DNA of 64,000 bases from Rebecca billardiae RCC1528 (lineage: Eukaryota; Protista; Haptophyta), in NCBI GenBank assembly GCA_965240325.2, contig OZ251233.1:1116001-1180000 (forward strand). The letters are read 5' to 3'. The position numbers and the translations under genes were made by a program. This document shows, one piece after another, positions 1 through 64,000 of the stretch (positions are counted from its first letter, which is position 1; each line of letters starts with the position of its first letter). The notes beneath the pieces are model-generated. The model had not been told where the DNA came from, did no database searches, and was given only the letters and a program-made list of their open reading frames with translations.

Positions 1-123
1 CCTGCCTGCGCGACCGCGAGACTCATTCACACTTCACACAATCACAGCAGCGGACCTGAGACCGCACCCGGCACCGGTCGTCAAATCGGACGTCCGTCTG
101 ACAACTAGCTGCCAAATGTCCAA

Positions 124-257
124 CTGGCTGATCAGCTCGGATCCGACCCGTCCGCGATCGTGCCATCGGCATCGGAATTACTACTAGTAGCTGCCAAACT
201 GTTACTGTGTCCAACTCTGGCTGATCAGCTCGGATCCGACCCGTCCGCGATCGTGCC
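124..257. repeat. 41-bp direct repeat (124-164 and 217-257)
   Basis: CTGGCTGATCAGCTCGGATCCGACCCGTCCGCGATCGTGCC occurs twice, each copy preceded by TAGCTGCCAAA...GTCCAAC, in apparently non-coding sequence. Confidence 0.85.
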
Positions 258-1377
258 GAGTGAGTCGTGCCGCGGAGCTCGGAGTACTGAAGGAGTCGGG
301 TGTGACAGCAGGGTGCTTTAGCGCTGCGGCCCGTGCCAGCCAACGACCAGACGTACTCTGGCCACTTGACCCGTTGCACGGGTGAGTGACCGTACGCCCT
401 GCCTAGTGCCTACCGCGCGCGCCGCGCGACCGGCGACTCGGGGTGATGGAGAGCGGATGGCGACAGCAGCAGCAGTCCTCATGAAGACGATGAAACTGGC
501 GGCACGGGTGCACGAGGTGGCAGGCGAAAGCGCGCCGACGAGACCGCATTTGACACACCTGAGCCGCACGCGCGTGCCGTCACGCCGAGCGGCGAGCGCT
601 GCAAACGCGCAACCGTACCGCGCGCGCCACGACGGCGCGGCACTAGCTGATGCAGGCCGTACTGCCGGCACTGCTTCTGCGATCATGCGCCACGGTCGCA
701 GCTGACTGCGTGAGCAGCAAGCGGGAGGCGGGTCCGGAGGCACGTGCAGGCGCCGTCCCGCATATCCGCCGCATCGCCCATCGTGCCGGGGCACGTCACC
801 TCCGACGATCCGGATGTGGCCCAGTCCGGACGTCACGCGATCCGGGAAGACGAGTACGATTCGCTCGTAACGAACCGTTACACTAATGTCACGTCCAGCT
901 GACGTCCAGATCGCACTTTACTTAAGGGAATCAGCTGGGCGCGGTTTTTTTTGGCCTGATAGACCTCTCAATGCGATCTCAAAAACTCGAAACTCGGTCT
1001 CCGCCAGCCCTAAAAATCGCCCCCCGTCCCTTTTTTTCCGCCGCCCCCCGTCCCTTTTTTCTTGATCAAAGATCTTTTTGAAACGTGGTTCGGGCCCGCT
1101 GGTGCGGGCTCCACGCTGCGCGCTCCGCCCTGCACCGCGGGCCACGATAGTGTCAGCCGGCGTCGGACGTATATTGATATTGCGATACTGTACGTAGTAG
1201 CGGTAGCTAGTACAGTTTATTTACTCAGTTTATACTGGCACGCAGTCAGGCTCAGGGCCCCGCTGGGCGCGGCCCAAAGCGTCTTTCAAAGCGGTATATC
1301 GTTTAGTTTGACCGGGTCAGACTTTGGCGCAGCTGCAGCCCTCTCAGGCGGCAAGCTGGGAAGCCGTCCGACCAGCC

Positions 1378-2220
1378 TCAACCGGCCGTCGCGGCGGCGC
1401 GAGCGCTGGCACTGGCAGTGCCCCCGACACTGCCCTCGCCGCCGGCTCGGGCACGTCTCAGATCGATGCCGGTGAGCTCGGCGTGCGCATCCAGCTGCCG
1501 CTCGAAGAGCTCCTGGATGCGCGCGTAGATGGCGAGGTCGGCCGCCAGGTGCGCGCGCACCGCCGTCGAGTTGGCCGCGCGCGCGCGTAGCTCGGCGGCG
1601 CGCCCGGCCCAGCGCTCCGAGCCGTGCGTGACACGCTGGCCGGCGGCGCCGGTCGGCGCGCTGACGAACTCGTCGAAGCCGAGCGCCTCGCGGAACAGCG
1701 CCATCGACTCGCCCCACCGCTCCGTCAGGCCAAGCACGGCGAACATGCTCGGCAGCTCCTCCAGCAGCGCGCCGAGCGCCGAGCGGCCGGCGGCCGTGTC
1801 GGCGCGGTCGAGCCCTCTGAGCGCGCGCTGCAGCGTGAGCCACTTGCCGAGGTCGTGGCACGTGTGCGTGCGCTTGCACAGCGCGGCCTTCTGGAACGCG
1901 TACCACGGCCGCTCGACGGGCGGCACGCCGTGCTGTGCCAGCAGCCGCGCGAACGCCGGCATCGAGGGCACGAGCAGCTGACGAAACAGGAAGTTGCCCC
2001 AGTGCGCCGCCCACTGCTCGAGCGAGAGCCGCGCGGGCACCACGTGCGCCGAGCCACACAGCTGGTCATACGGCCAGGCCTGGCAGAAGGTGTACGCGGA
2101 GACGAGCCGCGAGATGGGCTCGCGGAACACGGCGAAGAAGGACGGACGCCGCCCCGTCGACGCGCACGTGTCGTTCGCGCGCGTGAAGCCGATGACGGTC
2201 GACGAGGCGACAGCGCCGGG

Positions 2221-2262
<42 letters not shown>

Positions 2263-3015
2263 TGAGGCCGCGTGGCCGAGCGCGTCGAGCACGCGCTTGA
2301 CCGAGGTGCCGCCGGACTTCTCGAGGTGCAGGAAGCGCACGCAGTTCCGCGCGTACACCCGCCGCCGCGCCTCGCGCGCCGGCGCCGCGCCCGCCCTGGC
2401 CGCGCCGCCAGCACTCGGCAGCGCCGGCTCGGCGGGCGCCGCCGGCCGCAAGTAATAATTGGAAAGGCCACCCAGGGAGCTGCCCTCGAAGCGCACGTCC
2501 GCACGCTCGACGGCGGCGGGCTGCCAGCCGTCGGGCGGTCGGGCCGGGTCGATGGGCATCAGCGCGCGCAGGTCAGTGAGCAGGTTGGCCCGCCTGTGCT
2601 CCGCGAGCCGCCCGCCATCGAACCCGCCGTCGCGCCAGCCGCTGCGCTCGAGCGCGCGCGCGAGGCCGCCGGCGAGGGTCGTGTTGGCTCGCGCCGCGTC
2701 GACGCAGGCGGGCACGACGCGCGTGAGCCCTGCAGCGAGCTGCACGTCGAACGCGTCCTTTGGCGGATCGTACCCGTTCCAGGCCGTCGTCGCCTCCACG
2801 ATGGCGCTGAAGAGCACGGCCGGCACGTCGCTCACGCTCGCGGGCGCCGCCGTTGCTGCTGCCGGGGGGGCGGGGCGCGGCGAGAGCGCGGGCGGCACGG
2901 CGGGCTTGCTGGCGAAGCGGAGCGCGGGCGATGCAGCCAAGCCGACGAGCAGCGCGAGCGTAACCGCCAGCGCGCAAGCACGCCGCCTCGGCGCACGCAC
3001 GTGCGATGGTCTCAT
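1378..3015 (-). CDS. Membrane-anchored (Golgi-type) carbohydrate sulfotransferase-family protein
   Basis: N-terminal hydrophobic anchor; 5'-PSB motif FLHLEKSGGTS; 3'-PB motif FAVFREPISRLVSAY; C-terminal LGLTERWGESM and ADLAIY motifs; poly-Gly insert from a GGC repeat at about 2223-2260. Confidence 0.8.
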
Positions 3016-3178
3016 CTGCCAACCAGCGCCGGCGCCATGATTGTGTCTTCACTGTCTCTTACCGGTAGTGTCTTCCGCTGAAGGCCGGCGGTTGCACCGG
3101 ACCCGCGGCCGGCCGGCGGGGCCGGATATTTCAAACGTGTTGGACGTGCCCCGGCCGGGACCACTGCTTGTGCATCCG

Positions 3179-6100
3179 ATGCCAGCCGTGGGCACCCCGG
3201 TCGCCGTCCTCTCGCGGCGGCTCTACCCGACCCCGCCGTCGTCGGCGACGACGACGCGCGGCTCTCGTCGCTCAGACACCTCCGTCGCGCCGCGCAGCCC
3301 AGCCAACGCCGGCCGCGCGCGCAAGGACTTGCACGAGGAGCTGGCGGATGCGCGCATCTCGCGCGCAGCCGCCGAGGCTGCGCTGCTCTCGGCACAGGAG
3401 GAGGCGACACGCGCGCACGCCGAGGCCGAGGCGGAGCGCGCGCGCACGCTGCACATCGCCAAGCAGCTCGACGAGGTCCGCCGCCAGCTCGGCGCGAGCG
3501 AGCTCGCGCGCACGCGCGCCGACGAGCGATCAGACCGACTTGCTCACGAGACGCGCGCGCTGAGCGCGCAGCTGACCGAGGCGCTCTCGGCCGCCGATCA
3601 GCGCGCGCGCGAGCTGAGCGCATCGCGCGAGGCGTGTACCACGCTGCAGCACTCGCTCGTGCGCGCGCGCGCGCAGGCGCGCGAGCTCCGGCTGGGCGCA
3701 CGCGCGCAGCGTGACGTGGCGCGCTCGGCGCGCCAGCCGCGAACGCTCTCCGCGGGTGTGCGCGTGGCGCTGTGCGTGCCCTCGGCGGACGGGCTGCTAG
3801 GCGAGTCGGGCGAGCTGTGCGTGACCGGCTGCACGCACGCCTTCATGTGGACCACCGTCGACACGCGCACGCTCCTCGTCGCGCACTCGAGCGCGCAGCG
3901 GCCGCACACATCGCTCGCGCTCGGCGCGGTGAGCGCCCTCAGTGAAGTCTCCGCCGACTCGCGCGTGCGCGCCAGGCTGGCCGCGGCCGGCGGCGTGCCC
4001 GGCCTCTGCTTCGCGCTGCACTTCGGCTCGCGCCGCGGCTCGTCCTCGTGGCTGGCCTTCGCGCCGCTCGCCGACGACGCCCCCTCCGGCGCCGGCGCCG
4101 GCGGCGGAGGCGCGCTCTCGCCTTGCTGGCACTGGATGCATTCGCTGGCAGGCGCGCTTCGGGAGGCGGGGCTGCCGCCGCACGCCGTGGCGAGCCGGGC
4201 GCCGCGGCTGCTCTGGGCGCGCGCGCGCGCCGCGCTCGAGCGCCGCGCCGCCGAGCTCCGCGTCGGCCGCGCGCCCGTGCTGCTCTGCGCGCGCGCCGCC
4301 GCGGCCGCGGCCCTCAGGCGCGCGGACGAGCGTCGCGCGGACGCCGAGGCGCTGCGCGCGCACAAGAGCGCCGAGGTGATGTCGCTCTTCCTCGACGTGC
4401 TCAACTTTCAGCTGCGCGAGGGGTCGGAGCTCGCGCCCGTCACCTTCTGGGCGCAGGCCGTGCCGAGCCTGCGCCGCGCCCTCGAGGACGACGCCCTCGC
4501 CGCGGCGTGCACAGCGCGGCGCGACGCGGCGCACACGCGCCGGCTGCTGCAAAACGCGGTGCACGAGTTCGAACCGGCGCCCGCGGCGCGCGACGCGCTC
4601 GACTGGGCGTGGCGCGCGGGGCTCGAGGGCGGCGGGCTGCCCACGCCCGTGCTGCGCTCGGCCCGCCTGCTCATCTGCAACCGCCGACTCCTCCTCGACC
4701 CCGGGACGTTTCCCGGAAGCGTCGGCGTGCGCGCCTCGCCGGACACAGATGCTCGCGACGGCGACGGCGACGGCGGCGCGCGCGGGACGGAGGCGCGAGC
4801 GGACGGCGCGGAGGAGGGCGGCGCCGCGCCCGCCGAGCCGTGCGCGGCGTGGCTCGTCAGCGCGCAGCTGCAGCCCGCCGTCGATGCGAGCCTACAGCGC
4901 GAGCGCACGGCGCTTGAGCGCGAGCGGCGCGCGCGCGACGCGTCGGCCGCGCGCGCCTCCGGGCGGGTCGACGGCTCGGCCGCCGGCGGCGGCGGCGGCG
5001 CCCAGGGGAACGCGGCCGCGGCCGCCGAGCGCGCGCGCGTCGTGCGGATGCGGGACGAGATCAACTACCGGCTCTCGCGGCTGCAGCTGCCGCGCGCCTC
5101 GGCGCGCTGCGAGGCCGCGCTCGGCGCGTGGCGCCGCGCGCTCGCACCGCCGCCGAGCGCGCAGCTGTGTGCGCGCGTGCAGCTTGACGCCGCGCCCTCG
5201 GCGCCGCGGCTGCTCGTCGTGCCCGCCGGCGCGGAGCTCGAGCTGTGGACGGCGGCGTGCGCGTGCGACGTGGCGATCGCGGGCGCGCACGAGGCGAGGG
5301 TGCTGCCGGGCGAGCCGTGGCGCGCGCTCACGCCGCAGCACGGCGCGCGCGCGTCCATGCGTCTCGCGCTGGTTGTGCCAGGCGCGCTCACCGCCGCGGG
5401 TGCCACCGCCGCGCCGGCCGGCGACGCGCGCGCCGACGGCGCTCAGAGCGCGGCCGAGGCAGAGGGGACGCTGGTCGTGGAGGCGCCCGCGTGGTCGCGC
5501 TCGCACCGCGGCGGCGCGTGCGCCGCGCACACGCCGGTGCCGCGCGCGCAGCTCGACGCTGCACTCCGCAGGTTTGGCCGCGCTGCGTTTCTTCAGGCGC
5601 CGCTGGCGGATGCGGCCTATGAGGCGAAGCTTCGGAGCGCGGAGCGCGAGGCGCAGCTCGCGGCGCACGGGCTGCGCGGTCGCGTGGGCTACGAGCCTGC
5701 CGGCGTGGCCGCGGGGCCCGAGGCCGCCGCGCCCGGCGCGCCGCGGCTGCTGCAGCTGCGGCCTGCCGCCGCGCGCACGGATGGGACGCGCGCCGCTGCG
5801 CCGCCGCCGCCGGCCGACGGCGCCCGCTGGAGCGGCCGTGGCGACTCGCCGCCGCCCATCACGCTCGGCCGGAAGGCCGTGCCGCCGGGCGGCGGCGCGC
5901 CGACTCTGCCGCGCTCGGCAGCGGTGCCCGCACGGCCGGCGTGCGCACTCGCAGCCGACGCGCGCGCGCCCGCGCCCGCGCCCTCGTGCTCGCCGCACGT
6001 GCAACCGCAGCCGCAGCCGCAGCCGCCGCCGCCAATTTCGGTCGGAGGGCAGAGCCCAGAGCAGTCGGGCACGCCGTCCGCCGGCGTCGGTGGGCTCGGC

Positions 6101-8155
6101 GCCGCCCTCCGGCCCGGGGGCGCCACGCCTCTCTCGGCCGCGACCACGTGCGTGCCATCCTCTGCGGCGAGCGCGTCGTCCACTGCCAAGAGCGCGACGG
6201 ACTCGCCCGCGGCGCCGGCTGAGCCTGCGCCCGCGCTGCCGCCGCCGTCTCCCGCGGTCTCGGCGCGCGGCGGGGCGGGGCGCGAGGCGGCGGTGGCTGC
6301 TGGCGCGACGCCGCCCTCCGCCACCGCGAGCGAACGCACGCCGCAGCCGCCGCGCAGCCGGCTGGCGCTCTCCGCGCAGCTCGAGATACTTCTCGGAAAC
6401 TACGTGCGCGCGGCCGCGGAGGCGGTGGGGTGCGCCTCCAGACTCGTCGAGAGTCACGCGGCCGAGCGCGCCGGGCAGCAGGGCAGGGGTGCGCGGGCGG
6501 GGCCGGAGCCGGGCGCCGCCGCCTTGCCGCGCACGCCGCGCACGCCTGCGGGCGGCGGCGCGCGCGCGCGGCACGCGCGCACACTCGGCGACGCCGCGGC
6601 GCGCGTGCGCGCCGCCGCTGACAAGCTACCTTGCCCCGAGCGACCGAGCGTGAAGCGAGCCATCGCGGCGCTGGTCGCACTGCCGTCGAGCGCGCGGGCC
6701 GCGGCGGCGCGCGGCGACGGCGCCGCGCCCGCCGACGAGGCGCTCGGTGGCGTGCGCTCACAGCTGCAGCGCGCGCGCACCTACGCGGCGCGCGCGTGCG
6801 CGGCGGCCGTGCTCGAGGTGCGTGAGAATGCGAGGCAGCGTGCTCGAGCGCGCGCGCGTGCGCCGAGCGCCGGGCACGCGCGTGCGTGGCGTGCGACCGC
6901 TTCGTGAGCGGTGTGCGGTGCGGCGTGCTCGGCTGCGCGTGCGCGCGGCGGCGGCGCCGTTCGCGCGCGCGTGCGCGCTCACGCCGCGCACCCGTTCGCG
7001 CGCGCACGCCGCCCCGCAGGCGGAGGTTCTCGCCGAGGCGCTGGGCACGCTGGAGGAAATGAGCAGCGCGGCCGCAGGCACCCCGGGCGGTGCGCGCGCA
7101 GTGCGCACGCGCGCGCGCCGGCTGCGCCGCCCGCTGCTCAGCTCGGTGTGGGCGCTGCTGGACGAGGTGCTCGTCGAGGAGGGCGGCGCGCCCGCGCCCG
7201 CCGCCGCGGCGCGCGGCGGCGAGCGCGTGCGCGCGGCAGACGGTCTGATCGCTCGGCTTGACGGCGTGTTACGAGCGGTGCGTTGGCGTTGGCGTTGGCG
7301 CGCGCGCGCGCCGCCTCTGCCCTGCGCGCGCGCCCGAACCGCGCCCCGCGCTGCGGTGCGGCTGTGCGGCTGTGTGGCAAGACACGGCTCGCGGTTGCAG
7401 CGTGTCAGGGCGCTGACTTAGATTCGTACCCGCCCGCCCGCGCGCGGCGCACCGCCCGGCAGGCCCAGGACGAGGGTGCGTCCCGCCACGCGCGCGTGCA
7501 GCAGCAGCAGTCGGGCGCGGCCGTCGCAGCCGCGCTGCCCCAGCCCCTGAGCCCGGCATCCCAGCTGCCGTACCACGCGGCGACGAGCCGCGCGCCCGCT
7601 GTGCCGGCGGCTCCGCCCGGCTCGCAGCTGGCGCCACTCGCTACGCCGCAGCGCGCGGCCGCGCCGCCAGCCACCCGTCAGCCCGGGCCGGGCGTCGCGC
7701 CGCACAGCTCGCCGCGCACGCGCGCGGCGCGGCAGCGGCTCAACGAGAGCCTCGACCGGCAGAAGGGTGAGCTGCTGCGCCGGCGCGAGGAGCGGCGGCG
7801 GCGGCAGTCGATGGGTCCGGCGGAGGGGCTCGCGGTGCGCGGCGCCCGGCGGCGCCAGTCCCTCGAGCCAGCGCTGCTGGGCGAGCCCACGGGCTTCGCC
7901 GAGAGCGGCAGCCTCGAAGCCGATGAGGCGGACGGCTGCGGCGGCGCGCCGCCAGCCGGCGCGCACCGGCGCCAGACGCTCGGCGCTGTGGACGCCAACG
8001 CACTCCACGCGTACCGCCGCCGCATTGGCTTGGACTGCCTGCCGACGCGTGAGAGGCAGCTGCCAGAGGAGGACGATGGTGATGGCGGGCATCATCGCAT
8101 TGCTGTCGACGATGCTCTTGCCGTCCCGCACGGCGTGAGGCCACCACCGCAGTGA
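3179..8155 (+). CDS. Large hypothetical protein with N-terminal coiled coil and low-complexity regions; 3 predicted exons (3179-6817, 7020-7277, 7463-8155)
   Basis: Long ORF with an N-terminal coiled coil. GT-AG introns 6818-7019 and 7278-7462 join three ORF-track frames in phase. Start ATG 3179 is inferred. Confidence 0.6.
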
Positions 8156-8965
8156 CGATCGTCATCGTGTCCGTGATCGTCCTCATCGTGACGTACTGCC
8201 TTGGGCCGAGATTGATGTCGGAGCACATCAAGTCAGGGATGAGGCCAATGCCGCGGCACAATCACACAGCAGCTGAACAGCCTGAACACCCGCCGCCACT
8301 GGACCACGTGCACGCGCGGCTACTTAGTATACTTCGCGCGCGAGTGGCACTACTCGGCGACACTCCGCACTGATGCACACGCTCACGCAGTTCATATCAC
8401 TCGCGTCACGCTCCGGCGGCTCCGGGACTCGCCACTCGGGCTCCGCGTCACTGCCGACCGCATACCGGGCAAGTCAAAGTGACTACAGTCAGTAGTCACG
8501 ACAGTGCTCGGTCCCGGGCCAGTCGTCGGCCCTACTACGGCCTACTGTACTAGCTACGGTACGACGGGCGACTGCTTGAATCAGCGCGCATCACGAACTA
8601 TAGCGCAGTACGAGCTCGTAGTAATGCTGCTGCTGAGACTAGTACTGTTAGTACTAGTAGTCTGGGCTGCGGCTCGATCTGCGCCGTGGGAGACGCGTGA
8701 CGTAGCGGCGTGAGCCGGCGGCTGCCAGTCGCCTGCGCGCGGGCCCGAACGGCCCGAGCAATGCCCCCGCCGGTGTCACCGTCCCAGGTGATGGCGTCTG
8801 ATCCGCCACGACGGGCCGGTCCAAGGGCATACCGAACGAGGCTCGATGAGATGATGTGCTTTCGCGACGGTCGAAGCGTCGTTGATCGTTCTGCTCGAGT
8901 GATGTCCACTGCCTCGCCGAGCGGTGGTGGTCCGGACGCCACGGGCGCGAGCTGGTCGGGCGCGA

Positions 8966-9649
8966 CTAGGCGGCGCCGCTGAGAGAGTCGGCGAGCTCGC
9001 CCTCCTCCGCGAGCTCCTTCACCACGTCCAGCCCCCCGACCAGCTTGCCGTGCGCGTACAGCTGCGGGTAGGTCGGCCAGTTGGAGAACGTCTTGAGGCC
9101 CTGCCGCACCTCCTCGTCCGAGAGGATGTCGAACGAGCCAAACTCGACGGCCTGCGCGCGCAGCAGCTCGACGATCTGCCGGCTGAAGCCGCAGCGCGGC
9201 GCGTCCGGCGAGCCCTTCATGAAGAGCATCGTCGGGCTCGACTCGATCAGGCCCTTCAGCCGCTCGTCGAGCGTCTGCGGCTTGCCGCCCGCCGCCGCGC
9301 CTGCCGCCGGCACGCCCGCCTCGGCGCCGACAACCCTGCCGACGAGCGCGACGAGCTCGGGCGCGTTCGCGCCGACGAGGCGATCCGTCGGCGCTCCCGA
9401 CTTGAGCACGACGAACGTCGGCACCGTCTCCACCTGCAGCCGCTCCGCGACCGCCTCCGCCTCCTCCGACTCCACCTGCACGAACGCGACGCCGGCGCGC
9501 GCGCCGTGCTCCCCGGCCAGGCGGGCGAAGACCTCGTCCATCTGCACGCATGGCTCCGCCCACGACGCGCGGAAGTTGCACACGCACACATCCTTGCCCG
9601 CGGTCGCCGCGTCGAACGCGTCGGCGGATGCCACGCTGACGACGCCCAT
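8966..9649 (-). CDS. GLRX3: Monothiol glutaredoxin, Trx + Grx (GLRX3/PICOT, yeast Grx3/4 type)
   Basis: Trx-like domain with WAEPC, followed by a Grx domain with LFMKGSPDAPRCGFS, NWPTYPQLY and GGLD. Confidence 0.93.
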   Translation of the reverse strand: MGVVSVASADAFDAATAGKDVCVCNFRASWAEPCVQMDEVFARLAGEHGARAGVAFVQVESEEAEAVAERLQVETVPTFVVLKSGAPTDRLVGANAPELVALVGRVVGAEAGVPAAGAAAGGKPQTLDERLKGLIESSPTMLFMKGSPDAPRCGFSRQIVELLRAQAVEFGSFDILSDEEVRQGLKTFSNWPTYPQLYAHGKLVGGLDVVKELAEEGELADSLSGAA

Positions 9650-9688
9650 GCTGACGCGCGCTGTGCCACGCTTGGCCGCGGCGGCGAG

Positions 9689-10039
9689 CGGCAGCGCTAA
9701 ATCAGCCCGGGCTGATTTAAGCTTATCTCAGCCCGGGCTGATTTAAGCCCTTAAATCAGCCCGGGCTGAGATAAGCTCCGCGCGAGCTTATCTCAGCCCG
9801 GGCTGAGATAAGCGCTTATCTCAGCCCAGCGGCTCGCGACTCGGCCACCGTGGACTCGGAGCGCACGTCGCGCGGTGCGGCCCGCCCGCTCCATGGCTGC
9901 ACGCGCTGCTGTGTCTTCGGTGGCCACAGGGTGAAGTGCGCTGAGTCTAGTGGCGGGCGCCCAGCTCCACCCACCCCCTTCTCCCTGGCCCGCCCCGCCT
10001 GCCCTCGCCCGCATCGGATGCCTTCCTCGCGCATGCAAC
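9689..10039 (+). repeat. Left terminal inverted repeat with palindrome array
   Basis: Begins CGGCAGCGCTAAATCAGCCCGGGCTGATTT. It is the reverse complement of 11830-12180, with no mismatch seen by eye. Confidence 0.93.
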
Positions 10040-11829
10040 GGCCTCAGCCAACGCCATTGTTCCACCATCGATTCCACCATCGACGGTCGCGGGTACTTGT
10101 ACGTCGTGTACTGTACATGTGTGTCATGTGTAATCGCACGCATCTGGCCACGGCCCACGTGCACCTGTCTGCCGTGTGCCGTCGCCCTTGTACCGCGTTG
10201 CCCTTGTACCGTTCGCGCGTTGCGGCATGTGCTTGCCCAGCTTGGCATACTTGCCGGTCACGCTCGACGCTGGATCAGCCAGTCATCGCGATCCCGTCAG
10301 ATCGAAACGGTCCCTTCGCGCGGCGCACTACTCTGCGCGGCGGCTGCCGGTTCATGACCGAGCTTGGACCATCAGCTGACAGCTGTGGTGTGCGGCTCGC
10401 TGCGTCTCAAGCGTGGCAGGCGCTTCGGCAGAGTAATACACTGTCGACGGTCGTGGCGCCGCAGCTGGTGGGCTCACCGGCGCCGTCGCGCTCGCAGCTT
10501 TCGGCGCGCTTGGCGAGCACGCCAAGGTCGCCGCGCGCACCGTGGTCCGCGTGCACACAACGGCCGCCGCGCGCGCCGCAGCCGTCTTGCGCGCCGCAGC
10601 CGGCGAGCGCGCCGCGGCCGGCGAGCGCGCCGCGGCTGCTGAGCGCGCCCGGCCGGCGAGCGCGCCGCGGCCGGCGAGTGCGCCGCGGCTGCTGCGCGCG
10701 CCCGGCCGGTGAGCGCGCCGCGGCTGCCGCGCGCCGCGCGGCTGGCGATTGCGCCGCGGCTGCCACGCGCGCTGCGGCCGGTAAGCGCGCCACGGCGGCA
10801 GACAGCGTAACTCGGCCGTCGCGCCCGGCCGGCGAGCGCGCCGTGGCTGCTGCGCGCGCCGCGGCTGCTGCGCGCGCCGCGGCCGGCGAGCGCGCCGAGG
10901 CCGACCAACGCGCCGCGACCGCCCCGCGCACGGCGACCGAAGGCGAGTCTCGGTGGCGGATAGCGAGCTTGCCGCTGCGGCTAGTGAGCGCGCCGCAACC
11001 GGCGCGGATGGATGGTGCAGCCGGGGCTTGCGCCACCGCGACCGGTGAGCTGGCCGCGCCAGCATGCGTAGGTATTGGCGAGCGCGCCACCGCAACCGGC
11101 GAGCGCGCACCGCACGGGCCACAGATGCCCATTGGTCCAACGCCGCAGGTGCCCATCAAGCCTGGCGCCAACACGTGACAGTTGCGCGATGAGGCTGAGC
11201 GTGCTCGCCGGCCGCTGCGCGCTCACTGGCCGCGGCGGCGCGCTCGCTCGCTATCCGCCACAGACTAGCCTTCGGTCGTCGCGCACGGCCGCGGCGCGCT
11301 GGTCCGCCGCGGCGCGCGCGGCAGCCACGGCGCGCGCGGCAACCGCGGCGCGCGCGGCGGCCACCGCGCGCGTGGCGAATGCGGCGGCCGCTGCGTGCGT
11401 GCGGACCGCGGCGCACACCGCAACCTTAGCTTGCTGTCCGTGCGCACCAGCCCCTGAGCCGCGGCACGCGCTGCGAGCTTGGCGTGCTCGCCGTGCGCGC
11501 CGACAGCTGCGGGCGTGCCGGCGTCGGCGCGCCCACTAGCCGCAGCGCCATGATCGTCCATGGAGCTGCGCCGGTGCCCATGCCTGTGCCGCTGGCACCG
11601 GTACGCCCGCGCGCGGCGGCCGCGGTGGCAACGTTCAGCACATTTTGAACAACGTGCAATGGCAACAGCACACAACCGACTGTAGCGCACGGGCCGTGTT
11701 CACCCGCGTGCGACTACGCGCGGACATGGTCAACTGGCGAACGTCGATGGTGCGTCCATGGTGTTGGCTGCATGCTTCTCATGCGGGCAGCAAGTCCACA
11801 ACTCACACAAGCCGAGTTGCCGCCGTGGA

Positions 11830-12180
11830 GTTGCATGCGCGAGGAAGGCATCCGATGCGGGCGAGGGCAGGCGGGGCGGGCCAGGGAGAAGGGGGTGGGT
11901 GGAGCTGGGCGCCCGCCACTAGACTCAGCGCACTTCACCCTGTGGCCACCGAAGACACAGCAGCGCGTGCAGCCATGGAGCGGGCGGGCCGCACCGCGCG
12001 ACGTGCGCTCCGAGTCCACGGTGGCCGAGTCGCGAGCCGCTGGGCTGAGATAAGCGCTTATCTCAGCCCGGGCTGAGATAAGCTCGCGCGGAGCTTATCT
12101 CAGCCCGGGCTGATTTAAGGGCTTAAATCAGCCCGGGCTGAGATAAGCTTAAATCAGCCCGGGCTGATTTAGCGCTGCCG
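11830..12180 (-). repeat. Right terminal inverted repeat with palindrome array
   Basis: Ends AAATCAGCCCGGGCTGATTTAGCGCTGCCG. It is the reverse complement of 9689-10039. Confidence 0.93.
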
Positions 12181-12245
12181 GGCGGCGAGCGGGCGGTCCA
12201 GCCACCGAGCCACGCAGACGCCGCGGCCGCTCCCGGTCGGTCCCG

Positions 12246-15200
12246 ATGGCGCGCGCTCCGCCACGTGTCGTGCTGATTGCGTGCGCGCTGGCGCTGTCCG
12301 CGCCAGCGCGCGCGCGGCAGGTCGGCGTCGGCGCGGGCGGCCCCGAGCGCACGCCCAGCCACGTCGAGGCGCTCTCCGCCTGGCGCGGCGGCCGGGACGA
12401 CCGCTCGACCGACCCGGACGCCGTGCGGCCGATCAGCCCGGCGCACGAGGCGTATCTGCACGACTTTGAGCAGTTCCTCGAGACGTTCGCGGCGGAGCTC
12501 GAGAAGGCGTGCACGACGGACAAGGGCGGGCTGTTCGGCGGCGGCGCGTCCAAGAAGGCCCACCTCAAGCCCGACCGCGTCGCGATGCAGCAGGCCTACA
12601 ACCACATGTACGATTGCTATGCCGAGGCGCTCACGCGCGCGCGCACGCCGCAGCAGGTGGTGATGGCGGCGATGCAGGTGCGCGCCGCCGGAGCGCGGGG
12701 CGGCCGAGCGCGGCGCGTTTCGGACCTGCCGCCACTCGCTCGCCGGCCGCGCTGCCTGCGCCCTGCGCCGCCGAGGCCACGCGCGGCGCGCGCGCTCGCT
12801 CACGAGCGCGCGCCGCGACTGCCGCGCGCGCATGCGCCCGCGCGCGCAGGCGGTGAGCGAGGGGAGCCTCCTGCTGAGTGGCGAGGAGGCGCCGGCGGCG
12901 TGCGCCGCGCCCGTCTCGGAGGCGGACCGCGATCGGCTCCGCGCCGTGCACGCGCGCATGACCGCCAAGGACGCAGGGACCGTCAGCACGCGCCTCCGTC
13001 CAGTCCGGAAAGTTTTCGACGCTGTGCTCCTGCCCGGAGTGACGGGGCTGTGCCTCGGGCTGCTGGACGACCACCTGGGCGGCGGCGGGGACGGCGAGCC
13101 CGGCGCGCTGGAGGAGCTCAAGGCGCGCCTCGCAGACGCCGAGGCCTTCGCGGCCAACCTTACTGCCGCGCGGGGCGAGGCAGAGTCTGCTGCGGCCGAG
13201 GCGGTGGCCAGCTCGGAAGCCAGCCTGGCGGAGCTGCACTCGGCGCTGCAGGAGGCGCGGCTGCGCGCGGCGGAGGCGCACGCGAACGCCAAGGCGCGCG
13301 CACGCGCCGCGCGCCGGCCGCGGGCCCGACCCCGCGCCCCCGCCCACGCGCTGCGCTGGCGCGCCTGCCGCCGCCCCGCCTGACTCGCACTGCCGTGCCG
13401 CACTGCGCGCCTGCGCTGTCTGCCACGACCGACCTGGGCTCCCTTCGCGCAGGCGGCGGCGATGGACGAGGTCTCGGCGATGGCCGAGGCGCACGCGCGC
13501 GCCCTCGCCGACGAGAGCGACCGCGCCGAGGCCGCGGCCGCCGAGGCCGACGCCGCGCGCGCCAGCGCGGACGCGGCGCGCGCCGCTCTGGACTCGGCGC
13601 GCGCTGACGCGGCGCGTGCTCGCTCCGAGCTGGCGCAAGCGCGCGCGCAGGCCGCGCAAAGCGCCGAGCGCTGCGCGGCGGCGGAGCAGCAGCTCGCGCA
13701 GGCGCGCCACGCGGCGCACGAGTCGCAGGCCGCCTCGATCGCCGCGCTCCGCGCTGAGCTCGATCAGGCGCGCGCCGAGGCGCAGCGCGCGGCGCACGCG
13801 CTGCAGCGCGAGCGTGATCGCGCCTCGGCCGCGGAGGCGGCGGTGGCTGAGGCGCGCGCCGCCGAGGCCGCGGCGAGCGCCACGGTGGAGGCACTCCGCA
13901 CGCAGCTGGCCGCAGCGAACGAGGTGGCGGCCGCGGCGGCAGCGCTGGAGGAGAGCGCCGCCGCCGTGTCGTCTGGCGCGGCCACGCAGGCTGAGACGAC
14001 GGCAGCGGCCGGCGGCGGCGGCGGCGGCGGCGGCGCGACCGATGGCGCGGCTGCGGCCGCCGCGGCGTCCGACTCGACGGCGGCGGCCCCACCGCTGTCT
14101 GCCAGCACGGAGGCCGAGGAGGACCCGTGGGCGGCGGCCGAGGCGGAGCCCACCGGCGCCGACGGCGCCCCATCCGGCGCTCAGCTGGAGCAGCAGACAC
14201 AGGGCCCGCAGTCGGCCGCGGCGGCGCAGGCGGCTCAGGGTGCCGCAGTGGGCGCGGCGCAGCAGCCCTCGGCCGCGGCGCTCGGCGAGGCCGAGCGTGC
14301 CGAGCTGAGCTCGAAGCTGCGGCACGCGCAGGCGCTCGCGGCGAGCCTGCGCTCGCAGCTCGACGCAGCCACCACCGAGCTCGCGGAGGCGCGCGCCGAG
14401 TGCGCGCGCGCGCAGTCGCGCGCCGACGCGGCCGAGGCCCGCGCACTGGAGGCGGAGTCGGATGCTGCCAGCCGCGCGCGCGCGATGGAGGAGGGCGCGG
14501 GGGCGAGCGCCGAGCGCGTCTCGGCGCTGGAGGCGGAGGTTCGGAGCGCGAGGGCGGAGTGTAACCGCGGCGCGGAGCGCGTGCGCGAGCTCGAGTCCCA
14601 GCTCGCCGCGCGCACGCAGGCGGAGACGGGCGCGTCCGCCGCCGCCACCGCGCCTGCGCCCGCGCCCGCGCCCGCGCGCGCGCCTGCCGGCGCTGACTGG
14701 GGCGCTGGCGTGCCTGGAGGCGTAGCGGCCACCGAGCCGGCGCCCGCCCAGGCCGCGCCCGGCGGCGGCGCGATGGGCGGCGCGGGCGCTCTGGGCGCGG
14801 GCGCGCAGAGCAGCGCCCACGCGCCGTGGCCCCCAGCACGGACCATCACCAGTTCAGGCCCGGCGCTGGGCACCCCTGCTGCAGCCGCTGCGGCGGGCGG
14901 CGCGGCCGACGCGCGCGGCGCGGCGGCCGGGCAGGCCGGTGCGGGCGGCGCGGTCGATCACGGGCTCTCGGCGGCCGGGTTTGCGAGGCCGCCTGCGCCT
15001 CCGGCGTCGCTGGGCTCAGGCGGGCTACCGCTGTCATCGGGCGCCGGGCCGGCGGCGCAGGCGCCCGTGGGCGTTGGCAGCGCCTCGGCAGCGCCGCTGC
15101 CGCCCTCGCCGAGCGCGGCAGGGTCGGCGCAGCCGCCCCCCGGTGCGGGCAGCGGCATGCCGGGCGCGAGTGCCGCCGGCGCGGGCTATGGGTACGGCGG

Positions 15201-15668
15201 AGGCGCGCTCGACGGCGCCAGCGGCGGGACGGGCGGCGGCGCGGGCGCAGCCGGCGCGATGAGCGCGCCCGCGCCCGGCGCGCCACCCAACTCCAACTCC
15301 ATGTCGGAAGTTTCCGAGCGCGTTCGCACGGCCGCGTCCGATGCCTCGCGGCAGACGCTCTCGACGGTCGAGCGGCTGAGGCAGGGGATCGGGCAGTCCA
15401 TCGGCGTGGACAGGCTGAAGGGTTCGGTCGGCTCGATCACAGCGGCCGCGTCCGAGTCGCTCAGCACGGCGGCCATGGAGGCGGGCCGCCACTCGCGATC
15501 CGTCTTTTCGCGCGTGTCGAGCGCGGCGCGCGCCGTGTCCGCGAGCGTCGGCGTGGGCGGCGGCAAGCAGGGCGGCGGCGGTAGCGGCAGCATCAGCGGC
15601 GGGCTGAGTGGCGGCAAGCGCAAGTCGAGCGTGCTTGCGGCGCAGGAGCAGTGGCGAGCGAGCATGGC

Positions 15669-15707
<39 letters not shown>

Positions 15708-15984
15708 AGCCAACGGCGCCGGCCAGACGCCGGGGCACGAGCAGTACGGAGCAGCCGCGGCCCCAGGCTTTGGCGCAGGGCCCACGCCGCCTCCTCCGTC
15801 GGCGCAACACATGGGCGGCGGGGGCTACGCGCCTGGGGGGGCGCCCGCGCCAGCACCCATGCCCGGCTGGGGCAGCAGCGGAGGCAGCGGTGGGCTCGTG
15901 CCTCCCGGATCGGCGGGGCTGGCTGGCGCGGCCTGGCAGCCGGGTGGGGCAGCCACGGGCGGTGGGCCGTCGCGCTCGTCTTAA
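12246..15984 (+). CDS. Hypothetical coiled-coil protein with possible signal peptide and Gly/Pro/Gln-rich C-terminus; predicted exons 12246-12677, 12850-13293, 13453-15984
   Basis: Hydrophobic N-terminus VVLIACALALSA. A phase-0 GT-AG intron (12678-12849) and a probable GC-AG intron (13294-13452) link three ORFs. Long Ala/Glu heptad regions and a poly-Gln tract. Confidence 0.65.
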
Positions 15985-16453
15985 TTAGCACTGCTAGGTC
16001 AGACTGACGACACCACTATACACTCGGTTAAGTGTTAGCCTCGTCGCAGCCCTCGCTAGGCGGCTAGCCAGCGTAGTCAAGTCGCTCACATAGATCTAGA
16101 TATATAGCACTATAGCAGCGCTCGCGTCGTCGACGTCGTCGATCGGAGTGAGAGCCCGTCACTCGTGTCTCGTCAGTACTCTCACTACTTAGTACTTACT
16201 CAGAGTCCGACGAGCGTCCGAGTCATCGGCGCCGCCCGTTACCCCGTAGTCCGAGCACTGGCATCAGCAGACCGTTCACGACGCACCGCTGACTCCGCTC
16301 GGAGCATAACCGGCTGCGCACCGGGCAGCTTTCGGCAGGCAGCCTGGAAGGCGTCGCGCACAAGTTCATTGCATCACTCATCATCGTCATGCGCCGACGG
16401 CAACGCGGTTCAGATTGATGACGACGGCGTATATATATATTGATCTATATCGA

Positions 16454-17154
16454 TCAGGAGTATGCGATGTACGCGGTGAGCAGAGCAATCGGCGCACAAA
16501 TGTAGAGCGTCTCCTTGGTCTTGAACGCCTTCGTATGGATCTGCGTAAGCGAAAAGGGCGCGCAGACCCGACAGATTCAGTCAAGCCGCGAGGCTGCCAG
16601 CGCGCGACATGCACGTGGCGCGGTCGGCGCAGCCACTGCACTGGCGCGCACACCTCGTAAGCCTGCATTGCGAGGCTCGTGACCCACACAAGCGTCAAGT
16701 ACTTGAGCAGGTCGACATCACCGACACCAAACTGGTACTTGCAGAAGTACAGGAGGCCAACGTGCCACAGGAGCGCCAAGCCAAACCACTGCGCGACAAC
16801 GGCCGCAGGTCGGTTGGGTCGCCGGGCGCGCACGCGCAATCCAAGGGTGGGGTCGTTGGCGTTGGGGGGACGCATGCGGGCTGGTAGGCGCGCAGCATAC
16901 GCAGCTACCTTCGTCCACGGCGACGCAGCGAGCCCGTAGTACTTGGCGGACGGGTTGGTGAGCGACGGGAAGGCCATTTCCACAACATACAGGCCCGAGA
17001 CGATGAGGTTAATGATGACCATCGTGTTCGCGTCGAGCGGGCCGATCGATCCACCACCGCGGAGGGCGACGAGCGAGCTAGAGACCTTGGTGGCGCCACT
17101 CACGAGCGACGTCCGGGTCGCGGCAGAGGCGAGCGCGGGCAGGCCGGCGACCAT
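16454..17154 (-). CDS. Small multi-pass membrane protein (about 4 TM); predicted exons 17154-16909, 16788-16654, 16540-16454
   Basis: GT-AG introns 16908-16789 and 16653-16541. The spliced product has four hydrophobic segments and ends ...ETLYICAPIALLTAYIAYS*. The leader contains LRGG. Confidence 0.6.
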
Positions 17155-17435
17155 GGTGCGCGTGAATGCGACGGCGGCGGCGGCGGCGGCGTCGGTCGGT
17201 CGGCTGGGCGGCCGTGAGTTTGCAACCCGTCCGGCCGCCGGTTTGATGGCCCTCATTTTCAATTTTGGACGGCCGGTGGCGAAGCCAACGGCTTCGTTCG
17301 ATCGTAATAAGTGACGACGCACATGGCGCCCGCTCCATCAACATCGATCGCGCCGCATCTGCATGGCTGCATTCCACCTTGGCTCGTGCGGAGTGCAGCC
17401 GAGGGACGTCGCGGCGCGCGGCGCCTGCGTGGCGC

Positions 17436-19070
17436 TCACTTGTCCTCGTTCGAGTGCATCAGCATCTCGCGGTTGTCATACGCCCAGAAGCCGTTCACGT
17501 CGGTGAGCATGCTCACGATGGTGTCGCCCACCTTGCACGCAACCAGGTCCTCGAGCGTGATGCACAGGGGCGACGCCGGCTTCACCATGTCGAAGATCTC
17601 GTCCTTCACGTCCTCCGCGACCACCGGCTCGTGCCCCGCGTCCCGCGACCCCTCGACCACCGCGCGGAAGAAGTAGTTGATGTCGAAGACCTCGAGCCGG
17701 CCGAGCTTGCGCACGTCGAGCAGCCGGAAGAAGTACGCGAGGCTCTCGTTCGTCTTCTTGTACCACGTCGCGAGCACAAAGTCGAGGTACGTCTTGTAGT
17801 CGATCTCGCCGTCGTACGTCTGGCACTCCTGGAAGAGGTTGTCGATGAACGGCTTGGTCAGCCCACCGCCGCCGTAGTGCGCGAGCTCGGAGGGCGAGAG
17901 CATGCCGTTCTGATCCGTGTCGAGCGTGAGGTACTCGCCGTAGACGGCGAGCGCCGTCTGCTGCGAGAACCAGTTGTTCTTGTGCTCCTCCTCGGAGAGC
18001 GCCTCGCGCTTGAGCTCGAAGAGCTCGTTCAGGATCGGCGAGGCCAGCATGTCGCGGATGCGGATGTGCCCGCGCCGCTTTGGGTCGAGGAAGAAGCAAA
18101 ACTTGCGCACGGCCGAGCACAGGTAGAACGGGGTGAACGACTCCTGCAGCCCGTTGAGCGCGGGTAGCGAGGGCAGCAGCTCGAGGAGGTACGACTCGAG
18201 CTGCCCCTCCGTCAGCTTACCCGTCCCCGCCGTGTCGTGCATCGAGATCTCCAGCCGCGTCTGCAGCAGCGACGAGCGGCGCAGCACCCACTGGAAGTAC
18301 GGCGTGACTGCGATCCGCCCGCGCGCGTCGATCGGAAACTTCAGGAAGTGCGACGCGCGCATGTACGCGTGCCGCGTGCCCTCGCCCATGCGCGAGGCGA
18401 CCAGGCAGAACGCGTCGTAGTCGATGCACAGCTCGGGCACGCCTTCGCCACTCGCGCCCGCCGGCGCGGCCGAGCCATCGCCACCGCCCGCACCGCCGCC
18501 TCCGCCGCCTCCGCCGCCGCCGCCGCCGCTCCCACTGCTGCCAGCACCACGCTCGTCGCCCGGCCCGGCGTCGGGCGCGGTGGTGGCGGCGTGCGTGTCC
18601 GTCATCGAGTGCTGCGTCAGCAGCTGCCACAGCCTCTCCAGCTGCTCCTTGTCGAGCACCTGCGAGGCCTTGCGCTCGAGCATGCGCGCGCGCGCGGCTG
18701 CGAGGAGCTTTTGGCGCGCGAGCGTCGCGTTGCCCCCGCGCTCATCTGCGGGCAACGGTGCGTGCGTGGCAGCCGCGGGCTCACTGGGTCTGAAGTAAAA
18801 GCGCGGGATTTGCGCGAGCGTCGGATCCTTCGCGGTCTCTGCCTGCTGCTTCTCGCGCCACAGCCGTCGGAGGTGCTCTTGCGTGTCGCGCTCTGCGCGG
18901 CGCGCGGTTGCGGCCGGGCGGGCGGCCACCGACGCACTCAGAGGGGGGCGCGGCGCAGCACGCGCGACGTCACGCGGCGCGGCGCGCGCACCGATCTGCT
19001 CGTCGGTCGGAGCCGCGCCCCCGTGCTTCTCGTTGAAGGCTCTCAAAGCTGCGAACGGGTCCGCCGCCAT
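17436..19070 (-). CDS. PPP2R3C: Protein phosphatase 2A regulatory subunit B'' gamma-like (EF-hand)
   Basis: IPRFYF, AVRKFCFFLDPKRRGHIRIRDML, NWFS...YGEYLTLDTDQNGMLS and EDVKDEIFDMVKP motifs. One predicted in-frame 99-bp intron at 18991-18893. Confidence 0.85.
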   Translation of the reverse strand: MAADPFAALRAFNEKHGGAAPTDEQIGARAAPRDVARAAPRPPLSASVAARPAATARRAERDTQEHLRRLWREKQQAETAKDPTLAQIPRFYFRPSEPAAATHAPLPADERGGNATLARQKLLAAARARMLERKASQVLDKEQLERLWQLLTQHSMTDTHAATTAPDAGPGDERGAGSSGSGGGGGGGGGGGGAGGGDGSAAPAGASGEGVPELCIDYDAFCLVASRMGEGTRHAYMRASHFLKFPIDARGRIAVTPYFQWVLRRSSLLQTRLEISMHDTAGTGKLTEGQLESYLLELLPSLPALNGLQESFTPFYLCSAVRKFCFFLDPKRRGHIRIRDMLASPILNELFELKREALSEEEHKNNWFSQQTALAVYGEYLTLDTDQNGMLSPSELAHYGGGGLTKPFIDNLFQECQTYDGEIDYKTYLDFVLATWYKKTNESLAYFFRLLDVRKLGRLEVFDINYFFRAVVEGSRDAGHEPVVAEDVKDEIFDMVKPASPLCITLEDLVACKVGDTIVSMLTDVNGFWAYDNREMLMHSNEDK

Positions 19071-19292
19071 GCTGTTTGAAGTGCGGGCTGGGAACGCACA
19101 CGCAAAGTACGCAACCGAGGGTTGCCGACCGAGGGTGGCGGCGGCGGCCGAAGCCGCGCCGTGCTCGCTGTCGGACGTGGACGCCACCGGGCACCGGTGG
19201 GACGGCGGATACGCCTCGCCCGAGGCGCCCGAGCGAGGTCGTAGCGTCTGCCAGCCAGCGCCGGGCGGCAGGGCCGCCGGCGCGCGGCCGCG

Positions 19293-21608
19293 ATGCCCGA
19301 CCTGCTGGCGCCGCACGTGCTGCGCAACCTCGGGCAGAAGGAGTACGACAAGCGCAAGGGCGCGGCGCTGGAGATTGAGCAGGCGATCCAGGAGCTGCGC
19401 GACGCCGGGCAGGGGGAGCGCGTGGACGAGATGGTCGCGTACATCGTGCGCGAGCTCGCCGTCTCGCCGCAGCCCAACCTGCGCAAGGGCGCGCTGCACG
19501 CGCTCGCGGGCGCGGCGATCGGCTTGCGAGAGGACCTCCCGCGTTTCCTGCCGGATCTGCTGCCGCCAGTGCTCGCGTCGTTCGTCGACCCGGACTGCCG
19601 CGTGCGGTACTACGCGTGCGAGTCGCTGTACAACATCGCGAAGGTCGGCCGCGCCTCGTGCGTGCCGCACTTCAACGACATCTTCGAGGCGCTCTTCAAG
19701 CTGTCGGCCGACACCGACCTCGGCGTGCAGAACGGGTTCCAGCTGCTCGACCGGCTGATGAAGGACATCGTCGCGGAGTCGGAGGCGTTCGACATCGGCG
19801 CGTTCATGCCGCTCCTCCGCCGCCGCATCTTCGTCACCAACTCGTACACGCGCCAGTTCCTGATTGGGTGGATCGCGATCCTGGACTCCGTGCCTGACAT
19901 TGACATGCTGCAGCACCTCCCGGACTTCTTCGACGGGCTGTTCCACATGCTCTCCGACCTGAACAAGGAGATCCGGCAGCAGGCGTACGCGGTGCTCTAC
20001 GACTTCCTGCAGGAGATCAAGTCCGCGCCGCAGATGAACTTCGAGCCGATCGTGGCGATCCTCGTGCAGCACTGCGCGAGCCGCGATCGCTTCTCGCGAC
20101 TGACGGCGCTCACGTGGCTCCACTCGTTCATCGCGCTGGGGAAGGAGCAGCTGCTGCCGTTCTCGCCGCAGCTGCTCGGCGCGGTGCTCAAGTCGATCTC
20201 GCACCCCGAGGAGGAGATCCGCGACGCCGCCGCCTCCACCGACCGCGCGCTGCGCGCGCTGCTGCAGACGGCCGGCCGCACGTACGACGTCCGCGCCGTG
20301 CTCGCGATGCTCGTCCGGCACGTGCGCGCCGAGCACGTGCGCACGCGGCTCACGGCGCTGGGCTGGATCACGATGCTGCTGGCGCAGTGCCCGAGCGAGC
20401 TGCTCGCCGCGGCCGACGAGCTGTGGCCCTCGCTTCTCGACACGCTCGGCGACGAGGCCGAGGAGGTCGTCCACCTCGACATCGAGGTGATCGCGAGGCT
20501 CGCGGCGCAGCGCGACTATTTCGGGATCGCGCTCGGCAAGCTGGTCGGCCGCTTCGCCGAGCGGCGCGAGCTGCTCGAGGCGCGCGCGCCGCTGATCCTG
20601 CGCCAGCTCTCCTCGCTGCTCCAGCCGCGCCGCGTGTACTGCGAGCTCGCCACGATCATCGGCCGCTCCGACGACCTGCCGTTCTGCGCGCTGATGGTAC
20701 AGACGCTCAATGGCATCTTGCACACCTCGCCCGCGCTCAGCGGCTTGCGCGACGTGCTCCGAACGACGATGGGCTCAAAGGAGGGCGCGGCGCTCTTCCT
20801 CGACCTCTACCCCGCGTGGTGCCACTCGCCCGTCGCCGTGCTCTCGCTGTGCCTGCTCGCACAGGTCCGCCACGCCGCGCGCGCGGCGCATGCGCGCGCA
20901 AACACTCGCTCCTCGGGGGCCAGTCACGCGACCCGTCGGCTGCGCGGCGCGCGCGCGTCCTGCCGGGCCGGGCGCGCGCGCGCGTGCGCGCCGCGCGCCG
21001 CCCGGCCTCGCCATCGCGCGATCGCGCTCACCGCTCCGCGCGCGGGCCCGCGCGGCGCAGGCGTACGAGCACGCGTCCGAGCTGATCACCATCTTCTCGA
21101 CGCTCGAGCTCACCGTCGACTTTCTGCTACAGCTCGACAGGCTGGTTCAGCTGATCGAGTCGCCCGTCTTTGCGCAGATGCGGCTGCAGCTGCTCGAGCC
21201 CGAGCGCCATCCGTACCTGGTGAAGGCGCTGTACGGGCTGCTCATGCTGCTGCCGCAGGTGCGCGCGGCGTCGCCGGCGGCCCGACCGCGCGCGGGGCTC
21301 GACGCTCACGTGCCCGCGCGCCCGCGCGCCCCGCCCTGCGGCAGAGCGGGGCCTTCCAGACTCTGCAGCAGCGGCTGAGCGCCGTGCCGCAGCTCGGGCT
21401 GCTGCGGCTCAACCTCGGGTACGCGCGCGACAAGCGCGGCGACGGCGCGCAAAAGCCGCCGCGCCAGCTCGACTTTGCCGCGCTGCAGCGCACGTTCGAG
21501 TCCGTGCAGGCGCGCTACCGCGAGCAGAGCCAGTCGTCGCAGGAGCGCGAGCGGCTTGACATCGTCGCGAGCGCGCTCGACGTGCCGGCCACTGAGCCGG
21601 ACAAGTGA
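19293..21608 (+). CDS. VAC14: VAC14 (HEAT-repeat scaffold of the PIKfyve/Fab1 complex); exons 19293-20864, 21061-21258, 21345-21608
   Basis: [44 protein letters not shown]|[29 protein letters not shown] and [10 protein letters not shown]|SGAFQTL; two GT-AG introns. Confidence 0.95.
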
Positions 21609-21856
21609 GCAGCCGTGCACCCGTGCCTGTGGGCGTGATGGGCGCATGATCACTTCTTGCTTTAGTGTCAATTGATGCTTGTCGCCAGGACTGCTCCTGG
21701 CATATATATATACATGACACTACTGCTGAGCCTGATGGCTGATTAGGTATACCATTACCAACTAACTACTCGACCGTACCGCGCCGTCCGTCATCAATAT
21801 AATTATTTATATATATATATATATATATATCGTAGTCAGTATATTGAGTAGCTATG

Positions 21857-21857
<1 letters not shown>

Positions 21858-21927
<70 letters not shown>
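21858..21927. repeat. (CT)n microsatellite
   Basis: About 35 CT units between convergent genes, with a (TA)n tract just upstream. Confidence 0.95.
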
Positions 21928-21931
<4 letters not shown>

Positions 21932-22010
21932 ACGCTTCGATCTGGACCGCCGCCAGTCATCAATTTGAATCACTCATCAATCACGTATATATACGCGACT
22001 CCTCAGTCCC

Positions 22011-23786
22011 TCACGCACCGCCGGCAGCCGCATCGCTGTCGTCACGCCTCCTGCCGGCGAGTGCATCCAACAGATTGACGCGCATGCGTGCTCCGATGCT
22101 GGCGGCTGGTACGGCGGGCCCCGTCGAGCGGGCCGGGCCTCGACAGACGCGCTCCGCTTCGCATCGCCACAGGGTACGCAGCTCGGCCGCGCGCACGACC
22201 TCGGCGGCGACTTGCCGCGTGGCGGAGGACCACTCCGCCGGCTGGACTTGGAGGCGCTCCGCGCGGTCACGCTCGTCGAACGCGCCGGCGCGCACCTCCG
22301 CCGAGCCGTTGTGGTACAGCACCTTCCACCGCTGCCGCGCAATCTCCGCCTGCATCTCGTGCAATCTCGCGCGATCTCGCTCGTACAGATCGCGCAGCAC
22401 GTCCAGAGGGTTCGGCGGGAGCGGCGACAGCTTCGCTTTCACGGCCGCCGCGTACGCGACGACGGCGCGCGGGTCGACCGAGACCGAGATGTTCTCCCAC
22501 GGCACCCCATGCCCCTCGCCCACGCCCGCCCCGGCCGGCTGCGGCTGAAACGGCAGGAACTCGAGGGGTACCAGGAAGACCGGAATGGACACGGCGGCGA
22601 GCGCGTCGTGCACGCGCGCGGACGTGACCGCGTCACCGGGCGGGACGATGGTGAAGAGCGTGCTCGCGTACTCGGCCGCGATGGCGCGCATCGCGGCCCA
22701 GGGGTCGGCCACGAAGTCCGGCATGGCTGGCAGCGCGCCCACCGCCGGCTCGCCCGCCGCCGTCGGCGCTCGCAGCCGCGAGAGGGCGACGGCCACAGCG
22801 GCGCGCACAGTCGCCGGCCGCGGGTCGGCTGGCGGCTGGCTGCCGCGCGCGATGGCCGCGGCTGCCTCGGCTGAGGTGGCGCAGTAGTGCTCGCGCACGG
22901 TGTGCGGGTTGTCCCACCGGTGGCACTTTTTCGTGCCCTCCCCCACCTGCGTCGCCAGCTTCGTCTTCGACGCGCGCAGCTCGGACGCGCTGCCTCTGAA
23001 GAGAAATGCTGTGACGGGAATGTAGTGGGGGGCCACGACGATGCGGCCGGTGGCGACGTCGTCGCGCCAGCGCGCGGTGCGGCCCTCCGTGGCGATGAGG
23101 ATCGAGCGCGCGAGCCGCGCGTACACCGAGCGCCCCGCCTCGGGGATCCCCCGCGCCTCCGAGCACTCCCAAGCCACCCGCGGCAGATCTGCCGAGTAAT
23201 GCGGTAAGGCATGCAGGTGCTCTCGGCCCGGCCACGAGGGCTGGCTGAAGAGCCAGCTGAGCGCGCGCTCGTACGTGGGGCAGGTGATCCAGGGCGTGTA
23301 CGCCTTGGGGTCCGCCAGGCAGCTCGTGTTCGCCGCGTCGAACGCCCCCTGCGCGCGCCACGCGTGGAGCGATCCCTTGAGGCTCATCAGTGGGAATTTG
23401 CGGTTCTGATGACGCGACTTGCGCAGGTCGTGGGCGGCGCAGAGCAAGAAGGGCGCGATCGGGAAGAAGGAGATGACGCGCTCCGCGTCCGCCGCGAGCG
23501 GCACCGGACTCGGCCCGCGCGGCACCCACTTGGGCAGCACCTTGGGCAGCTCGTGCGCGAGCACGTGCTCGACACCGCCGACGTCGTACGGCACGGCCGA
23601 CGGGCCGCTGCGCAGCGCTAGGCGGTAGCGCTGCGCCGCGCCGCTCGGCAGGCCGAGCTCCTTGAGCGGCACCTCGTAGGTGTGTAGCACCCACGGCTCG
23701 GCCGCGCCCGCGCCGCCCGCACCCGCGCCGCCCGCGACGGCGGAGAGGCCGGCGAGGAGCGCCCCCAGACGCATCAAGACCGCCAT
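22011..23786 (-). CDS. Exostosin-family (GT47) glycosyltransferase-like protein
   Basis: N-terminal signal or anchor; YASTLFTIVPPGDAVTSARVHDALAAVSIPVFL...LPF...VPWENISV matches the GT47 C-terminal consensus. Confidence 0.75.
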   Translation of the reverse strand: MAVLMRLGALLAGLSAVAGGAGAGGAGAAEPWVLHTYEVPLKELGLPSGAAQRYRLALRSGPSAVPYDVGGVEHVLAHELPKVLPKWVPRGPSPVPLAADAERVISFFPIAPFLLCAAHDLRKSRHQNRKFPLMSLKGSLHAWRAQGAFDAANTSCLADPKAYTPWITCPTYERALSWLFSQPSWPGREHLHALPHYSADLPRVAWECSEARGIPEAGRSVYARLARSILIATEGRTARWRDDVATGRIVVAPHYIPVTAFLFRGSASELRASKTKLATQVGEGTKKCHRWDNPHTVREHYCATSAEAAAAIARGSQPPADPRPATVRAAVAVALSRLRAPTAAGEPAVGALPAMPDFVADPWAAMRAIAAEYASTLFTIVPPGDAVTSARVHDALAAVSIPVFLVPLEFLPFQPQPAGAGVGEGHGVPWENISVSVDPRAVVAYAAAVKAKLSPLPPNPLDVLRDLYERDRARLHEMQAEIARQRWKVLYHNGSAEVRAGAFDERDRAERLQVQPAEWSSATRQVAAEVVRAAELRTLWRCEAERVCRGPARSTGPAVPAASIGARMRVNLLDALAGRRRDDSDAAAGGA

Positions 23787-23846
23787 CGCGATTTACCGTC
23801 GCGGTAAAATCTGAGCAGGTGAAATCTGAGTGAACTGCATGCAGAC

Positions 23847-25847
23847 ATGCAGTTCGTCGTCGTCATGAAGCTACGATGGCTGCTCGCCGGCGCATTTTGG
23901 TGCTGCGGTGTGAGTCTGGTGGCGGCCGCGGGCGTCCCGGCGGCGCTGGACGGGCTGAACGTGACCGGGTACGAGTACCACCGGCACACCGCGCCAGCCG
24001 GCACGTCCTCACGCCCGGTCCCGCCGCCTCTTCCGCTCGCGCTCGTCGTGGCGCACCGCGAGCAGGTCCTCGGCTGCCACAGCTTTGAGCGCTTCCTCTC
24101 GGCGCGCTGGGAGACGGTCTTCGTGCTCGAGGAGGCGTTTTCGCGCGCGTGGCATCTCGCGGATCGGGTGCGCTCGGCGCCCGCCACGCTTGGCGCGCAC
24201 CTGCTCGAGCTCGGCGTCGACACTGGCGAGTGGCTCGCGCGCACCGCGGCGCTCAGACTCCTGCGCAGTCTCGGCCGAGAACCGCCGCTGCTCCTATCCA
24301 CCATGTGCGACATCCACCCGCTGCCGGCGTGGCACGCGCTGCATCTCCCGTTCGAGGCGCTCGTCGAGCGCTGGGTCGCGGCCTTCGTAGCCGAGTCCGC
24401 CGCGCGCCTCGGCGGCAGCTCGCTTGCAACGGCCCTTGACGAATCGGACTGGAAGGGGGCGACCTCCAACCTGCACACGTGCCGGGCGGCGTTCGCCAAG
24501 GCGCGGCGGCCGCTGCTCGCGATGAACACGCCGCTGCTCGAGACGCTGCCGCGCGCGGAGTCGCTCGTCGGCGCGGGCTTCCACTCCAAGGACATCGGCA
24601 GCTGGGTGCGACGCACCGCGAACGGCTCGCTGCCGTTCGGGCCGCGCCACGGCGGTGCGCCCGGTGCCGCCGCCTCCGCAGCCGCCGCTGCTGCCACCCC
24701 TGGAGCCGTGCCGTGGCTCTCCGACGTGTCGTTGTGGTTCGAGGACCACGCCGTGCTGTACAACACGAGCCTGCTGGGCGCAGCTCTCGAGGGCTGGCGC
24801 CTAGCACTCGCGACCACTGCCGCGGGGGTCAAGATGGTGCCTTGGCACGCGTGCAGACACGGGCTCTCACTCGCCAGGCAGAACGCGCTTCCGCAGTTTT
24901 ACGACCGAGCCTGGCCCACGCTGCACGCGGCGGGCGGGCCAGGCGGCGAGCGCACGCCGCTGCTCAACCGCAGCCTGTACGCGGGCGTGAGCATGCGCTT
25001 GATTCGCGCGCTCAACTTCCGCCTGCTCGCCGACGTCGGCTCGCCGCTCGGCTGCGCGCGCGACCTGCTGGGCATCCGAGCCGGCACCGGGCACACGATC
25101 GAAATCGCATGCCTCATCCCGAAGCGCAACCTCCATCCGAGCCACATGCCCAGCGCTGCGACGGACGCCGAGGCGCAGGCGCTTGCGCTGCAGGTGCTCC
25201 GCCTGATGGGGTACGTGCAGCTGGCGAGCACGGCACACGCGCTCTGGCTGTGGCGGCTGCCGCTCCCGCACGGCTACCGAGTGAGCTGGGTGGCCGAGCA
25301 CGACGCGCGTGCCGATCCCGGCGCGGTGCTGGCAACGGTCGCGGCGGCGCCGCCGGCGTGGCCGCACCACTTCGCGCTGATGGGCACACGAAAGTCCGAG
25401 CTTGGTGCAAACGCCCTGCTCGCGCACCCGCAGCAGCTCGCCTCCAGCCCTCCGCCGCGCGGCGCGTCCGGCTTCGCGGAGGGCGGCCGCTCGCCCGAGC
25501 ACAACCGCCGGCTGCGCTGGGAGACGCCCGGCGCGGGCGAGATCCTCCGGATCGAGCGGAACGCAAGTCTGCGCGGCGTGGCGTATCCGGCGCACGGCGA
25601 GGCCGACGGCCCCGAGTGGGGGCACGCGAAGATGAAGCCGCCCACTGGCGCGAAGGTGAGCGTCGCGCTGTGCAGCGCGCTCAGGAAGCTCCGCGCGCGG
25701 GAGGCCTCGGGGGCGATGGCCACGTCCAGTCCGACGGGCGCCGCCGCCCAGAGCCAGCCGCGGTTCGTGCTGCCGCACGATGGCCCGCGCGTCACTGCCA
25801 AGCACTGGCTCCGCGCGCTCAGCCCGCTTGAGCCCTTCTGTGCATAG
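23847..25847 (+). CDS. Hypothetical secreted or anchored protein (666 aa)
   Basis: ATG-initiated ORF with a hydrophobic N-terminus and natural amino-acid composition; no family recognised. Confidence 0.6.
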   Translation: MQFVVVMKLRWLLAGAFWCCGVSLVAAAGVPAALDGLNVTGYEYHRHTAPAGTSSRPVPPPLPLALVVAHREQVLGCHSFERFLSARWETVFVLEEAFSRAWHLADRVRSAPATLGAHLLELGVDTGEWLARTAALRLLRSLGREPPLLLSTMCDIHPLPAWHALHLPFEALVERWVAAFVAESAARLGGSSLATALDESDWKGATSNLHTCRAAFAKARRPLLAMNTPLLETLPRAESLVGAGFHSKDIGSWVRRTANGSLPFGPRHGGAPGAAASAAAAAATPGAVPWLSDVSLWFEDHAVLYNTSLLGAALEGWRLALATTAAGVKMVPWHACRHGLSLARQNALPQFYDRAWPTLHAAGGPGGERTPLLNRSLYAGVSMRLIRALNFRLLADVGSPLGCARDLLGIRAGTGHTIEIACLIPKRNLHPSHMPSAATDAEAQALALQVLRLMGYVQLASTAHALWLWRLPLPHGYRVSWVAEHDARADPGAVLATVAAAPPAWPHHFALMGTRKSELGANALLAHPQQLASSPPPRGASGFAEGGRSPEHNRRLRWETPGAGEILRIERNASLRGVAYPAHGEADGPEWGHAKMKPPTGAKVSVALCSALRKLRAREASGAMATSSPTGAAAQSQPRFVLPHDGPRVTAKHWLRALSPLEPFCA

Positions 25848-25903
25848 GACAGTGCGCTCTCAACGCGCAGCCGATGGTACATGTACACGGCGAGGGCGAT
25901 GCC

Positions 25904-26041
25904 GGATGGTTATGGGGGTACTTGCACTCTCGGGCGCCCGTGGCCCGTCGCGTGCCGCGCCGTGCTGGCTCCCGAGCCAGCACGGCGCGGCACGCGACGG
26001 GCCACGGGCGCCCGAGAGTGCAAGTACCCCCATAACCATCC
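25904..26041. repeat. Perfect inverted repeat/hairpin, 68-bp arms with a 2-nt loop
   Basis: 25904-25971 (GGATGGTTATGGGGGTAC...GCTGGCTC) is the exact reverse complement of 25974-26041; the loop is CC. Confidence 0.93.
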
Positions 26042-26387
26042 TTGATATAGCACATACGAGCCCAAAATAGCCATAATCAACCAAATGACGAACCGACGTG
26101 TACTGTACTCTACCCGCATGTCTGTGGAGATACCCGGATGCGGGAAAGTGGTTGGGTTGGTTGCACCCACTCATATTCACCGTGCCGCTTCGACAGGCTG
26201 ACGGCAGTACAGCCGTATTCAGCAGCGACGAAGCGCAGCCCGAGCCCAACAGCCCGTCGTGTCAGGCTTGATCGTGCAGCACCTTGCACGAGCAAGGGCC
26301 TCGAGCTTGCTGACTGCCCGCCTTGTGCGCGCGGGGGGCGACACCGTGACGCTGCCGCGCACGCGAGTGGCGGCCTGCCCTCCGGGC

Positions 26388-29300
26388 ATGCCGCCGCGCA
26401 GGGCGCGGGCGAGAGGGCCTGCGCTCCTCTCGCCGAGCCCTGCCTCGCCGAGGCTCCTGCGGGTGGCATGCCTGCTGCTGTGTGTTTGGGGAAGTGTGGC
26501 GAGCTCGCCGCCGACGCCTTCGCCGCCACCGCCACGACCGCCGCGACCGCCGCCTGCGCCGCCGCCGTCGCCACCTCCACCACCAACGCCACCTCCGTCG
26601 CCGCCACCGCCGAGCCCGCCGCCGAGCCCGCCGCCCAACCCTCCCCCGCCGCCGGCGCCGCCTCCGGGCGTGCCACCAGGATCGCCGCCACCACCGCCGA
26701 TGCCACCACCGCCGCCGCCGAGTCCGCCGACGCCCTCGCCGCCGCCGCCGCGGCCACCGTCGCCGCCGCCAGCAAACCCGCCGCCGTCGCAGCCTCCCTC
26801 GCCGCCGACCCCTCCGCCGCCCCCGTTCCCATCGCCGCCGCCGCCGCTTCCGCCGCCGACGCCGCCGCCGCCACGGCCGCCACCGGCACCGCCACCTCCG
26901 CCCCTGCCGTCGCCGCCGCCGCCGCTGCCGCCGCCACCGCCGCCCCCACCACACCCGCCCCCAGCGCCACCTCCGCCCCCTGCGCCCTCGCCGCCGCCGC
27001 CCTCGAGCCCACCTCCGCGGCCGCCGCCACCGCCACCGCCGAGCCCACCGCCGAGCCCTCCGCCGAGTTTGCCACCGTCGCCCCCGCCATCGCCCCCGCC
27101 ACCCAGCCCCCCGCCGTCGCCGCCGCCGTCGCCGCCGCCACCCCAACAGCCGCCCCTGCCGCCGCCGAGCCCGCCGCCGCCATCGCCGCCGCCGTCACCG
27201 CCGCCCAGCCCACCGCCGCCATCGCCGCCACCGTCGCCGCCGCCACCGTCTCCGCCACCGTCTCCACCGCCGAGTCCGCCGCCGCCCTCGCTGCCGCCCT
27301 CGCCACCGCCCAGCCCGCCGCCACCATCGCCGCCGCCATCGCCGCCGCCATCGCCGCCGCCGCCGCTCCCACCGCCGCCTCCGCCCTCGCCGCTCCCAAG
27401 CCTGCCACCTCCGCCGCCACCAAGCCCGCCGCCGAGCCCTCCGCCGAGCGGCCCTCCACCCCCGAGCCCGCCGCCGTCGGCGCCGCCGCACCCACCACCG
27501 CCCGGCTCGCCGCCGTCGGCGCCGCCGCACCCACCGCCTCCGCCGGTGCCCTCGCCGCCACCGCCATCGAGCCCGCCGCCCAGCTCGCCGCCTCCGTCGC
27601 CGCCCAGCCCGCCGCCGCCACCGGTGCCATCACCGCCGCCGCCGTCGAAGCCGCCGCCGAGCTCGCCGCCTCCGTCGCCGCCCAGCCCGCCACCGCCACC
27701 CGTGCCCTCGCCGCCACCGCCGTCGAAGCCGCCGCCCAGCTCGCCGCCAAACCCGCCGCCAACGCCACCGCCGCCACCGGTGCCATCACCGCCGCCGCCG
27801 TCGAAGCCGCCGCCGAGCTCGCCGCCTCCGTCGCCGCCCAGCCCGCCGCCGCCACCCGTGCCATCACCGCCACCGCCGTCGAAGCCGCCGCCGAGCTCGC
27901 CGCCGCCGTCGCCGCCCAGCCCGCCACCGCCGCCCGTGCCCTCGCCGCCACCGCCGTCGAGCCCGCCACCCAGCTCGCCGCCGAGGCCGCCGCCTCCGCC
28001 CACGCCCTCGCCGCCGCCGCCGTCGAAGCCGCCGCCGAGCTCGCCGCCTCCGTCGCCGCCCAGCCCGCCGCCGCCACCCGTGCCCTCGCCGCCACCGCCG
28101 TCGAGCCCGCCGCCCAGCACGCCACCTGAGCCCCCTCCCAAGCCGCCGCCCTCGGCGCCACCGCCGTCAGGCCCACCGCCCAGCCCGCCGTCCCCATCGC
28201 CGCCCAGCCCGCCGCCGCCGCCGGTGCCCTCGCCGCCGCCGCCGTCGAGCCCGCCGCCGAGCACGCCGCCTCGGTCGCCGCCCAGCACGCCGCCTCCGAG
28301 CGTGCCGCCCTCGCTGCCGCCGCGGCCGCCTCCCTCGCTCCCGCCGCACCCGCCGCCCAGCCTGCCGCCGCACCCACCACCGGCCGCGCCGCCGCCACCG
28401 CCGCCACCGGCGCCGCCGAGCGAGCCGCCGCCGAGCCCGCCGTCGCCCCCGCCCCCGCTGTCGCCCTCGCCGCCGTCGTCGCCTCTGCCGCCGCCCGCGC
28501 CACCGCGCGAACCGCCCGCGCCGCCCTCGCCGCCCTTGCCACCCTCGCCGCCGGCGAGCACGATCAGCGAGACCGCGCTCTTCCAGTCGTGCCTCGCCGC
28601 GTCGTCGGCGCCGCCGAGCACGCCACCGTGCACCGAGCTCGTGCTCAACGGCCGCGGCCTCGGCTCGACGATCCCGACCGAGCTCGGCGCCCTGACGGAG
28701 CTCGAGCGTCTCGAGCTCGCGGAGAACGAGCTGAGCGGGCGCGTGCCCACCGAGCTCGGCTCGCTGCTCGCGCTGCGCCGGCTGCGCGTCTCGAGCAACC
28801 GGCTCAGCCAGTCGCTGCCGACCGAGCTCGCGCGGCTGAGCCGCGTGCGCGAGGTGCTCCTCGGAAGCAACGCGCTGACGGGGTCGCTGCCCTCCGAGCT
28901 GGGCGCGAGTGGCGTGGGCGCGCTCGGCTGGCGCGCCGTGCGGCTGCTCCACGCGCCGAGCAACTCGCTGAGCGGCTCGCTCCCCACCGAGCTCGGCGCG
29001 CTGAGCGGTTTGACGAAGCTCGAGCTGAAGAAGAACCCGGCGCTCGGCGGCTGCGTGCCGACGGAGGTGGGCGGGCTGGGCGCGCTGGCGATGTGGGCGA
29101 CAGAGCGCACGGCGCTGGGCTGCGCGCTCCCCACGGAGCTTGGCCGACTCGGCGGCACGCTCGCCGCGCTGTACCTCGACCGCAGCGCGCACCTCGGCCG
29201 GCTGCCCACCGAGCTGGGCGAGCTGGGCAAGCTGACGCAGCTGCGCGCGCCAGACAACTCGCTGAGCGGGCCCCTGCCCACCGAGCTCGGCCGTCTGGAC

Positions 29301-31886
29301 AAGCTGGAGAAGCTGACTGCGCACTCGAACGCGCTGGGCGGCGCGCTGCCCACTGAGCTGGGCGGCATGCACAAGCTCGAGGGTGTGCTGCTCCACGCGA
29401 ACAGTCTGAGCGGCGCCGCGCTCCCGCGCGCGCTCTGCTCCCTGCCGAAGCTGGGGCTGTTCCGCGCGCACGGCAACTCGTTCGACCAGCCGCTGCCCAC
29501 GGAGGTCGGGGAGCTGGGCGGCAGCCTGACGCAGCTGCAGATCGGCGGGAGCGGCTCGATGGGCGGGACGGTGCCGACCGAGCTCGCGCGGCTGGGCGGG
29601 CTGCGCGCCCTCGACCTGCGGGGCTGCGGCCTCGGCGGCACACTCCCGACGGCGCTTGGCGCTCTCACCGTGCTCACCTCCCTGGATGCCTCCGAGAACG
29701 GCGGCGTCGGCGGGGCGATCCCGACCGAGCTCGGCGCGCTGAGCGCGCTCGAGGCGCTTGTGCTCAGGGGCGATGCGCTCAGCGGGGCGTTGCCCTCCTG
29801 CCTGGGCGCGCTGCCCGCGCTGGACACCATGTGCGCGCCGCGCCGCGAGCGCGCGCGCGCACCGCGCGCGGGCCCCAAAGCGCGCGCACAGCGCGCGCCC
29901 CCGTGCTTCGCGAGCGCGCGCGCAAGCCGCTGCGCCCTGCGCCTGCTCGCCGCGCGCGCGCGCGCACGCCCGCGCTCATGCCGACGTGGCGCGCACCCCG
30001 GCCCCGCGCGCGCGGCGCACAGCTCGCTCGAGCGCAACCTGCTCACCGGCGCGGTGCCGTCCGAGCTCGCGAGCGCGCCGCTGGGCAGCAGCTGCCGGCT
30101 GTCTGAGCCGAGCGCGGCGGCGCGCACCAACTCGTTCGAGCCGCCGATCCCGGCGGCGGTGGCTGCCAAGTGCGAGGTGAGCTCGCGGCAGCTCAGCCCG
30201 CCGCCGTCGAGCCCGCCGCCCAGCTCGCCGCCGCGCCCGCCGCCGCGCCCGCCGCCATCCTCGCCGCCGCCGCCGCCGCCGCCGACCAAGCCGCCTTCGC
30301 CGCCCTCGCCGGCGGTGCAGGCGCAGGCGTCAGTGGGCGCGTGGTCGCCGCCGCCACCGCCGGGCCAGGTGTCGGCGTCGCTGCAGCAGCTGAGCGAGGG
30401 GGGCTCGGCGTCTCTGCTCGAGGACGGCCGCCCCGCCGACGCCAACGCGACGACGCCGACCACCGGAGGCGCTCTCGGCGTGTCCGCAGCCGAGCGCAGT
30501 CGGTGGCCGCTCACGCTCGGACTCGCAGTTGTGATTTTCGCGTGCCTCTGCTGCGCGGCAGTGGTGTGCGTGCGCCACGCGCTCGGGCTGCGCGGGCCCG
30601 GGCTGCGCGTGCTCGTCGCTGAGCAGCACAAGCGCGGCCGCGCGAAGTCGTCGCCGCCGGTGCTCTCACCGACCTGGCCACGCTCGCGCCTCTCCCGCGG
30701 CTGGCGCGGCGCCGGGACCGACGCCGCCGGTGCGACCGGCGGCGGCGGTGGCGGCGCCGGCGGCCAGAGCGTGCAAGAGGCGGGCAGCACGGACGGCACG
30801 TGGCTGCGCGGGCGTCGCGAGGCGATGCTCGCCGCCGCCGCCGCCGCCGCGCCAGATTCTGCCAGGGCGCGCGGCGACCTCTCCCATTGCAGCTCAACTG
30901 ACGCCTCCGGCGCCCGTGACACGCCGCCCGCTTCGCCCGCGCACGCCGGCGGCTCGGCCGCGGGCGCTCGGCCCGGCGCCGACTCTCGCTCCGCTTCGCC
31001 CGAGGCGCCCTTCCGCATGGCGCTGATCCGGCCGGGCGCGGAGCCTGGGGGGCCCGTTGCGCCGCTCAGCGCGGACGAGGACGAGGACGAGGACGACGAG
31101 GTGGAGGGAATGGCGCTGCAGGACGGATGGTCGCAGGGCGCCGCCGGTCGCGCGGGCGCCGACGGCGGTGGCGAGGGCGGCCAGGGCGCGTGGCGCCCGC
31201 GCTCAGCCGGAGCCGCGAGGAGTCCGGATACGGACTTGGCGCGTCGGACGCACTCGACGACAGATGCCGACAGCGGCGGCGAGGCGGCGGCGCGTCCGGC
31301 CGCCTCGCCGCGCACGCCACCCAGGGCGCTCTACACCGAGCGCTCGACGACGGACGACGACGGCGGCGGCGCGGTGCAGCCACGGCCGCGGCTGCTTCGC
31401 CCGCCGGCGCATCTTGCTGCGGCGAGGGAAAGGCGGGCCGCGGGCGCATCGCAGGGCGCAGCGGGGAGCTCGCCCTCGCACCGCCTGGCCCCGCCGCGCC
31501 CTGCGGAGGGAGCGCCCGCCGCGACGTCGGATCGAAGCCCCTCCGCGGAAGGCGGCGAGCGGCCGCCGAGCGCCGAGTCTGCCCGAGCGACGACGCTCGC
31601 GCCACCGCTGGCGGCGGCTGTCTGCCTGAGCCCGCTGCAAGAGGATGTGGTGGCGAGCGCGAGGCGGGCCTCGCCCAGCGTGTACCGGCGCCCGCGGCCG
31701 AGCGCCGGCGCCGGCGCAGATGAGGCGGTGGGGTGCGCCTCGGCGGCGGCCGTCAACGCCGGCGGTGTGCCCCAACGGCTGCGCAGGCGATCCCACACCG
31801 GCGCGGGCGCGGCCACGGGCGCTGCAGCGGGCAGCAGCGCGTCAAGCTCGCCCGCCGGTGGGCGCATCACGCAGCAGAGGCTTTGA
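26388..31886 (+). CDS. Extensin-like (Ser-Pro-rich) + LRR + transmembrane receptor-like surface protein; one predicted intron 29831-30022
   Basis: Signal-like LLRVACLLLCVWGSVAS; about 680 aa of SPn repeats; about 15-17 plant-type LRRs (LxxLxxLxLxxNxLSGxLPTELG); TM helix LTLGLAVVIFACLCCAAVVCV; disordered tail. Confidence 0.85.
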   Translation: MPPRRARARGPALLSPSPASPRLLRVACLLLCVWGSVASSPPTPSPPPPRPPRPPPAPPPSPPPPPTPPPSPPPPSPPPSPPPNPPPPPAPPPGVPPGSPPPPPMPPPPPPSPPTPSPPPPRPPSPPPANPPPSQPPSPPTPPPPPFPSPPPPLPPPTPPPPRPPPAPPPPPLPSPPPPLPPPPPPPPHPPPAPPPPPAPSPPPPSSPPPRPPPPPPPSPPPSPPPSLPPSPPPSPPPPSPPPSPPPSPPPPQQPPLPPPSPPPPSPPPSPPPSPPPPSPPPSPPPPSPPPSPPPSPPPPSLPPSPPPSPPPPSPPPSPPPSPPPPLPPPPPPSPLPSLPPPPPPSPPPSPPPSGPPPPSPPPSAPPHPPPPGSPPSAPPHPPPPPVPSPPPPSSPPPSSPPPSPPSPPPPPVPSPPPPSKPPPSSPPPSPPSPPPPPVPSPPPPSKPPPSSPPNPPPTPPPPPVPSPPPPSKPPPSSPPPSPPSPPPPPVPSPPPPSKPPPSSPPPSPPSPPPPPVPSPPPPSSPPPSSPPRPPPPPTPSPPPPSKPPPSSPPPSPPSPPPPPVPSPPPPSSPPPSTPPEPPPKPPPSAPPPSGPPPSPPSPSPPSPPPPPVPSPPPPSSPPPSTPPRSPPSTPPPSVPPSLPPRPPPSLPPHPPPSLPPHPPPAAPPPPPPPAPPSEPPPSPPSPPPPLSPSPPSSPLPPPAPPREPPAPPSPPLPPSPPASTISETALFQSCLAASSAPPSTPPCTELVLNGRGLGSTIPTELGALTELERLELAENELSGRVPTELGSLLALRRLRVSSNRLSQSLPTELARLSRVREVLLGSNALTGSLPSELGASGVGALGWRAVRLLHAPSNSLSGSLPTELGALSGLTKLELKKNPALGGCVPTEVGGLGALAMWATERTALGCALPTELGRLGGTLAALYLDRSAHLGRLPTELGELGKLTQLRAPDNSLSGPLPTELGRLDKLEKLTAHSNALGGALPTELGGMHKLEGVLLHANSLSGAALPRALCSLPKLGLFRAHGNSFDQPLPTEVGELGGSLTQLQIGGSGSMGGTVPTELARLGGLRALDLRGCGLGGTLPTALGALTVLTSLDASENGGVGGAIPTELGALSALEALVLRGDALSGALPSCLGALPALDTMCAPRRERARAPRAGPKARAQRAPPCFASARASRCALRLLAARARARPRSCRRGAHPGPARAAHSSLERNLLTGAVPSELASAPLGSSCRLSEPSAAARTNSFEPPIPAAVAAKCEVSSRQLSPPPSSPPPSSPPRPPPRPPPSSPPPPPPPTKPPSPPSPAVQAQASVGAWSPPPPPGQVSASLQQLSEGGSASLLEDGRPADANATTPTTGGALGVSAAERSRWPLTLGLAVVIFACLCCAAVVCVRHALGLRGPGLRVLVAEQHKRGRAKSSPPVLSPTWPRSRLSRGWRGAGTDAAGATGGGGGGAGGQSVQEAGSTDGTWLRGRREAMLAAAAAAAPDSARARGDLSHCSSTDASGARDTPPASPAHAGGSAAGARPGADSRSASPEAPFRMALIRPGAEPGGPVAPLSADEDEDEDDEVEGMALQDGWSQGAAGRAGADGGGEGGQGAWRPRSAGAARSPDTDLARRTHSTTDADSGGEAAARPAASPRTPPRALYTERSTTDDDGGGAVQPRPRLLRPPAHLAAARERRAAGASQGAAGSSPSHRLAPPRPAEGAPAATSDRSPSAEGGERPPSAESARATTLAPPLAAAVCLSPLQEDVVASARRASPSVYRRPRPSAGAGADEAVGCASAAAVNAGGVPQRLRRRSHTGAGAATGAAAGSSASSSPAGGRITQQRL
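27530..28290 (+). repeat. Coding minisatellite, about 78-bp (26-aa) unit, about 9 copies
   Basis: Unit PPPPPVPSPPPPSKPPPSSPPPSPPS; the CCGGTGCC/CCCGTGCC landmark recurs at about 78-bp spacing. Confidence 0.75.
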
Positions 31887-33080
31887 TCGGCTCGCGACAG
31901 GGCCACATGCCGTGGGCGCGCCTGCGGCTTCGGTCTGGCCCTCGGCTGTCCGGAGCGGCCGCCCGATCCCACGCTCGGGCGACGCGGCTCATAATGCATG
32001 CCGCACACTGCACAGCCGGATGACACGCATCAGTGAGCAGCAGCGCAGCAGCGATTCGCCGCGCGAGCACGACTGCTGCTGTACTACTAAATAGCAGGCG
32101 ACGCAATCAGAGTCGTCGTCGCGCGTATATATATATATGTCTAGCCGTCCTCGTGAACGCCGACGCCAACTGCTGGCCGAAGGTGGGCACGCCGCCTGGC
32201 ATGTCGATGCCGAGGCGGCTGCGTGTGTTCCTACTCAGTGGGATTTACGTGTCCTCATGCCTTGGCGAGCGGCAGCAGATGCGGTGGGCATGCCGCTCGC
32301 CGTCGACGAGACGCGGTGCGTGAGTGATCCCGTTTCATGGTGTGTTGGGGAGCACCGCGTGGAGGAGAATTGCCGAAAGATGTTGGTCGGTGCACGCGAC
32401 GCGCCACCCGCGTGCGAGCCGCCGCCGCCGGCGACGCAGGACGAGCTTGGCTGGAGCCATCTCGCACGCCGCGCCTGGCGAAGCAGGCGGCAGAGGCCGG
32501 CGCCGGAAATCGATCTCCTGGGCGGCAGAACAACCCGGACAGACTGTTTGTCCGGGAGCAGCGCCCTTTGAGGCGATGGTCTGGTAGAGGGCGATGTGGC
32601 TGATGAGCGGCGCTGGCGCCCGGCGTTCTTGTCGTCCTCTTAGACAATCAGTTATTGTACCAATAACCCCACATATATCGATCGCTCGTAGTCGCGATGA
32701 TATCTGATGAATATGATGATGATGACGACTCTGATGCTGCTGATTGTCGTCACCGCCCGCACGATCGATGACATCTCGTCTCATTCTCTGTCGATGACGA
32801 CTGCGCTATGACGATGATATATGCGCGTCATTACTACCATCATCATCGCGCGTCATGATGACCACTGCTGATGCTGCGCTGCATGACGATGATGACGATA
32901 ATATTATTGCGCTATACGACTACTGCTGTGTGTCAATAAGGATGCTGACGATGATCTCACAATAACTCTCCGCGCCGTCGAGCCAGACATGATGTGGCGC
33001 ATCATCGTATCATTGCTGCTGATGATGCGCCCTCGCGCTATTCGGATGCGCGCGCGCGCCGCGCGCGCAGCACCTGCTGT

Positions 33081-36000
33081 CTACTGGCAGTGCTGCTGTG
33101 GCAGCAGCGGCAGGCCATGCTGATGGTGGTTGTGCGCGCCGGTGGCAGGCGGTTGTGCGGCGGGCGCCGGGGCTGAGGGCCCCTCCGTGTCGCCGTCCAC
33201 ATCGTCGGCGTCCTCCTCCATGCTCGCCAGCACGCTGTCGTCGGGGCCCGAGAGCAACGCGCCCTCCTGCTCGAGGAAGTATGTGACCGTGCGCGCCGAC
33301 CCGCCGAGCGTGTACACGCCTGTCAGGCTCATCGCGCGCTCGATGAGCTGCGGGCGCAGCGAGACGCAGATGCACTGCGGCGCGCCGCGCAGCGCGTGGA
33401 GCAGCTGGCCGACAGACGCGACGTTGCGCGAGTCGAGCGCAGAGTCGACCTCGTCAAGCAGGAGCAGCGGCGCGGGCGGCGAGGTGCTCTCGCCGAGGGC
33501 GACATGCGCGACGAGTGCGAGCAGCTGCTGCTGCCCACCTGAGAGGTTGGACCAGGGCCGCCACGGCTGGCCGCGCACGCGCGCCACGAGGCGGACACCC
33601 TCGGTCTCCAGCGCCTCGGTCGAGGCGCCGCCACCAGCGGGCTCGAACGCGGCGTCGGCGCCGGCACACAGCGCGCCGAAGCGCTTGGACAGCTGGCCGT
33701 TCACGGCCACGAGTGCGGCCTCGAACGCCGCGTGCCGGCGGAGCTGCAGCTCAGCCAGCTCTTCGGCGAGCTGCTCGGCGCGCGCGGCGTGCGAGACCGC
33801 GCGCGTGCGCGCCTCCTGCAGCTCGCGCACTGCCTGAGGCAAGCCGCGCAGCCGCTCGTTGGCGGCGAGGCTGGCGAGCTCGCGGTCGAGCGCGGCGGCA
33901 CGCGCTGCGGCAGCGCTCACTGCTGCGCGCAGCCGGTCCGCGCGCGCAGCGAGCGCATCGACAGTCACCTCGGCGGTGGACGGTGGCGCGCTGGCATGAT
34001 CGCTTCGCCGAGCGAGCGCGATGGCGTCATCGTCCGCCTCATCCTCGCCCGGGTCTTCGTCGCTGGCCTCGTCATCCGTGCCGCTGGCGAGGCTCGCGCG
34101 CTGGGGTCGGGGCCCGGGGGCTCGGTCGGCGGCGGTGAAGTCGCTGTCCTCGGACTCAGAGTCGTCGGACATGATGACTGCGCCACGCCTGCGGCGCGCG
34201 CTGCGCGCGTGCGCGACGCGGTCGCGCCGGCCGGCGCTCGTGAACGCTGCTGTCGCCTCCTCGGCCGCCGCCTCCTGCGGCTCCATCGTACGTGGCGCGG
34301 CTGGAGAACGGCAGCCGGCGTCGCGCTTGTGGTCACCGTCTGCATCGGTGGACGGCTCCGTCTTGTCGGCACGCTTTGCCGCCTGGGAGCGCTCAATCTC
34401 TGCCAGCTCGTGCAGCTGCTCGCGCACGGTGCGGACGCGGCGATCCGCGGCGGCGACGGCCGCGCGCGCGCGCTCTGAGGCGAGCTTGAGCTCGGCGAGC
34501 GCGCGATTGGCTGCGGCCGCCTCGGTCTCCCGCGAGCTCACGAGCGTTGCGCTGTCGCGCACCGCCTTGGCCTTGGCTCGAGAGCGCGCGCTCGTCGCGT
34601 CGCGCACGGCGACCGAAGCCGCGAGCGCATCGCGCAGCACGTCGACGGCCGCGTCTGAGCTGGCGGCCTTGTCGGCCACGTCGGCAGCCCCTTGGGGCTC
34701 GTCGTCCTCCTCGTGCGCTTCGGTGGCCGCGCTCGCCGAGAGCTGCGCGCGTGAGCGCGCGAGGACCTGCGTGTTGCGCTTCGCGTGCTGCTTCAACGAG
34801 CTGCTCGCCGCGAGCGCGCGCTTGCGCTTGTACCCGAGCGTGGCCAGCTTCGCCTCCGCATCACGCAGATCCTTTCGCGCCGCCTCGAGCGGCGCGCGCG
34901 CGGCGCTGCCGTTGGTGCTCGCGCCGTCGGCCGCGTGGTGCTCGCCGCGAGCCGAGCGCGCGCGCGGATCGGCTGTCGCGCCCTCGACGCCGTCCGCGGC
35001 CTCCTCCTCGCCGCGTGCGCACGCCTCCTCCAGCGTGCGGGCGAGAGCCGCTGCCGCCTGCTCGCGCTCGCTCGCCTCGGCCGCGCGCGCCTCGAGCGCG
35101 CGCAGCTCCGCTCGCGCGCGCTCGCGTGCCACCTCGGCATCGGCCGCATGCGCCTCGCGCGCGTCTACGCGCGCCACGAGTGCAGCGCGCGCCGCAGCGC
35201 GCTGCGAGTCGGTGTCTGCCGTGCGCCGCGCGGCGCCAAGCGCGTCGAGTGCCTCGCGCTGCGCGGCATCGTCGTCACCCTTGGCAGCGCGCGGCGTCGC
35301 GGCGCGGCCGTGCCGCGGACCGCGCGTGGTGAGCGTGCACCAGAGCGGGCGGCGAGCACCGCCCGCCGGGCTTGGCGCATCGGCGCTCGCCGTCGTCGTG
35401 CGCATCTCGCCGTGCGCGAGGTACACGCAGCCATCGAGCGACACGACGTTGCGCCGGAGGGCGCTGGCGCCCGTAGCCGGTGCATCGGCGCGGTCGCCGA
35501 CTGCGCGCGCCCCGCGCTCGACCGAGTACAGCTCGGCACTGCTCGCGTCGGGCGCGACGAGCCAGCCACCGGCGAGCTTGTCGACCACCGCGCGCATCGA
35601 CGGCTCACAGCCGAGCAGGTCGCTCAGCCGCTTGCACCCAGCCGGCGGCGCCGTCGGCGCGGACGCGCCGCTTGCATTCGCTGCCGCGCGCTCGAGCTCG
35701 CTGCGCAGCATGCAGGTCGTCACGCTCGCGCGCGCGTCGCGCAGGGCGCTCACGAGCGCCTCGGCGTCCGCGCGCGTCTCAACGACGACGGTGCGCGCGA
35801 GCTGGCTTCCGAGCGCTGCCTGCGCGGCAACGCCCGCAGACTCGTCCTCAAGCCAGATGAGCTCAGCCGCGAAGCCATGCACTTGCACGCCGCGCGCGGC
35901 GCCCGATCGCGCGAGCGCATGCACGACCGTGCAGCGCGCTGAGTCCGCGGCGGAGAGCGCGCCCGGCTCGGGCCGGTGCGCGGCCTCCTGGGCGAGCGCA

Positions 36001-37445
36001 GCGTCGTGCTCGGCCAGCTGCTCGCGTGAGCTGCGCGCCTGCTCACGCGCGCGCTCGAGCCGATCGTCGGCCTCCACGGCGGCAAGCTCAGCCGCAGCCA
36101 GCCTCGAGCGCAGGGCTCGCACCTCCGCGGCCGCGCCGGCTGCCGCCTCGCGCCGCGCGCACAGCGTGGCTTGGTCCGCAGTGCGCGCGCCGCTGGGCGG
36201 CTCGCGCATGCTCGGCGTCGGTGGCTCGACCGGTGTCGACAGCGGCGCGTCGGCGAGACCGTCATCCGCGTCGGCCGCGCGAACGCTGTGCGCGCGTCCG
36301 GCCTTGGGCTGCGGCTGCTGCGGCTGCTGCGGGTTCGGCTGTGGCTGCTCTGACAGAAAGGCGCGCACACGGGCGCTCGCATCGTCGCGTGCGGCGCGCA
36401 CGCGCCGGAGCTCGTCGTCGAGCGAGGCGATGTTCGCCGCGCGCTCGGCCTCGCGTTTCGTTTCGAGCGCGCGCGCCTCGGCCTCAGCCTCGCGGCGGCG
36501 TTCGGCCGTTCCGAGCGCCGAGCGCGCGCTCGCGACCGCCGCGTTGGCGGCTCGGCTCGCGCCTCGCGCCTCTGCGAGCGCGTTCTCGAGCTCGACGTGC
36601 GCGCCGCGCGCGGCGGCGTGCGCCTCTCGCGCACGCGCATGCGCGCGCTTGCCCTCCTCTGCCCGCGTCGCGGCGCGCTCGGCCTCGACGCGCGCCGATG
36701 CAACGTTCTTCTCGAGGCCGCACAGCAGCGCTGCATGTGCGCCGCGCGCGTCCGCGGCTGCCTTGGTGCACTCGTCGGCGAGGCGCTCGCGCTTGGCGAG
36801 GGCGCGCTGGGCCTGCTCGGCGAGCGGCGAGAGCTCGATCAGCGCCGCCTGCGCCGCCTTCGCCTCCTCGCGACCTTCGTCCGCCTCGGCTCGTGCGAGC
36901 GCAAGCTCGTCGGCACGCGCGTGCGCCGCGGCGCGCGGCCCTGGCGCGAGCGCGAGCTCGAGCGCGAAGAAGAGATCGGGCGGCGCGAGCTCAAACATGC
37001 GCGTCGAGCTCCCCTGCGAGAGGTAGAACGAGTCGGCGCGCGCCGCGTTCAAGCCGTGCGCGCTCAGCAGCTGGACGAGCTCGACGGATGAGACCGTCTG
37101 CCACGGCGCGGTCTCGTCGTGGCCGTAGCGCGTGGTGACAGAGCCGCGGCGGGAGCCGTGAGCGCTCGTGCGCCGGATGTCAAGGCGCGCGTCGCCATCG
37201 ATGCGAAAATGTACCGTCACGCACGCGCGCTCCGCGCCGCGTGCGACCACAGGCGCCGACGCGGCCGATGCATGCGCAGCGGCGCCGCTGATGACCCAGC
37301 TCAGCGCCTCGACGACCGTCGACTTGCCGAGGCCGTTCGCGCCAACGATCACGGCGAAGCTCGGCGAGAACGGACCGACCGTGTGCGCCACGCGGTAGCC
37401 CTTGAAGCCCTCGATCGTCACGCCCGAGACGCTCAGTGAACGCAT
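33081..37445 (-). CDS. Divergent SMC-family ATPase, most similar to SMC4
   Basis: IEGFKGY...GPF...IVGANGLGKST Walker A; Q-loop (YLSQG); coiled coils; hinge (VHGFAAELI...VVSLDG); NLSGGQ signature; LLLLDEVDSALD Walker B/D-loop; QCICVSLR switch. Confidence 0.85.
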   Translation of the reverse strand: MRSLSVSGVTIEGFKGYRVAHTVGPFSPSFAVIVGANGLGKSTVVEALSWVISGAAAHASAASAPVVARGAERACVTVHFRIDGDARLDIRRTSAHGSRRGSVTTRYGHDETAPWQTVSSVELVQLLSAHGLNAARADSFYLSQGSSTRMFELAPPDLFFALELALAPGPRAAAHARADELALARAEADEGREEAKAAQAALIELSPLAEQAQRALAKRERLADECTKAAADARGAHAALLCGLEKNVASARVEAERAATRAEEGKRAHARAREAHAAARGAHVELENALAEARGASRAANAAVASARSALGTAERRREAEAEARALETKREAERAANIASLDDELRRVRAARDDASARVRAFLSEQPQPNPQQPQQPQPKAGRAHSVRAADADDGLADAPLSTPVEPPTPSMREPPSGARTADQATLCARREAAAGAAAEVRALRSRLAAAELAAVEADDRLERAREQARSSREQLAEHDAALAQEAAHRPEPGALSAADSARCTVVHALARSGAARGVQVHGFAAELIWLEDESAGVAAQAALGSQLARTVVVETRADAEALVSALRDARASVTTCMLRSELERAAANASGASAPTAPPAGCKRLSDLLGCEPSMRAVVDKLAGGWLVAPDASSAELYSVERGARAVGDRADAPATGASALRRNVVSLDGCVYLAHGEMRTTTASADAPSPAGGARRPLWCTLTTRGPRHGRAATPRAAKGDDDAAQREALDALGAARRTADTDSQRAAARAALVARVDAREAHAADAEVARERARAELRALEARAAEASEREQAAAALARTLEEACARGEEEAADGVEGATADPRARSARGEHHAADGASTNGSAARAPLEAARKDLRDAEAKLATLGYKRKRALAASSSLKQHAKRNTQVLARSRAQLSASAATEAHEEDDEPQGAADVADKAASSDAAVDVLRDALAASVAVRDATSARSRAKAKAVRDSATLVSSRETEAAAANRALAELKLASERARAAVAAADRRVRTVREQLHELAEIERSQAAKRADKTEPSTDADGDHKRDAGCRSPAAPRTMEPQEAAAEEATAAFTSAGRRDRVAHARSARRRRGAVIMSDDSESEDSDFTAADRAPGPRPQRASLASGTDDEASDEDPGEDEADDDAIALARRSDHASAPPSTAEVTVDALAARADRLRAAVSAAAARAAALDRELASLAANERLRGLPQAVRELQEARTRAVSHAARAEQLAEELAELQLRRHAAFEAALVAVNGQLSKRFGALCAGADAAFEPAGGGASTEALETEGVRLVARVRGQPWRPWSNLSGGQQQLLALVAHVALGESTSPPAPLLLLDEVDSALDSRNVASVGQLLHALRGAPQCICVSLRPQLIERAMSLTGVYTLGGSARTVTYFLEQEGALLSGPDDSVLASMEEDADDVDGDTEGPSAPAPAAQPPATGAHNHHQHGLPLLPQQHCQ

Positions 37446-37689
37446 TGACGCGGCGGCGACTCCCTGCTCGGTGCGTGGAGCGGCAGCCGCCTCCCGCGCG
37501 CTGCAGCGTTTGAGCTTTGGCGGCAGCGCTTCCAACGACCTTCCAAGGCCTTGGACCAGTTGCGCTCCCGGACCCATGCACTCAATCCGGATACAGCGAG
37601 GCCGTTCCGGCAAAGGCCCAAAGGGAAGTGGCGCCGAAATCTCCCGCTTTGAGCTTTTTTGCGGCCCGGCCGCTCAGCTGCCGTGAGCC

Positions 37690-40600
37690 ATGCCGGCCTC
37701 CGCTTTCGGCCGCAAGCCCGGCCGCGTCGGCGGCATGCCTCTGGGGGCGGGCATCGAGCACTTCATCGCGCTGCTCATTCGGCTGATGCGGCAGCTTGCG
37801 CGTCGGCCGGTCGTCCTCGTCGTCGTCGGCCTGCCGGCCGCGTTCGTCGGCCTCATCTTTGCGCTTGAGACGCTCGCGCAGGACGAGACTGCGCTGCGCA
37901 CGACGGGCGCGGGCGCCGAGGTGGGGTCTTTCTCGCGCTGCCGCACGTTCGACCTGTTCGGGCAGGTGGACCCGGCGCCGGCCGTGCCGTGCGTCTCCGT
38001 CCTTTACACGCCCGACTCGGGCAAGGCCAGCGACATCATGCAGCGGTTCGCCGACGACGCCGGCCTCGAGCACGGCGTGGACGTGGTCGGCCACAAGACG
38101 GTGCGCGGGGCGGCGGAGTGGCTCTTCGAGTCGGGCGCGCAGGTGGACTTCCTCGTCACCCTCGACACCGAGCCCGAGCCCGACGACGCCGCCGAGCTCA
38201 CCATCACCGTGCACCACAACGCCTCGAGCGCGCGAGGGTACCGCGCGGCGCGGCTCGACGCCGTCTCCGAGCTGATCGACGACGACGGCCGCGCGCTCGC
38301 GCTCAAGCTGGGGCTCGACGCGGCGGCGGCGCACGTGCTGCTGGGCAAGGACGCGCCCTCGCTCCGCTGGACCGTCGGCGGCATGCCCGACGTCCGCCCG
38401 CGCACCGAGAGCAGCTCTCCGGTGCTCTCCCAGTTTGGCCTCATGTTCCTCACGGCCGCGTGGTTCCCTCTGCTCATCTCCGCCGCGGCGGCGATCGACG
38501 GCGAGCGCAAGGGGCACCACCTCGTGATGATGCGCATGATGGGCATGTGGGACTCCGCCTTCTGGCTCGTCTGGTTCCTCGTCTTCGTCGCGCTCGCGCT
38601 GCTCGGCGCGCTGCTGGCGACCGCTGTGGGCTACCTCACCCACCTGCCGTTCTTCACGCACGCCGACGCGGGCGTGCACGTGCTCGCGTTCTGGGCGTAC
38701 GGCGTGGGCCTCGCGAGCTTCGGGCTGCTCGTCGGCGCGTCGACCAACTCGCGCGCCGCGTCGATCGCCGTGTACATCGTCCTCTTCCTCGCGGCGCTCG
38801 CGACCGACATTGCGATCGAGGTGTCGTGTGGACTCACCGCGCGCCCGGGCGAGGAGGTGCGCGCAGCGCCGGCCCGCGTGCCGCGCGCCGCGCGGTGCTC
38901 GCGCCGGCCGGCCGCGGCGGCCCACGCGCGCGCGCGCACGCGCGGCCCCGCCCGCGCGCACGCGCGCAGGGCCGCTGCTACGCGCACCTGTACGACCCGT
39001 CGCGCAACCCGGCCGAGGCGGCGCTGGCGTCGCTGCTGCCGTCGTTCCACTACGGCAAGCTGCTCGAGGACATCGCCGCGGTCACGCTCTCCGCCAATGG
39101 CGGCGTCGACGCCGCCGGCGCGGACGACGGGTACTACGAGCTCGGCCAGCTCTCGCAGCCTGTCAACACAACCGACACCTCGAGGCCTCTCGGCCAGACG
39201 CAGCCGGTGTACTACGAGGCGCCCTCGTCGGCGTTCAGCGTCGGGATGCTGTGGCTCTTCGCGGGCGTGTACGCGCTGCTCGCGTGGTACGCGTCGCAGG
39301 TCGTCGCCGGCGAGACCGGCGCGACCCGGCCGCTCTGGTTCGTCTTCAGCCCGGCCCACTGGGGGCTCACGCAGGCGCCCGCAGCGGTGCAACCGGGCGA
39401 CACGCTGGCGGCGGTCAAGGAGCGCTCGGCGGCGGACGGCTCGATCGAGGTGCACAAGCTGTCCAAGACGTACAAGGAGACGACCGCGCTCAAGGAGTGC
39501 ACCGTCACCATCCGCACCTCGCAGGTCTTCGCGCTGCTCGGGCAGAACGGCGCGGGCAAGACGACTCTGATCAACTTGCTGATTGGTCGGATCGGCCCGA
39601 CACACGGCACAGCGTTCGTCGCCGGCGACGACATCCGCGACGCGATGGGCGCGATCCACCGGCGGCTGGGCGTGTGCGCGCAGGACGACGTGCTCCACGC
39701 CGACCTCACCGCCGCCGAGCACGTGCACCTCCACGCGCGGCTGCGCCGGCTGCCGCGCGCGGCGCGCGCCGCGCTCGTGCGCAATTCGCTCGAGCCTGTC
39801 GGGTTGCTTCCGGACGCGCACCACCTGGTGAGAACCTTCTCAGGCGGGATGAAGCGGCGGCTGAGCGTGGCGCTCGCGCTGCTGGGCGAGCCGGCGCTGG
39901 TCACGCTCGACGAGCCGACCACGGGGATGGACCCGCTCAAGCGGCGCGACGTGTGGCGCCTCGTGCAGGACTTCAAGCTCTCCCGGACTATTCTGCTCAC
40001 CACGCACTCGATGGAGGAGGCGGACGTATTGGGAGACACGGTCGGCGTGCTGATCGGCGGGCGGCTGCGCGCGCTGGGCACGCCGCTCTTCCTGAAGGAG
40101 CGGTACGGCAGCGGGTACCACGTCTCCCTCTCCGTCGACGCGAGCCGGATGGACGAGGTCGAGGCCATCGCGCGGCGCGTGGTGCCGACCGCGCGCGCGG
40201 CGCGCGACGCGTCAGGTACGCTCAGGGTGACAGTCAGCCGCTCGGCGCGCGGCGCGCTCGGCCGGCTGCTGCGCGAGCTGGAGGTGTCGCCGCTGGTGCA
40301 GCAGGTGGGCGTGTCGCACTCGACGCTCGAGGAGGTCTTCCTCGCGCTCGCCGCGACCGACCACGCGCTCAACGCCGGCCTCGACGCCAACGACGAGCGC
40401 GTCGACCCGGCGGCGAGCGGCGTTCTCACCGTGGCCTTCCTGGCGCCCGTGCGGCTCACGTGTTCCACGGACGGCGCGGGCGGGAAGCAGCACACGATCG
40501 AGCACGTGGTCAGCCTCGAGACGGCGCCGTACGGCGCGGACGACGCCGCCGCCGCACACGCCGCCGCGGACGAGTCGGCGCCGCTCCTCTCGCGCATGGC

Positions 40601-43600
40601 GTGCGCCTGCGGCTTCTCAGCCGCCGCGTCCACCGCCGCATCCTCCGCGTCGGTTCCATCTGGCGCCGCCGCCGCCGCGACGCAGCCGGCCGCGGCCGAG
40701 GCGGATGGTGGCGGCGCGAGGGGGGCGGCGTCGGCGGCGGACGTGGCGTGCGGCAGCGCGCGAGCCACCGCGCGGCCCGCCTCGCCGCGCGGCGCGCACC
40801 CGGCCGCGGAGCCCGGCCCGAGCACGGGCACAGCCAACGGCGCGGGCGGCGCCGGCGGCGCCGAGAGTGCCGGCGCGAGCGGCGGCGGCGCCGCCGCCGG
40901 CGTGAGCGGCGAGAACGACCTGCTCCGCTTCCTGGGCGAGCGCGCGGACGACGCGTACGCGCCGAGCACGCAGCAGCGCGTGCGCGCCGTCCTCTCGAAG
41001 AACGGCTCGCTGCAGCGGCGCGCGCGCCGCACGCTGTGCTGCAACTGCTGCTGCACCGCCGTCACGCTTGCCATTCTGGCGCTCATCCAGCTCTTCACAG
41101 GGCTGCTCGCCGGGGACCTGGAGAGCCGGCTGCTCTGCCCGCCGAACAGCGCGCGCGCGCCGAGCCTGCTGCGCCTCGAGGGCGCGCTCACGTGCGACGC
41201 GGACGGCTTCGCGAGCCTCCTCCTCCTCTCACTCGGCGGCGCGAGACCTCAGGTTGGCGCGCCCGGGGCGCGCTTCGGCGACGCGCGGAGCGCGCCCACG
41301 CTAGGCGCGCTGCTCGACACGTGGGACGACGAAATCGGGTACGACGGCTCCGACTTTGGCACGTACGACACGGCGGACCTATCGGGCGCGGCGGCGGTGC
41401 ACTGGGACAACAGCTCGCTCTGCCTCGGCCTGCCCGCGCGAGCGTGTCACGACGCGGCGCAGAGCACGCTCGCTCGCGTGCGCGCCAACGCGACGGCTGT
41501 CGCCAACGCCACCGGCCTGGACGACGAGCAGGCGGCCGACTTCGTGCGCTGGCAGCTGGAGGAGGCGCGGGCGAGCGGGCTGTGGGAGCTCGCGCTGCGC
41601 GGCTGGTTCCCCGCCGAGCTCGCCACGCAGGGCCCCGCGCTCGCGCTCCTCAACCCCACCGTCGCCCAGCTCTGCGATGAGCCTAGCCCGCGCCCGGAGC
41701 GCGTGCACGTCCGCCTTGCGGCCGAGACGGGAGGTCTGGCGCTGCTCCCGGCGATGGGCGGCGCGGCCGGCGGGCGGCGCGAGCTGCTCGACGGCGCGCT
41801 CGAGCTGGACGCCGACATCGACTCGGCGTCCGAGCTCACCGCGCGCGTGCGCGAGCGCGCCGAGGCGTGGCGCGACGACCGCGCGCCGTGCACCGTTGGC
41901 GAGTGTGCGGACGCGCTCACGCCTCCGCTCCACCGCGAGACCGAGCCCGAGCTGAGTGCGGAGCAGGCGGTCCGGATGTTCAAGGAGAAGTTCCCGGACG
42001 GCGGCGTGTTCGTCGCGGGCGCCGACGCGGAGGGCTTCGACCTCGAGCTGGAGACGCGCGTATGGGACACGGCGCACGGCCGGGAGCACGCGTTCGCGGT
42101 GCGTTGCGCGCGCCGCGCGCGCGCGCGCCGCGCCGCGCCGCTCGCCAACGCGCCGCGCGCTGATGCGCCGCGCGCGCGCGCGGCGCTCACCGGCCGCGTG
42201 CGCGCAGGCGATGGCGATCGACGACTACGCGCCCGCGTCCGAGGCGCGCTGCGCGAACGGCACGCTCAAGCACGCCGTGGCCGCGCTCGTCTTCACAGAC
42301 CCCGAGCAGGCAGAGCGGTGCGACGTGTCAGTCGACCGAGATGACCCGTCTTCGGTCCGCGGCTCGGAGGTGCCGAGCTGTCGGGACTGGGTGGGGAACG
42401 CGGCGCTGCCGGGGCTCAGGGTGACGAGCGACGCGCCGAGCGCGCCCGCGCTGCTGCGGCACCTCGTGCTCGAGTCAGCGGCGCTCAACGCGCTGTGGCG
42501 CGACGCGCGCGCTCGCGCGTGCGCGCCGGCGTGCCCCGCCAGCGCCGAGTGCGGCAGCGACGGGTGCGGCGGCACTTGCGGCAGCTGCGCGGACACGGAG
42601 GAGTGCTCGGCCGCGCGCGCGTGCGTCGCCAAGGGCGGCGACCCGGCCGAGGCCGAGGGCGACGGCGTGCCGTACCGCTGCGTGCCCGCGTGCGGCGAGG
42701 CGGAGGTGTGTCTCTCCGACGGCTCGTGCGCGTTCGCCGCCGCGCCGCGCGTGCGCTCCGCGTGGCTGCCGATGCCCGGACTTCTGTACTGGAATCCGAT
42801 CAGTCCGGTGCTGCTGACGAACGGCCACGTGCTCGTGCCGGGCGCGACGATGCTGCTGCTGCCCGGGATGGTGTCGCGCACGGCGACCGAGCGGGACGAG
42901 GGGCTGATCGACGCGGTCGCGCTGAACGGCACGCCGCGCCATGTGTACCTGGGAGCCACCTATCTGTACGACGCGCTCGCCGGCGCGATGTTTCTCGGAA
43001 CCTTCCTGCTGCTCGGCGCGGCGCTGAACATCCGGCTGTTCGTGCACGTGGGCGCGGGGCTGTGGCTGCTGACGGTGGCGGTGTGGGCGCACGCGCAGGC
43101 GTCGATGGCGCTCTTCGCCTCCGCGCTGCCCATCAAGGCGCGCTCGCTCGCCATTGGCACCGTCCTGATGATCCTTGCCACGATGATCACCTCACCCATC
43201 CTGCACAGGTTGCTTGAGGACTGGCCCGAGCCGATTCTGCTGCTCCCGCTGCTGGCGCACGCGCGCGTGCTCGGGCTGCTGATGGAGCGCGGCGGCGCGG
43301 CCGTGCAGCCCGACTCGCCCCTCGCCGCGGCGCTCGGCTTCCTCGCCTTCGTCCCGACTCTGCTGCTGGGCGTCGGGCTACTGCTGCACGGTGTCGGCCG
43401 GCGCGGGCTCGAGCGCGGCGCGCGCGCGCTCGCGCGCCGGGCGGGCGGGCGCACCGCGCGGCCGGAGGCGGCGGCGGCGGAGGCGGCGGCGGCGGCAGCG
43501 GCGCTCGAAGGCGGCGGCGTGGCGGCGCGCGCTGCGTCGGGCGTGGACGCCGAGCGCGAGGCCGCGCACGCGCCCGACGCGCCCAGCCGACACATGGTCG

Positions 43601-44700
43601 TCGCGCGCGCGCTCACCAAGCAATTTGACGCCGTGAGCTGGGCGCCGCCGGCGCGTGCCGGCGCGCCGCCGCTGCCGTCGGTGCGCTCGCGCGTCGCCGT
43701 GCGCGACCTGAGCTTCACCGCGCACACGCTCGAGTGCCTCGGCCTCCTCGGGCCCAACGGCGCGGGCAAGACGACCACGTTCCGAATGCTGACCGGCGCG
43801 ATCGCGCCGACGCACGGCGAGGCGTTTGTCGGCGGCGACGCCACCGGCGGCCGCGCCTCGCGCGTCGGCTTCGTGCCGCAGTTCGACGTGGTCTGGCCGG
43901 AGCTGACGGTGAGCGAGCACCTGCGCCTCTCGGCGCGGCTGGTCGGCGCGCGCCCCGCGCTGCTGCGCGGCCTCGTGCAGCAGGTCGCCGAGATGGTCAA
44001 CCTCGACGGCGACGCGTTCAACCAGCGCGCGTCGACACTCTCTGGCGGGATGCGCCGTCGGCTCTCGCTCGGCATCGCGCTGATCGGCAACCCGCGCGTG
44101 CTCTTCTGCGACGAGCCGACGACCGGGCTCGACCCCGAGTCGCGCCGCGCGGTGTGGACGATCGTCGAGCGCGCCAAGGCGGGGCGCTCGGTCGTGCTCA
44201 CCACGCACTCGATGGAGGAGGCGGACGCTCTGTGCTCGCGCATCGCGGTTGTTAGCGGCGGCACGCTCCGGACGATCGGCACGCCGCTCCACCTCAAGAA
44301 CACGCACGGCTCGGGGTACAAGCTGACGGTCTCGCTGCGCGCGGCGGGCGCGGACGGCGGCGCGAAGCTCGAGGCGCTGCTCTCGCGCGCGTGCGCCGCG
44401 CACCGGCTGGAGGAGGCGTACGAGGGCGTGAGCACGTACCGCGTGCAGCCGCGCGCGGGGCTGCACGAGCTCTTCGCCGCGCTCGACGCCGAGGCCGCGC
44501 GGCTCGGCGTCTCGCACTTCGCCCTCGCGCAGCCGTCCCTCGAGGACGCCTTCATCAACATCGTGCACGCGGCCGAGCAGGCCGACGCGCGCGCCGCCGT
44601 GCGGCCCGCCCACCCGCTCGGCGAGGGCGGGAGCGACGCGGACGCCGTGATTGCCGGCGTCGCGCACGCGCCACGCCGTGGGCCGGAGCAGCTGGCCTGA
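37690..44700 (+). CDS. Full-length ABCA-subfamily transporter; exons 37690-38856, 38970-42098, 42208-44700
   Basis: Two NBDs (GQNGAGKTT/FSGGMKRRLS/LDEPTTGMDP and GPNGAGKTT/LSGGMRRRLS/CDEPTTGLDP), TTHSMEEA twice, LEEVF/LEDAF motifs, two TMDs with large ectodomains, and two GT-AG introns. Confidence 0.93.
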
Positions 44701-44797
44701 CTCTGTCTGAGTAGCCCAGCTGTCAGAGTGCCAGCCGGTACGTACGCACGTGCTGTCTTCATCATGGTGCATCGCGCAGCATCATCAGTAATAATCG

Positions 44798-44798
<1 letters not shown>

Positions 44799-44867
<69 letters not shown>

Positions 44868-44877
44868 GTATATATAT
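44799..44877. repeat. (TA)n microsatellite
   Basis: About 80 bp of near-perfect TA repeat. Confidence 0.95.
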
Positions 44878-45445
44878 TCGTGCGAGGTGCGCGTGCCGTC
44901 GCTGGCGGAGATATATTTGCTTTGCTTGAGCTTGCTCGGCTGACAGGGGGCCGTCGCGTGAGGCAGCAGACGACTGCGCTCGTCGGACGCGCGACGCTGA
45001 TGCGCGGGCGATCGATGAGGCGCATATCCTCTGACTCCAACCTAGCATGGTATGACGATGACGACGACATGACGATGCATAGCGAGACGACGTGACGATC
45101 GATGATGACGATGATGACTGGTCTATTGACTGCTGGCTGAGACGCGCCGCCACGGCCATCACATTCACAGACGACAGAGCGATATCATCAATAATCATCA
45201 CTACGGGCCTGAAGAGTCAGTGCCGCGCTGCGAGTCCGAGAGCAGTCTGACTCATCATATCACGACGCGCGACTACGACTACCACCGCCCATCTGCCACG
45301 ACTCATCATGACGAGCGGTGAGCTACGAGGTGATGACGATGACAATGATGACGCGAGACTTCAAGCTGATGTGCTGTGCGCGCGCACTCTCTGCGCTGTC
45401 GGGCCACTCCCTCGGATGCGGGTGTGCATGCATGCACGTGACGAT

Positions 45446-45721
45446 TCAGCCCGCATGAGCATCGCGCAAGCCGCGACGTTCGGTCTCGTGCGAGTACTCG
45501 ACGGCGTTGGCCGAAGTGCGCTTGACCGAGCCGCGCAGGCTCTTCGCGCCGGGCTCAGCGCTGCTCTTCTCGAGCAGGGCGACATCAGCCTCGGCGAGCT
45601 TGAGCTTCTGCAACTCCAGGCGTTCGTGGATGCCCTGCTGGCGGAGCGCGCAGGCGGTGAGGCAGAGCATGAAGACGATGGCAACTAGAGGATTCATGCC
45701 CTTGACTGCAGTCGCGACCAT
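45446..45721 (-). CDS. Possible small protein with N-terminal hydrophobic segment
   Basis: MVATAVKGMNPLVAIVFMLCLTACAL followed by a charged helix; coding-like codon use; no family recognised. Confidence 0.35.
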   Translation of the reverse strand: MVATAVKGMNPLVAIVFMLCLTACALRQQGIHERLELQKLKLAEADVALLEKSSAEPGAKSLRGSVKRTSANAVEYSHETERRGLRDAHAG

Positions 45722-45965
45722 GTCAACGACGAGCACGAGACAGGCGACCGCCGCGCTCGCAACGTCGACGATGAAAGCTGGCTCGCGCGTGCTTTTCGCG
45801 CCACAACCGCGCGTGCCACTTTGGCACTTGGCGGGAAAATACAGTACTGTAATGACGATGACCTCTCGATCGGGCGCGAAAGGAACGAACTAATCTTTTT
45901 ATTATTGCTTTTTCTGCCCTTTTTTCGCGCGCGAAGTTTTTAGGGACTCCGATCCGACGGCAGTC

Positions 45966-46301
45966 AACTTCGGCGAGTCCAACTACTACTAACTTCGGTG
46001 AGTCCAACTACTACTAACTTCGGCGAGTCCAACTACTACTAACTTCGGCGAGTCCAACTACTACTTCGGCGAGTCCAACTACTACTAACTTCGGGGAGTC
46101 CAACTACTACTACTAACTTCGGCGAGTCCAACTACTACTAACTTCGGCGAGTCCAACTACTACCAATTTCGGCGAGTCCAACTACTACTAACTCAGGCGA
46201 GTCCAACTACTACTAACTTCGGCGAGTCCAACTACTACCAACTTCGGCGAGTCCAACTACTACTAACTCAGGCGATCGAGTCCAACTACTACTAACTTCG
46301 G
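45966..46301. repeat. 25-bp tandem minisatellite, about 13 copies
   Basis: Consensus AACTTCGGCGAGTCCAACTACTACT, head-to-tail, with a variable number of ACT triplets and no spacers. Confidence 0.93.
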
Positions 46302-46848
46302 CCACAACATCATCCACCAGCTGCTGACCAAGAACAGGCTACACCATCGTCCACCATGACCTGCCACTGACCAAGTAGGCGACGACATCATCCGCACCAG
46401 CTGCTGACCAAGTAGGGGACGGCCTGGCCGACGCCAACATGCTCACTCGCCTTTGATTTCGTACCCATGCACTTCCTGGTGGGCCTGACGACGTCCGGAC
46501 GACGACAACAACGACATCCGCCATGGGGACCAACATCAACGCGCTCACACCACTGCCACTGCTGCAAGCTTCGACCAGTACCACTACAGACGAATCAGGA
46601 GAGCTGCGCCCTCGTGCCTGTGTCTTTAAATCATCATAGAATTAGTCAATCAGTGAGCCAGTGAGGAACCGGACAGTCACAGTGACAGAGCAGTCTGCAG
46701 CCGGACCGTACCGGACCAACCCCCACCGAGCGTGTCCGGGGCGTAGGTCCGGGTCTGCAGACTGAGTGACAGAGCGAAGCCTGGTAACGCTACTACGTGT
46801 AGAAGTGATGCAGCGCTAGTATCTGAGACTGCCATCGCCATTGGCACG

Positions 46849-49464
46849 CTATTGCGGCGCGGAGCCGACCAGCTCGGGCGCCGGCAGCGCGTCCTCTGGG
46901 GACGTCGGGTCAGCGGCGAGGCCGCCGGTCTGAGGCTCGACGGCCCGAGCGGACACGGCCGTGTGCGTGCCGCGGCGCTGGCGAGCTTTCACCGACGGGA
47001 GGAAGGCCGCTGTCCGGATCGCGCGGCGCGATGGCGAATGTTGCTCCTCCCGCTGCTCGGCCACCGCGCCGCCGTCGGTGCTGGCGGCGGCGGCGGCGGC
47101 GGCGCGCTCCTGCAGCCGCGCCGTCGCGCGCGCAGCCTCGAGCGCACGCGCCGCGCGCCGCGCCATCTCCGGCGTGAGCGAGCGGCGCTGGCCCGCGCCA
47201 TCGCCGCCGTGGTTCAACTCGGCGCCGTCGGAGCCGACGGCGGCGGCATCGGCTGCGGCCGGCGGGCCCGTGGCGGAGCCGGCGGCGGTGAGGGCCGGGA
47301 GCTTCACGTCCCTCCCCGGCGGCCTCGCCTTCACGCGCGAGCGCACGCGCGCCGATTTGGGCGCCGGCCTCGGCGGCGGCGGCGCCACACGGTTGCCCAC
47401 CTTACGGATGGACGGCGGTAGTCTGCCGCGGCGCGTTTCGCGCTCAGCGGCCGCGAGCTGCCGCGCCTTCACGCCGCGCCACGCGGCCTGCATCGTGACG
47501 GCGGCGCGCGTCACGTCCGAGTTGGAGCGCTGCGCCTTGCGCTTCAGCAGGAGCCGCGCCTTCCTGTCGGCGGGCGTGTCAGCCGCCGCCGCCGTCGTCC
47601 GCCCCTCTGCGGACGCAGGCGCAAAGAGACGAGTGTTGGTGAGCGCGCCGGCCGCGAACTCGGCGACGCCCGGATCGGCGAAGCTCATGAGCTGCTGGAA
47701 GAGGCGCGGCGCGCCGGCGGAGCGCAGCTGCGCGCACGTGCTCGCCGAGTCGTACGAGAGGTTCTGCAGCGCCGCGGCGCACTGCGCGAGGCACGCGTTC
47801 ACGCTCGCGCCCGTCAGCTTGTCACGCTGTCTTATCGTCTCGAGGAGCAGCATGGTGGCGCCCGCGCTGATGGCCGCCGCGCGGCCCTCCGCCGTGTACG
47901 CGAGGTTGGCGATGATGGTCGCGCCGCACGCGCGCAGCGCGGCGGGTGCGTTGGGCAGCCCGAGCGTGCCGTCCAACAGCAGCTGCGTGTACCCCGCCAT
48001 CTCGACGAGCCGGCCGACCGAGCACTTTGCCGAGAAGCTAGCGAGTGCGCGCGCGGCGCTGAGCCGAGTCTCATTGTCGACTGCGCCCGAGGTGCTGGCG
48101 TCCGCGGCGGGCGGGCTCGATCCCGCGGCGGCGTCCGCGCCGGCCTCGGGGTGCAGCGCGACGAGGAGCGTGCGCACCTCGCGCGACGTGCCCGCCGCCG
48201 TGTCGTCGCGCAGGTCCTGCTTCAGCCGGCCGATCAGCCGGCGCGCGAGCAGGTGGCGGCGCGCGCGCCGCTGGATTATACGCGCCGCCGCGATTCGCTT
48301 TTGCAGCAGCGCCCACTGCTGCCGCGCCTCCGCGTCGAGCTCGGTGGCGCGGACGGAGCGCTTGCGCTTGGCCGCCGTGTCGAAGAGCGCGGAGGGCGCG
48401 TGCGCGGACGGCGCGAGCGCCTCCACGTGCGCCAGCGCGCGCATCGCGTGCGCGCGCAGCTCGTCGTCCAGCGGCACGCCGGCCGCGCCCTCCGCGAGGA
48501 GACGGCGCAGCGTCGCCTCGCCCACGCCGCGCCGGAGCTCGGCGGCGGCCTCGTGGCAGTTGGCGAGGTTGCGCACGCCGGCGATGGCGTAGCGCACGAC
48601 GAGCGGGTGCTCGCGCAGCGTGGGCTCGTCCACGAGCAGCTGCACGAACAGCTCGAGCGCGTTCACCTCGGGCGCGAGCAGGAGCGCGTGTCCGTTCAGA
48701 CACGCCAAATTTGCGAGGATCGAGAGCGAGAGGAGTGCCTCGCGCGTCTGGAAGGGCGGCGGCGCGGAGGGCGCCTGCGCGGCGGCGAGCGCGCGCTCGA
48801 TCAGCGTGGCGGCGAGCTCGGCGATCCGCGCGCTCCGGCAGTTCGCGATCGTCCGCGCCACCTGCTCGTCGCCGAACGAGACGTGCGCAAGTATGTAGGC
48901 AATTTGGAAGAGCTGGTCGCGTCCCGGCACCGGCCCGGCGCCGGCCGGCTTCGCGGCGGCGGGGGCGGCGGGCGAGGAGGGCGCGGGGGCGCGGGCGTCG
49001 GCGAGGGTGTACACCCGGCGCACCGCGTCGGCGAGCGCCGGCAGCGTCTCCAGCTCCGCCTCGAGCGCCTTGCGCGACTTGCTCGTCGCGGCTTCGCGCG
49101 CGCCGACGAGGAGCGCCTCCACGACCGCCGCGGTCGAGTTGGCGTTGTACACGCTGGTGATCGGCTGGGGCGGCGAGGGCGAGCGCTTGTGCGAGGGCGA
49201 GCGGGGTGGCGTGCTACCGCGGTGCGGCACGTGCGCGCGCCGACCCGGCGAGAGCGCACGAGCCACCGCCGCGGTGCTGGTCGTCGCTGATCTGAGCGCA
49301 GTCCATCCGCCGCCTGTCGCGCGAGGCGGGGTGCTCCCGCTCCCGCCGCCGATGCTGGGCACGCCACCGCCGGGTGAAGCCAGGGCCGAGCCGGTCGCCG
49401 ATGCCGGCAGCCAGAGGTTCTCCGGCCGCGGCCGGCCGGCCAAATGAGGCCCCTCTCCCAGCAT
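46849..49464 (-). CDS. Armadillo-repeat protein with two IQ (calmodulin-binding) motifs
   Basis: ARM-like helices (LSILANLA, AIAGVRNLAN, ATIIANLAY, AAALQNLSY, AAGALTN); IQ motifs AARIIQRRARRHLLARR and AAVTMQAAWRGVKARQ. The start is inferred. Confidence 0.7.
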   Translation of the reverse strand: MLGEGPHLAGRPRPENLWLPASATGSALASPGGGVPSIGGGSGSTPPRATGGGWTALRSATTSTAAVARALSPGRRAHVPHRGSTPPRSPSHKRSPSPPQPITSVYNANSTAAVVEALLVGAREAATSKSRKALEAELETLPALADAVRRVYTLADARAPAPSSPAAPAAAKPAGAGPVPGRDQLFQIAYILAHVSFGDEQVARTIANCRSARIAELAATLIERALAAAQAPSAPPPFQTREALLSLSILANLACLNGHALLLAPEVNALELFVQLLVDEPTLREHPLVVRYAIAGVRNLANCHEAAAELRRGVGEATLRRLLAEGAAGVPLDDELRAHAMRALAHVEALAPSAHAPSALFDTAAKRKRSVRATELDAEARQQWALLQKRIAAARIIQRRARRHLLARRLIGRLKQDLRDDTAAGTSREVRTLLVALHPEAGADAAAGSSPPAADASTSGAVDNETRLSAARALASFSAKCSVGRLVEMAGYTQLLLDGTLGLPNAPAALRACGATIIANLAYTAEGRAAAISAGATMLLLETIRQRDKLTGASVNACLAQCAAALQNLSYDSASTCAQLRSAGAPRLFQQLMSFADPGVAEFAAGALTNTRLFAPASAEGRTTAAAADTPADRKARLLLKRKAQRSNSDVTRAAVTMQAAWRGVKARQLAAAERETRRGRLPPSIRKVGNRVAPPPPRPAPKSARVRSRVKARPPGRDVKLPALTAAGSATGPPAAADAAAVGSDGAELNHGGDGAGQRRSLTPEMARRAARALEAARATARLQERAAAAAAASTDGGAVAEQREEQHSPSRRAIRTAAFLPSVKARQRRGTHTAVSARAVEPQTGGLAADPTSPEDALPAPELVGSAPQ

Positions 49465-49959
49465 GTCGACCGTCCCGGGAGGGATAAACCGCGTCCCGCG
49501 ATCGACAGGTTGCCCGTGTGTGCACATCCAATTTCGTCTGGTGTCTGGGCCCGTGCGTCCACGGCAGCGGGTGCGGGCCTGCGCAGTGCGCACCCGCCCC
49601 AGACCCTGCTGTCCTTCGCCGATAGGTTCGAGTTGGGTGGCGTCAAATGCGGGTGTGGATAATTGCAGAGCATCGCGTTACCCATATCCGTCCGGCCTTG
49701 GGGATTGGGTCATTAGGCAACACGCAAGGACCCCAAACTTCAAAAAGTCATCTTGCCTTCAATTTATTGGTTCATCGCAAATGCGATGTTTCCATTGGTG
49801 CCTACGCGTATCGCCGTGGTAGGAGATGCAAAGCTGCAGTTATGCCGAACGTGATGAATCATGGAGCCGAGTAGCCGACGGACCTCCGCTTGTAACGACC
49901 TTTCTAACCTCGTTCTTCTTTGGATCTCGAACACGAGTGAATGACGATGGCTGAACTGA

Positions 49960-50817
49960 CCCTGTGCGTGAACGCCTCCGGAGAGATTACGCCCCCGCGG
50001 CGCCGGCCCATGGCTGCCGCACGTGCGTGCCCCGCATGCTTCGAGCGCGTACATGCACGCGACGGGTGTCCTGGCAGCGAGGGCGGGGTGGCGTAGATGG
50101 TCTCGTGGGAGGCGCGTCAGTGTGCCGAAGACGTCCCGACACCTCAGTGGTGGCATGCCCACACCTCACTCCTTGTCGCCGCTTGCGTGCTGGCGTGCTC
50201 GGCCAGCCGTTTGGAGTGCACGCCTGCACGTGCGCGGCCAGTGTCGGGCGGATCGAGCCGCAGTGAGTGTTCGTGCGGGTACTCCCTCTCGGTGCGCCTC
50301 TCTACCACTGCTGCAAGCCCTCGTGCGTGTCGTGGAGTTCGAAATAATCGAATCCAGTCAGACGCGTGACAAACTTCCTGGCGAACAATGTGCGGGGAAT
50401 GGCGTCAGAAATGCGCGATTTGAAAATAAAAATGTCCACGATGTGGCATACCGGACCATGATGACGTTGAACACGTTGTGGGTTCGAGTGCATGCACCGC
50501 TTGGCCCGAAGGCGCCCGACACTGGCCGTGCACGTGCAGGCGTGCACTCCAAACGGCTGGCCGAGCACGCAGCACGCAAGCGGCGACAATAAGGAGAGGT
50601 GTGGGCATGCCACCAAGGTGTCGGGACGTCTTCGGCACTCACTACAGTAACGCGCCTCCCACGAGACCATCTACGCCACCCCGCCCTCGCTGCCAGGACA
50701 CCCGTCGCGTGCATCTGTACGCGCTCGAGGCACGCGGTGACGCGGGGCACGCACATTCCGCGGCCATGGGCCGGCGTCGCGGGGGCGTAATCTCTCCGGA
50801 GGCGTTCACGCACAGGG
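49960..50817. mobile_element. Non-autonomous foldback/MITE-like element, 858 bp
   Basis: Imperfect TIRs of about 290-305 bp (49960-50250 and 50513-50817); termini CCCTGTGCGTGAACG...CGTTCACGCACAGGG; flanked by TGA on both sides (49957-49959 and 50818-50820). Confidence 0.85.
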
Positions 50818-50885
50818 TGAATAGTGAATGCGCCCTGGGCCCCTGCGTCTGATTACATCCACACGTCCTGTCTGCACAACGTGAG

Positions 50886-52208
50886 CTAGGGCCATCGCAC
50901 GCCCGAAGGAAGCTGCTCCACGCTGGGCGCGACCGCCGCGCATGCCGGTGGATCTTGCCCCTCGCACATGTCGACGTGGTGCGCGCGCACGTACTCGATG
51001 GCGGGATGCCTCTGCCGCAGTTCCCGCAGGCGCTGCCGCTTGACGCCATGGAGCACGCCGCTCAGCTCGGCGGCTATCTGTCGCACCGTGCGGTCAGCCC
51101 AGCTGGACTGACAGCGCGCCGCGGCGGGGCGACGCGCGCCACGCACACCAACGCGCACGCGCCGCTCGAGCATCGTCTCGAGGGCCGCCCGTGCGCGAGT
51201 GTGCAGCCAGCGATCCACCTCCAGCAGCGTGTCCGCAGCGGCGCGGAGCGTGGAGTTGGCGTGGAGCTCGGCATATGCGCGCTGCTTGTGCGCGGCGGTC
51301 TGTGCTCCGGCGTTCACTGGCCTCCCCATGAGCACTGGCCACGCCCATGGCACGCCGAGCTCGTGCGCGAGCGCGAGCACCGACGGCGCGAACTGCTCGA
51401 ACACACCGAGAAGCAGCGTGCCGGTCGACAGCTCGCCCTCCACCCTGGCCCGGACCGCGCTCAGCGAGACGCCCATCAGCTCGGGAAACAGATACATCGC
51501 CTGCGTGCGCCTGCGCGTGCCCTCGGCACCCAGGTAGGCGATGAAGTCCGCGAAGCGAGGGAACTTCCGTCGGTCAGCGGGGAAATACGCCCACTGCGAG
51601 ACGGAGTGGGCGAGCGGCTCGCGCACGATCGACACCGTGACGAAGCGGCAGCGTGGCCACGCGGCGCGCGCGGCCGGCAGCGCGCGCAGGTAGGTGGTCC
51701 AAGCGTAGAATTCGTCGTGGCTCTCGACGACCATGCGCGGGATCAGGCCCGTACCGCCATCTCTCGCCGTACAGTTGGACGGCGCGATCCGATCGAGGCG
51801 CAGCTCCTTGAGGCGAGCGCTGACCTGCACGGGCCACGCGAGGCTCCGCCCGGCGCTGTTGTTCACTTTGCGCGGGCGCACAAAGCCACGCGCGATCGTT
51901 TTCGTCATGGTGGCGCCCCTGAAGCCGTGCACGTAGGTCCACGATGCATTCCCGCACGCGGCCATCCCCGATAAGCCCATACGCAGCGTCGTACCCGCCG
52001 TCTTGGGGAGGTGCCGGAAGGCGACTGCGCCGCACAACAGCGGCTCGATCGGGGCATGATTGGCGCATCGCGCGGCGCGCGCTCCCATGTGCACACTCGC
52101 CGCCGCGGGATGGATGAGCGGACGTGACGCCGTGCCCGCCGTGCGCAGCAGCGCCGCCGCCCACACCAGCAGCCAGAGCCGTGAAGTACGTCGGCGGAGT
52201 GCCGCCAT
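50886..52208 (-). CDS. Sulfotransferase-family protein, tandem copy A
   Basis: FRHLPKTAGTT (5'-PSB), VSIVREPLAHSVSQW (3'-PB), LLGVFEQF, DRWLH; N-terminal anchor. Confidence 0.8.
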   Translation of the reverse strand: MAALRRRTSRLWLLVWAAALLRTAGTASRPLIHPAAASVHMGARAARCANHAPIEPLLCGAVAFRHLPKTAGTTLRMGLSGMAACGNASWTYVHGFRGATMTKTIARGFVRPRKVNNSAGRSLAWPVQVSARLKELRLDRIAPSNCTARDGGTGLIPRMVVESHDEFYAWTTYLRALPAARAAWPRCRFVTVSIVREPLAHSVSQWAYFPADRRKFPRFADFIAYLGAEGTRRRTQAMYLFPELMGVSLSAVRARVEGELSTGTLLLGVFEQFAPSVLALAHELGVPWAWPVLMGRPVNAGAQTAAHKQRAYAELHANSTLRAAADTLLEVDRWLHTRARAALETMLERRVRVGVRGARRPAAARCQSSWADRTVRQIAAELSGVLHGVKRQRLRELRQRHPAIEYVRAHHVDMCEGQDPPACAAVAPSVEQLPSGVRWP

Positions 52209-52395
52209 GCTGTTCACTGATCATCAATTTTCGATTACGTACCATACGGTGGCCTTGTATTGTCTTGGTACTCTCCTCCGGACTGCGCCGCCATCGTTAC
52301 TCGGCGGGCACAGCCCCAATCTGCAGCCAAGCCGTTACACGGCACCCTCCGCCTCCGGCGGAGGGTCTGAGGGCGGAAGAGTGGCTGCGGGCGTG

Positions 52396-53781
52396 CTACG
52401 GCCATCGCACGCCCGAAGGAAGCTGCTCCACGCTGGGCGCGACGGCCGCGCATGCCGGAGGATCCTGCCCCTCGCACATGTCGACGTGGTGCGCGCGCAC
52501 GTACTCAACGGCGGGGTGCTTGTGCTGTTGCTCCTGGACACGCCGCCGCCGCCGCTTGACGCCATGGAGCACGCCGCTCAGCTCGGCGGCTATCTGTCGC
52601 ACCGTGCGGTCAGCCCAGCCGGACTGACAGCGCGCCGCGGCGGGGCGACGCGCGCCACGCACACCAACGCGCACGCGCCGCTCGAGCATCGTGTCGAGGG
52701 CCGCCCGTGCGCGAGTGTGCAGCCAGCGATCCACCTCCAGCAGCGTGTCCGCAGCGGCGCGGAGCGTGGAGTTGGCGTGGAGCTCGGCATATGCGCGCTG
52801 CTTGTGCGCGGCGGTCTCTCCTCCGGCGTTCACTGGCCTCCTCTTGAGCACTGGCCACGCCCATGGCACGCCGAGCTCGTGCGCGAGCGCGAGCACCGAC
52901 GGCGCGAACTGCTCGAACACACCGAGAAGCAGCGTGCCGGTCGACAGCTCGCCCTCCACCCTGGCCCGGACCGCGCTCAGCGAGACGCCCATCAGCTCGG
53001 GAAACAGATACATCGCCTGCGAGCGCCTGAGCCTGCCCTCGCCGCTCAGGGAGGCGATGTAGTCCGCGAAGCGAGGGAACTTCCGATGGGCGCCCGGGAA
53101 ATACGCCCACTGCGAGACGGAGTGGGCGAGCGGCTCGCGCACGATCGACACCGTGACGAAGCGGCAGCGTGGCCACGCGGCGCGCGCGGCCGGCAGCGCG
53201 CGCAGGTAGATCGTCCAAGTGGAGAATTCGTCGTGGCTCTCGACGACCATGCGCGGGATCAGGCCCGTACCGCCATCCCCCGCCGTACAGTTGGACGGCG
53301 CGATCCGATCGAGGCGCAGCTCCTTGAGGCGCGCGCTGACCTGCACGGGCCACGCGAGGCTCCGCCATTGTCTGTTGTGCGCTTCGCGCGGGGACAAAAA
53401 GCCGCGTGCGATCGATTTCGTCATGGCGATGCCCCTGAAGCCCTGCACGTAGGTCCACGATGCATTCCCGCACGCGGCCATCCCCAAGAAGCCCAAACGC
53501 AGCGCCGAACCCCCCGTCTTGGGGAGGTGCCGGAAGGCGACAGCGCCACACAACAGCGGCTCGATCGGGGTATGATTGGCGCACTGCGCGGCGTGCACTC
53601 CCGTGTGCGCACTCGGCGCCGTGGCATGGATGAGCGGGAGTGACGCGGCACCCGCCGTGCGCAGCAGCGCCGCTGCCCACACCAGCAGCCAGCGGCGCGC
53701 GTGCAGTGCGCGCGCAACGATCAAGAGCCACGCAGCAAGGGCACCGCCCTTGCATGCAGTACGTCGGCGGAGTGCCGCCAT
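52396..53781 (-). CDS. Sulfotransferase-family protein, tandem copy B
   Basis: FRHLPKTGGSA and VSIVREPLAHSVSQW; near-identical to copy A over long stretches; stop codons are 1,510 bp apart. Confidence 0.8.
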   Translation of the reverse strand: MAALRRRTACKGGALAAWLLIVARALHARRWLLVWAAALLRTAGAASLPLIHATAPSAHTGVHAAQCANHTPIEPLLCGAVAFRHLPKTGGSALRLGFLGMAACGNASWTYVQGFRGIAMTKSIARGFLSPREAHNRQWRSLAWPVQVSARLKELRLDRIAPSNCTAGDGGTGLIPRMVVESHDEFSTWTIYLRALPAARAAWPRCRFVTVSIVREPLAHSVSQWAYFPGAHRKFPRFADYIASLSGEGRLRRSQAMYLFPELMGVSLSAVRARVEGELSTGTLLLGVFEQFAPSVLALAHELGVPWAWPVLKRRPVNAGGETAAHKQRAYAELHANSTLRAAADTLLEVDRWLHTRARAALDTMLERRVRVGVRGARRPAAARCQSGWADRTVRQIAAELSGVLHGVKRRRRRVQEQQHKHPAVEYVRAHHVDMCEGQDPPACAAVAPSVEQLPSGVRWP

Positions 53782-54289
53782 GCTGTTCACCGATACTCAT
53801 TTTATGATTTAACGACTGATCTCGCCCGCCTCCACCCGTCCCAGAAAGCCCCTGGCCCTGAGCCCGCCTTCGGCTCAGGGGGCTCAAAATGCCGACGGCA
53901 CGTTTTGAGCTCAGTGACTATGAAATGGGCTGGCAACGAATAGCTGCGGGTATTTTTTATACCAGGGAGCCTTGATGTAGGCCTGTAGGGCCTAGGGCCT
54001 AGGGGCCCTGGGACGGGTGGAGCTGTGTGCGTCTCTTATTCTTAGTAAACGACTGTATGATACGTAGTATGAATTATAATGCCTCGTGGCAGGCTGAGAA
54101 AAGCGTGCGCACTCGGCGCTGCCGGCTGCGTCTGCTAAAATGAATCCCGTGCAGTCTCAGGTCCGTCCGCAGAGAACCATTCAATGACTGGCGCTGATGC
54201 TTTGACGAAGTGATGCATGCGCTGAGAGTGCGTGCAGGTGCTCTCATTCGGCAAACTCGCTGATGCCGCGCTCGCCGCCTGGCGCCTGC

Positions 54290-55682
54290 TCACGCCCGGG
54301 GCGGAGCGGTGACCAGCGCGCGCGGCGCGGCCGGGGCAGCTGGGGCGCGTGCGGCGCCGTTGACGTTGTGCTCGGCCGCCGCTGCAGTGCCGGAGCCGCG
54401 CCCGAGCCAGTCCGCATAGACGGCGTGCCCGTCGCCGCGCCGCGCGGCCTCCTGCGCCGCAAGGGCGACGCGCTCGTCCGTGAGGAAGCCGACCACGGCG
54501 CCGATCACCACCAGCGTGGGCGAGCGCAGCGCCGCGGACTCGACCGCCTCAGCCAGGCCGGCGAGGGGTGCGCGCACGACGCGCTGCCCTGGGCTCGTGC
54601 CGTCCTGGATGGCGGCGGACGGGGTGGAGCCGTCCAGGCCCGCGGCAAGCAGCCCGGCCTGCAGCTGCGGGAGCGTGCCCAGCCCCATGTACACGACGAG
54701 CGTGCTGCGCGCGCGCGCGAGCCGCGCAAAGTCGATGTCGAGCCCGCCCTCAGCCGAGCTGCCGTCGGCCGCCGCGCCGTCGCGCGTGGCCGAGCCGCCG
54801 CCCGGCGCTGCGGGCTCCGCGGCGGGCGCTGGGCGGGAGTGGCCCGTGACGAACGTGACGGAGTCGGCGTGGTCGCGGTGCGTGAGCGGAACGCCGAGGG
54901 CCGCGCTGATGCCCGACGCCGCCGTGATGCCCGGCACGATCCGCACGGGCACGCCCCTGCGGCGCAGCGCACCGAAGTGAGGGCAGCAGCAGCAGCAGCG
55001 AGGGACGGGTCAGCAGCGGTCGCGCGCGCGCGCGCAGGAGGCTGGCCGAGATTCACGTGCCAGCGCACGCCGAGGCCCGAAGCGCGCACCGCTGCTCGAG
55101 GTACTCCATCTCCTCGCCGCCGCGGCCGAAGACCGTCGGGTCCCCGCCCTTGAGCCGCACGACCAGCTTGCCACGCTTCGCGTAGTGGTAGAGAGTCGCG
55201 TGGATCTGGTCCTGGGGGCGTGAGTGCAGGCCCTGCTCCTTGCCGCTGCGGGCGAAGGGAGGGCGGATGGCGTGTCGGCTCGGGGGGCACCGCGCGAGCG
55301 CGCGCTCCGCCGCGCGCAGGCCTCGCGGCGCGCGTGCGTGCGCATACACATAGATGCGCTGGGCGGACGGGTTCACAGCAGCCATCACGTCTTCCGAGAC
55401 GAGGCGGTCGTAGAGCACCAGATCGGCGGACGAGAGGAGGCGGAATGCCTTGAGTGTGAGGAGCTCGGGGTCACCCGGGCCGCAGCCCACCAGGTAGACG
55501 CGCGACGAGTCGACAGCGTCGCCCGCCGCCATGTGCACGCGCGCGGCCAGCGCGCGCGCGCGCAGCGGCGTCGCGCGCGCAGCCATCACGGCGGTCGCCG
55601 CGGCGACGGGGCGCAAGGCGCACGCGCTCGCGAGAGCGAGTGCCGCGACGCCGAGCGCGCCGCCGGCATGACGCCGTGGCAT
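54290..55682 (-). CDS. UPM1: Uroporphyrinogen-III C-methyltransferase (SUMT; CobA/CysG-A/UPM1), probably plastid-targeted; exons 55682-55348, 55245-55090, 54956-54290
   Basis: [64 protein letters not shown] and TLVVYMG motifs; signal plus transit-like leader; two GT-AG introns. Confidence 0.93.
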
Positions 55683-55917
55683 CGTCCGGCCCCGCTGCTG
55701 CTGCTGCTGCGCGCGAAAAGCCGCCGTTCGCATAGCGGGTGGCGCCGTGGTCGCGGTCCCAGACACTCGGGCGAAGTCGACGCGCGAGTTTCAGACTGCT
55801 CGGACGCTCGACGTACAGATCTAGAGCGGCAGATCGCGCTGAGATTTCAGATTGCAGCAAGCGGCGGCCCGGGTTTCTCACCAATACTACGTAATAAGTT
55901 ATTTAAGTGTTCTCACG

Positions 55918-56712
55918 ATGGTCGATGACGATGGCCTTGCAAGGCTGAAGGCCGTCCGCGACAGCGCGCTGGCGGCGCGGACGCATTCGGCCCGTCCGAC
56001 AGCAGCAGCATCCGCCCCCGTCACCCCCGCCAAGGCGCCGCTGCCTCACGTAACCTCGGACGTGACCGGCGCGGCTCCAGCGGGCGCGCTCGCAGAAGCG
56101 CTCGAGCAGAATCGCAGGCTGCGCCGCCAGCTTGACGCGGCGCGACGCGCGGCGGAGGAGGCATCGCTCGCATGCAAGACGGCTCAGCAGCAACTCGCCA
56201 CCGCGACCGCGCGCGAGGCCGCGGCGCAGGCCGAGCTCCTCATGCTCGCGCGCGCGTGTGACGAGCAGGGCGCGCTGGCCCACCACTTGCAAGCGACGAG
56301 GCGCACGCTCGAGCTCGAGCTGCACACAGCGTACGCAGCGCTTCGGGAGCACGAGCAGCTGTGCGCCGAGCTTGCCGCGGCCAATCGGCGCGCCGAGCGG
56401 GAGCGCGCGCAGGCTGATCTCGGCGTGCGCATGCTCGATGACGAGCGCGAGCACCGAGCGGCGGCGGAGGCGGACCGCGCACGGCTCGTGGTGGCGGTGC
56501 GTCATCTGGAGGCCGAGCTGGCGCGTGCGAGGGCTCTGCAGGCAGCAGACGATGGGCAATACGCCGCCGAGAGGGTCGCTGCGCCCACGACGCCGGCGTG
56601 GGCCCAGAGCGCGATGGGCGCGCCGCCGCGCCGTAGCCCCATGCGTGACGCCCTGTGCAACCTGGGTGGGAGCGCGGCCTGCCGCCAGCTCCCAGACAAC
56701 CCCTTTGATTGA
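55918..56712 (+). CDS. Hypothetical coiled-coil protein
   Basis: ATG at 55918; long Ala/Glu/Arg/Leu heptad region; head-to-head with UPM1. Confidence 0.6.
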   Translation: MVDDDGLARLKAVRDSALAARTHSARPTAAASAPVTPAKAPLPHVTSDVTGAAPAGALAEALEQNRRLRRQLDAARRAAEEASLACKTAQQQLATATAREAAAQAELLMLARACDEQGALAHHLQATRRTLELELHTAYAALREHEQLCAELAAANRRAERERAQADLGVRMLDDEREHRAAAEADRARLVVAVRHLEAELARARALQAADDGQYAAERVAAPTTPAWAQSAMGAPPRRSPMRDALCNLGGSAACRQLPDNPFD

Positions 56713-56905
56713 GCTAGGCTACTCGTGATGATGACTCTGCTGATTCCAATAACGATGAAATGTAATATCGTGGCGCGGCTGGAGGTGTATTATATATATT
56801 AATTTATTTTCAGAGGGAAGGGCTCGCGCCTCGCGGGCCCCCGGTCGACGGGTTTGAGTCATTGAGGCAATTGAGGCAATTGAGGCAACGTACCGGGTCC
56901 GGGAC

Positions 56906-57058
56906 CAGTCTACAGATCAAATATATATCTATATTATTGTCAAATATATTGACGAGTTGTTGGCCCTGCCTGTATCCGCTACAGTCTACAGATCAAATAT
57001 ATATCTGCTATATTATTGTCAAATATATTGACGAGTTGTTGGCCCGCCTGTATCCGCT
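56906..57058. repeat. AT-rich tandem duplication of about 76 bp
   Basis: CAGTCTACAGATCAAATATATATCT...TTGACGAGTTGTTGGCCC...GCCTGTATCCGCT at 56906-56980 and 56982-57058; preceded by ATTGAGGCA three times. Confidence 0.85.
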
Positions 57059-57167
57059 GGCATGGGTATCCGCGACTGACGCCCGATGCATGCTGATTCA
57101 TGATCTACATGAGTCGAGCTGACAGCCCGAAGCGCCCGAGCCGTGCAGACTGTCTCAGTCTCACTCC

Positions 57168-58118
57168 TCAGAGCTCCATCTTAACGTCCGAGCCGCCCTC
57201 TGCAATCGCCTTCGCCATCCCGCCCAAGAAGAGCGGCGGCGGGATGAAGCCGGAGGTCATGCCACTGGAGACCTCGATCGACTCGCCCGAGATGTAGCCG
57301 GAGTCTTCGCTGAGCAGAAACGCCACGGCGCTCGAGACCTCCTCCGGCTTCACCCAGCGCCCACCCGGGTGGAGGCTGCTGAAGAATTTGGCCATCGCGT
57401 CCGAGGAAGACATCATGCTCGTCATCTCCGAGACCACACCGCCCGGCAGGATGTTGTTCACCCGGATCCCTTGCGTCCCGTAGTCGAGCGCGGCGGCGCG
57501 CGCCATGTTGAGAAGCGCCGCCTTCGAGGTGGAGTACGCGCCGGCGTTGGGCATCGCCAGCCGCGAGACGACCGATCCGCAGTTGACGATCGTGCCGTGC
57601 ACGCCCTGCTTGATGAACTGCCGAATCTCGGCGCGCATCGAGTAGAACACGCCGTCCACGTTGGTTCCAAGCACCTTGCGCCAGTTCTCGTCAGTCAGAT
57701 CAGCCAAAGGCCCCATCTCTCCGAAGAAGCCCGCATTGTTGAACGCCGCGTCCAGGCGGCCAAACTTGGCAACTGTCTCCTGCACCATCTGATCGCAGTC
57801 GGCTGAGTTGGTCACGTCCGCTCGGATGAAGTGCGCGACCCCACCTTTCGACTTGACGAGCTTCTCGACATCCTTACCTTTCTCGACACGGCGCCCCGTG
57901 AATGCAACCTTGCAACCCTCGGCCGCGAGGTGGAGCACCGTGTCCCGACCGATGCCCGAGGTTGCGCCGGTCACGAGGCAGACTTTGCCTTGAAAGCGGC
58001 CCGCGCGCACTGCAGAGGCGTCGCGATTGGCGGGGTCGTAGGGCGGGATGGGCGGCGCGCTATCCTCGGCCCGAGCCAGAGCCGTAAGGCTCGCGATGGC
58101 GAGGATCGCACGGCGCAT
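57168..58118 (-). CDS. Classical short-chain dehydrogenase/reductase with signal peptide
   Basis: TGATSGIG, FNNAG, catalytic YSTSK, IRVNNILPG; N-terminal MRRAILAIASLTALARA. Confidence 0.9.
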   Translation of the reverse strand: MRRAILAIASLTALARAEDSAPPIPPYDPANRDASAVRAGRFQGKVCLVTGATSGIGRDTVLHLAAEGCKVAFTGRRVEKGKDVEKLVKSKGGVAHFIRADVTNSADCDQMVQETVAKFGRLDAAFNNAGFFGEMGPLADLTDENWRKVLGTNVDGVFYSMRAEIRQFIKQGVHGTIVNCGSVVSRLAMPNAGAYSTSKAALLNMARAAALDYGTQGIRVNNILPGGVVSEMTSMMSSSDAMAKFFSSLHPGGRWVKPEEVSSAVAFLLSEDSGYISGESIEVSSGMTSGFIPPPLFLGGMAKAIAEGGSDVKMEL

Positions 58119-58619
58119 GATTGCGCCAGGCCCAAAGTTTGCGCCCGTCCACCCTGGTCCACCACCCGACGTAGTTGGGCGGTTGGCCCGGCCGGAGTGC
58201 CGCCGGACTGTCCGGTGCTAGCTATTTAGCAGCGGGTGATTTCGATGACTGCTACTAGTAGTACTACCAGTGCTACACTGCTAAGACGACTAGTTATAGA
58301 TAATCCGTCAGCCTAACGGTTACAGTGGATACACGGCCCTTGGTGGACAGTCAAGATCGTTGGCAGGGCTGAGCTCTGCTGGCGCAGCCTGACATATGAC
58401 GTCAGACTTTATAATTAAATAACAGTCGATCATCTATTAAACTACTTATAGAAGTAGAGTACTACAAGTCTGCTTGATTCAGCCGACTCATGAGTAACTG
58501 CGGATGGACCGGTGCTGACGGTAGACGGGCCGATGTCCCATCGTCCAGCATCCAGTCCGATCAGAGTCAGACCCAGCGCTGCACGACGGATGACGTCGTC
58601 ACTGTGACTGGCGCGCAAC

Positions 58620-59972
58620 TCAAGCCTGCTGCTGCGCATCTGGCAGCATGCCGCGGCCACCCTCGCTCGGGCGCAGCGCGCGAAGGCCCGCGAGGCTCGC
58701 GTCGATCGCGCCTGCCAGCTCGCTCGCGCGCGCCTCGCCGAGCTCGGCCGCATGACTCGCGGCCACGTGCGCGTGCAGCGTCTCGCGCGGCAGGACGGCC
58801 AGCTGCATCTCAGCGCTGGCGTACAGGGCACGCGCGCGCGCGTACGCGTCGCGCGCGCGAGGCGGGAGCGGCGGCAGGTGGCGGCTCGGCGTGGCCGACG
58901 GCGCGTACACCGCGTCCAGAAGGGCGTACTTGAGTCCTGCCTCCTCCTCCGCGGCGGCGCCGTCCATCGAAGCGGCCGGCGGCTCGGCGGTGAGCGCGTG
59001 CACCGCCCCGGCGAGCTGTGTGGCGGTTGTCGCGTCCGAGGCGGCGCGCGCCCACAGCTCACGGATGGGCTCGACGTGCGCCTGGCCGACGACGCCGACG
59101 ATCGCGCCCACCGGACCACCCGCCGCGCCACCCTCGCCGTCGGCCTGCGCCGCCGCCGCGCTCGTCAGCCAGAGCTCGCGCAGCGCAGCGCACATTACAC
59201 TGTCTCTCTCGTCAAGGACCGCGCGCGCGTGCGGCCGCTGCGTGCGCACGCGCTCCGCGAAGAGGCGGTCGAGCTCAGCCGCCGTGTGCTCGGCGAGGCA
59301 GCGGGCCCACGTGATGCGCTTCGGCCGGTCGATGTGCACGACGCGCGCGCCGGACGCCCACGCGCCCACGATGGCGAGGGCCTCGGTGGCGGGCATGGCG
59401 GCGCACACGCGCGCCCACTCGGCCGAGCGAAGGAGCGCGGCCGGACCCGCGGCGTGCAGGTCAGCGAGCTCGTCGGCGACAAGGCCGAGCAGGCACGCGT
59501 CGGCACGCTCGAGCTCCGCCCCGACCGCGCCATCGTCGCGTGCGCTCTCCAGCGCGACGACCGCCGGCCTTGCCGTCACGATGGCTTCAATCAGCCGCCT
59601 GTCGCGGCGGGAGTGATGGATGCCGTGCAGCTGCACGGGCGCCCCGCCCGGCGCGAGGGGCGCGAGCGCGATCGGCTCGACCGGCTCGCCCTGCGCCACG
59701 CCCGCCGACTCGTCAGCGTCGCCGAGGTGCGCCGCGCCCGCGCCGACCTCGGTCATGAGCTCGATGGCAGACTTCTTGCTCGATCGCTGCCACTCGCGCG
59801 CGAGTTCGTAGCGCCGCAGCCGCTCGCAGCACTCGATGGCCTCGACGGCGATGAACGCGCTGACGGGCTGGTCGAGACGTCGCGTGAGCTCGAGTCGGTT
59901 GAGCCGCTCCGCCCATGCATGCGCGCTCGTTGTGCACAAGCGCACGTGCGCCAGAGCGCGGGCCGCCGGCAT
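58620..59972 (-). CDS. TraB/TIKI-superfamily domain protein
   Basis: LHGIHHS...RPAVVALE...GARVVHIDRPKRIT...LDERDSVM...IVGVVGQAHVEPI follows the order of TraB motifs. Confidence 0.7.
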   Translation of the reverse strand: MPAARALAHVRLCTTSAHAWAERLNRLELTRRLDQPVSAFIAVEAIECCERLRRYELAREWQRSSKKSAIELMTEVGAGAAHLGDADESAGVAQGEPVEPIALAPLAPGGAPVQLHGIHHSRRDRRLIEAIVTARPAVVALESARDDGAVGAELERADACLLGLVADELADLHAAGPAALLRSAEWARVCAAMPATEALAIVGAWASGARVVHIDRPKRITWARCLAEHTAAELDRLFAERVRTQRPHARAVLDERDSVMCAALRELWLTSAAAAQADGEGGAAGGPVGAIVGVVGQAHVEPIRELWARAASDATTATQLAGAVHALTAEPPAASMDGAAAEEEAGLKYALLDAVYAPSATPSRHLPPLPPRARDAYARARALYASAEMQLAVLPRETLHAHVAASHAAELGEARASELAGAIDASLAGLRALRPSEGGRGMLPDAQQQA

Positions 59973-60045
59973 CGCTGACACAGCGCAGTACTGACTGTAT
60001 GAGTGGTATCGCACGCTGATGCAGAGCGCGGCAGCGCGCCGCACG

Positions 60046-62174
60046 ATGGCGAAGCACAGGCCTCAAGCCGGGCAAGCGGCCGTGCCGGTCGTCCCGCCGG
60101 CGCTGGAGGAGCAGAGGGTGGCGGGCGCGCCGACGCCTGGCGGTACCGGCACGCTGGGCTCCGTCGCCGCCTCCTCGCTCGGCGTGGTGCTGCGCGCGGT
60201 CATCATGTATTGTGTACTGATGTTTGCCATGCGCCATTTCACGCACTCCTATGCCGCCTCGAAGCAGCTGCGCGCGCCGGCGTCGCGCAAGGGGGAGGCG
60301 GAGCGCGCGCTCGGGCTGACGAACGGCTTTGCCGACATCCCCCTCGAGCTCCGCGTGTACGTGAGCGAGGAGCGCATCTTTGCCCGCTTCGACGACCCTG
60401 CCGCGCTCGCTTGGGCAGCTCAGTTCACGCTGGCCGATGGCGCGGGCACGCGCGCGCAGGCGGACGTGACCGTGCGCGCGACGGCCGAGCTGCTGCGCAA
60501 CGAGACCTCCGCCTGGGCACACATCTACGTCACCCACGCCGGCTCCTCGTGCGACCCGGACTCCCCGGACTACTCGCCATCTGGGACGACCGTGCGTCAT
60601 TACCCACTTGTGCAGTACGCACCGGATGCGCCAGAGAAGCAGCTGCGCTCGCTTGTCGGCGGCGAGCGCGAGGCGGGCACGGGGATTTCAGTGGATGGCT
60701 CTTCGGAGAGGAGCGACGAGCCCACCTCGACGAGCCCCGCCGACACCGCCGCCGAGCCCGCGCCGAGCGGCGCGCGCGCGCCACAGTGGCGGAGCTCCAT
60801 GCTGATTCAGCTGTCCGCGGATATCACGGCCTTCCCGCAGCCAGCGGCGATGCCCGAGGCGATCCGGGAGCACGTGAAGGTGTTCGCCGTGCCCGCGCGC
60901 GGAGGCGTGCGCGCCGCCGCCGCGTCGCCCCTCGCTGAGCCCGCGGCCGAAGCCACCGGCACTTCGCTCCGCACGGCGCCGGCCTCTGGCGCTGCGCTCG
61001 AGGCGCCGCGCCTGCGGTACGCGCCGCGCCCGTTTGTGAACGAGGTCTGGCTCAGTCCGGAGGCGCTGCTGCCGCTGAACGCGTCGGTGACGGAGCTGCC
61101 GCTGCACATCGAGTTCTCGCTCGTCTCGCTGATGAAGCTCACGCTCATGTCGCAGCTCGCCAAGGCCATCGACAGCCACGCCGAGCGGAGTGGCGGCCAC
61201 GAGGGCGAGCGCGGCGCCGCGGCGGCAGAAGAGCTTCGCCGGCTGCTGACGGAGACCTCGCCCTGGCTGCTGGCGATCACGTTCGTCGTGACGGTGCTGC
61301 ACTCGCTCTTCGACTTCCTCGCGTTCCAGAACGACATCCGCTTCTGGCGCGGCACCAAGAGCATGGAGGGCCTCTCGAGCCGCGCGCTCCTAGTGAACGT
61401 AACCGTCCACTTTGTGATCTTTCTCTATCTAGTTGACAACGACACGTCGCGCATGGTCGTCGTGTCGAACGGCGTCGCGCTCGCGATCGAGGCGTGGAAG
61501 GTGCACCGCGTGTGCGCGCTCGAGCTGGCGTGGGCGCCGGCCCCGCTCGGCGCGCGCGTGCCGTGGCCGCGCCTGCGCGAGCGCCACGGCTTCTCGCACG
61601 CGCGCACGGCCACATACGACCAGCAGGCGGCCGGCTATGTCGCGTGGGTGCTGCTGCCGCTGGTCGCGGGTGTGAGCTGCTACTCGCTTCTCTACTCGCA
61701 GCATAAGAGCTGGTGCGCGCGCGCGAGGGGGCGCGCGCTGCGCGCCGCGTGCGCGCCGTGCAGCACGCGCTGGCTGCGCGTTCCACCGATCCGCGTGCAC
61801 ACCGTCGCCTCCGGCCGCGCCCCTCGGCGATGCTGCGCGCGCCCTGCCGCGCGCATCACCGCCTCAGGTACTCGTGGCTGCTGAGCTCGCTCGTGAGTGC
61901 GGTGTACTCGTTCGGCTTCGCCAACCAGGCGCCGCAGCTCTTCATCAACTACAAGCTGAAGAGCACCGCACACATGCCGTGGAAGACGCTCGTGTACAAG
62001 GCGCTCAACACCTTCATCGACGACCTCTTCGCGTTCATCATCCAGATGCCGACGATGCACCGACTCTCGTGCCTGCGCGACGACGTGATCTTTCTCATCT
62101 ACCTATACCAGCGCTGGGCGTACGGTGTCGACCGGAAGCGCGCCAACGAGTATGGGCAGCGCGCGGCGGACTGA
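60046..62174 (+). CDS. CLPTM1: CLPTM1-family membrane protein; exons 60046-61712, 61868-62174
   Basis: ETSPWLLAIT...LHSLFDFLAFQNDIRFW...SMEGLS; HKSW|YSW; PQLFINYKLKSTAHMPWKTLVYKALNTFIDDLFAFIIQMPTMHRLSCLRDD...YLYQRW. An alternative ATG is at 60019. Confidence 0.95.
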
Positions 62175-63437
62175 GACGTGACCCGAAAGCCACGTGTGCT
62201 CGGCGCCCAGACCGTGTGACCCTGAGGGAAGTATACGATGACGCGACAAACTCAAAACTGGCGCAACGCAGCAGCAGTCGTGGTCATCGCACTGCTCGTC
62301 GTCCTTGGACGACCTTGGCATAGTGGCAAAACGCGCCGCGATGATCTAGAGTCTCTGACGAGACGATACACAGTGCCGGAAAACTGCTCAGGGTGACGTT
62401 TTAAGTTGTCCGCACCACTAGTCGAATCATCGGACAATTCTGAAGCGGTGCGCCTAAATTCGGCGCACCATAGGCGCGTCGAATCGTGGCACAGACCTTG
62501 GTAGCAGGCCACACCTGAGCGCGCTGCGCGCGCCGACGCGCGCTCGGCGCGGGCAAAAAATCATGCGCCGTTGGCATTACGCAGCCCCGCGCAGCGCTGT
62601 GCTCGAGCTCGGCGGCGGCGAAAGCGGGCGGGCGCACACGGCGGTGCCCGTGCGCGCTGCTCCGAGCGCAGCTGCGGCCACCCCGGCGGCATGCCGCCGG
62701 TCGAGGGCACGAAAACCGATTTTTCGGGAAAATGCAGAGCAGCGGCGCCCGAGCGCGCCCGAGCTCGTCGCAGCACAGTCTCCTGGTGGCTGCGCCCCGT
62801 GAAGCCACGCCACGCGGGGCGCTGGCGTGCGCGTGGCCTGCGCCCACCGTGCGCTGCCCCATCATGGCCGTCGACCGCTCCGAGCGCCTCACCACGCGTG
62901 CTCGAGCCCACCGATACTGACGCCCGAGCACGGTGCCGGCAGCGCTCGCAGGTGGGCGTCGGAGAAAACACGCCGGCCGAACGAGCTTGAAGCGTCCGCC
63001 GCGATGCCAACGGCAGCGGACGACGTGCGCGCCACCTCGGCGCCAGTCGCCCAGCCCTTGCGCGGCGGTGCGGGCTCGCTCGTTCGCCGCCATCAGCTGC
63101 GCGCGCGCAGCCCGATCACTGCCCGCTGGTTCTGTTGTCGAGCAGCTGCGGCCTGCCACGCGCACTGCCGGACATTGAGCCACAGCGCGAGCACGCGCCT
63201 CGTCTGGCACGCGCGAGCACTCAGCACCGTGCGTGGCCACCATGACGCGCCCATCTGCGCCAGCAGCGATGAGCACGCCGCCGTTCAGCTCGAATCGGGC
63301 TCGCTCGCGACGCAGCAACGCGCGGCCGTAGCGGCGGCAGCAGCGCCGTCGAGCACGCGCGGCAAACAAATATGCAGCGCGGGCGAGTCGACGGTCTGGA
63401 AAATGCGCGATCACGCCACAGCAGGCTGGCAGAGCCC

Positions 63438-64000
63438 GCCCGAGCTGCAGCATGCCGTAGGTGCTGCCCCAAGCTCTCGACTGCCCGTAAGCGGCGGCAT
63501 GTGCGGCGGCGCCGGCGGCGGCCATGCTGCCACGCCGTTGCGCGCCGCGGGGCGCCGTCGGCACCTCCGTGGTGAAGCGCACAGAGCTCGAGCCCACGGG
63601 GGCTGGCGACCGTCAAACCGACACCCCATGACGCGGGGCTGCGTGCGCCAGCTGCGCGCACTCCGTGGGCCCACCTAGCCCGCTCGAGCAGCTCGCCTTG
63701 GGTGCGCGCAGCGGCTCGAGCACACTGGTATGGGACGCCTGCCTGCGGTGCCGCCGAGCACATGCGGCCGACGGTCACTCAGCACGGGCGACTCGACGGC
63801 GGCGAGCAGGCGCGACGGCCTCGCCGCGCCGCGGAAAAGCCTGCCCGGGCTGCAGCACGCCGTAGGAGCAGCCCAGCGCCCTCCTCCGCCCTCCAGCTTC
63901 GGCGCGCGCAGCAGGCCCGGCGGCGGCCATGCTGGCGTGCCCAAGCATGAAGATGGGCGCGGCCGGCCGCGCCGTCGCAAAGCGCGCAGAACTCGAGCTC
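63438..64000. repeat. Degenerate direct repeat, period about 405 bp, running off the window edge
   Basis: GCCCG(A/G)GCTGCAGCA(T/C)GCCGTAGG at 63438 and 63843; CCGGCGGCGGCCATGCTG at 63512 and 63917. Confidence 0.55.

Follow-up and report, generated by a model that had tools for sequence, protein, structure and literature searches.

The 2.5-kb feature in the window, the whole 64,000-nucleotide stretch analysed (G000:C16:1116001-1180000), is very probably one copy of a young, non-autonomous, foldback-type family of Mutator-like elements (MULEs) in a GC-rich alga, and it documents a Mutator-type family that is currently or very recently active. The only plausible source of transposase for this family, as judged from the genome sequence, is a single-copy gene of four predicted exons carried by a related element on contig C10. 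This element may supply the transposase but probably cannot move by itself, because its left terminus was lost by fusion with another copy and the resulting composite has no target-site duplication (TSD). The family does not change what is known of how Mutator elements work; particular to it are an array of CCCGGG-centred palindromes, a CGSCG target and a single, terminally damaged candidate source. MULEs have TSDs of 8-11 bp, terminal inverted repeats (TIRs) that are often hundreds of bp long, and a MULE DDE transposase, with SWIM or FAR1 domains in many of their clades (PMC6446971; PMC5499845).

Structure of the window copy

The original prediction, which described a recent non-autonomous insertion with identical 351-bp TIRs and an exact 9-bp flanking duplication, is accurate as to structure (Table 1). 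Pairwise alignment of 9689-10039 with the reverse complement of 11830-12180 gave 351 identities out of 351, and a repeat finder returned the arms as pair I1 (9682-10039 and 11830-12187, 358 nt, 99%). Each TIR opens with CGGCAGCGC; next come four perfect TCAGCCCGGGCTGA palindromes centred on CCCGGG and a fifth half-site, which makes nine TCAGCCC/GGGCTGA half-sites per TIR. The window holds eight such palindromes, where none would be expected by chance. As single-stranded DNA, the outer 147 nt of the TIR reach -60.6 kcal/mol (z = -12.2 relative to shuffled sequence). The TIRs are thus made of subterminal repeats able to fold, as in foldback-type (type 2) elements.

The same 9 bp, GGCGGCGAG, flank the element on both sides. 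As the base that follows GGCGGCGAG is a C on both sides, TSDs of 9 and 10 bp are indistinguishable in the window copy alone, and it is the other family copies that fix the length at 9 bp.

The interior harbors an 18-bp minisatellite of 20.3 units, located at 10561-10921 by a tandem-repeat search, and about five units in inverted orientation at 11288-11376, so that the interior is also partly palindromic (repeat pairs I2-I10). A Pfam search of the ORFs in its 1790 bp yielded no match, in keeping with the statement that no transposase ORF lies inside. Its unique parts match family copies only, and elsewhere in the genome only the minisatellite part finds matches.

Table 1. Coordinates of the features of the window copy, its flanking genes, the predicted C10 transposase gene and genes next to other copies. 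Positions are those of the window, except for the C10 exons, which are numbered on sequence L033
Feature	Position	Strand	Remarks
Left TSD copy	9680..9688	.	GGCGGCGAG, 9 bp; same as 12181-12189; matches family target consensus NNCGSCGNN
Left TIR, 351 bp	9689..10039	+	351/351 versus right arm
Left TIR, terminal motif	9689-9697	+	CGGCAGCGC
Left TIR, palindrome array	about 9698-9827	+	Four TCAGCCCGGGCTGA palindromes
Left TIR, inner part, non-repetitive	9828-10039	+	
Non-coding interior, 1790 bp	10040..11829	.	Unique segments, minisatellite and inverted units; partly palindromic
Right TIR, 351 bp	11830..12180	-	Sequence, repeat finder, alignment, palindrome count
Right TSD copy	12181..12189	.	GGCGGCGAG, 9 bp
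Flanking host gene, thioredoxin and glutaredoxin domains	8966..9649	-	Pfam: Glutaredoxin 67 bits, Thioredoxin 48 bits
Flanking ORF, 453 codons, candidate gene only	12246..13607	+	ATG 65 nt from terminus; no Pfam match
C10 predicted exon 1	L033 3131-4777		End of exon: no Pfam match
C10 predicted exon 2	L033 4909-5380		MULE domain
C10 predicted exon 3	L033 5517-5789		Candidate catalytic glutamate in TRGESINS
C10 predicted exon 4	L033 5908-7562		SWIM finger match
Mem_trans gene			Terminus-to-ATG 33 nt; other family copy
NUDIX gene			Terminus-to-ATG 48 nt; other family copy
TPR-CS-SGS gene			Terminus-to-ATG 74 nt; other family copy
GT2 gene			Terminus-to-ATG 86 nt; other family copy
HNH-UvrD gene			Terminus-to-ATG 120 nt; other family copy

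Family copies and target-site duplications

The assembly (72 Mb, 41 contigs) was searched for further copies, as the original prediction had proposed. A search with the TIR gave 114 matches, and the 31-nt terminus was found at 24 places per strand (48 termini, with at most three mismatches), against none for the reversed control. About 22 near-full copies of about 2.43-2.50 kb are 98.4-100% identical; the full-length interior is present at 21 loci with 95-100% identity, and partial and more diverged copies are found besides. This size and this copy number do not correspond to those of a MITE, which would be under about 800 bp and high-copy.

Tabulation of the TSDs gave perfect 9-bp duplications for 17 of the 18 testable copies, within the 8-11 bp of MULEs, in which the length is typically 9 bp and does not vary inside a family. 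They comprise 13 simple copies of 2426-2498 bp and four copies with nested inserts, on C11, C14, C24 and C13, whose outer TSDs are perfect. The corresponding long pairs of termini (11.1, 5.6, 5.7 and 4.1 kb, respectively) were considered as autonomous copies and rejected: they are ordinary copies split within the palindrome array of the TIR by four mutually unrelated inserts. The pair on C10 (8.4 kb), which has no TSD, is the only one that contains a transposase.

The sole exception among the testable copies is that at C19:1152058, which has no TSD and whose flanks are chimeric. Over 1.5 kb, the flank on its left agrees at 100% identity with the reverse-complemented right flank of the copy at C7:780459, and the flank on its right does so with that of the adjacent copy at C19:1140855, as would result either from ectopic recombination between identical copies or from misassembly. 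A possible misassembly at that locus, together with the fact that chimeric long reads can yield perfect 351-bp inverted arms, is what speaks for regarding the window feature as a fold-back artefact of the assembly or an inverted duplication of local origin. The chance of this is negligible, and for the family as a whole an artefact was rejected, because more than 20 copies are scattered over at least 14 contigs, every one of them with unique flanks and a 9-bp TSD of its own. The absence of other copies, the finding that the original prediction had named as fatal to it, is thus contradicted.

The assembly contains no second locus that would represent the empty allele, and no exact empty-site junction was found in metagenome contigs. 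The TIR palindrome was not found in metagenome or viral contigs either, which is weak evidence, as records closely related to the genome may have been masked in those collections. The LHC (light-harvesting chlorophyll-binding) family has at least 60 matches in the genome, which identify the host as a photosynthetic eukaryote, so that its earlier description as algal is reasonable.

Age of the family and homogenisation of the TIRs

The copies include three groups of 100%-identical or near-identical members, within which loci and TSDs differ. Identical copies at different loci with different TSDs imply that transposition has been very recent. The window copy forms a lineage of its own, with nearest relatives that are 99.5% identical (the alignment differs in 26 columns, a 9-bp indel among them). 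It is the 98.4-100% identity between copies, and not the identity of the TIRs, that establishes the youth of the family and on which the claim of a recent insertion stands.

Perfectly identical arms are found in the window copy only. In other copies, arm-versus-arm alignments have 342-348 identities over 353-359 columns, and 278/421 in the rearranged L050. Differences between left and right TIRs that are common to otherwise identical copies must have been inherited, not gained after insertion, and sister copies that are 100% identical keep such fixed differences; TIR identity was therefore rejected as a measure of age. The left arm of the window copy has states that mark right arms in other copies, which indicates that its arms were homogenised, perhaps through conversion inside the element, and that their identity is no clock here. 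A relic of one family arm, 69% identical, at about C24:731590-732555 shows that the family is also old in the genome.

A transposase-bearing relative

Scanning of the genome with the Pfam MULE profile (PF10551) detected two loci, and a protein search with the C10 domain found the same two. The C10 match (C10:1918801-1919085) lies between a left terminus of the family at C10:1914372 and a right terminus at C10:1922781, and the MULE domain (L033:4930-5400) scores 41.2 bits for a cut-off of 27.6. The locus is composite. L033 573-2996 is a copy of the 2.5-kb element, 98.6% identical, without its last 46 bp, and L033 2997-8982 is a different, B-type element, the two being joined head-to-head inside the palindrome array. 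Their outer flanks, CCCGGCGCC and CCGCTGCCC, do not match, from which a secondary fusion of two insertions can be deduced, with loss of the left terminus of the B element.

The B element has a right TIR of 345 bp that shares 86% identity with the window TIR, and the 31-nt termini of the two are identical; the 351-bp TIRs of the window copy are thus shared with a transposase-bearing member. Over the C10 copy and the C24 variant (see below), the window TIR is conserved at 86-90%. About 690 bp beside the C10 right TIR are 80% identical to element positions 521-1215, and all palindromic half-sites are common to the C10 element and the family. Past the array, the left inner arm of the B element is largely unrelated to its right arm. 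The coding part, 4.9 kb, is single-copy in the genome.

The gene model reconciles three long ORFs in three frames by means of GT..AG introns of 131, 136 and 118 nt, with GTGCAC or GTGCGC donors. With this predicted splicing, the exons total 4047 nt, or 1349 codons including the stop. Domain matches were obtained from the exons one by one. Candidate catalytic aspartates (VYDDTF and LITDGD) lie in exon 2, inside the Pfam match, and the exon with the TRGESINS motif aligns, albeit weakly (E = 0.01), a short way past the MULE domain at the second locus, on C23. The SWIM match (17.7 bits, E = 0.0026) is just below the Pfam cut-off of 19.6, with a CxC...CxH motif visible in the region. For the N-terminal part, FAR1, AFT and ZSWIM3_N are the closest Atlas clusters that bear a name (0.90-0.93), a resemblance that counts as no more than a lead.

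The C23 locus is a 1037-aa ORF whose MULE domain is 31% identical to that of C10. It was rejected as the source of transposase for the family, as its surroundings have no match to the element.

It might be argued that the family is a genuine transposon with 9-bp TSDs whose true source is missing from the assembly or has diverged beyond recognition, the C10 MULE gene being a dead or unrelated passenger. The lost terminus and the missing TSD of the composite would fit this reading, as would a TIR identity of 86% instead of about 99%, the divergence of the left inner arm, the single-copy status of the gene and the lack of an A-type autonomous copy in the genome. It is nevertheless unlikely, given that the C10 element has in common with the family the 31-nt terminus, the half-sites and the subterminal sequence of about 690 bp. 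Furthermore, the gene is intact over its four predicted exons, with canonical introns, the only other MULE locus has no element match around it, and the 100%-identical copies require a transposase that was active very recently. The C10 gene thus remains the preferred candidate. Of the active autonomous partner that had been postulated elsewhere in the genome, what holds is a member with a MULE gene, the kind of copy that was to be looked for; its autonomy probably does not, considering its single copy, its lost left terminus and the composite without TSD.

The C10 gene also bears on the choice of superfamily. Long TIRs are found in others, with TSDs of 8-9 bp in Merlin, 8 bp in hAT and 7-8 bp in P/Galileo-type foldback elements. 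TSD length alone is not decisive, and the P superfamily, too, has members of foldback architecture (PMC5499845), but the TSD is exactly 9 bp in all 17 intact pairs and the sole coding relative of the family has a MULE domain and a putative SWIM finger, which leaves hardly any room for a Merlin, hAT or P/Galileo-type origin. The Mutator/MULE assignment made at the outset is therefore supported by the 9-bp TSDs, by the TIRs and by the MULE-domain gene of the C10 relative.

Target preference and gene context

Alignment of 17 reconstructed empty sites yielded a palindromic consensus, NNCGSCGNN. CGSCG occupies TSD positions 3-7 at 12 of these sites, compared with 2.7% of window positions (binomial P about 7e-16), and G-S-C is found at positions 4-6 in 16 of the 17. 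A symmetric target would fit a symmetric transposase complex.

In the window, the element is inserted between the thioredoxin-glutaredoxin (Trx/Grx) gene and a divergent candidate ORF, whose ATGs (9649 and 12246) were about 95 bp apart before the insertion. The Trx/Grx ATG is 39 nt from the terminus of the element, TSD counted, and the Thioredoxin match begins at residue 5 of the gene product. The GC content around the ORF on the other side is 77% (62-81% in the window), a composition at which long ORFs arise by chance.

Together with the Trx/Grx case, at least six termini have next to them a Pfam-supported gene that reads away from the element and whose ATG is 33-120 nt distant. The count was confined to ORFs with Pfam matches and is therefore a minimum. 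The family thus shows the bias towards the 5' side of genes that is a behavioural, not strictly defining, trait of MULEs; a preference for insertion near genes is documented for Mutator-type elements (PMC10401008, PMC6446971). Knowledge of these insertions is of use for repeat annotation of the genome, for studies of insertional promoter effects, as on the Trx-Grx gene, and potentially for transposon tagging.

Proposed mechanism and origin

In the mechanism that we propose, a transposase most likely produced from the single-copy C10 gene would act in trans by binding to CGGCAGCGC and to the nine TCAGCCC/GGGCTGA half-sites of each TIR. Excision would rely on DDE chemistry, in which hairpins form on the flanking DNA, as has been demonstrated for Muta1, and a symmetric transposase multimer would mediate reinsertion via cuts staggered by 9 bp.

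The 2.5-kb form itself might have arisen when one arm of an autonomous B-type element was duplicated in inverted orientation. A variant on C24 has the B-type TIR and the B-type subterminal arm on both sides, as mirror images, and the window family retains the B-type subterminal arm with extra unique segments, two observations which suggest that the foldback derivatives stem from inverted duplication. Gene-fragment capture, which is frequent in MULEs (PMC6446971), would be another way to acquire such an interior, and the element would then be a Pack-MULE. This is very improbable: apart from the lack of Pfam matches in the interior ORFs and the confinement of non-family matches to the 18-bp minisatellite, the left unique segment is already present in the 69%-identical old relic of a family arm, and the interior stretch of about 690 bp has its homologue in the subterminal arm of the C10 copy, the one with the MULE gene. 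The recognisable host-gene fragments that define Pack-MULEs are accordingly missing from the inside of the element.

A broader proposal can be made, which is possible although on balance doubtful. The whole young family might now be driven by one stationary source gene, the single-copy MULE gene whose own element lacks a terminus, and home to CGSCG in the very short promoters and 5'UTRs of a compact algal genome, including bidirectional promoters, where it could rewire the expression of both genes. If so, the symmetric ends of the element would face both genes at bidirectional promoters, and a GC-rich alga would have a natural two-component system for tagging.

Relationship to known systems

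In maize, Mu1-type and MuDR elements have a 9-bp TSD and TIRs of a few hundred bp, their non-autonomous copies outnumber the autonomous ones, and they insert near the 5' ends of genes; the present family resembles them in all these respects. Relative to MuDR, the candidate transposase here has a FAR1-like N-terminus (as a lead only) and a four-exon gene, the comparison being one of features and not of sequence, and the CGSCG target consensus belongs to the present family and not to the maize Mu elements.

Foldback architecture, a 9-bp TSD and minisatellite arrays near the ends are characteristic of Drosophila Foldback (FB), and the family is similar in this to both FB and Rehavkus. For the latter, a TSD of 9 bp, a TIR length of 26-400 bp and the presence of a minisatellite are listed (PMC6446971 Table 1). 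However, Rehavkus occurs in animals only and has a PHD finger, whereas the putative C10 partner has a candidate SWIM finger and, as a lead only, a FAR1-like domain.

Muta1 of Aedes aegypti is a type 2 foldback MULE with natural non-autonomous derivatives. Its transposase is helped to bind, cleave and excise by a palindromic motif at the termini and by nine subterminal repeats (PMC5499845). Like Muta1 and Muta1NA1 (PMC5499845, PMC5225508), the present family has TSDs that fall within 8-9 bp, palindromic ends and long TIRs built of a short terminal motif and about nine foldable subterminal units, and mobilisation in trans is proposed for its non-autonomous derivatives as well. The TIR measures 351 bp here and 145 bp in Muta1, and inverted pairs forming CCCGGG-centred palindromes take the place of the direct 12-bp repeats of Muta1. 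An internal minisatellite, a second layer of inverted repeats and an algal host also set the present family apart, as does the fact that it is known from its sequence alone.

Among algae, a MULE of the diatom Phaeodactylum tricornutum with TIRs of about 200 bp, 9-bp TSDs and MULE and SWIM domains has been seen jumping in culture (bioRxiv 10.1101/2023.01.02.522487). The present family is like this element, and like groups 37 and 38 of diatom and red-alga MULEs (PMC6446971), in its algal host, TIRs that reach or exceed about 200 bp, 9-bp TSDs, association with a MULE domain and a candidate SWIM finger, and evidence of activity. Those elements are autonomous, about 3.7 kb long and low in GC, whereas the window copy is a GC-rich, non-coding foldback derivative of 2.5 kb.

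Insertions and deletions in the palindrome arrays

The CCCGGG-centred palindrome arrays that make up the outer part of each terminal inverted repeat (TIR) look like hot spots for both insertion and deletion. They account for only ~11% of the 2.5-kb element, and all four of the nested inserts found in family copies (element positions 125, 2406, 2458 and ~2470) lie within the ~140-bp array of a TIR. These inserts are not related to one another, and in truncated family copies the arrays are the parts most commonly deleted. The insert in the C14 copy is 3.07 kb long, with 926-bp TIRs that are 99% identical (termini TCAGGCGAG...CTCGCCTGA) and an apparent 4-bp target-site duplication (TSD), AAGC; it belongs to a foldback-like family distinct from that of the window element.

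Composite and rearranged copies

On contig C10, a 2.5-kb copy is joined head-to-head to the element bearing a MULE-domain gene. The fusion point lies inside the palindrome array and the two inner termini are gone, both outer termini of the 8.4-kb composite are intact, and no TSD surrounds it. The family copy at C19:1152058 is also without a TSD. The 1.5 kb to its left, read as reverse complement, is 100% identical to what follows the C7 copy on the right. On the other side, its right flank matches, also at 100%, that of the copy at C19:1140855, 11 kb away. Either identical copies have recombined ectopically here, or this part of the contig is misassembled.

Coordinates of the features in the assembly (G000) and in stretches cut from its contigs (L-numbers, own coordinates)
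Feature	Contig coordinates	Stretch
Family copy with nested insert	C11:2348636-2359755	L034/L035
Family copy with nested insert	C14:2084564-2090122	L036
Family copy with nested insert	C13:890091-894176	L038
Family copy with nested insert	C24:1321190-1326909	L037
Insert nested in C14 copy	C14, ~2084689-2087764	L036:690-3765
C10 composite	C10:1914372-1922781	L033:573-8982
Copies compared for C19:1152058	C19:1140855-1154536; C7:780459-782937	L044, L045, L046, L014, L016, L029, L030
18-bp minisatellite in element		window 10561-10921
18-bp minisatellite, other examples	C1:2612543-2615999; C17:1193589-1195718; C34:438874-439737; C37:148558-149667	
18-bp minisatellite in exon 1 of C10 gene	C10	L033:3520-3880
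Second MULE-domain gene (minus strand)	C23, ~327006-330119	L039:2006-5119
Light-harvesting-complex gene pairs, examples	C12:2166961/2168133; C10:552632/554040	

Minisatellite and MULE-domain genes

The element contains a GC-rich 18-bp minisatellite (consensus CGGCCGGCGAGCGCGCCG), which is also found at many unrelated loci of the genome and within exon 1 of the candidate transposase gene on C10, where the coded repeats are rich in Ala, Gly and Arg. The second MULE-domain gene, on C23, is an intronless ORF of 1037 aa (MULE at 48 bits), whose domain shares only 31% identity with that of the C10 gene. The adjoining ORF, of 990 aa, has a weak Rad21/Rec8 match, and the surrounding 8-kb region has no match to the window element's family.

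Among the light-harvesting-complex genes on C12, C7, C10 and C13, many are apparently intronless and occur in tight, near-identical pairs, inverted or tandem.
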